In this document: positions 1 to 32,000 of the stretch, piece by piece
How the letters are laid out: every line of letters begins with the position of its first letter
Position numbering within the stretch: position 1 is the stretch's first letter
Source of the DNA: Candidatus Thorarchaeota archaeon
Lineage (GTDB): Archaea > Asgardarchaeota > Thorarchaeia > Thorarchaeales > Thorarchaeaceae
Assembly: GCA_008080745.1 (NCBI GenBank)
Contig: SHMX01000001.1
Span: 60,001 to 92,000 of the forward strand
Direction of reading: 5' to 3'
DNA: 32,000 nt
Notes under the pieces: generated by a model
Database searches by the model: none
What the model was told of the DNA's origin: nothing
Seen by the model: the letters and a program-made list of their open reading frames with translations, nothing else
Position numbers and translations under genes: made by a program

Positions 1-1
1 A

Positions 2-1375
2 GAAAAACTAGAAGACTCGCTGAGAACGCTCTGCCCCAAGGCTAAACTAACAGTCATGCAATCAAATGGCGGAACTATTCTATGTTCCGAAACTGAAGGT
101 AGAACAATTGGTTTAGCGATATCAGGTCTTGCGGGAGGAGTAATTGGAGGATGGAATATTGGAAGAAATTCCGGATATACTAAATCCATAACTTTGGATA
201 TGGGAGGAACTTCATGCGATATCAGTTCAGTAGTAGAAAAAATAATCGTAAGACCAGATAACGATGTGGAAGGACTTCCTATCCGTGTGCCAGCTGTTGA
301 TGTAAAAACAATCGGAGCAGGTGGAGGAAGTATAGCTTGGATTGATGAAATCGGAGTATTGCATGTGGGTCCACAGAGCGCTGGAGCTGAACCGGGACCT
401 GCAGCATATGGCAAAGGGGGAGAAAAAGCTACTGTTACTGACGCGAATCTATTACTTGGAAGGCTTAATCCACATAATTTTCTGGGTGGACGTGTTCCAT
501 TAGATGTTGTATCTTCAAGAGATGCCATCAAAAGGATAGCAGAATCACTCTCCCTATCAATTGAAAGAGCAGCATTAGGAATCATCAAAATTTCTACAAC
601 CAATATGGTACAAGCAATTCGAGAAGTGACAGTTGAACGAGGTCATGATCCTAGAACATTCACCCTCATACCGTTTGGAGGGGCAGGTCCAACACAGTCC
701 TGCGAGATTGCGGAGGTACTAGGAATCAACCAGGTGCTAGTACCACCGTATCCAGGAATAACTTCAGCATATGGTCTGATCGTGGCCGATTTTCGTGTTG
801 ATACCATGAAGTCAGTAATGCTAACTGGGAAAAAAGAGGACGAAAAAATAATACAGGCTGTATTTGTAGAATTGAAGCAGAAAACCATTACGAGGTTGGT
901 AAAACAGGGAGTAGATGAAAACTCGGTCAGGTTTGAGTTGGGTATTGATATGCGATATGCAGGTCAGTCTCATGAACTTGCTGTAGCTGTTTCTGATAAC
1001 TCAACTGATTACCTCACATCATCGAGAGAATTATTTGAGAGAATACACGAACAGGAGTTTGGATATAGATTACCTGATAGAGAGATAGAATGGGTTACTG
1101 TGAGAGTGGTAGGTGTTGCGCCTCAACTGGGGATTTCAAAAACAGAAATATCTCAAAGAAAAATAAAACAAAATATCCATAAACGAACTGTCATCATGCC
1201 GGATGGAAAGGAATATTCTACCAGAATATTTCAACGAGAGGGTCTCCAAGAGGGAGAAGTAATAGAGGGGCCAGCAATTGTGGAACAGTTAGACACGACA
1301 ATTGTTATTCCACCAAGTTGGAGAGCCATCCAACAAAAAAATGGTACCATGATCATCAGGAGGTTATCCACTTGA
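2..1375 (+). CDS. Hydantoinase/oxoprolinase family subunit A (HyuA/OplA-like), 5'-truncated by the window edge
   Basis: The frame is open from position 2 (EKLEDSLRTLCPKAKLTV) into the called ORF at 56. Family motifs: MQSNGG, DMGGTSCD, IGAGGGSIA, GPQSAGAEPGP, TVTDAN, FGGAGP, DMRYxGQ and C-terminal GPAIVEQ. Confidence 0.93.
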   Translation, partial: EKLEDSLRTLCPKAKLTVMQSNGGTILCSETEGRTIGLAISGLAGGVIGGWNIGRNSGYTKSITLDMGGTSCDISSVVEKIIVRPDNDVEGLPIRVPAVDVKTIGAGGGSIAWIDEIGVLHVGPQSAGAEPGPAAYGKGGEKATVTDANLLLGRLNPHNFLGGRVPLDVVSSRDAIKRIAESLSLSIERAALGIIKISTTNMVQAIREVTVERGHDPRTFTLIPFGGAGPTQSCEIAEVLGINQVLVPPYPGITSAYGLIVADFRVDTMKSVMLTGKKEDEKIIQAVFVELKQKTITRLVKQGVDENSVRFELGIDMRYAGQSHELAVAVSDNSTDYLTSSRELFERIHEQEFGYRLPDREIEWVTVRVVGVAPQLGISKTEISQRKIKQNIHKRTVIMPDGKEYSTRIFQREGLQEGEVIEGPAIVEQLDTTIVIPPSWRAIQQKNGTMIIRRLST

Positions 1376-2952
1376 TTGATGATCCAATACTCTTTGAAGT
1401 AATTAAGAATTCATTAATATCATCATCCAGAGAGATGAGTCAAGCACTGAGGAGAACAGCATTTAGTCCAAATATCAAAGAGAGACGTGATTGTAGTTGT
1501 GCAATATTCGATACAACAGGTAGACTTGTTGCTCAATCTAAGGACATTCCAGTTCATCTTGGTGCAATGCCAATGTCCGTAAAGGCATGCATTGAACAAT
1601 TGGGAGAGGAAATGGTGGAAGACACCATGGCACTGCTAAATGATCCCTTTAGTGGAGGGTCACATCTACCGGATCTGACATTAGTTTCCCCGGTGTTTCA
1701 TAGGAACGAAAGAGTTGCATTTACAGCGAATCGAGCTCATCATGCAGATGTTGGTGGAATCAGTCCAGGTTCTATGCCAGGTATGGCAACATCCATTGAC
1801 GAGGAGGGCGTTCTCATAAAACCTAGGATTATCGTAAGAGATGGAAAATTAGTGAAGGAAACAATAGAAGATCTTCTTGATAGTACTAGAACCCCGAACG
1901 AACGACTTGGAGACCTATCAGCTCAGATTGCTGCAAATATTGTTGGAGGCAGAAGATTACAAGAAGTTGCAAAAAATCATGGCTGGGATATAGTTACTAG
2001 AACTTTCTATGAACTAAGAGATTATTCTGCTCAGATGATGAAAAATGCTATTTCAGAACTTGAAGGTAAGGATTCCGAATTTGTTGATTTCATGGATAGT
2101 GATGGTGTCGGTAATTGGCGTATTCCTATCAAGATAAAGATAAAATTTGAACACAAAGTCATCAGTGTTGATTTTGAAGGAACAGCCAGTCAGGTACTGG
2201 GAAATATTAATTGCCCTCTAGCATCCACATTATCATCAATATACTATGTTTTCATCACAATCTTTGGTACAGGAATTCCAACTAATGAAGGATGCTGGAG
2301 TATTCTGGATGTTAGAGTACCCATAGGATCATTACTTAATCCACAATATCCTGCACCAGTTTCCGCGGGAAATGTAGAAACCTCTCAGAGAATTGTTGAT
2401 GTGGCTCTTGGAGCTCTAGCAGATATTATACCAAATCGTATTCCGGCCTGTAGTCAAGGGACTATGAATAACCTGACCATTGGTGGGATTGATTACCGAA
2501 CAGGCAAACCATTTTCATTCTATGAAACTATTGGTGGTGGGGCTGGAGCAATCAAAGGTGCAAATGGTGCGAGTGGTATTCAAGTACACATGACAAATAC
2601 ATTAAACACACCAATTGAGGCTTTAGAGATAGCCTATCCTCTGTGTATCAGGGCGTATAAAATAAGACAGAATAGTGGAGGCTTAGGAAGATGGAATGGT
2701 GGAGAGGGAATAGTTCGAGAAATCGAAATACTAGCAGATGATTGTGAAGTATCAATACAGTCCGAGAGAAGATATCTGCAGCCATGGGGATTACAAGGTG
2801 GTATGCCTGGAAAAGCGGGATTGAATGAATTGGAATATCAGAAAACCAAACGAAAACTAGAGGCTAAGACCACCATCAAGACACTCGCAGGAACTATAAT
2901 TCGCATAGAAACCCCCGGAGGAGGTGGATGGGGAATCCCATCCAAAATCTAA
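1372..2952 (+). CDS. Hydantoinase B/oxoprolinase family subunit (HyuB/OplB-like)
   Basis: Motifs SPNIKERRDCS, PVHLG, NDPFxGGSHLPD, HHADVGG, GNVETSQR, HMTNTLNTPIE, TPGGGGWG. Start moved from 1318 to TTG at 1372, which follows AGGAGGT (1358-1364) and overlaps the subunit A stop (TTGA). Confidence 0.93.
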   Translation: MIDDPILFEVIKNSLISSSREMSQALRRTAFSPNIKERRDCSCAIFDTTGRLVAQSKDIPVHLGAMPMSVKACIEQLGEEMVEDTMALLNDPFSGGSHLPDLTLVSPVFHRNERVAFTANRAHHADVGGISPGSMPGMATSIDEEGVLIKPRIIVRDGKLVKETIEDLLDSTRTPNERLGDLSAQIAANIVGGRRLQEVAKNHGWDIVTRTFYELRDYSAQMMKNAISELEGKDSEFVDFMDSDGVGNWRIPIKIKIKFEHKVISVDFEGTASQVLGNINCPLASTLSSIYYVFITIFGTGIPTNEGCWSILDVRVPIGSLLNPQYPAPVSAGNVETSQRIVDVALGALADIIPNRIPACSQGTMNNLTIGGIDYRTGKPFSFYETIGGGAGAIKGANGASGIQVHMTNTLNTPIEALEIAYPLCIRAYKIRQNSGGLGRWNGGEGIVREIEILADDCEVSIQSERRYLQPWGLQGGMPGKAGLNELEYQKTKRKLEAKTTIKTLAGTIIRIETPGGGGWGIPSKI

Positions 2953-2955
2953 ATC

Positions 2956-3705
2956 CTATACATCAAGACCGACGTCTTCGTTGACAGCATTAATTCGGAG
3001 TGTTTTTTTATCCTCTCCAACTGCAATCCGAACATACCAAACAGGTACATAGAAGCCCATTAGTTTCTTGAAGGTGACCTGGTTTTCCACCACTCTTTTT
3101 GCACCTTTTGGACGTTTCTTAGCAGTTTTGCTTACCTGTCTAATTACTTTGTCAATAGAATTGGCCTTCCCAGAGGCTACCTTTGCCTTCCGAATCCATG
3201 CAGGGGTGGCCTTCTTCTTACCAGGACCGGTAAGAAGGCTTTCCATCTGATTGGCCAGTCCTCCCGTTCTTCCATCGACAATCATACTATCAGTACGTTT
3301 CAGTTCATACAATTCAACTATTGGAAGCTTTAGAGCCTTTCCAGGAACTGTTTTGCCTTTGTTTGGTTTCAGTATTTCACCACCCACAAGAGCTCCCTTC
3401 ACATGGTCATTTACACTGAGCTCTTCTTTTCGGATACTGAGATACTGTAGCTCCCAAACGAGATCATAGATACAATAAAATTCGTACTTGATTTTTGGTT
3501 TGCTGACTGAGAGGTCACTAGCAGATACTCCAAATATGCTTGCTCCCTCCTTTTCAGCGATTTCTTTAGCCTCTTCAAGTTTTACTTTTTCCTTGAAGTA
3601 ATACGTCTTCTGTTTCTTGTCATCCACTTCCAACTTGGCGTGTGCACCAGTTGTTTTGAAAGATGAAACAGTAAGACCGGCTTTCTTCCTAGATTTTTTT
3701 GCCAT
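2956..3705 (-). CDS. Hypothetical Lys-rich protein (about 249 aa)
   Basis: Long ORF with protein-like composition. The ATG at 3705 (MAKKSRKK) is preferred over 3738. It lies downstream of gltX on the same strand. No family recognised. Confidence 0.7.
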   Translation of the reverse strand: MAKKSRKKAGLTVSSFKTTGAHAKLEVDDKKQKTYYFKEKVKLEEAKEIAEKEGASIFGVSASDLSVSKPKIKYEFYCIYDLVWELQYLSIRKEELSVNDHVKGALVGGEILKPNKGKTVPGKALKLPIVELYELKRTDSMIVDGRTGGLANQMESLLTGPGKKKATPAWIRKAKVASGKANSIDKVIRQVSKTAKKRPKGAKRVVENQVTFKKLMGFYVPVWYVRIAVGEDKKTLRINAVNEDVGLDV

Positions 3706-3782
3706 TTGGGCACACCGAAGAAATATTCGGAGCTTCACCTTATATGTTCTATTTACATGAATTATGACTACAAATATTCCTA

Positions 3783-5516
3783 CTAGTGTGCAAATGCTAG
3801 CTTTATACCGTCATCAGTAGAATATATCTTAACAAATCCAACTCGCTCAAATTGGAGAAAGGTTCCAGATTTCATATCTTTGATACCTGACTCTGCAAGA
3901 CCAGTAATAACTTCGCCATCAATCATAGTCATCTCAACTGGGACACAATCATGTTTAGGAATCCAATGAATCATTCTTCCTCCAGCATCACGAACATCAT
4001 CAACATCCCTACTTTGAAATATAAGAGCGGGACTCTTACCCTTTTCAAGAACGAAATTAGCAAGATCCTTCAACCGTACGAGTTCTTTAGCGTCAAGCTT
4101 TTCATAGTCACGTTCTGAAATGCCAACTTCAATTAGACTGTTCTCAGGGTTGGGGACCAATTCAATTTTCCGTACTCCTCTTTCAGGAAAGTCCGGATGC
4201 ACAGGGGCTTCACCATATGTAATCTCAGGAGGAAGTCTCTGAAGTGTGGTCCACACGGGATTTTGTACAAAGAAAAGACGAGGGGCATCTGCATCTCTGA
4301 GACTACGATTCTCGGAATACACAGCCTTCATAGAGATAGCAATATCCACCAGACTCAGTCCTAGATCAAGCATTGCTTTTCTGACGGCATCTGGATGAAT
4401 ACCTCTCCTTTCGAGAGATTGAAGACTCCAAGTTCGAGGGTCATTCCATCCAGTGTATGTTCCCTCTTGTACCTCTTTCCGAGATTTGCTTTTACTTAGT
4501 GTGGCATCTTGAAATTTCAAACGACCATAGTAAATTAATTCTGGATGCTGCCATCCATAGATATTCCAGATGTGTTGTTCAATCTTTCCTTCCTTCACCA
4601 GGTCTTTTCCACGGATAATATGACTAATTCCCAATTCGTGGTCATCAATACCCCAAGAATACTCCAATAGAGGCCACACACGATATTTTGACCCGACGCG
4701 TGGATGATCCGTTTCAGATATCCTCAGTATAACATGGTCTCTCATAGCAGGATCGGGATCATTCATGCCAGTCTTTAATCGAACAGCAGCTTCTTTTTCT
4801 TCATACGTTCCATCTAGCATCCTTTCCCATCTTGCCAGATTCTCTTCAACAGATAAGCTACGACATACACAAGGAATCATTTTGACTTTATGCTCATTTC
4901 TCCACAGAGCAGCATCACAATCACAAACATAGGCCTCTTCTAGCTTAATCAGGTCTACAGCATATTTGTAGAAAAGATCGAGTCTATCCGATTTATAGAC
5001 AGTTTTGTGATAGTCAACACCTAGATAATCGAGTCCTTCGGGTATGAGATCAAACGCATCTGGTTCAACCTGTTTCTCAGCCGAACCAATAGTATCATCG
5101 AAAACAAGAATCAATTCTCCATCGTATCGTTTTACATAGTAGTCGTTTAGTACAACCATCCTCGCATTTCCAATATGCAGAGGACCAGATGGGAACGGAG
5201 CTAAACGCATGACTATTTTATCCCATTTATCGTCATTAGGAAGAGGGGGCATTTCCTTCTTTTCTGGTTCGGATTCCTCTTGTTCTAGAAGTTCAGGAGC
5301 TATCTTTTTGAGTTCACGAATTTGTGCATCAAGACCCATTTCTTCAATCTCTACAACTAAGACTTGCACAATATCTTTGACTTCTTTCGCGCGAGGACGT
5401 AAATCTGCTCTGGTGCCCAGCAAAGCGGCCATGACCGATTTAACAGACGGTTTCCCTTCGTACTTTACAGCATTTTCAAGGACAACTTTTCGAACTTCGA
5501 ATTCAAGATCACTCAA
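3783..5516 (-). CDS. gltX: Glutamate--tRNA ligase, archaeal/eukaryotic type
   Basis: RLAPFPSGPLHIGN (HIGH motif), FDDT, YVCDC..CVCR, HIIRGKDL, KMSKS-like TLSKSK, GWNDPR, and a beta-barrel anticodon domain ending FLQFERVGF. TTG start with GGTGGAG upstream (5527-5533, minus strand). Confidence 0.97.
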   Translation of the reverse strand: MSDLEFEVRKVVLENAVKYEGKPSVKSVMAALLGTRADLRPRAKEVKDIVQVLVVEIEEMGLDAQIRELKKIAPELLEQEESEPEKKEMPPLPNDDKWDKIVMRLAPFPSGPLHIGNARMVVLNDYYVKRYDGELILVFDDTIGSAEKQVEPDAFDLIPEGLDYLGVDYHKTVYKSDRLDLFYKYAVDLIKLEEAYVCDCDAALWRNEHKVKMIPCVCRSLSVEENLARWERMLDGTYEEKEAAVRLKTGMNDPDPAMRDHVILRISETDHPRVGSKYRVWPLLEYSWGIDDHELGISHIIRGKDLVKEGKIEQHIWNIYGWQHPELIYYGRLKFQDATLSKSKSRKEVQEGTYTGWNDPRTWSLQSLERRGIHPDAVRKAMLDLGLSLVDIAISMKAVYSENRSLRDADAPRLFFVQNPVWTTLQRLPPEITYGEAPVHPDFPERGVRKIELVPNPENSLIEVGISERDYEKLDAKELVRLKDLANFVLEKGKSPALIFQSRDVDDVRDAGGRMIHWIPKHDCVPVEMTMIDGEVITGLAESGIKDMKSGTFLQFERVGFVKIYSTDDGIKLAFAH

Positions 5517-5668
5517 TCATATTCAGCTCCACCATTTCTACCTCTGGATATAATATAACGATTGCTAGATATACATGCATAAAAAGCACAAAGATATTTT
5601 ACCTTAGAGAGACGCTTATTTACCGTTAACAAAAGCCCGGAAGCTATCAAAAACAAAGGTGTTAAAGC

Positions 5669-5971
5669 ATGTCAGAGCTAAAATGTTGCAAAAAATGTGG
5701 TGCGTATCTAACTTGTGATCATAAGGGCGAATGCTGTATAGAATGTCAATATTTCGACCCCATTGATAGAACATGTCTTGCAGTACATCGTAAGAAGGTC
5801 AAGAAGCCCAACAGCTCTGATGAGGAAGATGAATTTGAGTTAGAAGAGGAAGTCGATCCAGACACCTTTCTTTTCGAAGATGATGACCTTGACGAGGAGG
5901 AAGATGACTTCCTTGATGAGGAAGATGAAGATGAGGATGATATCTTCGAGTTAGATGATGAAGATTGGTAA
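5669..5971 (+). CDS. Small Cys-rich (putative Zn-binding) protein with a long acidic C-terminal tail
   Basis: Eight Cys in the first 36 aa (CCxxC, C, CCxxC, C), then a basic patch RKKVKK, then an Asp/Glu-dominated tail ending DDEDW. Divergent from gltX and followed by a hairpin. Confidence 0.8.
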   Translation: MSELKCCKKCGAYLTCDHKGECCIECQYFDPIDRTCLAVHRKKVKKPNSSDEEDEFELEEEVDPDTFLFEDDDLDEEEDDFLDEEDEDEDDIFELDDEDW

Positions 5972-6000
5972 TGTCATTTACCGTTCAGATTAAAGTGAAA

Positions 6001-6034
6001 TACAGAAGATGCATCAGTTGATACATCTTCTGTA
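6001..6034. terminator. Stem-loop between convergent genes, probably a bidirectional terminator or 3'-end stabilising hairpin
   Basis: TACAGAAGATG (6001-6011) pairs with CATCTTCTGTA (6024-6034). After one mismatch the stem continues (ATC/GAT) and closes a 4-nt AGTT loop. Confidence 0.65.
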
Positions 6035-6061
6035 CAAGTACACGATAACCAGATAATTATT

Positions 6062-6844
6062 TCATGTGGGAGCTGGCAGATTATAGAAATACAAACCGAG
6101 TAGAGCTAATGCCAACATAACCAAAAGTGTAGCATTTCCTACTAACCATCCTCGAGCTCTTTTCTTTGAGATGTAAATAGGTCCTAGTCGTTTTAATCCA
6201 GTGGGTGCTTGATCAGTTGGATTAGCAGCCCGCCAGAGAATCTCCAAAGGACTAGCATCACTGGGAAATATATCCAAGTAGAGATGGGACGCATAACCAA
6301 TTAGAAATAGAGCAGCAATGTAATATTCAATGTGTGCTCCAACACTAAATGTAGTTGAAGTAGCTATGTTTATAGCTGCATTTAGAACAGTAGTCATTAC
6401 GATAATAAATGGCAATAGAAATGAGTGAAATATGACATTTCTATGACGGGATATTCCCAGAAGAGGAATGTCCCAATCAGGCATAAGTGCTCCCACTACA
6501 GTCATCAAAGCACCCATGAAAATGGATATGTTACCCACGATAGGAACACCAGAGATCCATTGATAGATTATTGTCCCCCCTAAAGAACCAAAACAGAAAG
6601 CGATGAAAGTCATTGCTCCCACAGCACCACGATTGCTTGTTGTCCGAGCACGCATACCCTTGTGGGGTGCCTTATAGTATAGAACAGGCACCAGTAAAGT
6701 AGCAACTATCCCACCCGCTAAGAAATAAGAGAGCATATCAAGAAGGGTGCCGAAGTCAGATTGCCAAACACTAAATGCGTATATCAACGAATAAATTGCA
6801 AAGAACAATGAGAAAGCAAAGAGCATATGAGAAAGTTTGTTCAT
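6062..6844 (-). CDS. Membrane-bound metal-dependent hydrolase (YdjM/DUF457-like)
   Basis: Multiple hydrophobic segments plus the family motifs N-terminal SH, GALMPDWD, RHRNVIFHS and GYASHLYLD. Confidence 0.82.
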   Translation of the reverse strand: MNKLSHMLFAFSLFFAIYSLIYAFSVWQSDFGTLLDMLSYFLAGGIVATLLVPVLYYKAPHKGMRARTTSNRGAVGAMTFIAFCFGSLGGTIIYQWISGVPIVGNISIFMGALMTVVGALMPDWDIPLLGISRHRNVIFHSFLLPFIIVMTTVLNAAINIATSTTFSVGAHIEYYIAALFLIGYASHLYLDIFPSDASPLEILWRAANPTDQAPTGLKRLGPIYISKKRARGWLVGNATLLVMLALALLGLYFYNLPAPT

Positions 6845-6909
6845 AAATTGTCATTCCCCTGATGTTGGTGCTTTACACCAAACTAGAAAATTAGATGCAT
6901 TAGAGGACT

Positions 6910-9255
6910 TTATTTCTTTCCCCGAAGTCCTGGAAACCAGTAAATTGTGGACCGAGCATAGCTCTTCTGAAGCTTAGCCACCCCTTTTGAAACCAACAAA
7001 TCGAAAGTATTTCTTGCTCGTTCTTCGGTCCATTTGAGATGAACCACAACATCTTCTATTGTGAGCTTTCCATTCTTTTTTGCGGCAAGACCCAATAAAT
7101 CACGAGGATCATGAGTCAGTGCAACTGGAATGAATTGCACAACTCTTGTGCCTTCTTCAAGGGTGGTCAATCCATCAACCAAGCCTTCCTTCGACATTGA
7201 TGATAGAATATCTTCAACCTCGTCGGTATTTGTGTTCCAACCCAATTCATCCAGCCGTATCAATAATTCTGAGAACAACATGATTCCACCAAAATGCCGC
7301 GATTCATCAGCTATACGAAGAATATCCCTTTGCATTCCATCTATCCGATCATCACGTTTCAATAATCTTCTAACCATACCCTTTTTGCTCAGAGCTTCAG
7401 AAATCCAGGATTCGGGGTCATATCCCAACTCACTCAATAGCTCAACCAGTGCGCTTCGGTAAGCTGGAATCGAAAGTAACATCTCTCCTTGTTTCTCAAA
7501 AATTTCTAGTAGCTTTGTTCGAATCCCTTCAATTCGTTCAGCTTTAGCTACTAATTGATCAAGTGAGTGATCCAGTCGGTCTTCCCTGCTAAGTTCTGAA
7601 AGTACAACAGGAATAACGACATTACTTGTTGATTTTATAGTAAATTCAAGAGTCTTCTCTTGATAACCCGCTGCGCTAATCGCTCCTTCATAATGGCTCA
7701 TCGGTAGAGAGAGTTGAATTCCACCCCTTCTATCAGATTCCATAGTAAGAGCGCCAAGCTCGAGCACTGCAGCTTCAATTGCTTTGCCAGATTCGTCACA
7801 AATGTGGAATTTGACCTTACAAAGCTCATCGGATTCAGCAGTAATCGCGCCTTCAGTAACGTACTGCTCGAGGGGGGAGATTTCAGGGAAGCGACTAAGA
7901 ATATCATCCAAATCAGATAGTCTTGATTCTTTTACGAGCCCATCAGCTAAAAGTGATTTTCCCCCCTCACGAATAAGCCTTCGAGTGTGTGCTAGTGAGA
8001 GGATATTGTTCTCTTTCGCATGATAACGAATGGACTTTCGTAATCCGATATCCCCAGATATCCTTGTTTCAATCATATCAAGAAGAATGCGATAATAATC
8101 TGAAGCCGGAAATAGGGGATAAACAAAATCCTTTCTCAGACCCACACGTTCATCACTGTTTTTCAAACGAGACGGAGGATAAATAACCAAATGCATTTGC
8201 CCCTTCTTTGAATAACCAACTGCATAGAATGGTAACATGAAATACACACCAGTAGTAGGTATGTCACTACTGCTTGTAGAAATAAGCACATGATCAAATG
8301 AGGTACGAGTATTTTGAAGATGTTTAAGGACCTGTGTAGCCAAATCTGTGAAAGTCTCAATCTTCGAGGAAATATTTCTTGAAACTTCTTTGAGTTCCTT
8401 CATCATCGAATCGCGTCGAGCGAGGTCTCGTTCCAGGGCCTTTTTTCGAGCATTGCGGGTCCTTTTTAGTTGGTCTGTGTCACCAATACCAGAGGTCAGT
8501 TTGGATTCGACCCCTTCAATCTCTCGTTGTAAGATGTCAATCCTTTGATTCAAACGTTCAATTATTGGTAGGTATTGTTCCTCCAACCGTGAAAGTAGTA
8601 CCTGATATCTATTTTCCAAAGTCTGTAATATATCTTGGATATGTGACTGTGCAGAATCAACAAGTGTAAGTGTATTGCTAATCTTATCACTATATGATTG
8701 GAGTGTGTTCTGATCGAGAACCGAAGGAAAAGCGAAAGCATACCGTTCTGGTTTGGAGTGATAAGGCCAGTCCAACTGAGTTGAAATGGCTTCTGCAACT
8801 TTTCCAGATACAAGTCCTGGAAAATCAATAGGCTCTGAACTCATGATCGATTGAAATTCTATTTGAATAGAATTAATAGTTTCAGAGAGAGCATCAATTG
8901 TTAGCGCGCGATTCATGGACGTCTTGAAAGCCTTAAAGTCAACTGATGGATATACTGGTATTGACGTAGCAGAAATCCCTATTTGTTCAATCAATGTAAA
9001 ACAGTTCGCTGTCGGAGATTTTATTACAAAAACTGGTAGATACAGTTTAATGAAGAACTCCAAATCCATGCCATTTCGGTCATCAATTGCATTTAGAAGA
9101 ATAGAAGATAGGACATAGTCTTCAGGAACTGCTTGTTCCATTATAGATCCTCCAGCAAGCTGTAAACTTTTTGCGGCTGATACAGGAACTATGTAGTCGA
9201 AAGTTTCGGAGTCCATATGAATGCCCATCTTGAAATATGGTGGAATGCTTTTCAT
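6910..9255 (-). CDS. Multidomain protein: unknown N-terminal domain with coiled-coil insert + carboxypeptidase-regulatory-like/PEGA beta-sandwich + C-terminal ESCRT-II Vps22/SNF8 (EAP30/Vps36 family) tandem winged helix
   Basis: The C-terminus (about 6913-7590), VQFIPVALTHDPRDLLGLAAKKNGKLTIEDVVVHLKWTEERARNTFDLLVSKG...YWFPGL, follows the SNF8 pattern (VPxEL..D...LxLA...GxVT..E....LxWxxERA..xLxxL...G...YWxP). The beta-sandwich CKVKFHICDESGKAIEAA...SDRRG...ISAAGYQE spans about 7594-7821. A heptad-rich stretch spans about 8300-8700. Confidence 0.8.
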   Translation of the reverse strand: MKSIPPYFKMGIHMDSETFDYIVPVSAAKSLQLAGGSIMEQAVPEDYVLSSILLNAIDDRNGMDLEFFIKLYLPVFVIKSPTANCFTLIEQIGISATSIPVYPSVDFKAFKTSMNRALTIDALSETINSIQIEFQSIMSSEPIDFPGLVSGKVAEAISTQLDWPYHSKPERYAFAFPSVLDQNTLQSYSDKISNTLTLVDSAQSHIQDILQTLENRYQVLLSRLEEQYLPIIERLNQRIDILQREIEGVESKLTSGIGDTDQLKRTRNARKKALERDLARRDSMMKELKEVSRNISSKIETFTDLATQVLKHLQNTRTSFDHVLISTSSSDIPTTGVYFMLPFYAVGYSKKGQMHLVIYPPSRLKNSDERVGLRKDFVYPLFPASDYYRILLDMIETRISGDIGLRKSIRYHAKENNILSLAHTRRLIREGGKSLLADGLVKESRLSDLDDILSRFPEISPLEQYVTEGAITAESDELCKVKFHICDESGKAIEAAVLELGALTMESDRRGGIQLSLPMSHYEGAISAAGYQEKTLEFTIKSTSNVVIPVVLSELSREDRLDHSLDQLVAKAERIEGIRTKLLEIFEKQGEMLLSIPAYRSALVELLSELGYDPESWISEALSKKGMVRRLLKRDDRIDGMQRDILRIADESRHFGGIMLFSELLIRLDELGWNTNTDEVEDILSSMSKEGLVDGLTTLEEGTRVVQFIPVALTHDPRDLLGLAAKKNGKLTIEDVVVHLKWTEERARNTFDLLVSKGVAKLQKSYARSTIYWFPGLRGKK

Positions 9256-9397
9256 ACTTTCTAGGTGTGCATTAGAATGAGAGGATTATAGAAAATGAAA
9301 AATAATTCGAATAAGATTTCATTATCAATCATATAAATAGGTAGATAAGAGTCAAACATTTATGCGAGAATGTTAATCGAACGATAGGGGCTTTTCA

Positions 9398-10513
9398 ATG
9401 CCGAGTGCAGTCTTTCTAATTCATCTGGATGAAAATCATGGATTTATACTAAAAAAACGACATCCCATCTCATTAAAGGTAACAGAAGCAGACTTGAATA
9501 ATATCTATGTACCCCATGCAGAAAAGGCAGGACTTCATGTCATTGAGTTAGATGACACCCAGATATTATCCTATTCAAAGAATAAAATGCCTGAATGGGT
9601 TGTATGCTTTGAGATGGAAGCAGATGATGATATCAGCTTTGAGAGTTCGCGACTTGAAGGTACTGCAAGATTACTACTGGAACTTGCTGAAACTTCTATT
9701 GATGATATTGATCTTGAAGAAATAATGAAATCTGGAAGTAGCTTGTCTGAAGAGAGTGCAGAACAAAAATTTGCAGGAGTGTTTCTAACCCCCTCAGCAC
9801 CACTTATTCTTGAGCACCTGCAAAGTGCAGAGATTTCAGGATTTGTTTCATCTGCTGCCCTTTCCATGTGGCTAAAAAAGCAGGTTGGAGGAGAAGGAAC
9901 AAATGTGGCTGAAGCAATTAGGCCTCTGATAACCTCTGGCTTGGTAAAAATGGAAATGCTAACAAAGACAAAACAATTTGTCTTCTTGGTCAAGGATGTT
10001 TTCGGTCACAGAGCATCACCAAATGACAGTCTCAAGCTAGCAGAAATGACGAGACCTGATATCTATGAAGAATATAAGGAGCAAGTCGAAAATTTCTTTG
10101 GTGCTGATTCTTCTGGAAGAGGATATAATCCAACAATCATGGAGGAGGAAGAGATGCAGACTATGATTGAAGACAGAGAAAAAGTTGCAGTAAATGTAGC
10201 AAACATAATTCATTACAATGTTATTACTGCACTGCGAAAAGGTCCAATGACACTGGACGAGATTATTATTCAAACCGCATTTCCAAAATCAATTGTACAA
10301 AAGGCTTTGTGGGCATTAAAGTCAAATAGCATCGTTACTTCTTTTGAGGAAGAATCGATATGGGCACTTCTAACAGATCCGGTCTTTGAAAGCTTCATGC
10401 CGAAATATGTGCTTGAGGGAATTTCCAAAAAATGGAACACAAAGGAAGCTGATTCTGCAGAGGTTCAGATGTACTTAGATTTACTCATTAACACTTGGAG
10501 AACAACATCATGA
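9398..10513 (+). CDS. Putative longin/uDENN-like domain protein with winged-helix domains
   Basis: The N-terminus AVFLIHLDENHGFILKKRHP...QILSYS...VVCF resembles uDENN starts (hhhhxFDxxxGPxhxxxYP). Two wHTH-like segments: LILEHLQ...AIRPLITSGLVK and ALRKGPMTLDEIIIQTAFPKSIVQKALWALKSNSIV. Translationally coupled (ATGA) to the GTPase gene. Confidence 0.6.
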   Translation: MPSAVFLIHLDENHGFILKKRHPISLKVTEADLNNIYVPHAEKAGLHVIELDDTQILSYSKNKMPEWVVCFEMEADDDISFESSRLEGTARLLLELAETSIDDIDLEEIMKSGSSLSEESAEQKFAGVFLTPSAPLILEHLQSAEISGFVSSAALSMWLKKQVGGEGTNVAEAIRPLITSGLVKMEMLTKTKQFVFLVKDVFGHRASPNDSLKLAEMTRPDIYEEYKEQVENFFGADSSGRGYNPTIMEEEEMQTMIEDREKVAVNVANIIHYNVITALRKGPMTLDEIIIQTAFPKSIVQKALWALKSNSIVTSFEEESIWALLTDPVFESFMPKYVLEGISKKWNTKEADSAEVQMYLDLLINTWRTTS

Positions 10514-11355
10514 TTCGGGGTATTTACATACTCGGAGAACAAAACAATATACTCTATTCGAAAGAATATGCAAAAAGTGACGCTAGAGCTACTTTAATCG
10601 AATTTCTAGTTAATCTTTCACAATTTCTAAAATCCGTGGATATTGAAAAGACCGAATACATGAATCTTTCAGTTTCTAGACTGTTCTATTCAAAACGGGG
10701 AAACTTTACATTCATTTCTCTTGCAGATAAAGCAGATGAGCCATCTCAGATTGAAGAAAAAACAGATCAGCTCATTGATATATTCATGAAGGATTATGCT
10801 AACTTGGCTCTTGCTGGTCAACCGCTCGATGATTTTGGAGACAAAGTAGACGAGATTGCTGTCACAATGGTCAAGGTAGCCATATTGGGTTTTGCGGGAG
10901 TTGGAAAAACTACTACGCTTCATCTTCTACGAGGGGAAACCCTTCCACTCGTTCATGACCCAACTATTGGAGTATCAATCAAGAAACTCCCCGAAGAGGT
11001 GCAATCCGCGAATATTGTTTTATGGGATCTTGCAGGACAAGCAAGATTTAGTATTCTTTGGTCAAAAATGATTGCAAATGCACAGGTTGTAATTCTTGTT
11101 ACTGATAGCACATTGGAGAATGTACTACGGAGTAAGAAGCTGGTAGCCTTAGTGAAGGAAGAGGTGCCAAACGCCCAAGTCATTGGTATCGCCAACAAAC
11201 AGGATCTTCCTACCGCACTAACACCTGAAAGAGTCGGGCAGATACTTGGGGTTCCAACTTATGAATTGGTGGCTATTGATATATCCTATCGAGACCGACT
11301 TGTGCAATTGATTAGAAGGGCAATTCTTGAAGGAAAAACCTCCGATAAGTCTTAG
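10510..11355 (+). CDS. Longin-domain / small GTPase (Arf/Rab-like) fusion
   Basis: G1 GFAGVGKTT, G2 PTIG, G3 WDLAGQ, G4 NKQD. The N-terminal about 115 aa (MIRGIYILGEQNNILYSKEY...LFYSKRGNFTFISLAD) follows the sigma-adaptin/SRX-type longin pattern. Start moved to ATG 10510, overlapping the upstream TGA. Confidence 0.9.
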   Translation: MIRGIYILGEQNNILYSKEYAKSDARATLIEFLVNLSQFLKSVDIEKTEYMNLSVSRLFYSKRGNFTFISLADKADEPSQIEEKTDQLIDIFMKDYANLALAGQPLDDFGDKVDEIAVTMVKVAILGFAGVGKTTTLHLLRGETLPLVHDPTIGVSIKKLPEEVQSANIVLWDLAGQARFSILWSKMIANAQVVILVTDSTLENVLRSKKLVALVKEEVPNAQVIGIANKQDLPTALTPERVGQILGVPTYELVAIDISYRDRLVQLIRRAILEGKTSDKS

Positions 11356-11560
11356 AAATTACAGCTGGTTTGTGGGTGTACTAGCTCATATACTCTTCAA
11401 AAAGGAAAGAGCTACATTCAAATCACATTATTAAACAAGCCTCTCCTGAGAATTATTATGAAAATGCTCTATATACAAGATATAACAACAGGACAAAGGT
11501 TAAGAACTCGCAACATAAGATATCTAGTATACAGGGCTAAGATAATTTAGGTGACAATTC

Positions 11561-12196
11561 ATGTCTTTCGATTTTTCCGAGATACAGCGGCAGATGGAGG
11601 AACTCAATGGAAAACTCCAGGCGATTAAGGCTTTTGCAGAGAAAGTAGCAGAAACAAAACGGTTAGCAGATACACTTGCTGCCAACTTTGCAAGAATGAA
11701 GACTGAGATTAATCAGACTATTAACAAGTCATTTGCAGAAATTGCAGATCAAATCGAAGAGCTCAGAAAAAATATGGAACAGATGGAATCGGTACAAGTG
11801 ACTGAGAAAAGTGTTGAATCAACACCGACACCAGCTCCAAAGCCGGAACCAAAACCAGAACCTGAGCCGGAGCCAGAACCAAAGCCGGAGCCCAAGCCGG
11901 AACCAAAACCAGAACCTGAGCCGGAGCCAGAACCAAAACCTGAGCCCAAGCCGGAGCCAGAACCTGTACCAAAGCCAGAACCAAAACCTGAGCCCGAGGA
12001 ACCAGAACCCGTAGAGGGTGATGATGCTCAAAAGCAATTCTTGGAGCAACAGAGAGACAAACTCAAAGCTCAGCTTACGGATCTTCGTTTTGATTACATG
12101 AGAGGGTACATTCCTGAGGATGAATACAAGGCAAAAGAGGCTGAACTTGATTCAGAACTGGCAGAGCTTGAAAAGCGACTCAGCGAGCTTGGTTAA
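11561..12196 (+). CDS. Coiled-coil protein with Pro/Glu/Lys (PEPK) repeat linker and C-terminal SHOCT-like domain
   Basis: N-terminal heptads, a central (PEPK/PEPE)n tract, and C-terminal [29 protein letters not shown] matching the SHOCT pattern (LxxL...GxIxEEEFxxxKxxL). AGGTGA precedes the ATG. Confidence 0.8.
11831..12010 (+). repeat. Coding low-complexity tandem repeat (PEPK/PEPE) with an exact 44-bp duplication at 54-bp period
   Basis: AAGCCGGAACCAAAACCAGAACCTGAGCCGGAGCCAGAACCAAA occurs at 11840-11883 and 11894-11937. Confidence 0.9.
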
Positions 12197-12209
12197 TTAG
12201 AAGAAATAT

Positions 12210-12241
12210 TGGGAGCAAAGCTCCCAGCTTTCCTTTATTTT
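12210..12241 (+). terminator. Hairpin plus T-rich tract after the SHOCT gene
   Basis: TGGGAGC-AAA-GCTCCCA followed by GCTTTCCTTTATTTT. Confidence 0.6.
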
Positions 12242-12270
12242 TATCATAATTATTCATAAAATGAGAGAGA

Positions 12271-12298
12271 AGTAGCGAGATGAAGATGACTCGCTACT
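12271..12298 (-). terminator. Hairpin downstream of rps25e
   Basis: AGTAGCGAG (12271-12279) and CTCGCTACT (12290-12298) form a 9-bp inverted repeat, 27 nt past the stop codon of the minus-strand gene. Confidence 0.5.
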
Positions 12299-12324
12299 CT
12301 GATTAATACCTAGGAGAGGAAGAA

Positions 12325-13200
12325 TCATTCAAGAGCCTTTTTAGCTGCCGCGATGTATTTCTTGGCAGTTGCCAATCCAACACCATCAACCTTGTCAGAT
12401 AATTTTTCTGGATCTTCTCTGGAAAGGTTTAGAACCGTCTTGATACCAGCCTCACGAAGTTTCTCTTCCATAGCGGGACCAATTCCTGAAATATCGGACA
12501 ATTTTGGTTTTGGTTTCTTCTTAGCTGGTTTTTTAACCTCTTTCTTAGGTTCTTCCTTCTTGGGCTCTGCTTTCTTTGGAGCTTTCTTAGGTTCTTCTTT
12601 CTTGGGCTCTTCCTTCTTTGGAGCTTTCTTAGGTTCTTCTTTCTTTGGTTTCTTCTTAGGAGCTTCTTTGGGTTTTTCGCTCTTTGGTTCTTTCTCTTCT
12701 TCTTCTTCTTCTTCGAGAGGTTCTACAACCACTTCAGGTCGAGAGTCTTTACGCTCTTTCTTAGCTCCTGCTTCACGACGTTTTCTTTTTAGCTTACTAG
12801 GTTTGACGGAAGTAGGTGCAGCAGCTGCAGCAAGAGCAGCTTCCATCTCTTCAGTAGCAATTGGTTCTGATGGAACAGAGGAGGCAACTTCTTCGAGAAC
12901 ATCTGAAATCATAATTGGCTTTCCCTTCTCTCGTTTTTCCATCTCAGAAGGGGTAGTATATACAACAAAACCGCTCTCACGGATATATGGAACAATAATA
13001 CCTTCTTCTTCCTTCTCCCGTAATATCTTACGTGCAACACTCATACGGATATTGAACTTATTGGCTAAATCATAGGGTGTTACTGAAGATGCCTTAACAA
13101 GATAATCATCAATCTCTTTCAATACTTCTTTTTTGGGAATGGCTTCGCGTATGACTTTCTCAGTCTTTGTCGTCGATCTTCCCCATTTCTTTCGTGACAT
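12325..13200 (-). CDS. rps25e: Ribosomal protein eS25 with a long Lys/Glu/Pro-rich linker and C-terminal helix-hairpin-helix domain
   Basis: KKWGR...SVTPYDLANKFNIRMSVARKILREKEEEGIIVPY...VVYTT matches eS25 (KKWSK...ITP..VSERLKI..SLAR..L.EL...G.IK.V......IYTR). The C-terminal LSDISGIGPAMEEKLREAGIKTV...VDGVGLATAKKYI is a tandem HhH. Confidence 0.85.
   Translation of the reverse strand: MSRKKWGRSTTKTEKVIREAIPKKEVLKEIDDYLVKASSVTPYDLANKFNIRMSVARKILREKEEEGIIVPYIRESGFVVYTTPSEMEKREKGKPIMISDVLEEVASSVPSEPIATEEMEAALAAAAAPTSVKPSKLKRKRREAGAKKERKDSRPEVVVEPLEEEEEEEKEPKSEKPKEAPKKKPKKEEPKKAPKKEEPKKEEPKKAPKKAEPKKEEPKKEVKKPAKKKPKPKLSDISGIGPAMEEKLREAGIKTVLNLSREDPEKLSDKVDGVGLATAKKYIAAAKKALE
12500..12720 (-). repeat. 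Coding low-complexity repeat (KKEEPKK/APKK) in the eS25 linker
   Basis: Recurring TTCTTAGGTTCTTC and TTCTTTGGAGCTTTCTTAGG units on the plus strand. Confidence 0.8.
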
Positions 13201-13330
13201 TGTTAGAGCTCAGCTCCTAGGTATTTGACGTGAGTCATCGCAACTCTCTGAGTTTGGCTTAAAAAGATAATCATTGCACTACTCTAAGAGGTACACGAAA
13301 GTCTACCTTTTTTTCACAGAATCTGGTTTG

Positions 13331-14617
13331 TTATTTCTCTAATTCTAAAGGTTCAACAGTGATGGTTTGTACATGTGAAACTTTACTCCTCTCAGGAATA
13401 TCTCGATTGATAACACATCCAGGGTCTATGATAGTACCTTCACCAATTCGAGTAGCAGGATATATTGATGTATTGACTCCAATAATCACATGATCACCGA
13501 TCATTGCACCCATCTTGGTTAGGGGAACACGAATTTTTTCATCACCATCCGTTAGATAGAGTGTTTCACCCGATGGTCGCCAATTCCATAATTGTGCACC
13601 AGCTTCAATACAAGTATCGGACCCGACAATTGAATCGGCTAGATAAGTCATCCTTCCAATATTTACGCGCTCAAAAACCATGCTGTTTCGTAATTCTACC
13701 GAGTAACCTATATGTACACCATCGGATAAGCTCGAATATTCTCTGACAAGAGAATTATTCCCAACATAAACACGCTTACCGATATGCACAGGGCCTCGAA
13801 TAGTTGTCCCAGGTCTTATTATGCTACCTTCATCAATAAAAACAGGTCCTTCAAGAACCACATTTTTATGAATTTCTGCGGACTCGGCGATAAAACTGCC
13901 ATATCCACGAAGCTTGCGATCAAGTACAATCTGGTTTGCCTTGAGAATGTCCCAGGGCCAAGTAAACTCCGCCCATTCCTTTTCCCATACTGCTGCTGCG
14001 ACGGTCTTATTTGTTTCAATCATCTTTTCTATAGTCTTTTCCATAGTACCATATTTTTCTAATAGTTCTAAGATCTCAGTCTTGAATACGGACACACCCG
14101 CAACTGCATAATTGCTAACATATCTATCAGGACCGCCTTTTTCCACTAATCGTTCAACAACACCATTTCGTCCAATTTTTACTGTACCAAACTGTTGCGG
14201 ATTAGAAACAAGTGTGACTAACATGGTAACGTCAGCATTCATTGTATTATGATTATTGAGCGTTCGAGTAACCATATCAGGTTCAACAAGCACGTCGCCA
14301 TTAACCAATAGAAATTCTTCTTCGTTCTCTAAATCGTTGTATGCAGATAATATCGCATGTTCGACACCTTTCTGCTCGTGTTGAATTACATATCGAATGC
14401 TAATATCTTGGTCTGCGCCCATATCAAAATAATCTATAATCTCCTCGCGTCCATGACCCACTACAACAACTAGCTCGTGAATGTCATTTTCTTTCAAGCT
14501 TTCAATAATATATTGTAGTACCGGTTGCCCAGCAATCATCAACATTGCCTTAGATCTATTTGAGGTAAGTGGCATAAGTCGTCTGCCCTTACCTGCTGTA
14601 AGTACGAGCGCTTTCAT
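13331..14617 (-). CDS. glmU: Archaeal bifunctional sugar-1-phosphate nucleotidyltransferase/acetyltransferase (GlmU-like)
   Basis: N-terminal KALVLTAGKGRRLMPLT..RSKAML, then QHEQKG, VNGD and VEK motifs. C-terminal hexapeptide (left-handed beta-helix) repeats including GAMIGDHVIIGVN. Confidence 0.85.
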   Translation of the reverse strand: MKALVLTAGKGRRLMPLTSNRSKAMLMIAGQPVLQYIIESLKENDIHELVVVVGHGREEIIDYFDMGADQDISIRYVIQHEQKGVEHAILSAYNDLENEEEFLLVNGDVLVEPDMVTRTLNNHNTMNADVTMLVTLVSNPQQFGTVKIGRNGVVERLVEKGGPDRYVSNYAVAGVSVFKTEILELLEKYGTMEKTIEKMIETNKTVAAAVWEKEWAEFTWPWDILKANQIVLDRKLRGYGSFIAESAEIHKNVVLEGPVFIDEGSIIRPGTTIRGPVHIGKRVYVGNNSLVREYSSLSDGVHIGYSVELRNSMVFERVNIGRMTYLADSIVGSDTCIEAGAQLWNWRPSGETLYLTDGDEKIRVPLTKMGAMIGDHVIIGVNTSIYPATRIGEGTIIDPGCVINRDIPERSKVSHVQTITVEPLELEK

Positions 14618-14685
14618 TCTGCAGTCATTTCAAAGATGAGGTTGTTCTTGATAAAACTGTTGGCAAATATCTAAGTTTGTACTCA

Positions 14686-15414
14686 TTAAGACTTTCGAAG
14701 GCTGAAATAGATTCTCTGCTTCTGTGCCCCCACATTCTTACTCTTTTTAATCCGAATTAAACCAATCTCACTTGTGTTATGTACATGGGTTCCAGCACAG
14801 GAGGCAGCGTCATAATCACCAATCAATAGTACTCTGAATTCTTTTACATGATCTGGAACCATTTCCAGATAACGAGTTTGGTAGCCTCGTTCCCTAAGAT
14901 AGGAGATTGCTTGCTCTCGAGGCATAAATTTAGTTTCTACATCCATATTCTGCGAAAGGAGCTCATTCACACCCGTTTCAACCTCTTTTTTCATTTTTTC
15001 AGGAAAAGCATCTAGGGGGGTATAGTCTGCTCGACTCTCACCTGGTTTTATCATATTCCCCACTGTCACCAGTTCGTAATTCAACTGAAGGTATCGAGAA
15101 AGGACATGTTGACATGTATGAAATCTCATACATTCATATCGCCAATCCCAGTCAAGAATTCCATGAACCGTCATACCCGCTTCTAATCCTTCGAGTGAGC
15201 TTAGACGGTGTTCAATACGTCCACCTGTTTTTTTTGTAGTTTTGATTAAATATTCCTTCGAATCCACTACTAATTTGCCCTTGTCACCACTCTGTCCTCC
15301 ACTTTCAGGATAGAAAGCGGATCTATCAAGAACTACACCCTTATCAGATATAGAAACTATTTTTGCATCAAATTCTCTGAGGTAATTATCACGCATATAC
15401 AGCGGTTTGGTCAA
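14686..15414 (-). CDS. alaX: Free-standing alanyl-tRNA editing protein (AlaX-M)
   Basis: LYMRDNYL, AFYPESGGQxGDxG, Zn motifs MRFHTCQH (HxxxH) and CAGTH (CxGxH). TTG start preceded by the SD-like GGAAGTGAT. Confidence 0.93.
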   Translation of the reverse strand: MTKPLYMRDNYLREFDAKIVSISDKGVVLDRSAFYPESGGQSGDKGKLVVDSKEYLIKTTKKTGGRIEHRLSSLEGLEAGMTVHGILDWDWRYECMRFHTCQHVLSRYLQLNYELVTVGNMIKPGESRADYTPLDAFPEKMKKEVETGVNELLSQNMDVETKFMPREQAISYLRERGYQTRYLEMVPDHVKEFRVLLIGDYDAASCAGTHVHNTSEIGLIRIKKSKNVGAQKQRIYFSLRKS

Positions 15415-15434
15415 TACATCACTTCCAAATGGAA

Positions 15435-15956
15435 TTATTTCGAATCTTTATGTCGTTTCCATTCTTGATGTGCTAATTGTTGAAGCTCCTTTTTATCGTC
15501 TTCGTCCAATCCGATAACATCAGCGACCATATCAATGATATCGGTCACCTCACGTGCCCCTTCTGCTGAATGAATTCCTTCTACTGTAGCTTCAATATCA
15601 TCATCTGATATCGCTCCCATCTGTTCTTGATATTCGACCAGTTTCTGAGATAAATCACTGCTTGCAACAAGAGGAATATGTCCGCCCTCTTTTGGAGGTT
15701 TTATTCCAATCTCTTCCAACTTTGATTCATACATGTCTGAAATAATTTCTTCCCGGGATTTCACAGGAGGAGATTCTACATCACGACCTTTTTCCACTGT
15801 AGATTTCATCTTCAACATAATCTTAACCTCCGGGGGTCCGCTGGGAGCTTTTGGTCCACGTCGAGATGCAGCAATAGCGATTATGACAATAACGACTATC
15901 AGTAAAACAAGCACAATCGGATCTAATAGAAGATTAATGATTTCATCAAGTTGCAT
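15435..15956 (-). CDS. Hypothetical single-pass membrane protein with acidic helical C-terminus (about 173 aa)
   Basis: One strong TM segment (IVLVLLIVVIVIIAIAA) followed by SRRGPK. ATG 15956 is preferred because GAGGGG lies just upstream and the longer 16088 start would overlap larB. Confidence 0.75.
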   Translation of the reverse strand: MQLDEIINLLLDPIVLVLLIVVIVIIAIAASRRGPKAPSGPPEVKIMLKMKSTVEKGRDVESPPVKSREEIISDMYESKLEEIGIKPPKEGGHIPLVASSDLSQKLVEYQEQMGAISDDDIEATVEGIHSAEGAREVTDIIDMVADVIGLDEDDKKELQQLAHQEWKRHKDSK

Positions 15957-16050
15957 TATTGACCCCTCTTGTTGTTTGGGCTTACCCATATTGACTTGGA
16001 ACAGTAACTTTAAGGTTTCTCCCTTCATTAAATACAGAAGATGGTTGATT

Positions 16051-16848
16051 ATGAGGACTACAAGAACGATTCTAAGCAATTTAGCCAAAGGGAAAATCAG
16101 TGAAGAAGAGGCAGAAAAACAGTTACAGGAGCTATCTGTCGGAGTTGTTGGTGATCTTGCAAGAATTGATGGTGCTCGGGAAGGTAGAAGTGGAATACCA
16201 GAGGTGATATTCTCAGAATCAAAAAGTGCCGATGATACCGTCCAGATAGCTAAAACTATGATAGTCCAGTCGGGTTATGCACTTATGACTCGGATAAACA
16301 CAGAGAAGTTGCAGACTCTTCAGAGAGATTTATCAGATTACGAAATTGAAGCAAAAGGGTCAGGAAACCACTACACAGTTTTAGCTAGCTCACCAGACTG
16401 GTCCCCACCCGAACCTACAGGAAAAATTGCGGTGGTGACTGCAGGAACCTCAGATATCCCATTTGCATATGAGTCGATTTTAGTAGCTAAAATTATGGGT
16501 GTTACTGCTATATCCTTCTTTGACGTTGGAGTGGCAGGGATACACCGATTGGTGGAACCCATTAAACAGATTGTGAAGGAAAAAGTATCAGCAGTTGTTG
16601 TATTAGCAGGAATGGAGGGTGCATTACCAACAGTTGTTGCATCTCTAGTGAATGCACCTGTCATTGGAGTGCCAATTCCGACAGGATATGGTCATGGTGG
16701 AAAAGGAGAAACTGCTCTCGCATCCATGCTACAATCCTGTGCTCCAGGACTGGCGGTCGTAAATATCGGGAATGGGCTTGGCGCAGGTTCATTTGCGGCC
16801 TTAATTGCTAAAAGATGCGGTAAGATACAACCTGACTCAGGACGATAG
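16051..16848 (+). CDS. larB: Nickel-pincer cofactor biosynthesis protein LarB / NCAIR mutase (PurE)-related protein
   Basis: ARIDxxRxxRxGIPEVIF, VVTAGTSD, DVGVAGIHRL, AGMEGALP, VIGVPxxxGYG, LQSCAPG, VVNIxNGxGA. The true start is ATG 16051; the 15733 extension is antisense to another gene. Confidence 0.88.
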   Translation: MRTTRTILSNLAKGKISEEEAEKQLQELSVGVVGDLARIDGAREGRSGIPEVIFSESKSADDTVQIAKTMIVQSGYALMTRINTEKLQTLQRDLSDYEIEAKGSGNHYTVLASSPDWSPPEPTGKIAVVTAGTSDIPFAYESILVAKIMGVTAISFFDVGVAGIHRLVEPIKQIVKEKVSAVVVLAGMEGALPTVVASLVNAPVIGVPIPTGYGHGGKGETALASMLQSCAPGLAVVNIGNGLGAGSFAALIAKRCGKIQPDSGR

Positions 16849-17970
16849 AATAGTATTTGCAATATCAAGATACACATCTACGGACTGATACATTTGATCA
16901 AGACGGATGAATTCATCTGGTTGGTGTGCTTGTTCAATGGAACCAGGACCACAAATAACATTGATGATACCGACTTTTGGTTGAAGTACTGAACAGTCAG
17001 TTCCATAGGTAGCAGCAGAGGGCTCTGGTCTTCTTCCCGTGACTTTTTCTACGGCATCAAGAGTTGCTCCTACAATGGGACTATCAACGGGTGTTGAAAC
17101 TGCAGGTTTTCCATGTATATACTGAAGATCTACAAAATCAGCTAGGCCTGCTTCAATGAATCTCTCACGAATCTGTTGCATTAACCCTTCTGTTGTTTGT
17201 CCCTTAACAATTCGCATATCAAGATGAACCTCGCAATGATCAGGAACAACATTAATTTTGATACCTCCGTTTATCATACCAACATTTAGAGTAGGAACAC
17301 CAAGTAAATTATCTTCTTCAAAAGGAAATGCTTTACGAGTTATGCTTGCAAGTGCTTTGACAGCTAGGGCAATCGCATTAATCCCCTCTTCAGGTCTTGA
17401 GCCGTGAGCAGACTTGCCTTGTGCGACTATTTTAGACCAAAACATTCCTTTTTCTCCAACAAGAACATCAAGACCAGTAGGTTCAGCACAAACGCCATAT
17501 TTTACGTCAGATAGCAATCCACTTTTTGCAACTTCTTCTGCTCCAGAACAGCCACTCTCCTCATCGGAGGTAGCGAGCATCATAAGAGGCACTTTTCTTT
17601 TTGATTCCTTATAGAGTATCATTGTTTCAGTAAGAGCGGTTACAGGACCTTTCATGTCACAGGTTCCTCTACCATACATTTTACCTCCATCAATCGCTCC
17701 AGCAAAAGGAGGATAGGTCCAGTTTTCCTTCGGCCCAGCTGGAACCGTATCCATGTGCCCATGAATCACAAGAGGTCCCACTTCATCCTCATGAGTTGAA
17801 AAAATGAGGTTAGGCCGTTCGGATGGACCAACAGATCTACAATTAATCCCATAATCCTCCAAATGTCGTTTCAAGACCTTTGCTACTTCTTCTTCTCGAC
17901 CGGGAGGGCTCTCAGAATTTGTTTGCACCAGAGTCTTGAGAAGAGTCATCATTCGCTTTTGATCGGTCAT
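16837..17970 (-). CDS. M20 family metallopeptidase/deacylase (ArgE/DapE/LysK-like)
   Basis: HGHMDTV, YGRGTCDMKG, DEESG, EPT, GKSAHGS, GIKINVVPD, AHQPDE. Its 3' end overlaps convergent larB by 12 bp. Confidence 0.92.
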   Translation of the reverse strand: MTDQKRMMTLLKTLVQTNSESPPGREEEVAKVLKRHLEDYGINCRSVGPSERPNLIFSTHEDEVGPLVIHGHMDTVPAGPKENWTYPPFAGAIDGGKMYGRGTCDMKGPVTALTETMILYKESKRKVPLMMLATSDEESGCSGAEEVAKSGLLSDVKYGVCAEPTGLDVLVGEKGMFWSKIVAQGKSAHGSRPEEGINAIALAVKALASITRKAFPFEEDNLLGVPTLNVGMINGGIKINVVPDHCEVHLDMRIVKGQTTEGLMQQIRERFIEAGLADFVDLQYIHGKPAVSTPVDSPIVGATLDAVEKVTGRRPEPSAATYGTDCSVLQPKVGIINVICGPGSIEQAHQPDEFIRLDQMYQSVDVYLDIANTILSS

Positions 17971-18035
17971 TGTATCACAGTTTGTGTTAAGGGAGAAACA
18001 TATCTAAGAACATTCCCCTAAGTATTTGTAGAAGA

Positions 18036-18052
18036 ATGAGTATGATACTCAT
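18036..18052. promoter_or_regulatory. Perfect 17-bp palindrome, candidate transcription-factor operator
   Basis: ATGAGTAT-G-ATACTCAT directly abuts the 5' stem of the C/D sRNA and lies 66-82 nt upstream of the divergent M20 gene. Confidence 0.55.
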
Positions 18053-18124
18053 GCAGGCCAATGATGTTATTACCCCTGTCTGACCTGAAATGGAATGATT
18101 ACTCAAGAGCAGACTGAGGCCTGC
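18053..18124 (+). ncRNA. Box C/D methylation-guide sRNA
   Basis: Terminal stem GCAGGCC (18053-59)/GGCCTGC (18118-24); C box ATGATGT (18061-67); 12-nt guide TATTACCCCTGT; D' box CTGA (18080-83); C' box ATGATTA (18095-101); 12-nt guide CTCAAGAGCAGA; D box CTGA (18114-17). Order and spacing are canonical for archaeal C/D sRNAs. Confidence 0.85.
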
Positions 18125-18561
18125 TCTTTTCAATAAGGTGGCTGGGTCCATAGGTCCCAAAAGCACAGTATTTTGTCCTTGATATCATCCATTCTAAGAG
18201 TTTGTGTTTCAATCCGGGCATTGTTATTAAGAAATAAATAGTGTCGGATAGATATCGAGACCCCGCCTCTGTGCTGAATAAAACATTCTCTCAGTTTTAG
18301 AGGTATGGCGTTTATGATTTGATTATGGACCGCAGCCAATTGTTTATTCTCCAATTTGTGGTAGTGGCACGAACTGAGAGATCGCGTTATAACAGATTAG
18401 ACAGGTTCCAGTTATATGCTAACGGATTATCTTGTTCTGCTCTAAAAGCGGTTATAATGTGATGAAAGTATGGTTAGAAAGGGTCTCAATTTTTTTGATT
18501 TGGTTATTTGAAAAGCATAAGATAGTAAGGTCTCTTTAATATACTCACACTAAACAATTGG

Positions 18562-18768
18562 TCATTCCTTAGGTAACCGGTATTGAAAGCCTCTATCAGA
18601 AGCAGATAACGCTCTAGCAGAGATTATTTCTTCACGTCTACTAAGTACAATCGACTCAGAATCTATCTCGAGAACTATTTCTTCGCCTTCTCGAACAAAG
18701 TTCTTGATTTCCTCCCGGGTCATACTACTAAGAATAGATTTAATTTGGTCCGCATATTTTCTTGACAT
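18562..18768 (-). CDS. Small hypothetical protein (68 aa)
   Basis: ATG start, helix-then-strands composition (MTREEIKNFV..EEIVLEIDSESIVL), no competing ORF on either strand, and an AT-rich box about 20-30 nt upstream. Confidence 0.6.
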   Translation of the reverse strand: MSRKYADQIKSILSSMTREEIKNFVREGEEIVLEIDSESIVLSRREEIISARALSASDRGFQYRLPKE

Positions 18769-18801
18769 TTTTTTTCACGGTGCTACGTTATTTTTCAAGG
18801 C

Positions 18802-18862
18802 ATGTATCATGTGAAAATGACACTGAGATTGTGGCACATAGGATATGTATCACATGATACAT
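18802..18862. promoter_or_regulatory. Nested inverted repeats built on ATGTATCA/TGATACAT
   Basis: ATGTATCATGTG (18802-13) is the reverse complement of CACATGATACAT (18851-62). ATGTATCA-CA-TGATACAT (18845-62) is itself palindromic. Confidence 0.5.
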
Positions 18863-18881
18863 TTACCTTTCTATGATATGT

Positions 18882-20357
18882 TCAAGGACGATACGCAAAG
18901 GGGTGTCTAGCAGACTCCTTTCTGAGTTTTACTTCAGAGATACCTTCTCTCCTCTCAATTGCTCGTCTAATTGCAAAACGGACAGCACGGAAGTTGTTTA
19001 TATGTACCCTTTTTGGATTCACAGCATTTGGATGAACAAATACATTTGCTGCAATCACTATGTCCTTGAGAAGTTCTTCAGGAAGAATATGATCTGTGAC
19101 TGTACGATTCACTGCATCAACAACAGCTTGTTGGGCAACGTTGTAGACCATATCTTTGTGTTTCTCGTGAGTAATGGTCACAGTGGGCGCAAATATTGTA
19201 AGTGGTTCAAGGCCGCTGATAATATTTGAACTGTGATATCCTTCTACAGTTTTCCCAGCATTCTCTACTGCTGTTTTGAGTGGCCCGTCTCGTAAACCCA
19301 AGACAAGATCAACATGTGCTACCTCTTGCCCCCCACCACATAAAGCCTCTCCGTGAAGGAATTCAAGACCAGTAATGGTTTCTGGAACCATTCCATGAGC
19401 CTTCGGATAACTTTCTGCAACAAGGATATTGTCACCCTTCTGGAATTTCACAGGACCCCGTTTTATCAGAAGAAGATCTTCCAGACAAGTACGGATTTCG
19501 TCAATATCATCATAAGAAGGTACATCACCTATCAGCAGAGGTTGTCTTGGCGCTCCTACAGTAATTCCCATCATATTGAGGGCAGCTTTGACAATAGCAC
19601 CTCCACCGCGATTAACAATCAATCTCACAGTCTTCTGAATGCTTCTTTGAATAATGAGAGCCTCATTAAGATCGCCTTGAGCTAATTGTGCTTGCATTTT
19701 GATATAGCGGTCAGGAAAAATGTTCGCACTTGCCAGAATAGCACCATCGCACCCGGTAGCAAATGCAGGTAGGGCAACTTCATCATGACCAATTACAACT
19801 TGGAATTCCTCTGGTCTTCGAACAAGAATAGTTGTCAGGTTTACTAAATTACCACTGGAGTCTTTCATTCCAATGATTCCATCCACCTCTCTTAATCCAT
19901 CAATAAGCTTCCAATCCAGCATTACACCCGTTACCTGAGGAATATTATAGAGGAATATTGGCAATTCACAGGCTCGAGCTATCTTCTCATAATGCTCAAA
20001 AATCTCCTTATTCGTAGGTTTGAGGAAATAGGGAGAAACTACTAGAGCTGCATCTGCACCAAATTCAGCCGCACGATGGGTGATTTTAATCGCGTCGTTT
20101 GTGTAGGCAGCTCCAGTCCCTGCTAAAACAGGTACTCGTCCTTTTGCAGCATCACAAGCAATTTTGATTGCCTCAACTTTTTCTTCAAAACGCATACTCG
20201 TGAATTCACCAGTTGTGCCACAAGGCACAATTCCAGTCGCACCTGCTTTAATTACGTAATCAATAAGCGCACGATATTGATCCTCATTAACACCATCCTC
20301 ATCAAAGGGGGTTACAAGTGCTGGGAAAACACCTTTGAATTTAAAATCCTTTGCCAT
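18882..20357 (-). CDS. DapA-family class I aldolase fused to a formaldehyde-activating enzyme (Fae) domain, paralog B
   Basis: PALVTPF, CGTTGEF, LYNIP, GMKDSS (Schiff-base Lys). C-terminal GEALCGGGQEVAHVDL...VFVHP...NNFRAVRFAIRRA aligns with Fae (GEALVGDGNEVAHIDL...VFIHW...YNYEATKLSIQRA). ATG 20357 follows GGAGGT. Confidence 0.88.
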   Translation of the reverse strand: MAKDFKFKGVFPALVTPFDEDGVNEDQYRALIDYVIKAGATGIVPCGTTGEFTSMRFEEKVEAIKIACDAAKGRVPVLAGTGAAYTNDAIKITHRAAEFGADAALVVSPYFLKPTNKEIFEHYEKIARACELPIFLYNIPQVTGVMLDWKLIDGLREVDGIIGMKDSSGNLVNLTTILVRRPEEFQVVIGHDEVALPAFATGCDGAILASANIFPDRYIKMQAQLAQGDLNEALIIQRSIQKTVRLIVNRGGGAIVKAALNMMGITVGAPRQPLLIGDVPSYDDIDEIRTCLEDLLLIKRGPVKFQKGDNILVAESYPKAHGMVPETITGLEFLHGEALCGGGQEVAHVDLVLGLRDGPLKTAVENAGKTVEGYHSSNIISGLEPLTIFAPTVTITHEKHKDMVYNVAQQAVVDAVNRTVTDHILPEELLKDIVIAANVFVHPNAVNPKRVHINNFRAVRFAIRRAIERREGISEVKLRKESARHPFAYRP

Positions 20358-20362
20358 TGAAT

Positions 20363-21763
20363 TTACCTCCATATCTCTCCTAGAGCTACAGAAACAGCTT
20401 CTTCTGCTGCATGAGTTATCGCTCTTCGATCCCGAGAGTTAAGGTCGACATCCATAGCCATAATCATCACGTATTTCTCAATTTTTTCTTCAGGAATCTT
20501 GTTTGACTTCAATAATTCTGAAACCGCCTTTGCCGCTCCAGACTGAACAGGTCCATAGAATAAGGAGGCTTGACGCATTGAACGAATCTGTCTCATGGGT
20601 AGCATCAAGCTGCTTGGCCGTACTCGGAGATTGGGTTCAAGAATAATCGATAATGCCTCATAACCAATCTTTGGAGTGGTTAGCAGTCTGACAAATACTT
20701 CTCCTAGAGGACCGTCAGCTAGACCAGAAATCACGCTTGCGGATACAATATCGTTTGCACCATTACCAATACCCATATCGCCCAACGAATCCTTAGCAAC
20801 ACCATAATCTGATACGAGGTCTCTCATATCAACCGCTTTTACTAAATCTGGATGTTGCAGGGGTTTAATGAGTTTCAGTTTCTCAAGTTCAATCCGAACT
20901 TCTTCTCGAAGTTCACGGGTAAGAGTACCACCAGTATTTAGTGGCATTCGATCCCGCCCAGCATTGATACCCATCATCCTCAAAGCTGCCTTTGCAGGTG
21001 GGGCACCGCCATTTCGAGTGATAATTCTTGAAAGAGTTTGAACAGAATGCTGTAATTGCATTGCCTCGTCAAATTTCCCTTTTTTGACCTTATCCATGAT
21101 ATCCAACCAGATGTGGGGGATAACATTTGCCGATGCAAGAATAGCTGCACTGGCTCCTGCGGCGATGGCGGATAAGAAGCACTCATCATGACCAATCAAT
21201 ACAGGAATCTTATTTTTGACCTTTTCAATTAGATCCAGTGTATGGGGAATGTTTCCACTACTGTCTTTTATTCCCACAACATTATCAACTTCAACAAGAT
21301 CCTCAACAAGTGAGCTATTAAGAACACCCAAGGTACATTGTGGAATGTTGTAGAGAATAATGGGAAGATCACTCTTTCTAGCTACGGTCTCATAATGTTC
21401 ATAGTAGCCTTTGTCAGAGGGACGCAAATAGAAGGGAGAAATGACCAGGGCTGCATCACATCCAATGTCTGCAGCAAATTTCGTCAGCGCAACTGTTGCC
21501 TTGGTACTATTTTGTCCAGTTCCTGCAACTATGGGAACTCTGCCATCAACGAATTCCACTGCAAGTTTTAGCAGTTTCTTTCGTTCTTCAGTTCGCATGT
21601 AGACGAATTCACCAGTTGTTCCAGCTGGAACAACACCTGTCGCACCATTTTCAATGGTGTAATCGATTACTTCTCTGAAACCTTCTTCCATGATGTCGCC
21701 GTCTTTGGTGAAAGGTGTCACCAGTGCGGGCATCACTCCTTTAGGAATGAATTTCTTTGACAT
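20363..21763 (-). CDS. DapA-family class I aldolase fused to a Fae-like domain, paralog A
   Basis: PALVTPF, AGTTGEF, PFY, LYNIP, GIKDSS. C-terminal GPLGEVF...EPNLRVRPSSLM...RQASLFYGPVQSGAAKAV aligns with Fae (PNLPCKPNTLM...RQAVQMFGPAQHGVAMAV). Confidence 0.88.
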   Translation of the reverse strand: MSKKFIPKGVMPALVTPFTKDGDIMEEGFREVIDYTIENGATGVVPAGTTGEFVYMRTEERKKLLKLAVEFVDGRVPIVAGTGQNSTKATVALTKFAADIGCDAALVISPFYLRPSDKGYYEHYETVARKSDLPIILYNIPQCTLGVLNSSLVEDLVEVDNVVGIKDSSGNIPHTLDLIEKVKNKIPVLIGHDECFLSAIAAGASAAILASANVIPHIWLDIMDKVKKGKFDEAMQLQHSVQTLSRIITRNGGAPPAKAALRMMGINAGRDRMPLNTGGTLTRELREEVRIELEKLKLIKPLQHPDLVKAVDMRDLVSDYGVAKDSLGDMGIGNGANDIVSASVISGLADGPLGEVFVRLLTTPKIGYEALSIILEPNLRVRPSSLMLPMRQIRSMRQASLFYGPVQSGAAKAVSELLKSNKIPEEKIEKYVMIMAMDVDLNSRDRRAITHAAEEAVSVALGEIWR

Positions 21764-21832
21764 GGGAATCAGCCAGCAATACCATCGAGCTTACCTCTTG
21801 CATATAAATCCAGCCCACTATACAGTTACAAC

Positions 21833-22159
21833 ATGAAAGAATACATACTTGCAATAACGACATGTCCAAAAGACGAGTCTAAAGACCTTGCAGATGCCCT
21901 GGTCAAATCAAAAAAATGTGCATGTGTTAACATAATACCGGGAATCAAGAGTATATATCATTGGAGGGGCAGTATTGAGACCGGAGAGGAATCAATACTC
22001 CTAATGAAGACAGAGAAAGAGCTCTCGAATGAACTCTGGGATATTCTCAAAGAACACCATTCGTATGAAGTACCTGAATTCGTAATTATTCCAATAGCAG
22101 GAGGATCTGAAGCGTACCTCAAGTGGATTTCAGAATCGGTAAGGAATGGTCCAGAATAG
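21833..22159 (+). CDS. cutA: Divalent-cation tolerance protein CutA
   Basis: LVKSKKCACVNI, SIYHWRG, EESILLMKT, HSYEVPE, YLKWI. Confidence 0.95.
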   Translation: MKEYILAITTCPKDESKDLADALVKSKKCACVNIIPGIKSIYHWRGSIETGEESILLMKTEKELSNELWDILKEHHSYEVPEFVIIPIAGGSEAYLKWISESVRNGPE

Positions 22160-22177
22160 TAGGACCACTCCATATTA

Positions 22178-24643
22178 TTAAGCAAAATCGACTCTACGTG
22201 CTGCATAAACAAGTGACTCGTTGAAGTATTTACCAATAAGTTTTGCAATTACTGGTCCCACAATATAGTTAATGTCACCAGGCATCATGGCAGAGATGTT
22301 GGTTTTTCTAGAGAGTTTGCCCTTTCTTCTCAACGCGTTAATCTCTCTTCGTATAATATTTCGTGCTTCTTCGAGGGTCATAGGTGTAGCAGTTGGTCCA
22401 ATTAAGCCATCTTTGATATCGGATATCGCACGTTGAACAAACACTGAAAGGTTGTCAATATCATCAGCATTAACCATGTGTGCTTTGCCATGGGTTTCAC
22501 AATCACCCTCTTTGGGTGTACTGCCACAAATACGACAGAAGGGTCTTCCGCGATGCATCTTAACATAATATGCCAAAAGGTTAGCACATTTTGCATCATC
22601 TGTTGCGGTCCATTCAAGACCTTTCGTACCGACTCGTCCTATAGCTCTGAACACGGTGTGACTTTTCGTATATATCCAAATAAGTGGACTGAGAGAGGCT
22701 CGTTTTCGTTCAGCAATAAGCTCTTCTTCGATTTTTGCCTGAACTGCAGCCTCTTCTTTTTCCATCTTCTTAACCCGTTCTCGTTTAAGGAATCGTTGCA
22801 TCACATCAAATGCAATAGTATAGTTGTCAAATTCTAATTTATCGACATTCAATGGTTTATCAATGACCCCTGTGAAAAGTGGACTTGGAGTAGTACGTAA
22901 TAGTTTATCAGCATGTTCCATATCACGGTTTGATAACCTAGCATGGAACCATGCAGATATTGATGCAGCATGAAGGTGTGGATGGACTGTCTTCATCTCG
23001 TATATTCTCTCCTGAGTCAAGTCGATTAGAATCTCCTCACGAAGGTTCTGTAGATGAGTATCCGCATCCTCATAGATGCTCTTCAGTAACGCCTTTGTTC
23101 TTAGAAGATCTTGCTTTGAACGATGATAAGTTTCTACAACCCTTACAACTGGTGTAAGTGTTGGAATTATCGCATACCATGCTAAATCATCACGTAAAGC
23201 TACCATGGTTTCGCTCTGAATTCTCTGATGACTCATATCTGATGCAGAACTAACACCCATGGACTTTAGAGCTCCACTTTTTACTAATTCTCTTGCTTCC
23301 AAGAGTTTCTTTACTTCATCTGGAGGGGGAACACGCATCTTCTTCTTGAGAGCTTCTAAGACGGGAACCTCCATTCCAAGTAAGCTTTTTCGATCTTTGG
23401 TAAGAAATGTGATGTCAATCTTATCTAACTCAGAGGCTCGAAGTCCCCTTGCTTTTAGCATACCCTTAACAGGTTTCTCAAGAGTCTGCTCTAATTTATC
23501 AATGGTTTTAAGAGATCTTTCAAGACGTTCTAATTCTTCCTTAGTGAAAGCTGGAGCTTCAGGCTGTCCTTCGGGTTTAATCTCCGTTTCTGCGCCAACA
23601 TCCTTAGAAGCTTGTAATAGGCCCGCAACCAGTTCTTCTACTGAACGTATTCCTTTACGTCCTAGAGTGGATTGGGAAGTACCAGGAGGGGTATTAGTGT
23701 AATAATCCAGAATGTCAAATGCAATTTGTGAGTACTCTTGTAGAACCTGTGCGAATCTCTCTGCGACAAATGCTCCCAATTCAGATTCAAGTTTTTCAAT
23801 TGTATAGGATTCTTTCAATTTGCTCTCAATAAAATCTAGGATTTCAATCCGAAGTGCATGAACAGTCTTTGCAATGTTTGTTTCTATTGTACCTTTACAC
23901 AAGTTGTCAATAACCGTGTCAACAATGTGTTTCCAAGCCTCTGAATTTATCGCAGAAGGCGTTATTGTACTTCGAAGATATGTTGTTTCTCCAATAATCT
24001 GTTCAATTCCCCGTTTCAATACGGATATTTCTACAATTTCTTGATCGTGAGGACGGGTGAGTTCATCAATTAGAGAAAGTGAGCTTTCCTTCAGACCTGA
24101 AGCCTTGATGTATAATTCTTCACGCCATTTATCCGCCCATCCTGTAATTGCATTGAGAAAGTCAACTCTACAGTTAGGAGAATACTCGCTCGGTATGTTC
24201 GTGAGATATTCTTTGATGAGATCAGATACTCTACTACGAGCTGTATCATCTGTCGATGCAGTAGTGTAATCATTACAAAAGGTAATCACAAATTCACTGA
24301 TAGTTTTGAGAGTATGGAGACCCTCATTGTATCGTTTGTCTAACACAAGCTTAATCTCTTCCCGGAGAAGAGTCTGTTCATCCTTTGCGACCTTTTCTTT
24401 CTCTTCTGCAGGAACATCTCCTGATTCCTCATAGCTGATTACAATAGTACCCTGATATGTATGAAGATAAAAAGCTGCGAATTCACGTATGAGATCTTCA
24501 AGGAATACCGCACCATCAAGTCTTCGTTTGAATAATTGACGGTCTCGGGAGCTCCGCATATGGGTTACCAAGGCCTCACCAAGAAAAATCTCTTTTCCAG
24601 CCTCACTCATCTGACGGGTCTTGACTAACCAATTGCTAGACAT
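22178..24643 (-). CDS. Large hypothetical alpha-helical protein (821 aa) with a C-terminal CxxC..CxxH Zn-binding motif
   Basis: Uninterrupted 2.4-kb ORF containing CRICG...CETHG near the C-terminus. Its ATG abuts the upstream stop (TAAATG) and follows GAGGAGG. Confidence 0.8.
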   Translation of the reverse strand: MSSNWLVKTRQMSEAGKEIFLGEALVTHMRSSRDRQLFKRRLDGAVFLEDLIREFAAFYLHTYQGTIVISYEESGDVPAEEKEKVAKDEQTLLREEIKLVLDKRYNEGLHTLKTISEFVITFCNDYTTASTDDTARSRVSDLIKEYLTNIPSEYSPNCRVDFLNAITGWADKWREELYIKASGLKESSLSLIDELTRPHDQEIVEISVLKRGIEQIIGETTYLRSTITPSAINSEAWKHIVDTVIDNLCKGTIETNIAKTVHALRIEILDFIESKLKESYTIEKLESELGAFVAERFAQVLQEYSQIAFDILDYYTNTPPGTSQSTLGRKGIRSVEELVAGLLQASKDVGAETEIKPEGQPEAPAFTKEELERLERSLKTIDKLEQTLEKPVKGMLKARGLRASELDKIDITFLTKDRKSLLGMEVPVLEALKKKMRVPPPDEVKKLLEARELVKSGALKSMGVSSASDMSHQRIQSETMVALRDDLAWYAIIPTLTPVVRVVETYHRSKQDLLRTKALLKSIYEDADTHLQNLREEILIDLTQERIYEMKTVHPHLHAASISAWFHARLSNRDMEHADKLLRTTPSPLFTGVIDKPLNVDKLEFDNYTIAFDVMQRFLKRERVKKMEKEEAAVQAKIEEELIAERKRASLSPLIWIYTKSHTVFRAIGRVGTKGLEWTATDDAKCANLLAYYVKMHRGRPFCRICGSTPKEGDCETHGKAHMVNADDIDNLSVFVQRAISDIKDGLIGPTATPMTLEEARNIIRREINALRRKGKLSRKTNISAMMPGDINYIVGPVIAKLIGKYFNESLVYAARRVDFA

Positions 24644-27397
24644 TTAGTTCTCCTCCTCCATCCTGAGATAGTTATTCCCAATCGTTACAGTCAATTCACA
24701 ATCTTCAATCTCGTAAGTGACTAGGTAAATCAATCCAGGGACCTTGGGATCTCTTAGATATGCCCGAGTTGGTCTTGGTAACAGACGTCCTAATCCCCGC
24801 ATAACAGAATTCATCATGAATTCTAGAAATTCTTCACCAATACTGATGTTGATGCCCTTTGTTGCGTCAGTTCCCTCTGCTGCTAGTTTTTCCAACCGTT
24901 CAGCAAACAAAGACTCCATTTTGTCCTGATGCGTGTCCATCTTCAAGAGCTTCTCATTGAGTAAATCTCGAAGATCGACATAAAGTAACATCTCTTCTGA
25001 AGGTTCTGGCTTCTCTGGAACAGGGTGTTCCGCCTTCAATGGATAATCCTCCTCTATTGCTCTGAGTCTTGGCTCCAATGGGGGAGGCTCTACGGGTTTG
25101 GTTGTGGGTCCAGTTGGCTCAGTAGGTTTTGGAGGGGGTGGAGGAGGTACTTCTACTGTAGGATCAGTCTGTGATTTTTCAACAGCCTTGTCATACTTTC
25201 GTTTCGCCTCTTCGTACTGTGCTGATTTCCATTTGTAATCTTCATGTGCTTTTTTGTATTCTGATTCTTCTTTATCGAATTTTTCTACCTGTGCATGATA
25301 TGCCTTCATTTCTAAATTATATCGGGCACGAGTATCAGCGAGTAGTTCTTGTCTCCGAGCATTATGCTCTCGAATTGGTTTGTTAAGTGCTTCAATTCGG
25401 TCACATTCTGCTTGCCAAGCGTCGACTTTAGTTTGGTATTCCTGTTCTCGAATGGTAGCCTCGTACTCAACTTTGCCAGCAATAGTACGTGCAGTTACAC
25501 CCTCTCCAACCTTGTTATGTACGAAGCGTTGGAGGTCCATCAATTTCGTGGAGAGAGGGGTGGCTTCATCAAATTGAGAATCTAAGGTTGCAATCCATCT
25601 TTTTGCCTCTTCAATCCATTCTTCTGGTTTTTCCTCTTGAGCATCAAGAATTATCCTTAATTCCTGAATTAGCTTGGCATCCTCATTGCGTATCTTGGAT
25701 ATTATTCTCCGAATCAATGGTTTGGAGAGAAGTGTATCCGCGATATCGGGGATGATATCAGCTACCAGATTTTCGAATTTTATAAGTAAAGCATCTAACT
25801 TTTGTCCCCAATCAGATAGTTTGACCTCATCAGCAGATGAATCCTCAGCATGGGTAAGAATAATTTCTGCACGTGTGATGTTAGCTATATCTGCAAATTT
25901 TATCAGAGACCAAATGTCAATTTCTTTGAAGGCATTAGACATGTCACGAGCAATGATTTGCATTAAAGTTCCGAAGTCATCTTCACGAGAACCCTCGAAC
26001 GCCTTCCTGTCAAATACCGCATTTAATTGGAGATATAATTCACTGTAGAATTTTTCGAACAACATTACATCCATTTCATCAGTTGTGTTTCCTGTGTTCT
26101 CTGAACGGAATTCCTGCATAGCCGCAAAGAAGACTTTCCTAGCAGCAGTTACAACAATATACTGTCCAAGTTCTTCAGCAAAGTATTGAGAAACACGTTT
26201 ACAATAAGCCAAGAAGTAACGGAATACACTCTTTAATTGCCAAGCACGTATTTGCCCAATGATGGGCATTTCGCGCTTTCCGGATTCCACAATCTCCTCA
26301 GCTAGTCCTTTAGCAAAATCCTTCTCGATACCCTCAAGACGATGTCCATTCAGACGGATATCTTCAAGCAATGTTTCTAGATGTTTATCCAAAGTGAGTT
26401 GTTTTCCAGAGGTGATATGAGCCTCGACTATTTCAGAAAATACTTCAACGGCGTTTACCAAGTGCTCAACAAAATCCGACGCCTTAGATCTCAAGTCAGA
26501 TAACTCGTCTACAGTCACTACTCCTGTTCCGATATATTTGCTCAGAGATTCTATTGCAGTTCGAGCGATATCAACCTCTTCAGCACTATATGCATAGGTG
26601 TTAACTTCAGCAAGTATTGCACGTCCAATTTCTGGAACTTTATGAGCTAGAGTATGTATTGCTGTTGGAGTAAGAATTCTATGTCTGAAATGGTTAACAA
26701 TAAGATCTTCAGAGCCCTCCGGAAGAAGTAATTCGTGGCTTAGTCTTTTTATGATTTTAGGTCCTGGGGGTAACATTGTGAAATCATCACTATAACTCAA
26801 CTTGATAATTGCCTCGTTATCCACATGTTCTGGCTTTAGTACTAAAGAATCCCAAGAACCTTGGAACTGTCGATCCATCATCTGGACATAGATTACATTA
26901 TTGAAACGATCATTGAATCTCCGTAAGACAGTAAGCCCATCAGTGTCATAACTGACATCATTTTCAACAATGGCTTGTTCGATGTCAGAGATTTTTTTCG
27001 CAAGCTTTTTCATGTGGTCGTCAATTTTGAAGGGATCAACAACACCCTTTTCCCAGCTCAATACACAGACATGTGCACCAACACCTTCAGATTGACCACC
27101 AGAGATAATGAGTTCCTCAGGTAAAACATCCGGTCCAGGTACTTGGTCCAACTCCCACTCAACTGAGAGAAGTTCTAGTCCTTCAGAGTTGAGGACACCA
27201 TCTCGAATAAGGAATATTAGTGGAGTTATATTCAAGGCAACAGTATCTGAATTTTGTTGCATCATGCTTCCAGACCCAATGGCACTACCCAATGGGAATC
27301 CTTGACTTGTTGTAGATCCCAGAACAGATGCTGATGCCATTCGAATTGCTTCCACAGTGCTCGGTGTCTGAATTTTACTTTTTTCAGCTCGCGCCAT
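24644..27397 (-). CDS. Large hypothetical protein (about 917 aa) with a coiled-coil and proline-rich insert
   Basis: Uninterrupted ORF; ATG 27397 follows GGAGG. Charged heptads at about 25170-25470 are followed by VPPPPPPKPTEPTGPTTKPVEPPPLEP (about 25070-25155). Confidence 0.8.
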   Translation of the reverse strand: MARAEKSKIQTPSTVEAIRMASASVLGSTTSQGFPLGSAIGSGSMMQQNSDTVALNITPLIFLIRDGVLNSEGLELLSVEWELDQVPGPDVLPEELIISGGQSEGVGAHVCVLSWEKGVVDPFKIDDHMKKLAKKISDIEQAIVENDVSYDTDGLTVLRRFNDRFNNVIYVQMMDRQFQGSWDSLVLKPEHVDNEAIIKLSYSDDFTMLPPGPKIIKRLSHELLLPEGSEDLIVNHFRHRILTPTAIHTLAHKVPEIGRAILAEVNTYAYSAEEVDIARTAIESLSKYIGTGVVTVDELSDLRSKASDFVEHLVNAVEVFSEIVEAHITSGKQLTLDKHLETLLEDIRLNGHRLEGIEKDFAKGLAEEIVESGKREMPIIGQIRAWQLKSVFRYFLAYCKRVSQYFAEELGQYIVVTAARKVFFAAMQEFRSENTGNTTDEMDVMLFEKFYSELYLQLNAVFDRKAFEGSREDDFGTLMQIIARDMSNAFKEIDIWSLIKFADIANITRAEIILTHAEDSSADEVKLSDWGQKLDALLIKFENLVADIIPDIADTLLSKPLIRRIISKIRNEDAKLIQELRIILDAQEEKPEEWIEEAKRWIATLDSQFDEATPLSTKLMDLQRFVHNKVGEGVTARTIAGKVEYEATIREQEYQTKVDAWQAECDRIEALNKPIREHNARRQELLADTRARYNLEMKAYHAQVEKFDKEESEYKKAHEDYKWKSAQYEEAKRKYDKAVEKSQTDPTVEVPPPPPPKPTEPTGPTTKPVEPPPLEPRLRAIEEDYPLKAEHPVPEKPEPSEEMLLYVDLRDLLNEKLLKMDTHQDKMESLFAERLEKLAAEGTDATKGINISIGEEFLEFMMNSVMRGLGRLLPRPTRAYLRDPKVPGLIYLVTYEIEDCELTVTIGNNYLRMEEEN

Positions 27398-27520
27398 ATT
27401 CAAGCCTCCAATGTAAGGAGTATTCATCTATATTCTAAGGGAGCGGCAATTTCACATGAATTGGTCCCAGACTGACATATTGGAGACCTGTCTTTTGAAC
27501 TTAGCTGGGTCGAACTTGAA

Positions 27521-28471
27521 TTACACAGCGTACCAAATACCATCTTTCTCTTTCACCAAACCAGCCTTTTTTAGACTATTAAGAGTCACTTCCAAGGTGG
27601 TTGGTAATAGAGCGTCCAATGCTTCTGGAATGGGCACACTTCTTGATACCTCAATATCATAGACCAATTGCTCGATATCAGAATCCCCTCTTGCTTTGAT
27701 GAGTCGTAAAACAGTATCTTGGAAATGATTCACTCCATTTCGTGCTTCTTTGATCTGCAGAGAAACCTCTCCAAACAGATGAGGAATATCATGAGCAGGA
27801 AGAAGATAATCTATGTCCATTCGTGTCATTTTGTCCAAGGCGGTCCCGCGGTCAGCAATGTCTCCACTTAAATCCAAGTAGAATTTTTGTGGCTCATTTG
27901 GAAAATTATTTACTTCATCTCCCGAAAATAGTATCTTATTTTTTGATTCATAAAATACGCAGTGTCCTGCAGAGTGACCTCCGGTATGGATGACTTTCAG
28001 TTCAAAATCGCCAATCTTGATTGTTTCTTTATCATGAAAGATATGGTCTGGTTCAGCTGCTCTATAATTGACCCTAAGAGGCCCCTTCTCAAGTTTCATA
28101 GCTAATCGCCCAGCTAAATCTAGTCTGAGTCGTTCTTTAATAAAGAGAGAGGGGTCTTTCAGAAGTTTTGCATCGCTCTCGTGAATCATAATGGACGCAC
28201 CTGTTTTTTTCCTAAGAAGTCCAGCACCCCCAACATGGTCTGGATGTCCATGTGTGCAGATAATAGCTGTCACATCGTTTTTCGGATTGAGGCCTAGTTG
28301 CTTGATGTGTTTGATAATATCTTCTCCAGGATCTCCTGCAGTTCCGGGATCAATCACAGCTGATACGCCATTATTGACTACAATATAGCTAGATAGATAT
28401 CCAAAATCATCTACATACTTACCACGAATTCTAAACACACCTGGTACAATCTCTGAAGATGACATAATCAT
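27521..28471 (-). CDS. MBL-fold metallo-hydrolase (glyoxalase II-like) with a C-terminal winged-helix-like extension
   Basis: IDPG, THGHPDHVGG (HxHxDH), GHSAGH, FSGD, LPAH. The C-terminus ends TLNSLKKAGLVKEKDGIW. Confidence 0.92.
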   Translation of the reverse strand: MIMSSSEIVPGVFRIRGKYVDDFGYLSSYIVVNNGVSAVIDPGTAGDPGEDIIKHIKQLGLNPKNDVTAIICTHGHPDHVGGAGLLRKKTGASIMIHESDAKLLKDPSLFIKERLRLDLAGRLAMKLEKGPLRVNYRAAEPDHIFHDKETIKIGDFELKVIHTGGHSAGHCVFYESKNKILFSGDEVNNFPNEPQKFYLDLSGDIADRGTALDKMTRMDIDYLLPAHDIPHLFGEVSLQIKEARNGVNHFQDTVLRLIKARGDSDIEQLVYDIEVSRSVPIPEALDALLPTTLEVTLNSLKKAGLVKEKDGIWYAV

Positions 28472-28537
28472 CTAATGGTTTCAACTCAATGCTTATGATA
28501 ATATCGCCTACTATCTCATTTGTGACTGGTGAATAAT

Positions 28538-29545
28538 ATGAACATTGATGATGTTCTGAGAGTGCTAGAAGATGTTAGACTGGACCTCAGTATGAATAGA
28601 GGAATAACTCCCCATTTGACTCAAATACATGAGGATAATGAGGGAAATCTACATATTGTAGCCTCTGATAGGGCAGAAAAAAGCCTACTCATCGGTCCAA
28701 GAGGCAGAATTGTAGCAGAGATTGCAAAACGAGTGGAGAGGTCGATTTCAATCTATAGTCAAGATGAGCTATTAGTTAGAAAACATAGGTTGGACTTGAC
28801 AAAAGATAGAATCAGAGAACTATTGCCAAAAGCAAGTACAACTCATAGCAAGATTTTGGATATTCTGATGTACCAGTTGGGAGACGAACCATATTTATTC
28901 GAACAGAAAATACATCGAAAATATCATCTTGAGAAGAGAGGAGTAAGTGTGGCTTTCTCAGGGGGTGTCGATAGTGGGGCCAGCCTGATTCTTGCCCAGA
29001 AAATGGGACTTAATCCCACGGCAATCACTGTGAACCCAGGAAAGAGATTCTTGGGACCCCATATCAAAAAATGGATACAAAAATGGTGTCAACAAATGGA
29101 GATTCCTCTGATTATCATTGATAGCCAGAAAGAGATGAGCGAAATATTGGGAAAGGTATCTGAAGGAAAAATTCACCCCTGTAACTTATGCCATGAAATC
29201 ACAATGAATGCAGCTTTCTCCGAAGCGAAGAAGAGAAATTTTCACACTATCATCTCCGGAGAAATGCTTCCCACAGGAAGACAATCCCTCCTTATTCAGA
29301 ACGATATACTCAAGATACATCTGCCAGCAGCATTAGCTCTAACAAAACACGACACGGTAAAAATTTGTACACCTTACTCTTTCATAGGATCAAATTCTTT
29401 CGGATGTCATGTTGTTGAAGAAGCACATCAACAGAGATTTGGAATAAGAGAGGCTTCTGTTTTCAGAGTGCTCCGTGAACTTCAAGCAGGGGTTCTTTCA
29501 ACAGGACAAGCTTTGACGTACATTAAAAAAATACTAAAGAAATGA
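28538..29545 (+). CDS. KH-like domain + PP-loop ATPase (archaeal COG1365-type predicted ATPase)
   Basis: SDRAEKSLLIGPRGRIV (KH GxxG-like), VAFSGGVDS (PP-loop), HPCNLCH, FGC, FRVLRELQAG. ATG 28538 follows GGTGA. Confidence 0.75.
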   Translation: MNIDDVLRVLEDVRLDLSMNRGITPHLTQIHEDNEGNLHIVASDRAEKSLLIGPRGRIVAEIAKRVERSISIYSQDELLVRKHRLDLTKDRIRELLPKASTTHSKILDILMYQLGDEPYLFEQKIHRKYHLEKRGVSVAFSGGVDSGASLILAQKMGLNPTAITVNPGKRFLGPHIKKWIQKWCQQMEIPLIIIDSQKEMSEILGKVSEGKIHPCNLCHEITMNAAFSEAKKRNFHTIISGEMLPTGRQSLLIQNDILKIHLPAALALTKHDTVKICTPYSFIGSNSFGCHVVEEAHQQRFGIREASVFRVLRELQAGVLSTGQALTYIKKILKK

Positions 29546-29600
29546 GACAACTCACTATGAGGATTGGACGGGTATATTTTCTCGAAAGGAGTTCGCTAAT

Positions 29601-30065
29601 GTGAAGGGAGTCTATGCTATCATTGCGGATATTGATAAAACTTGGAAATTAAATGTTGGAAAATTAGGATTTATTTCGCTTTCTCCTGGAACATATGTAT
29701 ATGCGGGTTCTGCAATGGGGACGGGTTCAACAAGCTTGGAGAACCGAATAAAAAGACATTTTTCGCCAATCAAGACGATTCATTGGCACATAGATTATCT
29801 TATTGAGAAAGCCACATCAATTCAGGCATGGTACGCTGAATCAGATGTAAAAAGGGAATGTGAACTTTCTCAGGCAATGGAACAATCGAAGTATTTCAAA
29901 GTGACGATACTTGGTTTTGGATCTTCCGACTGTAGGGAAAGATGCAAATCACACCTCTACCGATATGTTGGTGGTGCAGATATTTTCTCGAATTTAGTAG
30001 AATTTTTCCCAAACCTTGAATCAAAATTCACAACTGATGGAAATATACAAGAAGCAGAAGAATAA
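29601..30065 (+). CDS. GIY-YIG/Uri superfamily endonuclease (DUF123)
   Basis: KGVY...GTYVYAGSA...RIKRH...HWHIDYL...ECEL...GFGSSDC...CxSHL. Confidence 0.9.
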   Translation: MKGVYAIIADIDKTWKLNVGKLGFISLSPGTYVYAGSAMGTGSTSLENRIKRHFSPIKTIHWHIDYLIEKATSIQAWYAESDVKRECELSQAMEQSKYFKVTILGFGSSDCRERCKSHLYRYVGGADIFSNLVEFFPNLESKFTTDGNIQEAEE

Positions 30066-30133
30066 TACGGGCTAAGGAAATATTAAATGGGCTGAATCAT
30101 CAGATTGCTCATTCAATAAAGGGGTAAATCATA

Positions 30134-30346
30134 ATGACAAACTGGAATCAGATTTTATCAGACTTGAAACAGTCGGGACAAGTATTCACAATCTATCTAA
30201 GATACATGCAAAAAGATACTCTGGCTAAAATTAGAGATGTTCGAGTGTCAGAAGTGTTTCAGGACCATGTCAAGCTAGAAAACGAGTCAGGTTTTGGTAT
30301 CTTGAGCTTTGACGATATTCTGTATCTATCAATACCTAAGAGATAG
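30134..30346 (+). CDS. Small protein (70 aa), possible Sm/Hfq-like beta-barrel
   Basis: An N-terminal helix followed by five predicted strands, paralleling Hfq (ILSDLKQSGQVFTIYL vs FLNALRRERVPVSIYL). GGGGT precedes the ATG. The ORF is well supported; the fold is tentative. Confidence 0.65.
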   Translation: MTNWNQILSDLKQSGQVFTIYLRYMQKDTLAKIRDVRVSEVFQDHVKLENESGFGILSFDDILYLSIPKR

Positions 30347-30432
30347 AATAACCACATAAAGCATCACGCGCACATTTAATACCAAAAATATGTAAAGCTG
30401 GACTGATTAATAGGTGTATAGAGGTCGTTATA

Positions 30433-31392
30433 GTGAGTAATCTAGTTTTAATCCCCATTGAAGGTGAGCGTACCCTTTTAGAAAGAGAAGAGCATATCAT
30501 CACCAATTACCGAGTTATTCAGAGAGATCGTGGTTCAAACACCTCTGTTGGAATCCCATTGCATGTCATTCGTGAATACAAACTGACCTCTCGTTCGGGA
30601 ATGTTCAAGGTGGTTAATGGTATTATTAATGTGATAGGTGCTATGCCCCAAAAAGAGGCACTACGTGGTGCTCTTGGACTGCGAGAATTCGATAGATTAC
30701 GAGTTGGCGACCAGCGAAAATTATGTGAGATGTCCGGTCTTGCCTTTGTTCATCCGGACTATCCTTACGGTAGATGGGCAACAATAGGATATCACCGACC
30801 ATTCTCTCAGCATTTCTATCAGGAATTTGCATGGATACGAGGAGAAAATGTTTTCACTTATTATCCAAATTCATTCATTCTCACAAACTATCGATTATAT
30901 CAGAAAGATGAGAAACGAAGAAAACTCTATATCTTTCCCCTCCATATGGTCGAAACCTTTGAGGCAAAAGGCAACAAAATCAGAATCAAAGCAACATCTG
31001 GAAAATTTGAGATAAAGGGAAAGGTGCCACGACAAGACCATATGTTGCGAGTATGGCAAATGCGTGCGTGGGATACCTTACCAAAAGAACATCTCGATTG
31101 GTTAATCAGACCTTATGATTTCATTCAAGCAAGACACCCACTTTCTCAATACTCGATTAGCGACAGCGCTGCAATAGACAGATCATTTGTTGCAACCGAA
31201 ACAAAAGAAGAGATGGAAGTGGCATCAGGTAGTAAAGGTGAACACACTGTATTCGTAAAACCAGTCATAAAGGACAGATGTACGAATTGTAACGCCCCAC
31301 TCTCCTGGGAGCAAATCGATTGGGTGGGTCCTGATCAATATCAATGTCCAAGCTGTGGAGCAACACATCGCGTGGATTATGTTAGAATGTAG
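30433..31392 (+). CDS. Tandem PH-like (bPH/GRAM/GLUE-type) domain protein with a C-terminal zinc ribbon
   Basis: Internal duplication IITNYRVIQRD...IPLHVIREY / ILTNYRLYQKD...FPLHMVETF. C-terminal CTNCNAPL...YQCPSCG. GTG start follows GAGGT. Confidence 0.7.
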   Translation: MSNLVLIPIEGERTLLEREEHIITNYRVIQRDRGSNTSVGIPLHVIREYKLTSRSGMFKVVNGIINVIGAMPQKEALRGALGLREFDRLRVGDQRKLCEMSGLAFVHPDYPYGRWATIGYHRPFSQHFYQEFAWIRGENVFTYYPNSFILTNYRLYQKDEKRRKLYIFPLHMVETFEAKGNKIRIKATSGKFEIKGKVPRQDHMLRVWQMRAWDTLPKEHLDWLIRPYDFIQARHPLSQYSISDSAAIDRSFVATETKEEMEVASGSKGEHTVFVKPVIKDRCTNCNAPLSWEQIDWVGPDQYQCPSCGATHRVDYVRM

Positions 31393-31404
31393 TATGCTTT
31401 ATGT

Positions 31405-31998
31405 TTACACATTCAAACGAGTCCAATTCAGAGATAGCTTATGTAGTGTTTCATCGGTGGGTAATCCGCTCTCGCGATTCCACCCTCTCAGACGATAATA
31501 GTCATCTAACATAGGTTCTAAATCAACAGTCTGTCCCTTTCCAGGTCCTTCAGGCATCGGTTCATCAGTAAATCGCTTTGGAAGTGTATCATCAGACCTA
31601 GATATCCCTTCTCTAGCATTGAATAAACGTTTTAGAGTAACCTGTCTTTCAGCAATAAGAGTGAGATTATCTTCATCACCAAGAGATTGAATACCAGTAG
31701 CAAGAGGTAACAGTTTCGCAAAATCTTTCATCCAGAAAATAGGAGGCCATGATACCGAATACCAGCAAACAATCAGAGTATCTCTGATACAATATGCGTT
31801 CTCGGTTTCAACAACCGCTGTTGCTTTGTATTTTTCGACATAAGGATTGAGAATTTCAGGAAGAGTGTGTGCACCCCATCGTTCCGTAGCTACATCTTCG
31901 TATCCTAGTTGATCTACTACGACTAGACTTCGCAAATGATCTGCACCTCGTGCACCAGTGGCATGAGAAAGTCCAATACTGCGGTGGGTACGACCGTC
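31405..31998 (-). CDS. aor: Tungsten aldehyde:ferredoxin oxidoreductase family protein, C-terminal part (5'-truncated by the window edge)
   Basis: The frame is open to the window end (GLSHATGARGADHLRS). Motifs DTLIVC, ERxxTLxRLFNAREG, DTLPKRF, MLDDYYRLRGW, GLPTxETL. Confidence 0.93.
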   Translation of the reverse strand, partial: DGRTHRSIGLSHATGARGADHLRSLVVVDQLGYEDVATERWGAHTLPEILNPYVEKYKATAVVETENAYCIRDTLIVCWYSVSWPPIFWMKDFAKLLPLATGIQSLGDEDNLTLIAERQVTLKRLFNAREGISRSDDTLPKRFTDEPMPEGPGKGQTVDLEPMLDDYYRLRGWNRESGLPTDETLHKLSLNWTRLNV

Positions 31999-32000
31999 CT

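Follow-up and report, generated by a model that had tools for sequence, protein, structure and literature searches.

The window analysed here, a 32,000-nucleotide stretch of a Candidatus Thorarchaeota genome, carries on its minus strand a complete gene for the ribosomal protein eS25 (12325..13200), which runs as one uninterrupted 291-aa frame from an ATG at 13198-13200 to a TGA stop at 12325-12327. A Shine-Dalgarno-like GGAG is found 13 nt 5′ of the ATG (13214..13217, minus strand), and its CTAGGAG context is conserved across the orthologues of the family. The product is made up of four modules: a winged-helix core (aa 1-84; 12949..13200), a family-specific extension (aa 85-162; 12715..12948), a disordered polyampholyte spacer (aa 163-230; 12511..12714) and a tandem helix-hairpin-helix, or (HhH)2, module (aa 231-291; 12328..12510), all encoded on the minus strand. 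An eS25 core followed by a C-terminal HhH had been proposed in a sequence-only reading of this DNA, and both parts pass their Pfam cut-offs: Ribosomal_S25 (PF03297) matches aa 3-82 with 49.3 bits (cut-off 28.8) and HHH_5 (PF14520) matches aa 234-288 with 43.7 bits (cut-off 27). The interval assigned to the HhH in that reading (12328-12501) equals aa 234-291.

Is this the only eS25 that the organism has? A genome-wide profile scan gave the gene 53.8 bits for PF03297 and returned it as the sole match above the cut-off in the 3.16 Mb, 98% complete genome. The runner-up, an 81-aa ORF without the KKW motif, reached 16.5 bits and appears, when read by eye, to be a small winged-helix regulator. A second, canonical eS25 in the genome was rejected on the grounds that this match lies below the cut-off and does not contain KKW. 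On sequence grounds, the gene at 12325-13200 is the organism's eS25 orthologue.

The next gene upstream of eS25, also on the minus strand (13331-14617), encodes a protein with nucleotidyl-transferase and left-handed beta-helix domains, whose match to the eIF2B-epsilon LbH model is sub-threshold (50.5 bits against a cut-off of 54). On the other side, the plus strand encodes a 211-aa coiled-coil protein (11561-12196) with a central (EP/KP) repeat of about 65 aa similar to the TonB rod. The DNA behind it is a 54-nt tandem repeat (94% identical), and the protein gave only weak, sub-threshold CdvA-like and kinetochore-type coiled-coil matches. Further along the plus strand is a 286-aa protein of the Arf/Roc small GTPase type (10495-11355; aa 126-255, Arf 69 bits), in which an N-terminal domain of about 120 aa without a Pfam match precedes the GTPase; the protein may represent a small GTPase fusion of the Asgard type.

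A Canonical Core and a Family-Specific Extension

To our knowledge, eS25 is among the few ribosomal proteins restricted to eukaryotes, TACK and Asgard archaea. Its site on the small-subunit head is functionally sensitive. An AlphaFold2 model of the full-length Thor protein was built on 46 homologues, and the core, which was also delimited by Pfam, phmmer and Foldseek, is predicted with pLDDT above 90. It superimposes on the solved eS25 chains of S. solfataricus, P. calidifontis, yeast and human with an rmsd of 1.1-1.6 Å (Foldseek TM at least about 0.8, normalised on the target). In phmmer, aa 3-82 pair with residues 28-107 of the S. solfataricus chain 9fhl_c. The Thor core begins at KKW and lacks any equivalent of the N-terminal tail of S. 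solfataricus eS25 (9fhl_c), which is 27 residues long and contains a GG motif; in S. solfataricus this tail touches uS13, and eS25 itself is positioned on the 30S head (PMC11698992). The winged-helix core is thus common to the Thor protein and canonical eS25 (PF03297; 9fhl_c, 9e71_BW, yeast and human). Canonical eS25 is single-copy and sits on the 30S head, and Thor eS25 is likewise single-copy, with the same position expected (PMC11698992). The two differ in length, however, at 291 aa for Thor eS25 against about 95-125 aa for the canonical protein, and the additions are C-terminal: the conserved 78-aa extension, the spacer and the HhH.

The extension is predicted to form four helices and ends in PEVVVEPLE. 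Its motifs (PIM..DVLEEVASSVP, EEM..ALAAA, the basic VKPSKL.RKRRE and the terminal PEVVVEPLE) are present in 14/14 sampled genera of the window's Thor family (f1). In the alignment of eS25 homologues its occupancy is 100% and its top-residue frequency 0.59-0.84, equal to the core, and the AlphaFold2 model gives it a pLDDT of 71-91 as far as about aa 150, with lower values toward the spacer. All eS25 genes of the family retain both the extension and a charged tail. The single genome of the sister family f2 is missing the extension and has a K/S/T-rich tail instead. Pfam returned nothing for aa 85-162, and a look-up of aa 84-165 in the ESM Atlas gave no usable match. The linker of about 145 aa that the sequence-only reading had taken as low complexity throughout therefore has to be divided, since aa 85-162 are conserved and predicted to be helical and only aa 163-230 are of low complexity.

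A Disordered Spacer and a RadA-Type Cap

The 68-aa spacer is predicted to be disordered (pLDDT about 42) and consists largely of charged residues and proline, with 28 K+R, 20 D+E and 13 P. Within it, Tandem Repeats Finder identified a 42-nt tandem repeat (12540..12645; 2.5 copies, 95% identical) that codes for the spacer's 14-aa PKKEEPKKAPKKEE-type units. Across other genera the length of the spacer ranges from 24 to 99 aa. In one orthologue (L033, G224:C94) a run of about 102 N bases lies within the spacer repeat and shifts the frame of the HhH. A recent loss of the HhH in this genome was considered and rejected, as the module is found downstream of the assembly gap in another frame. The repeat-encoded linkers of these eS25 genes are prone to assembly gaps that can mimic domain loss.

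A KKPAKKKPKPK stretch precedes the HhH module, which was delimited by Pfam HHH_5, the model and structure search. Both hairpins are canonical (GIG at 239-241 and GVG at 273-275), and module positions G14, G16 and G48 are invariant among 29 aligned HhH modules. Such GhG hairpins are the nucleic-acid-contacting element of HhH motifs. (HhH)2 domains may also bind proteins, as do NusA AR2 and ERCC1-XPF. The module is predicted with pLDDT 93-97 in the full-length AlphaFold2 model and 86.8 when modelled alone. The nearest solved folds are the N-terminal domains of RadA (2bke, 2z43 and 1pzn), with TM 0.76-0.82, rmsd 1.1-1.5 Å and 36-43% identity; 2bke aligns with TM 0.81 and 1.3 Å at 36% identity, and 1pzn_A is 43% identical. 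DNA-bound repeats of Topo V (8df7_A), Rad51 N-terminal lobes and NusA AR2 follow as the next structural neighbours. The structure search thus agrees with the sequence-only reading, in which the module was likened to RadA N-termini and NusA acidic repeats. As modelled, the eS25 HhH has the five-helix (HhH)2 fold of the RadA N-terminal domain, and both its fold and its hairpin motifs are those of (HhH)2 domains that bind duplexes non-specifically.

These relatives differ from the Thor module in setting and charge. The (HhH)2 domains of RadA/Rad51 and Topo V are joined to recombinase or topoisomerase cores, whereas that of eS25 stands alone at the end of a disordered tether. NusA is a bacterial transcription-translation coupling factor, and its AR1 and AR2 have the (HhH)2 fold in common with eS25 (6ib8_C, TM 0.77; 8y5l_NA), but they are acidic and protein-binding. 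The 60-residue eS25 module is basic, with a net charge of +3 and a pI of 9.3, and is not an acidic repeat of the NusA kind; in the comparison with NusA AR, no homology beyond the fold was found. Charge varies within the family: of the two eS25 modules in g4 and g11, the first has an acidic pI of 4.2-4.7.

Distribution of Long eS25 and Its HhH

How widely the extension occurs, a point raised by the sequence-only reading, was addressed with an eS25 profile scan over 301 Asgard genomes. Among the matches listed outside the window's family, open frames are 85-178 aa long and mostly of the canonical 90-135 aa. Frames with an eS25 match in f1 are all 165-414 aa long; those at the short end are truncated by contig ends, and complete frames span 235-414 aa. 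The long form is therefore found in all matches of the family, and the HhH is patchy. Fifty eS25 genes were retrieved, 49 from f1 and one from f2, and the presence of the HhH was scored with an HMM made from this genome's own HhH modules. The C-terminus is complete in 44 f1 genes, the window's gene included, of which 17 carry the HhH in one or two copies and 27 do not. All genes of g1 (2/2), g3 (1/1), g4 (3/3), g11 (3/3), g13 (1/1), g15 (1/1) and g16 (1/1) carry it, with two modules in g4 and g11; it is present in 4/5 genes of g14 and 1/16 of g9, and in none from g2, g5, g6, g7 and g12.

The Same Module on Other Proteins

About 24 HHH_5 matches are present in this genome. Some fall on expected carriers (RadA and a paralogue, Hef, UvrC, ligase, PolX and others), and others on unusual hosts, where the Pfam-confirmed module is borne on a Lys-rich linker. 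The sequence-only reading had raised the possibility of the same HhH tail on other ribosomal proteins of this host, and it is indeed present on two: eL32 has two N-terminal modules, and eL13 has one at its C-terminus (29.5 bits; L024, G000:C1:385623-386096, minus strand). The remaining unusual hosts are Rpo6, with an N-terminal HHH_5 on a charged linker, subunit A of topoisomerase VI, with four N-terminal modules, and two HEAT-repeat proteins. A Rpo6-HhH protein in Thorarchaeota has been mentioned (PMC13257274). The modules of these sister fusions are 37-67% identical to that of eS25 and their Lys-rich linkers are alike. The host proteins differ, and the eS25 fusion is patchier than that of eL32.

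Open frames for eL32 are 247-453 aa long across 16/16 f1 genera, the one exception being a gene truncated at the end of its contig. When 21 genomes were examined, 20 eL32 genes were recovered and 18 carry the HhH, representing 11/13 genera. Between 0 and 4 copies are present on eL32, in loose correspondence with the number on eS25. Four tandem modules are found in L080 (G140, g13) and three in L076 (G027, g4); in G075 (g6) and G063 (g7), eL32 is without the HhH yet keeps a long N-terminal extension. Genomes of g1, g4, g11 and g13, with the HhH on eS25, contain 21-28 HHH_5 modules each, and those of g3 and g14, also with the HhH on eS25, just 13-15. The remaining Thor genomes contain 9-16, and nearly all other sampled Asgard genomes 2-16, with one at 20. 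In a genome of another family (G006, f7), eL13 and HHH_5 matches share one 178-aa frame (G006:C2:142732-143220, minus strand), and going by this frame the eL13-HhH fusion seems to be wider than the Thor family.

A ribosomal protein with a single HHH_5-type module on a charged, low-complexity linker is already known from haloarchaea, in eL32 (1s72_Y/1jj2_X; 9l94_Q). For H. marismortui L32e (1s72_Y) and 9l94_Q the alignment extends across HhH and eL32 core alike, and the haloarchaeal module can be aligned residue by residue with those of Thor eL32 and eS25. The haloarchaeal HhH is N-terminal, on a large-subunit protein, with an acidic linker, whereas that of Thor eS25 is C-terminal, on a small-subunit protein, with a K/E/P linker. 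Some solved 50S entries of H. marismortui contain a model of the eL32 core alone (chains of 142-143 residues of a 241-residue protein), so that the haloarchaeal precedent is silent on the target of the HhH. Since L32e carries the module, HhH-tagged ribosomal proteins are known already. The searchable literature describes neither an HhH-bearing eS25 nor the conserved extension of the Thor protein, and public annotations of the homologues read "helix-hairpin-helix domain-containing protein", "ribosomal protein S25", "histone H1/5" or "flap endonuclease-like nuclease".

Selection and Module History

The least saturated pair of genomes (G128/G233) has a dN/dS of 0.10 in the core and of 0.07-0.08 in its two HhH modules, and other within-genus pairs with computable values give 0.03-0.16 for the HhH. 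Judged by these substitution rates, the eS25 HhH is under purifying selection comparable to that on the core. A gene tree of core plus extension requires six changes of HhH presence, one of which is the G224 artefact. At least three are forced by supported branches, including those at G203 (g14) and G275 (g9), as read from the printed tree.

The eS25 modules do not group together in a tree of 61 HhH modules, which is of low resolution at 60 columns. Those of g11 are placed with the eL32 modules of g11, and those of g1 fall among the eL32 modules of other genera. A single origin of the eS25 modules was rejected by the AU test (p = 0.0006, delta lnL 86), on 60 columns and with the free tree seen beforehand. 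The eS25 module of this genome is 67% and 62% identical to its two eL32 modules at the protein level. Recent gene conversion between the two genes here was also rejected: the DNA is just 67% identical and has no long identical run, so any exchange of modules between eS25 and eL32 in this genome is old.

A Candidate Nucleic-Acid-Binding Arm on the Ribosome

A whole Asgard family has rebuilt eS25 with a private conserved extension, and many of its species add an HhH on a long leash. What might this appendage do? We lean slightly towards the view that spacer and HhH form a ribosome-anchored, non-specific nucleic-acid-binding arm in a four-module eS25. The long form would be incorporated into ribosomes, with its winged-helix core docked on the 30S head, and the 78-residue helical extension, which is fixed in the family, most likely adds contacts at the ribosome surface. 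The 68-residue K/E/P spacer, disordered as predicted and apt to change by repeat slippage, would let the RadA-N-terminal-type (HhH)2 cap sweep a large volume. The arm would then bind the sugar-phosphate backbone of duplex nucleic acid independently of sequence, and ribosomes would thereby be loosely held to DNA or structured RNA near sites of transcription. The appendage is one case of a lineage habit: modules of this kind on charged linkers have repeatedly been exchanged, duplicated and lost among hosts. A tethering role is suggested because the HhH is basic, its hairpins are conserved and the module is shared with DNA- and RNA-handling machines. Against it stand the acidic first modules of g4 and g11, which are less typical of DNA binders. 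As the HhH is missing from eS25 in 27/44 family genomes, its role would have to be dispensable or replaceable. Should the arms bind DNA, they would tie ribosomes physically to the chromosome, and a link of this kind would bear on how transcription and translation were organised in the lineage nearest to eukaryotes.

The sequence-only reading had pointed to transcription-translation coupling, whereby the arm would reach RNA polymerase or its DNA and couple the lead ribosome to transcription, perhaps via the HhH of Rpo6. Several features are compatible with this: Rpo6 of the same genome bears its N-terminal HHH_5 on a charged linker (cf. PMC13257274), eS25 lies on the 30S head (PMC11698992), the spacer of 68 aa could extend past the ribosome surface, and the NusA AR2 domains among the structural neighbours include 8y5l_NA from an E. 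coli coupling complex. However, the eS25 module differs from NusA AR in being basic, no specific interface is known, and the HhH-less eS25 genes of 27/44 family genomes would have to do without the bridge. The module also occurs on Topo VI-A, HEAT-repeat proteins and two large-subunit proteins, where a coupling role is not obvious. Nothing specific to coupling emerged from the analysis, and because the module is basic, present on 17/44 eS25 genes and fused also to Topo VI-A and HEAT-repeat proteins, a generic tether fits better than a dedicated RNA polymerase bridge. A dedicated coupling device therefore seems to us quite improbable, and coupling is a special case of the non-specific arm. We likewise attach little credence to a more sweeping proposal, in which, in a subset of Thorarchaeota, (HhH)2 hooks on the ribosome (eS25, eL32 and eL13), RNA polymerase (Rpo6) and Topo VI would hold all three machines on the chromosome in one DNA-anchored expression compartment. 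Were it true, a close relative of eukaryotes would have a protein-encoded organisation of coupled transcription and translation.

The HhH modules could also contact proteins, acting as a hub or as dimerising units that link ribosomes or factors, or driving condensates together with the spacer. (HhH)2 domains are known to mediate protein interactions, the structural neighbours include NusA AR2 in complex with SuhB (6ib8_C), acidic modules occur on some eS25 proteins, and the K/E/P composition of the spacer is like that of condensate-prone polyampholytes. We nevertheless regard this as unlikely, given that both GhG hairpins are conserved, that the closest folds are the DNA-binding N-terminal domains of RadA/Rad51 and the Topo V repeats, and that the gene context points to no partner. 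Similar doubt attaches to a tail that folds back to bind rRNA in cis and so stabilises it or aids 30S assembly. K-rich extensions of eukaryotic ribosomal proteins do stabilise rRNA or aid assembly, and the conserved aa 85-162, with their basic RKRRE motif, resemble an rRNA-contacting extension; basic tails of ribosomal proteins usually bind rRNA (PMC9932298). This would suit the extension but not the HhH: a module that is often missing, and that hangs on a disordered spacer whose length varies from 24 to 99 aa, does not resemble a fixed structural contact; the H. marismortui 50S entries with only the eL32 core modelled tell against it too. Finally, patchy distribution and a repeat-driven linker could be the marks of neutral accretion, with the HhH a functionless passenger, or of an assembly or gene-calling artefact, and the N gap of G224 shows that such regions assemble poorly. 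Yet the HhH has a dN/dS as low as that of the core and doubled modules are maintained in g4 and g11. An artefact is excluded, as 16 genomes assembled independently of one another have core, spacer and HhH in a single intact frame and a 17th, G224, is broken only by its N gap, and we give this last explanation as a whole hardly any weight.

Start Codons and Annotation of Thor eS25

In most f1 genomes (among L025-L074, e.g., L036, L045, L064 and L052) the eS25 frame opens 6-8 codons before SRKKW, and these frames hold no ATG, GTG or TTG ahead of that motif. Where the window's gene has its ATG, these orthologues have ATT or ATC after a conserved AGGAGA, and from this arrangement many f1 eS25 genes probably start at AUU or AUC. 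In several database entries the protein starts instead at the Met within RMSVAR, and some of these are named "flap endonuclease-1-like nuclease". Starts at ATT or ATC would account for public entries that begin at this internal Met, and eS25 may be under-called in Thor genomes.

Follow-up and report, generated by a model that had tools for sequence, protein, structure and literature searches.

A dual-guide box C/D sRNA of a Thorarchaeota genome with two predicted targets in the large-subunit rRNA

The 72-nt RNA encoded at positions 18053-18124 (+) of the window, that is, of the whole 32,000-nt stretch of DNA analysed here (contig C1:60001-92000 of genome G000), is a genuine but unremarkable box C/D guide of the archaeal kind. 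We estimate a probability of about 90% that it is a genuine dual-guide archaeal sRNA of this class, with its own promoter and two targets in the large-subunit (LSU) rRNA, and it probably represents, in Thorarchaeota, an old archaeal guide directed at the peptidyl-transferase region. The RNA adds a well-supported and hitherto unannotated guide to an Asgard genome of the Thorarchaeota type and is worth annotating; no catalogue of Asgard C/D sRNAs was found in the literature searched.

Results and discussion

Host genome and architecture of the sRNA

The window belongs to an archaeal genome of 3.16 Mb (19 contigs, 98% complete). Its Asgard origin, which the initial annotation had considered probable, was supported by the relatives of the adjoining M20 peptidase gene, which come from organisms named Candidatus Thorarchaeota or Promethearchaeota archaeon. 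The same genome encodes fibrillarin (303 bits) and Nop5 (Nop, 219 bits) side by side at C2:517955-519420, together with two L7Ae-family genes (99 and 71 bits). Examination of the locus recovered every element that had been read from the sequence at the outset, namely a 7-bp terminal stem, C, D', C' and D boxes, two 12-nt guides and a loop closed by CC/GG. The features are as follows:

18020..18030 (+): TATA-like element AAGUAUUUGUA, about 25-30 nt upstream of the 5' end of the RNA; putative promoter
18053..18059 (+): 5' strand of the terminal stem, GCAGGCC; 7 perfect pairs with 18118-18124
18060 (+): spacer A between stem and C box
18061..18067 (+): C box AUGAUGU; differs from the RUGAUGA consensus at the last base only
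18068..18079 (+): D' guide UAUUACCCCUGU, 12 nt; pairs with own LSU 2567-2578
18080..18083 (+): D' box CUGA, read from the sequence
18084..18094 (+): D'-C' loop CCUGAAAUGGA, 11 nt; closed by CC/GG (18084-85 with 18092-93)
18095..18101 (+): C' box AUGAUUA, read from the sequence
18102..18113 (+): D guide CUCAAGAGCAGA, 12 nt; pairs with own LSU 2661-2672
18114..18117 (+): D box CUGA, read from the sequence
18118..18124 (+): 3' strand of the terminal stem, GGCCUGC; partner of 18053-18059
18125..18131 (+): U-rich tract UCUUUUC; possibly a weak archaeal termination signal

Archaeal C/D sRNAs are 50-70 nt in size with spacers of about 12 nt (PMC7994747). The RNA described here spans 57 nt across its boxes and 72 nt once the stem is counted, and both of its spacers (C to D' and C' to D) are exactly 12 nt long, in agreement with the archaeal spacing. 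At the C/D motif, the UGA and GA that provide the tandem sheared G.A pairs of a k-turn are present, as is the G6-C1 pair, and the seventh base alone deviates. The C' box AUGAUUA carries a U where the G partner of C1 of the D' box is expected; both the C and the C' box are off-consensus. The canonical boxes, the two 12-nt spacers and the 7-bp stem together make up the architecture of a guide RNA bound by L7Ae, Nop5 and fibrillarin, as the initial annotation had recognised.

That annotation had also placed the RNA in the only large non-coding gap. The sRNA does lie there unannotated, but the gap is not wholly non-coding, as it contains a conserved 68-aa open reading frame (ORF) at 18562-18768 (-). 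This ORF showed 81% identity to its counterpart in the congener G001 and about 28-32% in other Thorarchaeota genera, where its homologs are usually found near the sRNA; it gave no Pfam match even at an E-value of 5. Two other ORFs were set aside. The 74-aa ORF at 18130-18354 (-) had no relative in G001 or in other loci and was treated as spurious, and the 59-aa ORF at 17987-18166 (-) appeared conserved only where it overlaps the RNA: it had no Pfam match, and its tblastn matches cover the RNA alone.

Motif rarity, Rfam searches and folding

A search for a strict composite motif with a stem of 5 bp or longer gave 3 matches on both strands of the 3.16-Mb genome and none in the reversed genome, so that a chance arrangement is unlikely. 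When the pattern was relaxed, 13 matches were obtained against 3 in the control with a stem of at least 6 bp, and 73 against 26 with a stem of at least 4 bp. These relaxed counts point to a few tens of C/D-like loci in the genome, and the scan is too noisy to serve as a catalogue.

Searching the whole window against Rfam at gathering thresholds returned no match. With E-value reporting, about 17 C/D snoRNA families aligned end to end at 18050-18130 (+), all of them below the gathering score, the best being SCARNA18 (31.8 bits, E 4e-5), snoR38 (29.7 bits, E 0.017) and SNORD72 (26.5 bits). Many weak C/D matches of this kind are the pattern expected of a generic C/D RNA whose guides are foreign to the individual families. 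An Rfam sR9 alignment at 18032-18085, which takes an upstream AAUGAG as the C box, was discarded: the upstream sequence is not kept even in the congener G001. A tRNA search of the window with ARAGORN was negative. The fold energy of the RNA was unremarkable (z = -1.9), as expected for an RNA that is held together by proteins.

Conservation and covariation

BLAST searches in 40 relatives, followed by reading by eye, located homologs of the sRNA in several genera. In these BLAST-anchored homologs the boxes and both guide cores are kept, while the stems and the D'-C' loop vary. A first strict regular expression had recovered no homolog in the relatives, because most genera have UGAGG or UGAAG C boxes. 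One BLAST match (G018:C205, L008) covers only the loop and the C' part and was not counted as a homolog. A covariance model, R1, was then built from seven homologs. Of the 86 genomes in the family, 71 gave an R1 match at E<=0.01, and in 68 the score was at least 47 bits; the matches spanned 15 of 16 genera, and no R1 copy was found in the 7 genomes of genus g4. A match of 61 bits was obtained in a sister family (G025).

The reading in the initial annotation had been made to depend on conservation of the boxes in relatives, and on this point it withstood the comparison. Across 34 aligned orthologs the UGA core of the C box is invariant, with UGAGG or UGAAG variants in most other genera, and so is the AUGA core of the C' box, which reads AUGACGA or AUGAAGA in relatives. 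The D box is CUGA or CCGA in every ortholog. The D' box is degenerate in some relatives (UUGA in G001, AUGA in G012 and AGGA in G025), which is usual for this box.

Compensatory changes were seen in 8 of the 10 modelled pairs across the 34 orthologs, with 92.6% of the cells paired; for the terminal stem the values were 6 of 7 modelled pairs and 96.6% of cells. None of 500 shuffled controls reached the observed covariation, and sliding the partners against each other lowered pairing from 92.6% to 25-47%. The pairs that close the D'-C' loop covary, being CC/GG in the genus of the host and GC/GC elsewhere; pair 38-48 is GC in 28 sequences and CG in 3, and pair 39-47 is invariant. Additional internal pairs proposed by RNAalifold (columns 17-66, 18-65, 33-55 and others) cut through the boxes and guides and were omitted from the model. 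Ortholog lengths range from 67 to 76 nt, in steps that are not multiples of three.

Comparison of G000 with its congener G001 identified the RNA block as the best-conserved intergenic part, with 80% identity across 165 nt and about 93% within the RNA. About 45 nt just 3' of the sRNA (window 18132-18165 (+), AAGGUGGCUGGGUCCAUAGGUCCCA...) are kept in G001 and not in other genera, and a second block conserved between the two genomes lies at 18323-18391. The neighbourhood is also retained: the sRNA lies upstream of the M20 gene and on the opposite strand in 10 of the 15 Thorarchaeota loci fetched via M20, and it lies no more than about 100-200 nt from the M20 gene in 9 of these 10 divergent loci; in the window the M20 start is 82 nt away.

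The upstream regions of 28 distinct orthologs are 79-93% A/T at positions -30 to -25, and the A/T block of the window (AAGUAUUUGUA) is kept between G000 and G001. Its position fits an archaeal TATA box and, as far as can be judged from sequence, supports the independent transcription that had been suggested for the RNA. A run of at least four T residues occurs within 25 nt downstream in 12 of the 28 distinct orthologs.

Variants of the RNA were observed in some lineages. In genera g6 and g8 a tandem paralog lies about 55-60 nt downstream of the ortholog (L120, G006:C45:21830-22126; L121, G047:C6:59275-59567). Its D' guide is of the same type, identical in G047 and truncated in G006, and its D guide differs from that of the ortholog, reading ACCGGUGAGCAG or CACGGUGAGCAG. 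Family f5 (L102-L105, L108 and L117) possesses a C/D RNA in which the D' guide, GGUUACCCCUGU-CUGA, is the same and the second guide is different; its C box, AUGAUU, is unusual, and its stem has 8 bp (GUUGAGAA/UUCUCAAC). Here one guide has been kept and its partner swapped.

Predicted rRNA targets

The two guides were scored by Watson-Crick pairs at guide positions 2-11; the scan covered rRNA. Each guide had a single best site with 9 of 10 Watson-Crick pairs, both of them in the LSU rRNA only (gene at C9:71161-74266) and 94 nt apart. Specifically, the D' guide pairs with own LSU 2567-2578, CCAGGGGUAACA, through 9 contiguous Watson-Crick pairs at guide positions 2-10. An A x C opposition stands at position 11 of this duplex, where most other genera have a G and 10 bp. 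The D guide pairs with own LSU 2661-2672, UCGGCUCUUGAU, through guide positions 1-2 and 4-11. At position 3 an A faces G2508; this A x G mismatch is found in the whole family, lies two bases from the predicted methylated C and leaves an 8-bp core. A 9/10 match of a single guide is not rare, as shuffled guides reached it in 22% and 11% of trials; shuffled guide pairs with both members at 9/10 within 150 nt arose in 0.17% of trials.

Stronger evidence for the targets than these match scores is the covariation of guides and rRNA seen in the aligned sequences. For the D guide, the genus of the host combines LSU UUGA (...CUCUUGAU) with guide UCAAGAGC, the other genera of the family combine UUGG (...CUCUUGGU) with CCAAGAGC, and the sister family f2 combines UUCC (...CUCUUCCU, rRNA read) with GAAGAGC. 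The D guide of family f22 is GAAGAGCCG; the locus fetched for f22 did not yield the LSU D site, and this guide would pair perfectly at positions 2-10 with UCGGCUCUUCC of other non-Thor Asgard families. For the D' guide, LSU CAGGGGUAA occurs with guide UUACCCCUG in families f1, f2 and f5, and LSU CGGGGAUAA with guide UUAUCCCCG in f3 and f22, so that two positions are compensated. The D' core UUACCCCUG is kept in most of the 34 aligned sequences, and a few show one substitution. Covariation across Asgard families offers a route to assigning methylation targets in uncultured archaea from sequence only.

In C/D guides, methylation falls on the nucleotide that faces the fifth base of the guide, counted upstream from D' or D (PMC7994747). 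By this rule the predicted target of the D' guide is own LSU G2571 (C9:73731), corresponding to E. coli G2446 and yeast G2815, and that of the D guide is own LSU C2665 (C9:73825), corresponding to E. coli C2510. The predicted methylation at C2510 is the less secure of the two, because the A x G mismatch at guide position 3 leaves an 8-bp core. Both sites are located in LSU domain V, beside the peptidyl-transferase centre. The E. coli numbering follows our mapping through the E. coli row of the alignment of Dennis et al. (PMC4644070) together with the known A2451 and U2449.

The rRNA genes of this group showed several insertions. Insertions of about 145-790 nt, presumed to be rRNA introns, are found in the D' target of L051 (G001), L052 (G008), L033 (G002), L032 (G011) and L031 (G012), where they sit right after GGGGUA or GGGGUAA (E. 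coli 2450/2451). In G001 and G012 the rRNA is also interrupted just before CCCAGGGGUA, which would leave a micro-exon of about 10 nt equal to the guide target. The D' target of the host genome itself contains no intron. From the position of the insertions, full guide pairing in the intron-bearing relatives would be possible only with spliced rRNA. Conceivably, though we think it unlikely, the guide recognises the spliced junction in these genomes, which would link splicing to modification. In the LSU rRNA of the host, an insertion of about 30 nt that is absent in G001 sits at the tip of helix 89, between the sites to which the two guides point (about 2602-2631; L001:4102-4131); it folds as an 11-bp hairpin and could be a micro expansion segment or a mini-intron. 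The 16S rRNA gene of the host (L002, G000:C2:589938-592348) spans 2411 nt for a 1478-position model, which indicates an insertion of about 0.9 kb (intron or expansion), and this gene on C2 is unlinked from the 23S gene on C9.

Comparison with known guide RNAs

The closest parallel in design was found in Methanopyrus kandleri, a hyperthermophilic methanogen of another phylum, whose sR7 (MKAsR7) has the same two predicted targets in the same order (PMC4644070, Additional file 1). When its guides are parsed against the 23S row of this species, G2446 is assigned to the D' guide GGUAAUCCCCGG and C2510 to the D guide CGGAGAGCCGG; both sites are marked K7 in the 23S alignment block (PMC4644070). The two RNAs share a similar size, a short D'-C' loop and a terminal stem. 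MKAsR7 differs in its boxes (AUGACGA, CCGA/CGGA) and in a D guide that pairs without the position-3 mismatch found in Thorarchaeota. Outside the boxes and guides no similarity between the two can be demonstrated, and either descent or convergence could account for the likeness. Nanoarchaeum equitans sR03, from another phylum again, has a D' guide AAUUAUCCCCGC followed by CCGA that pairs with CGGGGAUAA and places G2446 at position 5, and differs in its second guide, UUCUCAAACCGG (PMC4644070, Additional file 1). Among Asgard archaea, the family f22 sequences have both guides co-varied relative to the Thorarchaeota RNA. The guides of T. tenax sR140, N. equitans sR04, S. acidocaldarius sR7 and M. 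kandleri sR45 only look similar (PMC4644070 supplement) and were rejected as equivalents, as they mismatch the local rRNA or point one base off (G2509).

Among eukaryotic RNAs, snoR38 (RF00213) has a guide upstream of D' that pairs with the rRNA stretch of the Thorarchaeota D' guide in an identical register, with the same G at position 5; the Rfam alignment places ..UAUCCCUGU-CUGA of snoR38 over UACCCCUGU-CUGA of the Thorarchaeota RNA. At 29.7 bits against a gathering score of 45, the latter falls outside the family as Rfam defines it. Eukaryotic snoR38 RNAs are longer (91-position model), and the model consensus contains no counterpart of the C2510 guide, unlike the symmetric 12-nt double-guide design of the Thorarchaeota RNA. 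The G2446 site is methylated in yeast 25S rRNA (Gm2815, snR38), human 28S rRNA (Gm4362, snR38A/B/C), Arabidopsis (Gm2805, snoR38Y) and Dictyostelium (Gm3148, CD6) (PMC8817022, PMC5199042). Dictyostelium Cm3212 (CD38) appears to map to C2510, since it follows Gm3148 by 64 nt, as C2510 follows G2446, with a Dictyostelium-yeast offset of 333 on both sides (PMC8817022). The sites predicted for the Thorarchaeota RNA lie in the catalytic core of the ribosome, one at a methylation conserved in yeast, human, plant and Dictyostelium and the other at what seems to be a Dictyostelium site.

The RNA had been put forward as relevant to the origin of eukaryotic snoRNAs. That relevance is modest at most, given the guide pair of Methanopyrus and the D' guide of Nanoarchaeum. 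As the same guide pair is present in M. kandleri, the RNA is to be read as archaeal heritage and not as an Asgard-specific link. It is conceivable, though we think it unlikely, that the guide lineage was inherited vertically from an archaeal ancestor through Asgard archaea to eukaryotes, and that the double guide for G2446 and C2510 was split into single-guide snoRNAs. The products of such a split may be snR38/CD6 for Gm2815/Gm3148 and Dictyostelium CD38 for Cm3212. If this were true, the RNA would be among the very few snoRNAs traceable by descent across the transition from archaeon to eukaryote. The picture of snoRNA origins is otherwise unchanged, no new mechanism is involved, and the RNA is of moderate interest for the evolution of rRNA modification.

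Proposed mode of action and alternative explanations

We infer that the sRNA is transcribed, assembled into an RNP and used for methylation. As we propose, L7Ae would bind both a k-turn made by the C/D boxes and a k-loop made by the C'/D' boxes, and Nop5 and fibrillarin would assemble on the L7Ae-bound RNA. The two 12-nt guides would then pair with nascent LSU rRNA, each presenting to fibrillarin for 2'-O-methylation the rRNA nucleotide that faces its fifth base, counted upstream from the D' or D box. Bound to sites 94 nt apart in domain V, the sRNA may also help this region to fold.

This last role could be taken further, with the C/D RNP acting mainly as an rRNA folding chaperone that tethers two strands of domain V during assembly and causes little or no methylation at one of the sites (likeliest that of the D guide) or at both. 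Such a function would suit two targets that lie 94 nt apart in one rRNA domain and a D guide whose A x G mismatch at position 3 persists throughout the family; moreover, archaeal double guides to nearby sites are common in the rRNA block, where K7, K16, T17, T50 and I414 are each listed twice (PMC4644070). The 12-nt spacing and the register nevertheless put a conserved nucleotide at position 5 in every lineage, as methylation requires, and eukaryotes methylate G2446 by an equivalent guide. Chaperoning and methylation are in any case compatible, and we consider a predominantly chaperoning RNP improbable. Alternatively, a real C/D sRNA might direct one or both guides to another RNA (a tRNA, an mRNA or another sRNA), an idea that draws on the 11-22% of shuffled guides that achieve a single 9/10 rRNA match by chance. 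It is very hard to reconcile with compensatory guide-target changes at three rRNA positions across Asgard families, with the location of both sites in one domain (p ~0.002 in shuffles) and with the same guide pair in M. kandleri sR7, and we give it very little weight.

Finally, the locus might contain no RNA gene, its motifs being due to chance, to a promoter or leader of the divergent M20 gene or to the antisense 59-aa ORF at 17987-18166 (-). The M20 start is 82 nt away in a neighbourhood kept in 10 of 15 loci, and an ORF does overlap the sRNA on the opposite strand. This explanation is largely refuted, and we regard it as scarcely credible: the stem covaries, orthologs of 67-76 nt change length in non-triplet steps, stems and loop vary around conserved boxes and guides, the ORF lacks a Pfam match and has tblastn matches to the RNA itself only, and the strict motif occurs 0 times in the reversed genome.

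In addition to the dual-guide sRNA of the window, other likely C/D sRNAs were noticed in the same genome. The one at G000:C6:71516-71586 (+) combines a 9-bp stem with a variant C box (GUGAGGC) and scores 30 bits against model R1, and two more lie at C1:506430-506485 (-) and C2:500958-501006 (+).

Follow-up and report, generated by a model that had tools for sequence, protein, structure and literature searches.

The window, by which is meant the whole 32,000-nt stretch of Thorarchaeota DNA analysed here, contains on its forward strand a box C/D sRNA gene of about 72 nt (18053–18124), which is very probably a canonical archaeal double-guide RNA predicted to direct 2′-O-methylation of two residues of the host 23S rRNA, G2446 and C2510 (E. 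coli numbering, taken from the alignment in PMC4644070). The gene was recognised from its sequence, its folded stem and its covariance-model orthologues; its anatomy, complementarity, conservation and covariation, and the presence in the host of genes for the partner proteins, are matters of observation. The RNA belongs to an old family found across several Asgard classes and matched by sR7 of Methanopyrus kandleri. A preliminary description of this DNA had noticed the resemblance of the D′ guide to that of the eukaryotic snoRNA snR38; this observation is confirmed, and its interpretation is supported and extended.

Archaeal C/D sRNAs are defined as RNAs of 50–70 nt with boxes C, D′, C′ and D and guides of 10–12 nt (PMC7994747). 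In the window RNA the four boxes occur in that order, both guides are 12 nt long, and complementarity to host rRNA spans the fifth base before both D and D′. A perfect 7-bp terminal stem, seen in the sequence and the fold, is formed by a 5′ arm, GCAGGCC (18053–18059), and a 3′ arm, GGCCTGC (18118–18124), the latter followed by a T-rich run. Between the arms, and all on the forward strand, lie box C, ATGATGT (18061–18067; consensus RUGAUGA), whose TGA core is invariant across the orthologues; the D′ guide, TATTACCCCTGT (18068–18079), identified by target scan, duplex energy and covariation; box D′, CTGA (18080–18083), with an invariant GA; an 11-nt D′/C′ linker, the K-loop spacer (18084–18094), which is variable among orthologues; box C′, ATGATTA (18095–18101), with an invariant ATGA; the D guide, CTCAAGAGCAGA (18102–18113), identified by target scan and a lineage-specific pair described below; and box D, CTGA (18114–18117), evident from the sequence and the orthologues. 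The preliminary description had placed the D′ guide and its box correctly, although the range it gave, 18066–18083, also covered the final two bases of box C. A protein-coding reading of 18053–18124 was rejected, since the overlapping open reading frames are short and incidental and the orthologues keep boxes and guides and no frame.

The sRNA gene occupies the intergenic space ahead of a divergent gene on the reverse strand (16837–17970) encoding an ArgE/DapE-family deacylase (TIGR01910, above cut-off), which is a synteny marker with no part in the function of the RNA. Relatives of the neighbouring protein carry the label Thorarchaeota, which places the host among the Asgard archaea. The two divergent genes are also separated by a perfect inverted repeat of 8 bp around a 1-nt centre, ATGAGTAT-G-ATACTCAT (18036–18052), which directly precedes the 5′ stem of the RNA, was not seen in a congeneric genome and is possibly the site of a regulator. 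A promoter scan returned sigma-70-type matches only, at chance level and from a model that is uninformative for an archaeon, and an Rfam scan of the window gave no family at cut-off, SCARNA18, snoR38, sR9 and GlsR6 appearing as sub-threshold box matches. Elsewhere in the window, on the reverse strand at 18882–21763, two tandem genes each encode a DapA-like aldolase fused to a formaldehyde-activating-enzyme-like domain.

The mechanism of C/D-guided methylation is textbook knowledge. The host encodes fibrillarin in a gene adjoining that of Nop5, together with L7Ae-family proteins, represented by two matches over the cut-off of PF01248, a model which also covers L30e. On the window RNA, L7Ae would bind the C/D kink-turn and the C′/D′ K-loop, after which Nop5 and fibrillarin would assemble; the D′ guide would then pair with 2443–2451 of the pre-23S rRNA, leading to 2′-O-methylation of G2446, and the D guide with 2509–2516, leading to methylation of C2510. 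Both riboses are in the peptidyl-transferase centre and would be methylated during folding of the 23S rRNA. This pathway of L7Ae, Nop5 and fibrillarin is established for C/D RNPs (PMC7994747); for the window RNA, we infer expression, RNP assembly and methylation from the sequence.

The host genome has a single 23S gene (C9:71161–74266) and a single 16S gene, and within the 23S rRNA the best Watson–Crick runs of the two guides fall at the G2446 and C2510 sites. The D′ target reads CCAGGGGTAACAG (G000:C9), and 18070–18078 form nine contiguous Watson–Crick pairs with 2451–2443, in which C18075, at D′+5, faces G2446 (G000:C9:73731), the equivalent of yeast Gm2815, the snR38 site. The preliminary description had compared the guide with the eukaryotic antisense, TGTTATCCCTGT, finding agreement at 10 of 12 positions, including the six bases adjoining D′, and had applied the D+5 rule to the same G; both points hold. 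It had also feared two mismatches with the rRNA. One of these is a Watson–Crick pair, because position 2448 is G in the host as against A in eukaryotes, and for the same reason the guide carries C at the position of the U in snR38; the other persists, A18069 facing C2452 at the periphery of the duplex, where most orthologues have G in the guide. The duplex energy is −15.5 kcal/mol for the host site, compared with −10.2 kcal/mol for a eukaryote-type site. When the D′ guide was shuffled, a run of at least nine pairs at the named snR38 site of the 23S rRNA arose in 17 of 200,000 trials. A 9-bp match anywhere in host rRNA and tRNA was reached by 16% of shuffles and is weak alone, so that the case is made by the double match, the conservation and the covariation.

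The D guide forms eight contiguous pairs, plus two more, with host 23S 2506–2516. In this duplex G18109 (D+5) faces C2510 (G000:C9:73825), T18103 pairs with a genus-specific A2516, and at position 3 there is a mismatch, A opposite G2508, common to most Thorarchaeota. Taken alone against all host rRNA and tRNA, the match is reached by 36% of shuffles; shuffled D′ and D guides both matched within 100 nt in three of 1,500 trials. In the Arabidopsis and human tables the site of human C4426, guided by U49, and that of yeast Gm2815, guided by snR38, are 64 nt apart: Arabidopsis Gm2816 (snoR38Y) corresponds to human Gm4392 (old 4362) and yeast Gm2815, and Arabidopsis Cm2880 (U49) to human Cm4456 (old 4426) (PMC8583080, PMC3511168). 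The same offset is found in Dictyostelium (Gm3148/Cm3212) and Plasmodium (3176/3240) (PMC8817022, PMC2656528). Relatives show the 64-nt spacing for the predicted archaeal sites as well; in the host it is 94 nt, owing to a 30-nt insertion between the two sites in the 23S gene. From the matching sites and the shared offset it follows that a single RNA is predicted to aim at the sites of both snR38 and U49. The insertion itself (23S position ~2603–2632; L001 / G000:C9) is hairpin-like, lies in the loop region of helix 89, and is perhaps a small intron or an expansion.

A covariance model built from 14 Thorarchaeota copies gave strong matches in 23 of the 26 genomes of the family and in the one genome of the order's other family; a 24th match, in G131, is to a paralogue whose D′ guide differs. 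Of 15 Thorarchaeota loci, 10 have the RNA upstream of the argE orthologue, and it is close to argE in the other family too. The preliminary description had proposed a check on orthologues, and in these the core TTACCCCTG of the D′ guide is kept. A wider survey, using a box-plus-guide pattern over 400 Asgard genomes followed by inspection of the loci and their assignment to lineages through neighbouring proteins, revealed the same double-guide layout in Odinarchaeum and 13 Hodarchaeum genomes. In the Atabeyarchaeum version the D guide is shifted by two bases and lands on G2508, and 11 Heimdallarchaeaceae genomes join the G2446 guide to other partner guides. By the same pattern search, the G2446 guide was not above control level in 135 genomes of a Lokiarchaeota-type family; the phylum-wide pattern for the C2510 guide is too loose, its matches being at control level in every genome.

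Across these lineages the guides change together with the host 23S at positions 2444, 2448, 2510, 2515 and 2516, in a handful of lineage-level events, related genomes not being independent observations. Positions 2444/2448 are A/G, with U/C in the guide, in Thorarchaeota and Heimdallarchaeaceae, and G/A, with C/U in the guide, in Hodarchaeum (where one 23S copy of each site was checked), Odinarchaeum and Atabeyarchaeum. At 2515–2516 the host genus has GA, facing TC in the guide, and the other members of its family have GG, facing CC; the sister family and Hodarchaeum have CC, with a guide G at −10. In Odinarchaeum U2510 is faced by A at D+5. Guides and 23S sequences swapped across lineages break at the covarying positions and cognate pairs fit, and the +5 register is kept in nearly all orthologues. 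Exceptions to the covariation include a wobble in G020 and G029, and the single G126 23S copy, which mismatches the D guide at 2509.

Some other features of these genomes were recorded. About 130 nt from the orthologue, a tandem paralogue (L063:1629–1699 and L065:1174–1244, in G006 and G162; also L099 and L103) combines the retained G2446 guide with a new D guide matching the A-loop (~U2555), and other genomes join that D guide to a different D′ guide; the tandem paralogues show guide-module shuffling in the act. Heimdallarchaeaceae loci L121, L125, L127 and L128 pair the G2446 guide at D′ with a D guide for ~C2498, which are the two guides of Ignicoccus sR414 in swapped order. Introns of about 150–800 nt occur in at least eight relatives at 2449–2451 of the 23S gene, a part of the catalytic loop that falls within the D′ target (Thorarchaeota and Heimdallarchaeaceae genes L092, L093, L094, L096, L160, L161, L166 and L168), and full pairing in these organisms should therefore need spliced RNA. 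The 16S gene (L002 / G000:C2:589938–592348) spans 2.4 kb, some 900 nt beyond the model, which implies introns. Contigs C14, C15, C17, C18 and C19 of G000 have a GC content of 62–65%, against about 41% elsewhere, and are likely bin contamination; that of the 23S contig is host-like.

Outside the Asgard archaea, the comparison covered the seven species of PMC4644070. The sR7 of M. kandleri is a double guide with the same target order, G2720 (= G2446) at D′ and C2784 (= C2510) at D (PMC4644070 supplement). It differs in coming from a euryarchaeote and in having guides that fit its own 23S (G2444, A2448, C2514–C2515); its targets are likewise predicted, and the accessible part of PMC4644070 contains no link between sR7 and eukaryotic snoRNAs. 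Predicted G2446 guides also occur at D′ in Methanococcus maripaludis sR101 and at D in Ignicoccus hospitalis sR414, and I. hospitalis sR473 has a predicted C2510 guide at D (PMC4644070), these RNAs differing from the window RNA in that the guides for the two targets occur on separate RNAs or alongside other guides. Because these four RNAs are predicted to serve the same targets, the guide is not peculiar to Asgard archaea and eukaryotes, and a reading in which it was exclusive to the two was rejected, sR7 having both predicted targets. The proposal in the preliminary description of a possible archaeal counterpart of snR38 is supported as regards the equivalent target and the position of the guide at D′. 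It was incomplete in two respects: the RNA has a second guide, directed at the U49 site, and guides to the same G had already been predicted outside the Asgard archaea.

Among eukaryotic RNAs, the snR38/SNORD1/snoR38Y family (RF00213) and GlsR6 (RF02475) have their consensus guide at D′ with D′+5 on the equivalent G. The window RNA resembles them in that its predicted D′+5 falls on the G equivalent to yeast 25S G2815 and its guide, which shares 10 of 12 bases with that of snR38, adjoins box D′ as in the RF00213 consensus, to which Plasmodium PFS7 is an exception. In contrast, snR38 is a single guide, longer and usually intronic, and there is no alignable sequence outside the boxes and guide between it and RNAs of the window family. 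Against RF00213 the window RNA scored 29.7 bits (E 0.53), and its Hodarchaeum and Odinarchaeum orthologues 20–25 bits, below the gathering score of 45 bits. U49/SNORD49 (RF00277), Dictyostelium CD38 and Plasmodium PFS9 guide the equivalent of C2510, as the window RNA is predicted to do, with its D+5 on the equivalent of human 28S C4426; the guide is at D′ in the U49 of vertebrates and Plasmodium, and at D in the archaeal family. Against RF00277 the window RNA gave no match up to E 5 and a Hodarchaeum orthologue 16.8 bits, short of the gathering score of 37. As the thresholds of both families were missed, the RNA is filed in neither, and is described here as an archaeal C/D sRNA predicted to work like snR38 plus U49.

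Considering how this likeness arose, Hoeppner and Poole placed snR38 in LECA, reported no archaeal counterpart for snR38 or U49, and regarded homology and convergence as indistinguishable for such short RNAs (PMC3511168), a limit that applies to the Asgard family too. Common descent would add to the double-guide explanation given above and would not replace it: an archaeal double guide, or two modules, would be ancestral to snR38 and U49, with the jobs split after duplication. We regard this as a serious possibility, a little short of probable. Across eukaryotic supergroups, separate snoRNAs direct methylation of the two sites (PMC8583080, PMC3511168, PMC8817022, PMC2656528), the G2446 guide is at D′ in the Asgard family, Rfam snoR38, the Giardia GlsR6 consensus and Neurospora CD23, and the family is present in Hodarchaeum, whose D guide, GAAGAGCCGT, is the same as that of Dictyostelium CD38, including the unpaired last U. 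However, a shared target forces guides to be alike, the boxes are generic and nothing else aligns, as the 29.7 bits against 45 reflect. Guide positions also disagree, the snR38 guide of Plasmodium being at D and the C2510 guide being at D′ in U49 and at D in the archaeal family, and archaeal modules are freely shuffled, as in Ignicoccus sR414/sR473, the Heimdallarchaeaceae and the tandem paralogues. No eukaryotic RNA with both guides was found, Neurospora, Plasmodium, Dictyostelium, Arabidopsis and human using separate RNAs.

One further point in favour of common descent comes from SNORD49. In the RF00277 consensus the C2510 guide is at D′, and box D is preceded by a poorly conserved stretch of which 9 nt pair with the snR38 site (eight Watson–Crick pairs and one GU), placing D+5 on the same G as snR38; the end of human SNORD49A, read from a published primer, makes eight of nine pairs with that site. 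Such a match was reached by chance at a frequency of 2.5e-5 in random 12-mers and 1e-4 in shuffles for the consensus, and of 4e-4 and 1.4e-3, respectively, for human SNORD49A, figures that concern a resemblance noticed before testing. The arrangement in SNORD49 resembles that of the archaeal double guide with the order permuted, which we treat as a lead. PMC3116282 includes U49 in its list of snoRNAs that have conserved extra pairing with rRNA, and neither PMC4914119 nor PMC5027482 was found to name a second SNORD49 target. Against the lead, Plasmodium U49 lacks such a stretch, the other target of plant U49 is Cm1510 (PMC3511168), and the reciprocal test on a second guide in snR38 was negative.

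Convergence, in which archaea and eukaryotes would independently target favoured riboses of the peptidyl-transferase centre and the likeness to snR38 would reflect the target only, is also possible, though we hold it tentatively. Some 17% of the sites predicted in archaea are shared between species, and convergence is thought to account for many of them (PMC4644070). The neighbouring positions 2508/2509 are targeted by the Atabeyarchaeum RNA, Sac sR7, Neq sR4 and Mka sR45, which marks the helix as a hot spot, and the control-level result for the G2446 guide in the Lokiarchaeota-type genomes points the same way. Convergence accords less well with the same ordered target pair in Thorarchaeota, Hodarchaeum, Odinarchaeum and Methanopyrus, or with a G2446 guide even in M. 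maripaludis, which has very few sRNAs; together these indicate great age within the archaea. The most specific form of common descent, in which one archaeal double guide running from Methanopyrus to Thorarchaeota, Odinarchaeum and Hodarchaeum was the direct ancestor of the snR38 and U49 of LECA, vertebrate SNORD49 keeping a permuted remnant or a working second guide for the snR38 site, seems rather unlikely. Shared descent with snR38 in general is plausible but unproven.

With regard to function, it is improbable that the RNA serves mainly as a folding chaperone that bridges helices 74 and 90, at least one of its guides being non-methylating. The host duplexes are short, at 9 bp for D′ and with a mismatch for D, below the textbook 10–12 bp, which counts against the double methylation guide; the conserved mismatch near box D and the Atabeyarchaeum D guide that has slid to G2508 would suit a chaperone, and Dennis et al. 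consider chaperone roles as well as defective guides (PMC4644070). Yet the +5 register is nearly always kept, and the compensatory change in Odinarchaeum is at the target base itself, which argues for the methylation guide. The preliminary description had held another target for the D′ guide to be equally possible, which now appears very improbable: a second 23S site, at host gene position 903, does pair with it (eight Watson–Crick pairs and one GU, −13.9 kcal/mol) and may be a minor second target, but the perfect complement ACAGGGGTAATAA occurs in the genome only on the opposite strand of the gene itself, the host 16S and tRNAs gave no run above 8, the scan of host rRNA and tRNA found no better-pairing site, and the guide tracks the changes at 2444 and 2448 across lineages.

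The window RNA, read as a double methylation guide, is an uncatalogued, conserved Asgard member of a well-known RNA class, and its predicted targets are unusually well supported. Searches for Asgard C/D sRNAs, snR38 in archaea and Asgard ribosome modifications, mostly among non-subscription papers, returned no relevant literature, and the same target pair had already been tabulated for Methanopyrus sR7 (PMC4644070). The finding addresses the archaeal origin of any single eukaryotic snoRNA family, a question for which Hoeppner and Poole had one reasonable archaeal case, sR12/snR70 (PMC3511168). Two sites of LECA age gain an archaeal guide that occurs in the lineage regarded as closest to eukaryotes, with compensatory changes that support the predicted targets. 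The family is a good candidate for the archaeal forerunner of snR38 and U49, and for the ribosomes of Asgard archaea it makes precise and testable predictions, namely Gm2446 and Cm/Um2510.

Follow-up and report, generated by a model that had tools for sequence, protein, structure and literature searches.

Two adjacent genes from the genome of a sediment Thorarchaeota, hereafter A and B, each encode a DapA-type barrel followed by a domain like the formaldehyde-activating enzyme Fae. They are non-equivalent copies, and their Fae domains are complementary halves. The chance that A and B are the two subunits of one DapA-derived class I aldolase with a split Fae site, acting on 4-hydroxy-2-oxobutanoate (HOB) and formaldehyde, can be put just short of even. 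Together the two genes probably specify a single enzyme that ties a four-carbon keto acid close to homoserine to the one-carbon carrier of archaea. The features of the pair, located in a window of 32,000 nt (the whole stretch of DNA analysed), are the following:

20363..21763 (-): gene A, 466 aa, DapA-derived barrel and partial Fae domain (from ORF, Pfam and orthologues)
20894..21742 (-): A barrel, aa 8-290 (Pfam DHDPS, E 5e-77), with GTTGE 48-52, SPFYL 109-113 (Tyr107 equivalent present), YNIPQCT 138-144 and Lys166 in KDSSG
20381..20764 (-): Fae-like domain of A, aa 335-461 (Pfam Fae, 84 bits, cut-off 27)
20358..20371 (-): A/B junction, GGAGG across the TAA stop of A, 5 nt, ATG of B (direct reading)
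18882..20357 (-): gene B, 491 aa from MAKDF, DapA-derived barrel and complementary partial Fae domain (from ORF, Pfam and orthologue lengths)
19533..20342 (-): B barrel, aa 11-280 (Pfam DHDPS, E 5e-72), with GTTGE 47-51, SPYFL 108-112 (Tyr107 replaced by Phe), YNIPQVT 137-143 and Lys165 in KDSSG
18897..19352 (-): Fae-like domain of B, aa 341-492 (Pfam Fae, 101 bits, cut-off 27)

Direct inspection of the junction (...TGG AGG TAA attca ATG GCA) bears out the sequence-only reading, which had described co-oriented neighbours separated by 5 nt with a Shine-Dalgarno sequence overlapping the upstream stop. The first in-frame ATG of B is at 20372 and would add five residues (ORF 18882-20372 (-), 496 aa); the start is likely at 20357, as about 100 orthologues are 491-492 aa long and begin at MAKDF. 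The order, A upstream and B downstream, is kept in all four lineages compared. A and B are the only DHDPS genes and the only Fae genes of this 98%-complete genome, and the pair has no metabolic neighbours within the window. Among the sequencing runs matched, the stretch occurs in no RNA dataset; the only hits are two marine sediment DNA runs, which are possibly its source.

In DHDPS, Arg138 binds the carboxylate of aspartate semialdehyde (ASA). As YNIPQCT and YNIPQVT occupy the site of YNVPSRT in Escherichia coli DapA, A has Cys and B has Val in this place, and the motif comparison with the E. coli enzyme thus confirms that both proteins lack the Arg, as had been proposed. None of the 226 Thorarchaeota orthologues and none of 7 members of other lineages has an Arg there (motif YNIPQ[CVL]TG). 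DapA (EC 4.3.3.7, TIGR00674; PDB 2yxg, 1dhp), which is the ancestor of the fusion barrel, shares with it the fold, the Schiff-base Lys, the Tyr133 and Thr44 positions and the predicted tight-dimer interface. In contrast, the fusion barrels have Cys, Val or Leu instead of Arg138, Gln instead of Ser137 and, in B, Phe instead of Tyr107; they also belong to a separate clade, have no DAP pathway partner and carry an additional C-terminal Fae domain.

The proposal that both barrels are complete Schiff-base aldolases holds for the Lys, the Tyr133 equivalent and the threonines of GTTGE, which are present in both, but not for Tyr107: the proton-relay triad Tyr133-Thr44-Tyr107' has all three members in A, whereas B has Phe at position 107. 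The 119 Thorarchaeota orthologues of A (63–87% identity) all keep the equivalents of Thr44, Thr45, Tyr133 and Lys161. For B, Phe is found at the Tyr107 position in 106 of 107 orthologues, and the Schiff-base Lys in 103 of the 107 from Thorarchaeota, the other four having Ser. In one lineage (L020, GCA_003560875.1), neither barrel retains the Schiff-base Lys or the Thr pair. The loss of the Lys in L020 and in these four B proteins indicates that the barrel is not always catalytic and can be catalytically dispensable in such cases.

The C-terminal domains score as Fae (EC 4.2.1.147) in Pfam (PF08714), above the cut-off, but both are below the cut-off of the equivalog TIGR03126 (77 bits for A and 112 for B versus 118). 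The canonical Fae modules, as defined by comparison of group consensus sequences, are an N-terminal GEAL..AHxDL, a central RPNL..GPAQ and a C-terminal FIHP..RxHP. The claim that each protein carries a complete Fae domain does not survive: His22 and the C-terminal arm are missing from A, and the EPNL...GPxQ module from B. His22 of Fae is reportedly catalytic. Alignment to PDB 1y5y reveals that A has the central module (EPNL 376-379, YGPVQ 403-407), has Ser in place of His22 (VSASV 340-344) and has lost the FVHP motif as well as the C-terminal arm. Its invariant columns are E369, E376, P377, R397, Y403-G404-P405 and Q407, and A-type chains from other lineages have Gln, Tyr or Val at the His22 position. 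Conversely, His348 of B (AHVDL 347-351) corresponds to His22, and FVHP 440-443 and the arm (ARHPF 483-487) are present, whereas the central module is degenerate and carries a deletion (GLEPLT 382-387, GP missing before the Gln). Nearly invariant residues of this domain are H348, D350, L351, F440-V441-H442 and R484-H485-P486. In other words, B retains modules 1 and 3, A retains module 2 and the single-gene fusions retain all three, a pattern that is the same in four lineages.

The Fae of Methylorubrum extorquens (PDB 1y5y/1y60) is said to be a homopentamer that binds H4MPT between adjacent subunits. A aligns to its residues 4-130 and B to its residues 8-167, a stretch that takes in His22 and the C-terminal arm; neither has the full motif set of a stand-alone Fae. 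An A/B heteromer with a composite Fae site would fit the complementary losses of the two Fae domains. Prediction of the full-length A+B complex gave an ipSAE of 0.73 versus 0.00 for the best control (58 of 80 solved complexes attain the ipSAE mark, as do 2 of 110 mismatched pairs), with at least 95% of contacts shared by three runs and a partner pLDDT of about 90. The predicted interface is the tight-dimer face of DHDPS (A 110-116, 143-145 and 272-280; B 109-115, 142-144 and 271-279); it resembles that of solved DHDPS homodimers, does not discriminate a heterodimer from a homodimer, and the prediction reported no contacts between Fae domains.

Fae-Hps (5,6,7,8-tetrahydromethanopterin hydro-lyase / 3-hexulose-6-phosphate synthase; NCBIfam NF009833), in which Fae is joined to a formaldehyde-handling enzyme, is common in Asgard genomes (ORFs of ~400-440 aa). 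Both systems, found in H4MPT-using archaea, associate Fae with an aldolase-type TIM barrel that releases or consumes formaldehyde, an activity that is putative for A/B. They differ in that the partner of Fae in A/B is not Hps but a DapA-derived class I pyruvate aldolase, that the barrel precedes Fae and that the Fae site of the Thorarchaeota pair is split over two paralogous chains. Only the Fae part of A and B matches NF009833 (61 and 91 bits versus a cut-off of 274), and neither protein carries the Hps domain, which has the OMP-decarboxylase fold.

As to one-carbon metabolism, the genome that carries the fusions does encode H4MPT enzymes, Mch (429 bits) and Mer (416 bits, cut-off 349), and profile searches found no Mtd. 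It has neither Hps nor Fae-Hps, so that a coupling of A/B to the reverse RuMP pathway is ruled out. Likewise, a normal PanB (389 bits) rules out its replacement by a class I route to ketopantoate.

Genomes and families carrying the fusion mostly lack homoserine dehydrogenase (Hom). It is found in 3 of 77 genomes of Thorarchaeota and in none of the 19 and 3 genomes of the two other fusion-carrying families, but in 20/28, 17/21, 4/4 and 5/5 genomes of four families devoid of the fusion; two families have neither. Within a single Loki family, Hom is encoded by 15 of 16 genomes lacking the fusion versus 4 of about 15 (about a third) harbouring it. The association is therefore negative, over few independent lineages and for traits shared among kin. 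The Thorarchaeota genome contains ThrC-like genes, as well as an operon HcyBio-asd-aspartate kinase that is an existing consumer of aspartate semialdehyde. No homoserine kinase gene thrB was found in it (best match 36 bits), and the alternative homoserine kinase TIGR02535 scores 296 bits, below its cut-off of 446.

In 40 of 52 loci outside Thorarchaeota, the fusion is adjacent to a highly conserved unnamed gene that encodes a 426-aa barrel. The two are in tandem in Loki, Heimdall, Hermod and Odin and divergent in Bathyarchaeia, and a bin from Anaerolineae has the order barrel-A-B. In 7 other loci, the 426-aa barrel gene adjoins aminotransferase-Hom-AOR or Hom-AOR (AOR, aldehyde:ferredoxin oxidoreductase); the fusion and this block are thus alternatives beside it. 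The protein has no match in Pfam, NCBIfam or PDB sequences and no usable one in Atlas. Its AF2 model is TIM-barrel-like with low confidence (pLDDT 57), and Foldseek retrieved weak aldolase and MTHFR fold matches, none of them significant (E >= 1.8e-3, TM <= 0.46; best match MTHFR, E 1.8e-3, TM 0.3-0.4). A profile comparison with a 315-aa U32-like neighbour was also weak (probability 6%, E 0.006). The scarcity of Hom in genomes with the fusion and the neighbourhoods of the 426-aa barrel place the fusion at the homoserine/HOB node, so that the link proposed from sequence has gained comparative support. HOB itself would be the substrate by analogy with Fae-Hps and from the gene context.

Combined with the domain architecture of the two proteins, these data allow the following model to be drawn. 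A pyruvate enamine would form on the barrel, that of A being the strictly conserved one, and the barrel would make or cleave the C3-C4 bond of HOB (HOB <-> pyruvate + formaldehyde). The formaldehyde would be handed over between the barrel and the Fae site and exchanged there with tetrahydromethanopterin, B contributing His348, FVHP and the C-terminal arm and A contributing EPNL...YGPxQ. The resulting methylene-H4MPT would join the C1 pathway through Mer and Mch. The flux could be catabolic, feeding C1 units into H4MPT as Fae-Hps does, or anabolic, supplying genomes devoid of Hom with the skeleton of homoserine. Points against this model are the barrels that have lost the Lys, the few independent lineages behind the association with Hom, the missing homoserine kinase (as regards an anabolic route to threonine), the existing consumer of aspartate semialdehyde and the lack of metabolic neighbours within the window. 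A more extended and rather doubtful version is that A/B and the 426-aa barrel form a natural route from pyruvate and CH2=H4MPT to HOB, homoserine and its derivatives, replacing Hom in Thorarchaeota, many Lokiarchaeia and Bathyarchaeia. The engineered homoserine cycle (He et al. 2020) is centred, as outlined in a review (PMC9214030), on HOB aldolase and HOB aminotransferase. The proposed chemistry is alike (pyruvate + formaldehyde -> HOB -> homoserine), but the cycle, as outlined there, is synthetic and relies on promiscuous E. coli aldolases and free formaldehyde, whereas A/B would be a naturally occurring enzyme with a coupling to H4MPT.

An unlikely alternative is that A/B are simply the Fae of this organism, used to detoxify formaldehyde or to capture it into H4MPT, with barrels that serve mainly as a scaffold for oligomerisation or regulation and catalyse no formaldehyde-related aldolase reaction. 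The pair does hold the only Fae domains of a genome that has no Fae-Hps, and pairs are kept even where both barrels (L020) or that of B (4/107 Thorarchaeota) are dead; constraint on the B barrel is also relaxed at its Tyr107 position. However, catalysis by the barrel is supported by an active-site motif of its own (YNIPQ[CVL]TG / KDSSG / GHDE) and by the residues that A keeps in 119 of 119 orthologues. Furthermore, Lokiarchaeia retain the fusion despite a high-scoring Fae-Hps, and the tight linkage to the 426-aa barrel together with the alternation with Hom suggests a metabolic step rather than detoxification alone.

It is quite improbable that A/B are an aldolase or hydroxymethyl-transferase acting on another pair of substrates and that the 426-aa barrel is the true enzyme forming or cleaving HOB. 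The C1 unit would then be accepted by a 2-oxo acid that is not pyruvate, such as 2-oxobutanoate or hydroxypyruvate, or the aldehyde would be a different small one, the Fae-like part binding the pterin. Specificity cannot be read from sequence, and the loss of Arg138 means only that the aldehyde partner does not have the carboxylate of ASA. In operons of the Hod/Heimdall type, the 426-aa barrel gene accompanies those for aminotransferase, Hom and AOR and is the only one without an assignment; it could connect HOB to central metabolism. Its TIM-barrel-like model, which resembles the folds of aldolases and MTHFR weakly, points the same way. The 426-aa barrel could then itself form HOB and the DapA-like barrel would have another role. 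Nevertheless, the predicted structure of the 426-aa barrel has low confidence and its fold matches are not significant, ketopantoate formation is already covered by PanB, and the Fae-Hps precedent favours formaldehyde itself as the substrate of A/B.

Finally, the idea that A and B truly act as 4-hydroxy-tetrahydrodipicolinate synthases in lysine biosynthesis, which their DapA label in databases implies, is largely refuted and now very improbable: their scores exceed the cut-off of the NCBIfam dapA equivalog TIGR00674 (226 and 232 bits versus 206), which explains the label, their closest solved relatives are DHDPS enzymes and the genome makes aspartate semialdehyde (asd, 407 bits), but this is outweighed by the loss of Arg138 and by the absence of the pathway, the 98%-complete genome giving no profile match to dapB and none above the cut-off to lysA (best 87 bits versus 298), which argues against a role in it. 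Relatives that have the DAP pathway, the Lokiarchaeia, carry a canonical 300-aa dapA adjoining dapB in addition to a single-gene fusion, and in the tree the fusion barrels all group in a single clade (98/100 support) separate from plain DapA, as expected from the proposal that they are not lysine-biosynthesis enzymes.

A literature search found no paper on a fusion between Fae and DapA or dihydrodipicolinate synthase, and none is described in the Asgard papers mentioning Fae. The complementary decay of the Fae domains, the anti-association with Hom and the linkage to the unnamed 426-aa barrel are new here. Hundreds of genomes from Asgard archaea, Bathyarchaeia and some Chloroflexi contain fusion genes named 'DapA'; metabolic reconstructions therefore credit these organisms with a lysine step that the proteins almost certainly do not perform and overlook a link between a 2-oxo acid and H4MPT. 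The divided Fae site neatly illustrates duplication followed by complementary loss, with an active site that would lie between subunits, and the repeated pairing with a conserved 426-aa barrel hints at a second new enzyme worth characterising. If the proposed HOB/formaldehyde mechanism is true, A/B would be the second natural coupling of Fae with an aldolase, after Fae-Hps, and the first enzyme in nature devoted to aldol chemistry between pyruvate and formaldehyde with a tie to a C1 carrier. The extended route to homoserine that includes the 426-aa barrel would be nature's equivalent of the engineered homoserine cycle. The proposed mechanism would then bear on the fermentation or synthesis of C4 amino acids by sediment archaea, as well as on synthetic formaldehyde assimilation.

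The two genes under study, A and B, lie next to each other in a region that includes an Arf-like GTPase, an eS25 fusion protein, CutA, a deacylase of the M20 family and giant proteins of unknown kind; no metabolic neighbours of A and B were found among the genes in the window.

20363–21763, minus strand: gene A, ORF of 466 aa
18882–20372, minus strand: gene B, ORF of 496 aa from the first ATG, likely start at 20357
10495–11355, plus strand: small GTPase of the Arf family, extended at its N-terminus by about 125 aa
12325–13200, minus strand: ribosomal protein eS25, 291 aa long through an extension, its C-terminal domain a helix-hairpin-helix
16837–17970, minus strand: M20 deacylase of the ArgE/DapE family
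17971–18881: gap of about 900 nt between the M20 deacylase and gene B, without convincing ORF
22178–27427, minus strand: two abutting genes encoding proteins of 821 and 927 aa, no Pfam family

Pfam finds a DHDPS and a Fae domain in both ORFs, which confirms the paired barrel-Fae genes noticed in the sequence-only reading, and direct reading of the junction (...TGG AGG TAA attca ATG GCA) bears out the 5-nt gap, with a Shine-Dalgarno GGAGG overlapping the stop codon of A. The start of B is most likely 20357, because its orthologues (about 100 clusters) are 491–492 aa long and open at MAKDF. The two proteins share 37% identity over their full length. Both barrels score above the NCBIfam dapA equivalog cut-off (226 bits for A and 232 for B vs 206), and their closest solved relatives are bona fide DHDPS enzymes, e.g. 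2yxg from M. jannaschii.

The nearest homologues of A and B, all labelled '4-hydroxy-tetrahydrodipicolinate synthase' in the database, come almost only from Thorarchaeota/Promethearchaeota MAGs; the DNA of the window itself originates from marine sediment. When 1.84 billion representatives were searched exhaustively with a profile, the fused architecture turned up in only about 15–20 clusters at 50% identity, others of which come from Lokiarchaeota, a bin labelled Korarchaeota/Thermoproteota, a bin labelled Anaerolineae and further sources; all matches ranking below them are plain DapA of ~300 aa. In a survey of 301 Asgard genomes, 71 of the 76 genomes of the Thor family (f1) have two weak Fae matches, corresponding to the A/B pair, without Fae-Hps. 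Other Asgard families encode classical Fae-Hps (ORFs of about 400–440 aa, 220–240 bits), and the Lokiarchaeial family f9 and families f12 and f13 have one DHDPS-Fae gene in addition, with 190–208 bits for its Fae part.

The Fae parts of A and B (77 and 112 bits, respectively) fall below the NCBIfam Fae equivalog cut-off of 118. Alignment of canonical Asgard Fae domains, unsplit Loki single-gene fusions, 119 A and 107 B sequences delineates three conserved modules. Both B and the single-gene form have module 1 (GEAL..AHxDL..G..GP), which holds His22; A has lost it, and the His22 site there is Ser (Gln, Tyr or Val in A-type chains of three other lineages). Module 2 (LxxILEPNL..KP..RQA..YGPxQ) is shared by A and the single-gene form; in B it is degenerate, with a deletion. 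B and the single-gene form also have module 3, the C-terminal arm (FVHP..NNY..ARHPF); A ends before it. The earlier assignment of the C-terminal domains to Fae thus stands for the Pfam family and not for a complete domain, as neither A nor B alone carries the full set of modules. The A/B pairs of three comparison loci (L016, L018 and L020) show an identical split, with A upstream, B downstream and their ends overlapping or nearly abutting. The invariant columns of the kept modules point to strong purifying selection.

In the Fae structure 1Y60, H4MPT (tetrahydromethanopterin) reportedly sits in a cleft between neighbouring subunits, its binding being said to order the C-terminal arm. Given such a cleft and the complementary loss of modules, the simplest reading would be that the pair arose by duplication followed by complementary loss. 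The duplication is old, since the A and B clades of the barrel tree each hold members from Thor, L016 and L020; Loki single-gene forms constitute a third clade. A and B would form an obligate hetero-oligomer having one kind of competent Fae site, located at the B/A interface. Prediction of the full-length A+B complex gave an ipSAE of 0.73 vs 0.00 for the best control (the ipSAE mark is reached by 58 of 80 solved complexes and by 2 of 110 mismatched pairs), with a contact agreement between runs of at least 95% and a partner pLDDT of about 90. The predicted contacts lie on the classical tight-dimer face of DHDPS, not on the Fae interface, and may be a memory of solved DHDPS homodimers.

Identity with the DapA of the lysine pathway fails both on Arg138 and on pathway context. 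Aligned with E. coli DapA (from NC_000913), A has Cys and B has Val at the Arg138 position (family motif YNIPQ[CVL]TG), and Arg occurs there in none of the 119 A and 107 B orthologues from Thorarchaeota or the 7 proteins of other lineages. A and B are the sole DHDPS-family and the sole Fae-family genes of the 98%-complete genome to which the window belongs, in which neither dapB nor lysA was found (top lysA match 87 bits vs a cut-off of 298). In f9, dapB has a canonical dapA of ~300 aa directly beside it in 26–28 of 31 near-complete genomes, about half of which also carry a separate DHDPS-Fae gene of ~500 aa. In a maximum-likelihood tree, all fusion barrels fall in one clade (support 98/100) apart from plain DapA. 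The fusion is thus a paralogue that descends from DapA and has taken on a new function, in agreement with the earlier claim that A and B are not DHDPS enzymes of lysine biosynthesis. The M20 deacylase downstream of the pair (TIGR01910, 233 bits) scores below every dapE and argE equivalog cut-off and so does not speak for a DAP pathway.

The two barrels differ as well: equivalents of Thr44, Thr45, Tyr133 and Lys161 are found in the A barrel of 119/119 orthologues and Tyr107 in 105/119; in B, position 107 is Phe in 106/107 orthologues and the Schiff-base lysine is lost in 4/107. In one lineage, the lysine and both threonines are gone from the two barrels:

6544–9449 of L020 (GCA_003560875.1): A/B pair with lysine replaced by Ala and Leu, threonines of GTTGE lost

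Aldolase catalysis is thus dispensable in this lineage, whose Fae halves keep the A/B pattern despite the changed barrels. A RibD_C-family gene lies directly upstream of this pair.

The first proposal had tied A and B, as pyruvate/formaldehyde aldolases, to H4MPT. Among H4MPT-pathway genes, Mch (429 bits) and Mer (416 bits vs a cut-off of 349) are indeed present in the genome carrying the pair; Mtd and Hps were looked for there and not found. Further context comes from the gene directly upstream of the Loki-type single fusion, which encodes either a protein of 426–428 aa that matches no known family or a U32-peptidase-like protein of 312–315 aa.

46951–48243 of contig C9 of the window's genome (6951–8243 of L024), 6683–7966 of L014 and 1237–2523 of L041: 426–428-aa barrel protein, no Pfam, NCBIfam or PDB family
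44646–46151 of contig C9 (4646–6151 of L024), minus strand: 501-aa ThrC-like PLP enzyme fused at its C-terminus to a PadR-type DNA-binding domain
1604–2551 of L042, 1813–2760 of L043 (minus strand) and 421–1359 of L038 (minus strand): U32-peptidase-like protein of 312–315 aa, Atlas feature score 0.98, no Pfam match

The 426-aa protein of Loki-type loci is 68% identical to the one from the window's genome. Its family is very large, very conserved (65–89% identity from Thorarchaeota through Bathyarchaeia to some bacteria) and nameless; its model has a TIM-barrel-like fold, with low confidence. The U32-like protein replaces it beside the single-gene fusion in Loki-type families devoid of this barrel, and the two family profiles show weak similarity (hhalign probability 6%). 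The 426-aa family was searched across the phylum and GTDB species genomes, and its neighbours were typed. The fusion adjoins the barrel in 40 of 52 non-Thor loci, in tandem downstream of it in Loki, Heimdall, Hermod and Odin bins, divergent and upstream in Bathyarchaeia, and in the order barrel-A-B in an Anaerolineae bin. In 7/52 loci, the barrel lies instead beside an aminotransferase, homoserine dehydrogenase (Hom) and aldehyde:ferredoxin oxidoreductase (AOR), often with a second aminotransferase, or beside Hom-AOR; 4/52 have neither. Thus, the fusion and the Hom-centred block are alternative partners of one unnamed barrel enzyme. The barrel gene of the window's genome adjoins an ECF riboflavin-type S component, a rubrerythrin and the ThrC-like-PadR fusion.

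Hom (PF00742) is missing from this genome in a profile search that detects it in 14/14 control genomes. Among fusion-carrying families, it is found in 3/76–77 genomes of f1, 0/19 of f12 and 0/3 of f13; f27 (two Fae matches in most genomes, fusion not confirmed) has 0/11. Fusion-less families have 20/28, 17/21, 7/11, 4/4, 5/5 and 5/6, f17 and f20 lack both, and f9 is mixed for both: among its 31 near-complete genomes, Hom is present in 15/16 without the fusion vs 4/about 15 with it. This negative association is suggestive only, because kin are not independent. The source of aspartate semialdehyde in the Hom-less genome is an asd-containing operon:

522940–527500 of contig C1 (4940–9500 of L022): HcyBio (PF01837 plus ferredoxin), conserved hypothetical (NF003324), asd and aspartate kinase

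We take this operon to be a methanogen-type route from aspartate semialdehyde to homocysteine, which suggests that homocysteine would be synthesized in this way here.

Hom plus an aminotransferase connects 4-hydroxy-2-oxobutanoate (HOB) to aspartate semialdehyde, and a pyruvate aldolase connects HOB to pyruvate and formaldehyde; HOB is the metabolite that both the fusion and the Hom block can reach. The initial interpretation is partly supported: its proposed reaction, HOB <-> pyruvate + formaldehyde, would agree with these contexts, and no other reaction was found to fit both as simply. In the catabolic direction, HOB would yield pyruvate and formaldehyde, the latter giving methylene-H4MPT; this would fit as a parallel to Fae-Hps, and the AOR of the alternative operon, usually oxidative, is consistent with it. 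The anabolic direction, in which pyruvate and C1 would give HOB and then homoserine, also fits, Hom being scarce in fusion-bearing genomes, but no recognisable homoserine kinase was found in the window's genome, though ThrC-like genes are present. Finally, HOB could be formed by the 426-aa barrel itself, and the DapA-like barrel would then have another role.

Fae-Hps, the closest known system, resembles A/B in its coupling logic but differs in its barrel and domain order, and its Fae is not split. The chemistry proposed for A/B equals that of the engineered homoserine cycle (PMC9214030). No description of the DHDPS-Fae fusion was found in the literature searched; what this analysis adds are the quantified Hom tallies, the use of canonical dapA-dapB in Lokiarchaeia as a control, and the 40-vs-7 count of barrel neighbours. 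The A/B pair is an uncharacterised and systematically mislabelled Fae-aldolase coupling.

Follow-up and report, generated by a model that had tools for sequence, protein, structure and literature searches.

Two tandem genes in the window, the 32,000-nucleotide stretch of Candidatus Thorarchaeota DNA analysed here, probably encode a single heteromeric enzyme of two subunits, each of which joins a DapA-like aldolase barrel to a Fae domain. The DapA-Fae fusion family was found to be widespread and is uncharacterised; a full-text search of the literature found no paper on such a fusion. The evidence came from the motifs of the two Fae-like domains, the distribution of the gene pair across lineages, the organization of the operon and a predicted complex of the two Fae domains.

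Gene arrangement and domain layout

Paralogs A and B were located by ORF calling and translation as two tandem ORFs, both on the minus strand (Table 1), with 37% identity across ~450 residues. The initial annotation had described them as two DapA-Fae paralogs, and each translated ORF indeed matched both PF00701 (DHDPS; E 5e-77 for A and 5e-72 for B) and PF08714 (Fae; E 2e-23 and 83.7 bits for A, E 1e-28 and 100.6 bits for B; cut-off 27). The range then given for the pair, 18885-21440, spanned the whole of B but truncated A, which extends to 21763. For B, the ATG at 20357 was a likelier start, yielding a protein of 491 aa that begins 5 nt past the A stop, and 491 aa is also the length in the database gene calls.

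Table 1. Coordinates of the A and B genes, their domains and the associated signals in the window.
Feature	Position	Strand	Details
Paralog A ORF	20363..21763	minus	466 aa; stop TAA 20365-20363; DHDPS-family barrel and A-type Fae-like domain
A aldolase barrel	20894..21742	minus	aa 8-290, Pfam PF00701
A Fae-like domain	20366..20779	minus	aa 329-466; Pfam PF08714 covers residues 335-461
Paralog B ORF	18882..20372	minus	496 aa from ATG at 20372
B aldolase barrel	19494..20342	minus	aa 11-293 in 496-aa numbering
B Fae-like domain	18885..19370	minus	aa 335-496
Shine-Dalgarno-like GGAGG	20366..20370	minus	within the last A codons (..IWR*), 8 nt ahead of B ATG 20357
TATA-box-like TTTATAT (candidate)	21802..21808	minus	~40 nt upstream of A ATG; 69-nt divergent spacer, cutA on the other side

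The two genes are translationally coupled, because the GGAGG motif lay within the final codons of A and the junctions between the A stop and the B ATG were short (at most 16 nt in 34 of 35 pairs, with a mode of 5 nt). The junction TGGAGGT(A/G)A was found again in Thorarchaeota pairs, and the gene order in tandem pairs was invariably A followed by B. The TTTATAT element may serve as the promoter of the A-B operon.

Complementary motifs of the two Fae-like domains

The full set of Fae motifs (His22/Asp24, the PNL loop, FGPxQ, VFxH and the HPF arm) occurred in neither chain alone. The Fae domain of A kept EPNLRVRPSSLMLP, ILEPNL, the P..LM segment and FYGPVQSG; it lacked His22 and Asp24, where it read DIVSASV, carried MDVDL in place of the VFxH His and had no C-terminal RHPF arm. 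The Fae domain of B kept HGEAL, EVAHVDL (with His353 and Asp355 as His22/Asp24), VFVHP and the ARHPFAY arm, and in it the PNL loop was deleted and YNVAQ stood where FGPxQ was expected. The B domain aligned end to end with the M. extorquens Fae 1y5y (E 2e-19), and this alignment matched GEAL, EVAHxDL, VFxH and HPFA of B, which confirmed the residue equivalence. The TIGR03126 scores of 77 for A and 112.4 for B were both under the cut-off of 118.05.

The residue columns were counted in an orthologue set of 120 A-type and 110 B-type clusters at 90% identity. The His22 column held Ser or Thr in the A clusters and His in 109 of the 110 B clusters, the Asp24 column held Gly or Ser in A and Asp in 109 clusters of B, and the column of the VFxH His held Asp or Asn in A and His in every one of the 110 B clusters. 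ILEPNL and FYGPVQSG were essentially invariant among the A clusters and missing from the B clusters. According to these counts, the reciprocal pattern is not due to chance. Moreover, E376, P377, L379, P383, R397, G404 and Q407 were invariant in 84 A-type sequences, distant ones included, and the invariant residues across these 84 A-type and 83 B-type sequences show that purifying selection acts on both Fae-like domains. All the motifs that the initial annotation had quoted were found, both in A (SPFYLRP, DIVSASV and no VFIH His) and in B (SPYFLKP, VAHVDL and VFVHP), and its statement that the PNL..P..LM and FGPxQ segments were kept in A and degenerate in B was borne out across the clusters.

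Distribution of the pair and phylogeny

Thirty-seven tandem pairs, 28 from Thorarchaeota and 9 from other lineages, were compared. Tandem pairs occurred in Thorarchaeota, Bathyarchaeia, Thermoplasmata, Chloroflexota/Anaerolineae and Thermodesulfobacteriota; the carriers thus included bacteria, and the gene neighbours varied from lineage to lineage. An alignment of orthologous pairs had been suggested in the initial annotation as a check, and the complementarity of the Fae domains was conserved in 37 of 37 pairs from at least five phyla. In each of them, the upstream protein A retained the EPNL loop together with YGPxQ and lacked the RHPF arm; the downstream protein B had the His/Asp residues, VFVHP and the arm and had lost the EPNL loop. 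The same reciprocal pattern was seen in more divergent pairs from metagenomes. His22 was still present in A, with or without Asp24, in the non-Thorarchaeota pairs L037, L069, L071 and L109; hence, the His/Asp face of A is not uniformly dead. About 44 single-gene loci (Bathyarchaeia, Atabeyarchaeia and LC30) kept every motif, Tyr107 included.

In the tree, which was built from an alignment that included the motif columns, the A types formed one clan (SH-aLRT 99) and the B types another (95), and the single-gene forms were placed in between; the two clans suggest that one old duplication gave rise to A and B. The A and B subtrees mirrored each other, and their Thorarchaeota stems were equally long (0.95 and 0.94). 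The ancestral-type form is a single gene whose Fae domain is complete. Following the duplication that the tree suggests, the upstream copy A lost its C-terminal arm and, step by step, the His/Asp face of its Fae domain, retaining the GPxQ pocket and the EPNL loop, and the downstream copy B lost the EPNL loop, retaining His22, Asp24, VFVHP and the arm.

Predicted interface between the A and B Fae domains

Fae is a homopentamer with both faces on every chain, and solved Fae has its pterin site between adjacent subunits. Because of this location, only a contact between the His face of B and the EPNL face of A would rebuild a full Fae site from the paralogs, and the closed homo-oligomeric Fae ring would give way to a directional pairing of the A and B Fae domains.

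The complex was predicted for one A chain and one B chain, Fae domains only. The model reached an ipSAE of 0.88 and the best of 3 controls one of 0.00; the score of the model may partly reflect likeness to the solved Fae pentamer. The ipSAE mark was attained by 58 of 80 solved complexes versus 2 of 110 mismatched pairs. At least 69% of the contacts agreed between runs, and the partner pLDDT was at least 82. The modelled interface comprised residues 349-384 on the A side, including EPNL (about 376-380), and residues 340-344 (HGEAL), 355-357 (the Asp24 region), 441/443 (before VFVHP) and 466-480 (the arm) on the B side. The identity to the single-gene consensus at the interface face of A was 0.74 for A and 0.02 for B, whereas that at the interface face of B was 0.27 for A and 0.70 for B; these values were taken over 8 and 23 columns, in sequences mostly from related Thorarchaeota. 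The modelled heterodimer makes its contacts through exactly the faces that A and B have retained, with the Fae cleft residues assigned to subunits from the model and prior knowledge of the fold. The earlier proposal that the two Fae domains are complementary and belong to a heteromer is thus supported by the reciprocal loss in all 37 pairs, the separate clans, the coupling of the genes and the modelled faces. It is also reasonable that, as proposed, the fusion of a DHDPS-family barrel to Fae implies an unusual higher-order assembly.

Every aldolase residue was kept in A and every Fae catalytic residue in B, a division that would also be expected of two independent homomers that share a pathway and an operon and do not bind each other. 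In this case, A would be an aldolase with a non-catalytic, ligand-binding or regulatory Fae-like module, and B would be a Fae with a decaying barrel. Operon partners need not bind, and a complex prediction may pass through family likeness alone. This arrangement is nevertheless unlikely. An oligomer of B only would be without the EPNL loop at all of its interfaces, whereas the single-gene forms keep this loop strictly. The EPNL and GPxQ segments of A were invariant across phyla in a chain without its own catalytic His, which is difficult to account for if they do not face the His of B. Furthermore, the reciprocal pattern mapped to the two sides of the modelled interface, and none of the examined loci with room for both genes had only A or only B.

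Aldolase sites of the two barrels

The barrel of A had GTTGE, the Tyr107 equivalent Tyr112 (SPFYLRP), Tyr133 (LYNIPQCT) and the Schiff-base Lys (GIKDS), which is Lys166 in A and equivalent to Lys161. The barrel of B had GTTGE, Tyr133 and the Lys (GMKDS), with Phe at the Tyr107 position (SPYFLKP). In 3 of the 28 Thorarchaeota pairs (L038, L056 and L060), GTTGE of B was changed to ASLGE and Lys161 to Ser, and the Fae motifs of B and the partner A remained intact. The aldolase site of B is thus dead in one Thorarchaeota subclade, and the B barrel would be relaxed (Phe107 here, Lys lost in the subclade) and mainly a scaffold.

This loss of Lys in B, together with the lack of any other Fae in the family of this genome, would also fit a pair in which both barrels are mainly scaffolds. 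The pair would then be the formaldehyde-activating enzyme of the lineage, with no coupled aldol reaction. That explanation is improbable, however, in view of the A barrel. Thr44/45, Tyr133 and Lys161 were present in 120 of 120 Thorarchaeota A clusters, and the aldolase residues of A were intact in all 37 pairs and in all the single-gene forms examined. Such full conservation argues for a working Schiff-base site in A, whose barrel appears to be the conserved catalytic aldolase.

In DHDPS, Tyr107 is donated in trans across the tight dimer. The initial annotation had extended this arrangement to the pair as an obligate complementation in both domains, with Tyr107 of A completing the aldolase site of B, and with the His of B and the surface of A forming the pterin site. 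The pair of this window had Tyr in A and Phe in B, as did 25 of the 28 pairs from Thorarchaeota; two of the remainder were Phe/Phe and one was Tyr/Tyr. However, among the 37 pairs this state was confined to Thorarchaeota. The other nine pairs were Tyr/Tyr (4), reversed with Phe in A and Tyr in B (3) or Phe/Phe (2), and at the level of clusters the column held Tyr in 105 and Phe in 15 of the 120 A clusters, against Phe in 109 and Tyr in 1 of the B clusters. Moreover, a tight A-B dimer would deprive the fully conserved site of A of its Tyr. The pairs whose B lacks GTTGE and the Schiff-base Lys still have an intact A, and the completion of the aldolase site of B therefore cannot be the purpose of the pair. 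Complementation of both domains is, on these grounds, very improbable, and the claim for the aldolase site was not upheld.

Database annotation and genome context

Both proteins carry the database label DapA because they scored 225.8 and 232.4 with the NCBIfam dapA equivalog TIGR00674, above its cut-off of 206.15. The nearest solved structures were also true DHDPS (2yxg, E 1.5e-53). Solved DHDPS carry PSRT or PGRS at the site of Arg138, the residue that holds the carboxylate of aspartate semialdehyde, whereas this position was Cys in A and Val in B, and no member of the DapA-Fae family had Arg. That A and B are 4-hydroxy-tetrahydrodipicolinate synthases for lysine with an accessory domain attached is extremely unlikely despite these scores and structures, since the Arg138 equivalent is missing from the entire family, neither a DapB_N match over the cut-off nor a homoserine dehydrogenase (Hom) was found in the 98%-complete genome, and a fused Fae domain has no part in lysine synthesis. 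True DapA identity was accordingly rejected, and the 'DapA' label on genes of the A/B type is almost certainly wrong.

No further DHDPS or Fae genes besides A and B were found in the 98%-complete genome. The sequencing runs associated with the window were two DNA runs from marine sediment, probably its source, and included no RNA. Mch was present, indicating an H4MPT C1 pathway, and no Hps (RuMP_HxlA) match over the cut-off was found anywhere in the genome. The two proteins scored 60.7 and 91.2 with the Fae-Hps model NF009833, whose cut-off is 274. Canonical Fae-Hps was missing in the family of this genome and was carried by other Asgard families. A replacement of PanB was also considered and was rejected for this genome, in which PanB is present. 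Among the genes of the route to homoserine, no ThrB over the cut-off, two ThrC-like genes and one gene of the Asd/ArgC type were found; with the absence of Hom, this gene content is suggestive but too indirect to make the homoserine route more than a lead.

A TIM-barrel protein of ~430-435 aa was usually encoded head-to-head with the single-gene DapA-Fae forms and was unlinked in this genome, where its gene lies at C9:46951-48240. It had no Pfam match and no Atlas match, and its structural matches were only generic TIM barrels from many unrelated families (Foldseek TM 0.3-0.45, VIA Z 11-13). A profile comparison with a second protein of 317-335 aa was too weak (probability 21%) to call the two homologous, and this second protein was not found in this genome.

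Comparison with known systems

The closest parallel is Fae-Hps of methanogens and other archaea, in which Fae is joined to an aldolase-type barrel that produces or consumes formaldehyde, in organisms with the H4MPT pathway. Other Asgard families have Fae-Hps, whereas the family of this genome has only the A/B pair instead. The barrel of A and B is, in contrast, a pyruvate-type barrel of the DHDPS/NAL type with a Schiff-base Lys and not of the Hps/OMP-decarboxylase type; the Fae domain is C-terminal rather than N-terminal, and the Fae site is divided between two paralogous chains. Compared with the M. extorquens Fae (PDB 1Y5Y/1Y60), B aligns throughout and A keeps PNL..P..LM and FGPxQ, but each chain keeps one face, is fused to a barrel and falls under the TIGR03126 cut-off. 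With class I aldolases of the DHDPS/NAL type, A and B share the PF00701 barrel, Thr44, GTTGE, Tyr133 and the Schiff-base Lys; they differ from DHDPS in the lack of Arg138 and of a DAP pathway, in a Tyr107 that varies in the paired forms and in the C-terminal Fae domain. The single-gene DapA-Fae fusions have the same architecture, are 44-48% identical and likewise miss Arg138 (YNIPQCT); unlike in A and B, their Fae domain is complete and Tyr107 is always present.

An analogy, with unrelated folds and chemistry, is offered by the trypanosomatid deoxyhypusine synthase DHSc/DHSp (a heterotetramer) and by the AdoMetDC/prozyme pair, where a homo-oligomer with an interface site was duplicated and residue loss left only the heteromer fully active. 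In the A/B pair, a single domain has undergone reciprocal loss, and a ring-forming interface would become a directional pair.

Proposed function and significance

For the heteromer, the best guess, made by analogy, is that it connects formaldehyde or methylene-H4MPT with an aldol step of the pyruvate type. The composite Fae site would couple formaldehyde or methylene-H4MPT to a pyruvate-type Schiff-base aldol reaction in the A barrel, for example 4-hydroxy-2-oxobutanoate <-> pyruvate + formaldehyde. The archaeal Fae-Hps fusion serves as the model for this coupled chemistry. More specifically, and only tentatively, A and B could form a hitherto undescribed C1-C3 enzyme of anaerobic archaea, in which the composite Fae site exchanges formaldehyde with (methylene-)H4MPT and feeds the A aldolase (4-hydroxy-2-oxo acid <-> pyruvate + formaldehyde). 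If this is true, the pair would connect the H4MPT pathway with central or amino-acid metabolism at a new point of entry or exit in this genome, where homoserine dehydrogenase, DapB and Hps are lacking. For biochemistry, it would tie a C1 carrier to a 2-oxo acid.

Such genes are labelled 'DapA' in hundreds of genomes of Asgard archaea, Bathyarchaeia, Thermoplasmata and Chloroflexota, and this mislabel distorts how lysine synthesis and formaldehyde/H4MPT metabolism are reconstructed for sediment archaea. The pair provides the sole Fae domains and the sole DHDPS-family barrels of the genome in Thorarchaeota. In evolutionary terms, it would be a clean example from nature of how a homo-oligomer that forms rings and has interface active sites became an obligate two-gene heteromer by reciprocal loss, and the unsplit single-gene relatives are still extant for comparison. 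Tentatively, the single-gene forms, which combine a ring-forming Fae with a dimer-forming DHDPS, could build a large symmetric cage that was reduced to a heteromer by duplication.

Gene Organization and the DapA Annotation

The DapA-Fae paralogues A and B were encoded in tandem on the minus strand (coordinates table). In each, a Pfam match to PF00701 (DHDPS; E 5e-77 in A and 5e-72 in B) was followed by one to PF08714 (Fae; E 2e-23 and 1e-28), and the two proteins were 37% identical over their length. The ATG at 20357 was most likely the start of B because the SD-like GGAGG precedes it. Across pairs, the A stop and the B ATG were separated by at most 16 nt in 34 of 35 cases (mode 5 nt), and the GGAGG fell in the conserved ..IWR* terminus of A. 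The source genome, an Asgard MAG of 3.16 Mb and 98% completeness, has near relatives labelled Thorarchaeota, and the window DNA occurred in marine-sediment metagenome runs. Two giant helical proteins were encoded upstream of A, with synteny to the pair also in a divergent Thorarchaeota contig.

Coordinates of the features in the window and in related loci
Feature	Coordinates	Strand	Description
A	20363-21763	minus	ORF, 466 aa, P0001
B	18882-20372	minus	ORF, 496 aa counted from first ATG, P0002
A stop TAA	20365-20363	minus	
GGAGG, SD-like	20370-20366	minus	within last codons of A
ATG, probable B start	20357	minus	after GGAGG; 491 aa, also in database gene calls
Giant helical proteins	22178-27427	minus	two
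M20-family peptidase	16837-17970	minus	ArgE/DapE-like; downstream of B
Genes syntenic with A/B, divergent Thorarchaeota contig	L038:1-4009		846+ and 803 aa; no Pfam match
Altered B barrels, Thorarchaeota subclade	L038:6001-7449, L056, L060		P0227-P0230
IclR regulator and dehydratase, Thermodesulfobacteriota	L112:1959-2711 and 5889-7157		flank the pair
~435-aa protein, loci	L072-L119, L040, L041, L069, L116		430-450 aa
~435-aa protein, source genome	G000 C9:46951-48240 (= L127:6951-8240)		outside window; 71% identity; unlinked to A/B
317-335-aa protein, loci	L071:1949-2953, L109:1565-2539, L118:1918-2868, L120:1914-2864, L074, L098		
ThrC-like PLP-dependent enzyme (PALP), source genome	L127:4649-6151 (G000 C9)	minus	501 aa; C-terminal PadR-type transcription-regulator domain

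Both proteins exceeded the NCBIfam dapA cut-off, and their nearest solved structures were DHDPS. B had Val and A had Cys in place of the aspartate-semialdehyde-binding Arg (PSRT/PGRS in solved DHDPS), which was found in no family member among the motif-classed loci. A true DapA function was rejected because this Arg was missing and no DapB exceeded the cut-off in the 98%-complete genome. A and B were the sole DHDPS and sole Fae matches within the genome, in which Mch, SHMT and PanB were present and homoserine dehydrogenase and Hps were not found. Among 400 Asgard genomes, Fae matches in the family of the source genome were nearly confined to the two weak ones of the pair (78 of 85 genomes), and most other families with Fae carried a canonical copy in ORFs of 400-450 aa, consistent with Fae-Hps. 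Separately, no ThrB exceeded the cut-off in the source genome, while two ThrC-family genes did, and its aspartate-family pathways looked incomplete or unconventional.

Complementary Loss of Fae Motifs

The motifs initially quoted for A and B were all found in the translations and were conserved among orthologues, namely 120 A-type and 110 B-type clusters (90% identity) drawn from a 5.8-billion-protein collection. Motif equivalences (GEAL, EVAHxDL with His22/Asp24, VFxH and HPFA) were set by aligning the Fae domain of B to the solved M. extorquens Fae.

Residue states in the cluster alignment
Position	A	B
Tyr107	Y105 / F15	F109 / Y1
His22	S/T	H109/110
Asp24	G/S	D109
VFxH His	D/N	H110
ILEPNL and FYGPVQSG	invariant	deleted or degenerate
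C-terminal SARHPFAY arm	missing	present

With one genome per species, the family scan gave 80 loci, each classed motif by motif. A single DapA-Fae gene was found in about 44 loci, mostly of Bathyarchaeia, plus Atabeyarchaeia and LC30; these forms retained all Fae motifs (EVAHIDL, EPNLxVKP, YGPAQ, VFVHP and xKHPF) and always had Tyr107. The other loci held A followed by B and belonged to Thorarchaeota, one Bathyarchaeia lineage, Thermoplasmata, Chloroflexota/Anaerolineae and Thermodesulfobacteriota; one Methanomassiliicoccales contig ended shortly after the start of a second gene. In 37/37 pairs, the upstream protein kept EPNL and YGPxQ without the arm, and the downstream protein kept His/Asp, VFVHP and the arm with the loop deleted. 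Hence, the complementarity proposed for the Fae half held over the phyla sampled, the loss of the arm in A and of the loop in B being universal among pairs. More divergent members on metagenome contigs had the same pattern. The His face of A showed graded decay: His22 was never His in Thorarchaeota, and outside them it was kept in four pairs and was Gln or Gly in five.

In the maximum-likelihood tree of 62 proteins, A and B formed clans with SH-aLRT values of 99 and 95, a support to be read with the motif columns having been kept in the alignment, and the single-gene forms lay in between. The A and B subtrees were mirror images, with Thorarchaeota stems of equal length (0.95 and 0.94). Because of these clans, mirrored subtrees and equal stems, the sequences fit a single old duplication, after which the pair would have been inherited or transferred as a unit.

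Predicted Interaction of the Fae Domains

The complex of the Fae-like domains of A and B was predicted with an own alignment for each. The ipSAE was 0.88, compared with 0.00 for the best of three controls, and this mark was reached by 58/80 solved complexes and 2/110 mismatched pairs; a solved Fae pentamer exists, so the pass may partly reflect memory of its interface. Contact agreement between runs was at least 69%, and partner pLDDT was at least 82. The model supports the binding of the two domains to each other. The interface comprised residues 349-384 of A, including EPNL (377-380), and residues 340-344 (HGEAL), 355-357 (adjoining His353 and including Asp355, in the Asp24 region), 441/443 and 466-480 (arm) of B, in agreement with the initial proposal that the His of B and the surface of A form a joint pterin site.

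The two residue lists were treated as two faces, and identity to the single-gene consensus was scored at its conserved columns. For the face of A, identity was 0.74 in A versus 0.02 in B; for the face of B, it was 0.27 in A versus 0.70 in B. With few columns (8 and 23) and related sequences, these values are supporting evidence, not proof, that each paralogue retained the face that it contributes to the model, the other having been lost. The choice of faces in the model appears more telling than its score.

Aldolase Barrels and Tyr107

The initial annotation also held that Tyr107 of A completes the aldolase site of B, which has Phe. This part was not borne out, as the asymmetry was not conserved among pairs and the B barrel site was dead in a subclade. 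The A/B states in Thorarchaeota were Tyr/Phe in 25/28 pairs, Phe/Phe in two and Tyr/Tyr in one; outside Thorarchaeota, they were Tyr/Tyr in four, reversed (Phe/Tyr) in three and Phe/Phe in two. In the Thorarchaeota subclade of L038, L056 and L060, the B barrel had GTTGE changed to ASLGE, AGTG to AGAC and the Schiff-base Lys161 to Ser (GLSDA); the Fae motifs of B were intact, and the partner A kept all. Thr44/45, Tyr133 and Lys161 of A were conserved in 120/120 clusters. The simplest reading of these sequences is that the A barrel would be the catalytic one and the B barrel relaxed. Tyr107, if it matters for A, would be supplied by an A-A tight dimer.

Residue 55 of A (window 20366-21763), three residues past GTTGE (GTTGEFxY), was an invariant Tyr in 84 A-type sequences, including distant ones, and was Ser or Asn in B types and Asn in single-gene forms. 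In DHDPS, this position is close to the interface of the tight dimer.

Gene Neighbours

The neighbours of DapA-Fae differed between lineages. Of the 28 Thorarchaeota loci, at least 12 had an M20 peptidase in the same position downstream of B, and in one Thermoplasmata locus (L071) B was followed by an M28/M20 peptidase; this adjacency may denote a functional link. In one Thermodesulfobacteriota locus, genes for an IclR regulator and for a dehydratase of the enolase superfamily (MR/MLE) flanked the pair. Acid-sugar catabolic operons are usually laid out in this way, with the dehydratase feeding a 2-keto-3-deoxy-acid aldolase.

Two different, very conserved uncharacterised proteins accompanied DapA-Fae in other lineages. 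The first, of about 435 aa, was head-to-head with 35 Bathyarchaeia single-gene fusions and upstream on the same strand in four loci, with 66-74% identity from Bathyarchaeia to the source genome. It had no Pfam match and contained many invariant His, Glu and Asp residues; its model (pLDDT 84) combined a TIM barrel with a helical bundle at the N terminus, and structure comparison of this model found no specific relative. The second (317-335 aa) adjoined the DapA-Fae genes of Thermoplasmata, Chloroflexota and Atabeyarchaeia, with 61-81% identity among them; it had no Pfam match, was not found in the source genome by tblastn, and resembled the first weakly by profile (probability 21%).

Proposed Function

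By analogy with Fae-Hps, in which Fae is likewise joined to a formaldehyde-making or -using barrel, the fusion would couple such a barrel to an enzyme loading formaldehyde onto H4MPT. The A/B barrel differs in being a pyruvate-type class I aldolase, for which the matching substrate would be 4-hydroxy-2-oxobutanoate or a related 4-hydroxy-2-oxo acid. A coupling of formaldehyde/H4MPT to 4-hydroxy-2-oxo acid aldol chemistry is put forward tentatively. No paper describing the DapA-Fae fusion was found in the full-text literature search. The DapA label on these fusions is almost certainly a mis-annotation. The DHDPS and Fae domains are known; the family that fuses them, its mislabelling and the division of the Fae site between two chains are variants, not described so far, of kinds already known.
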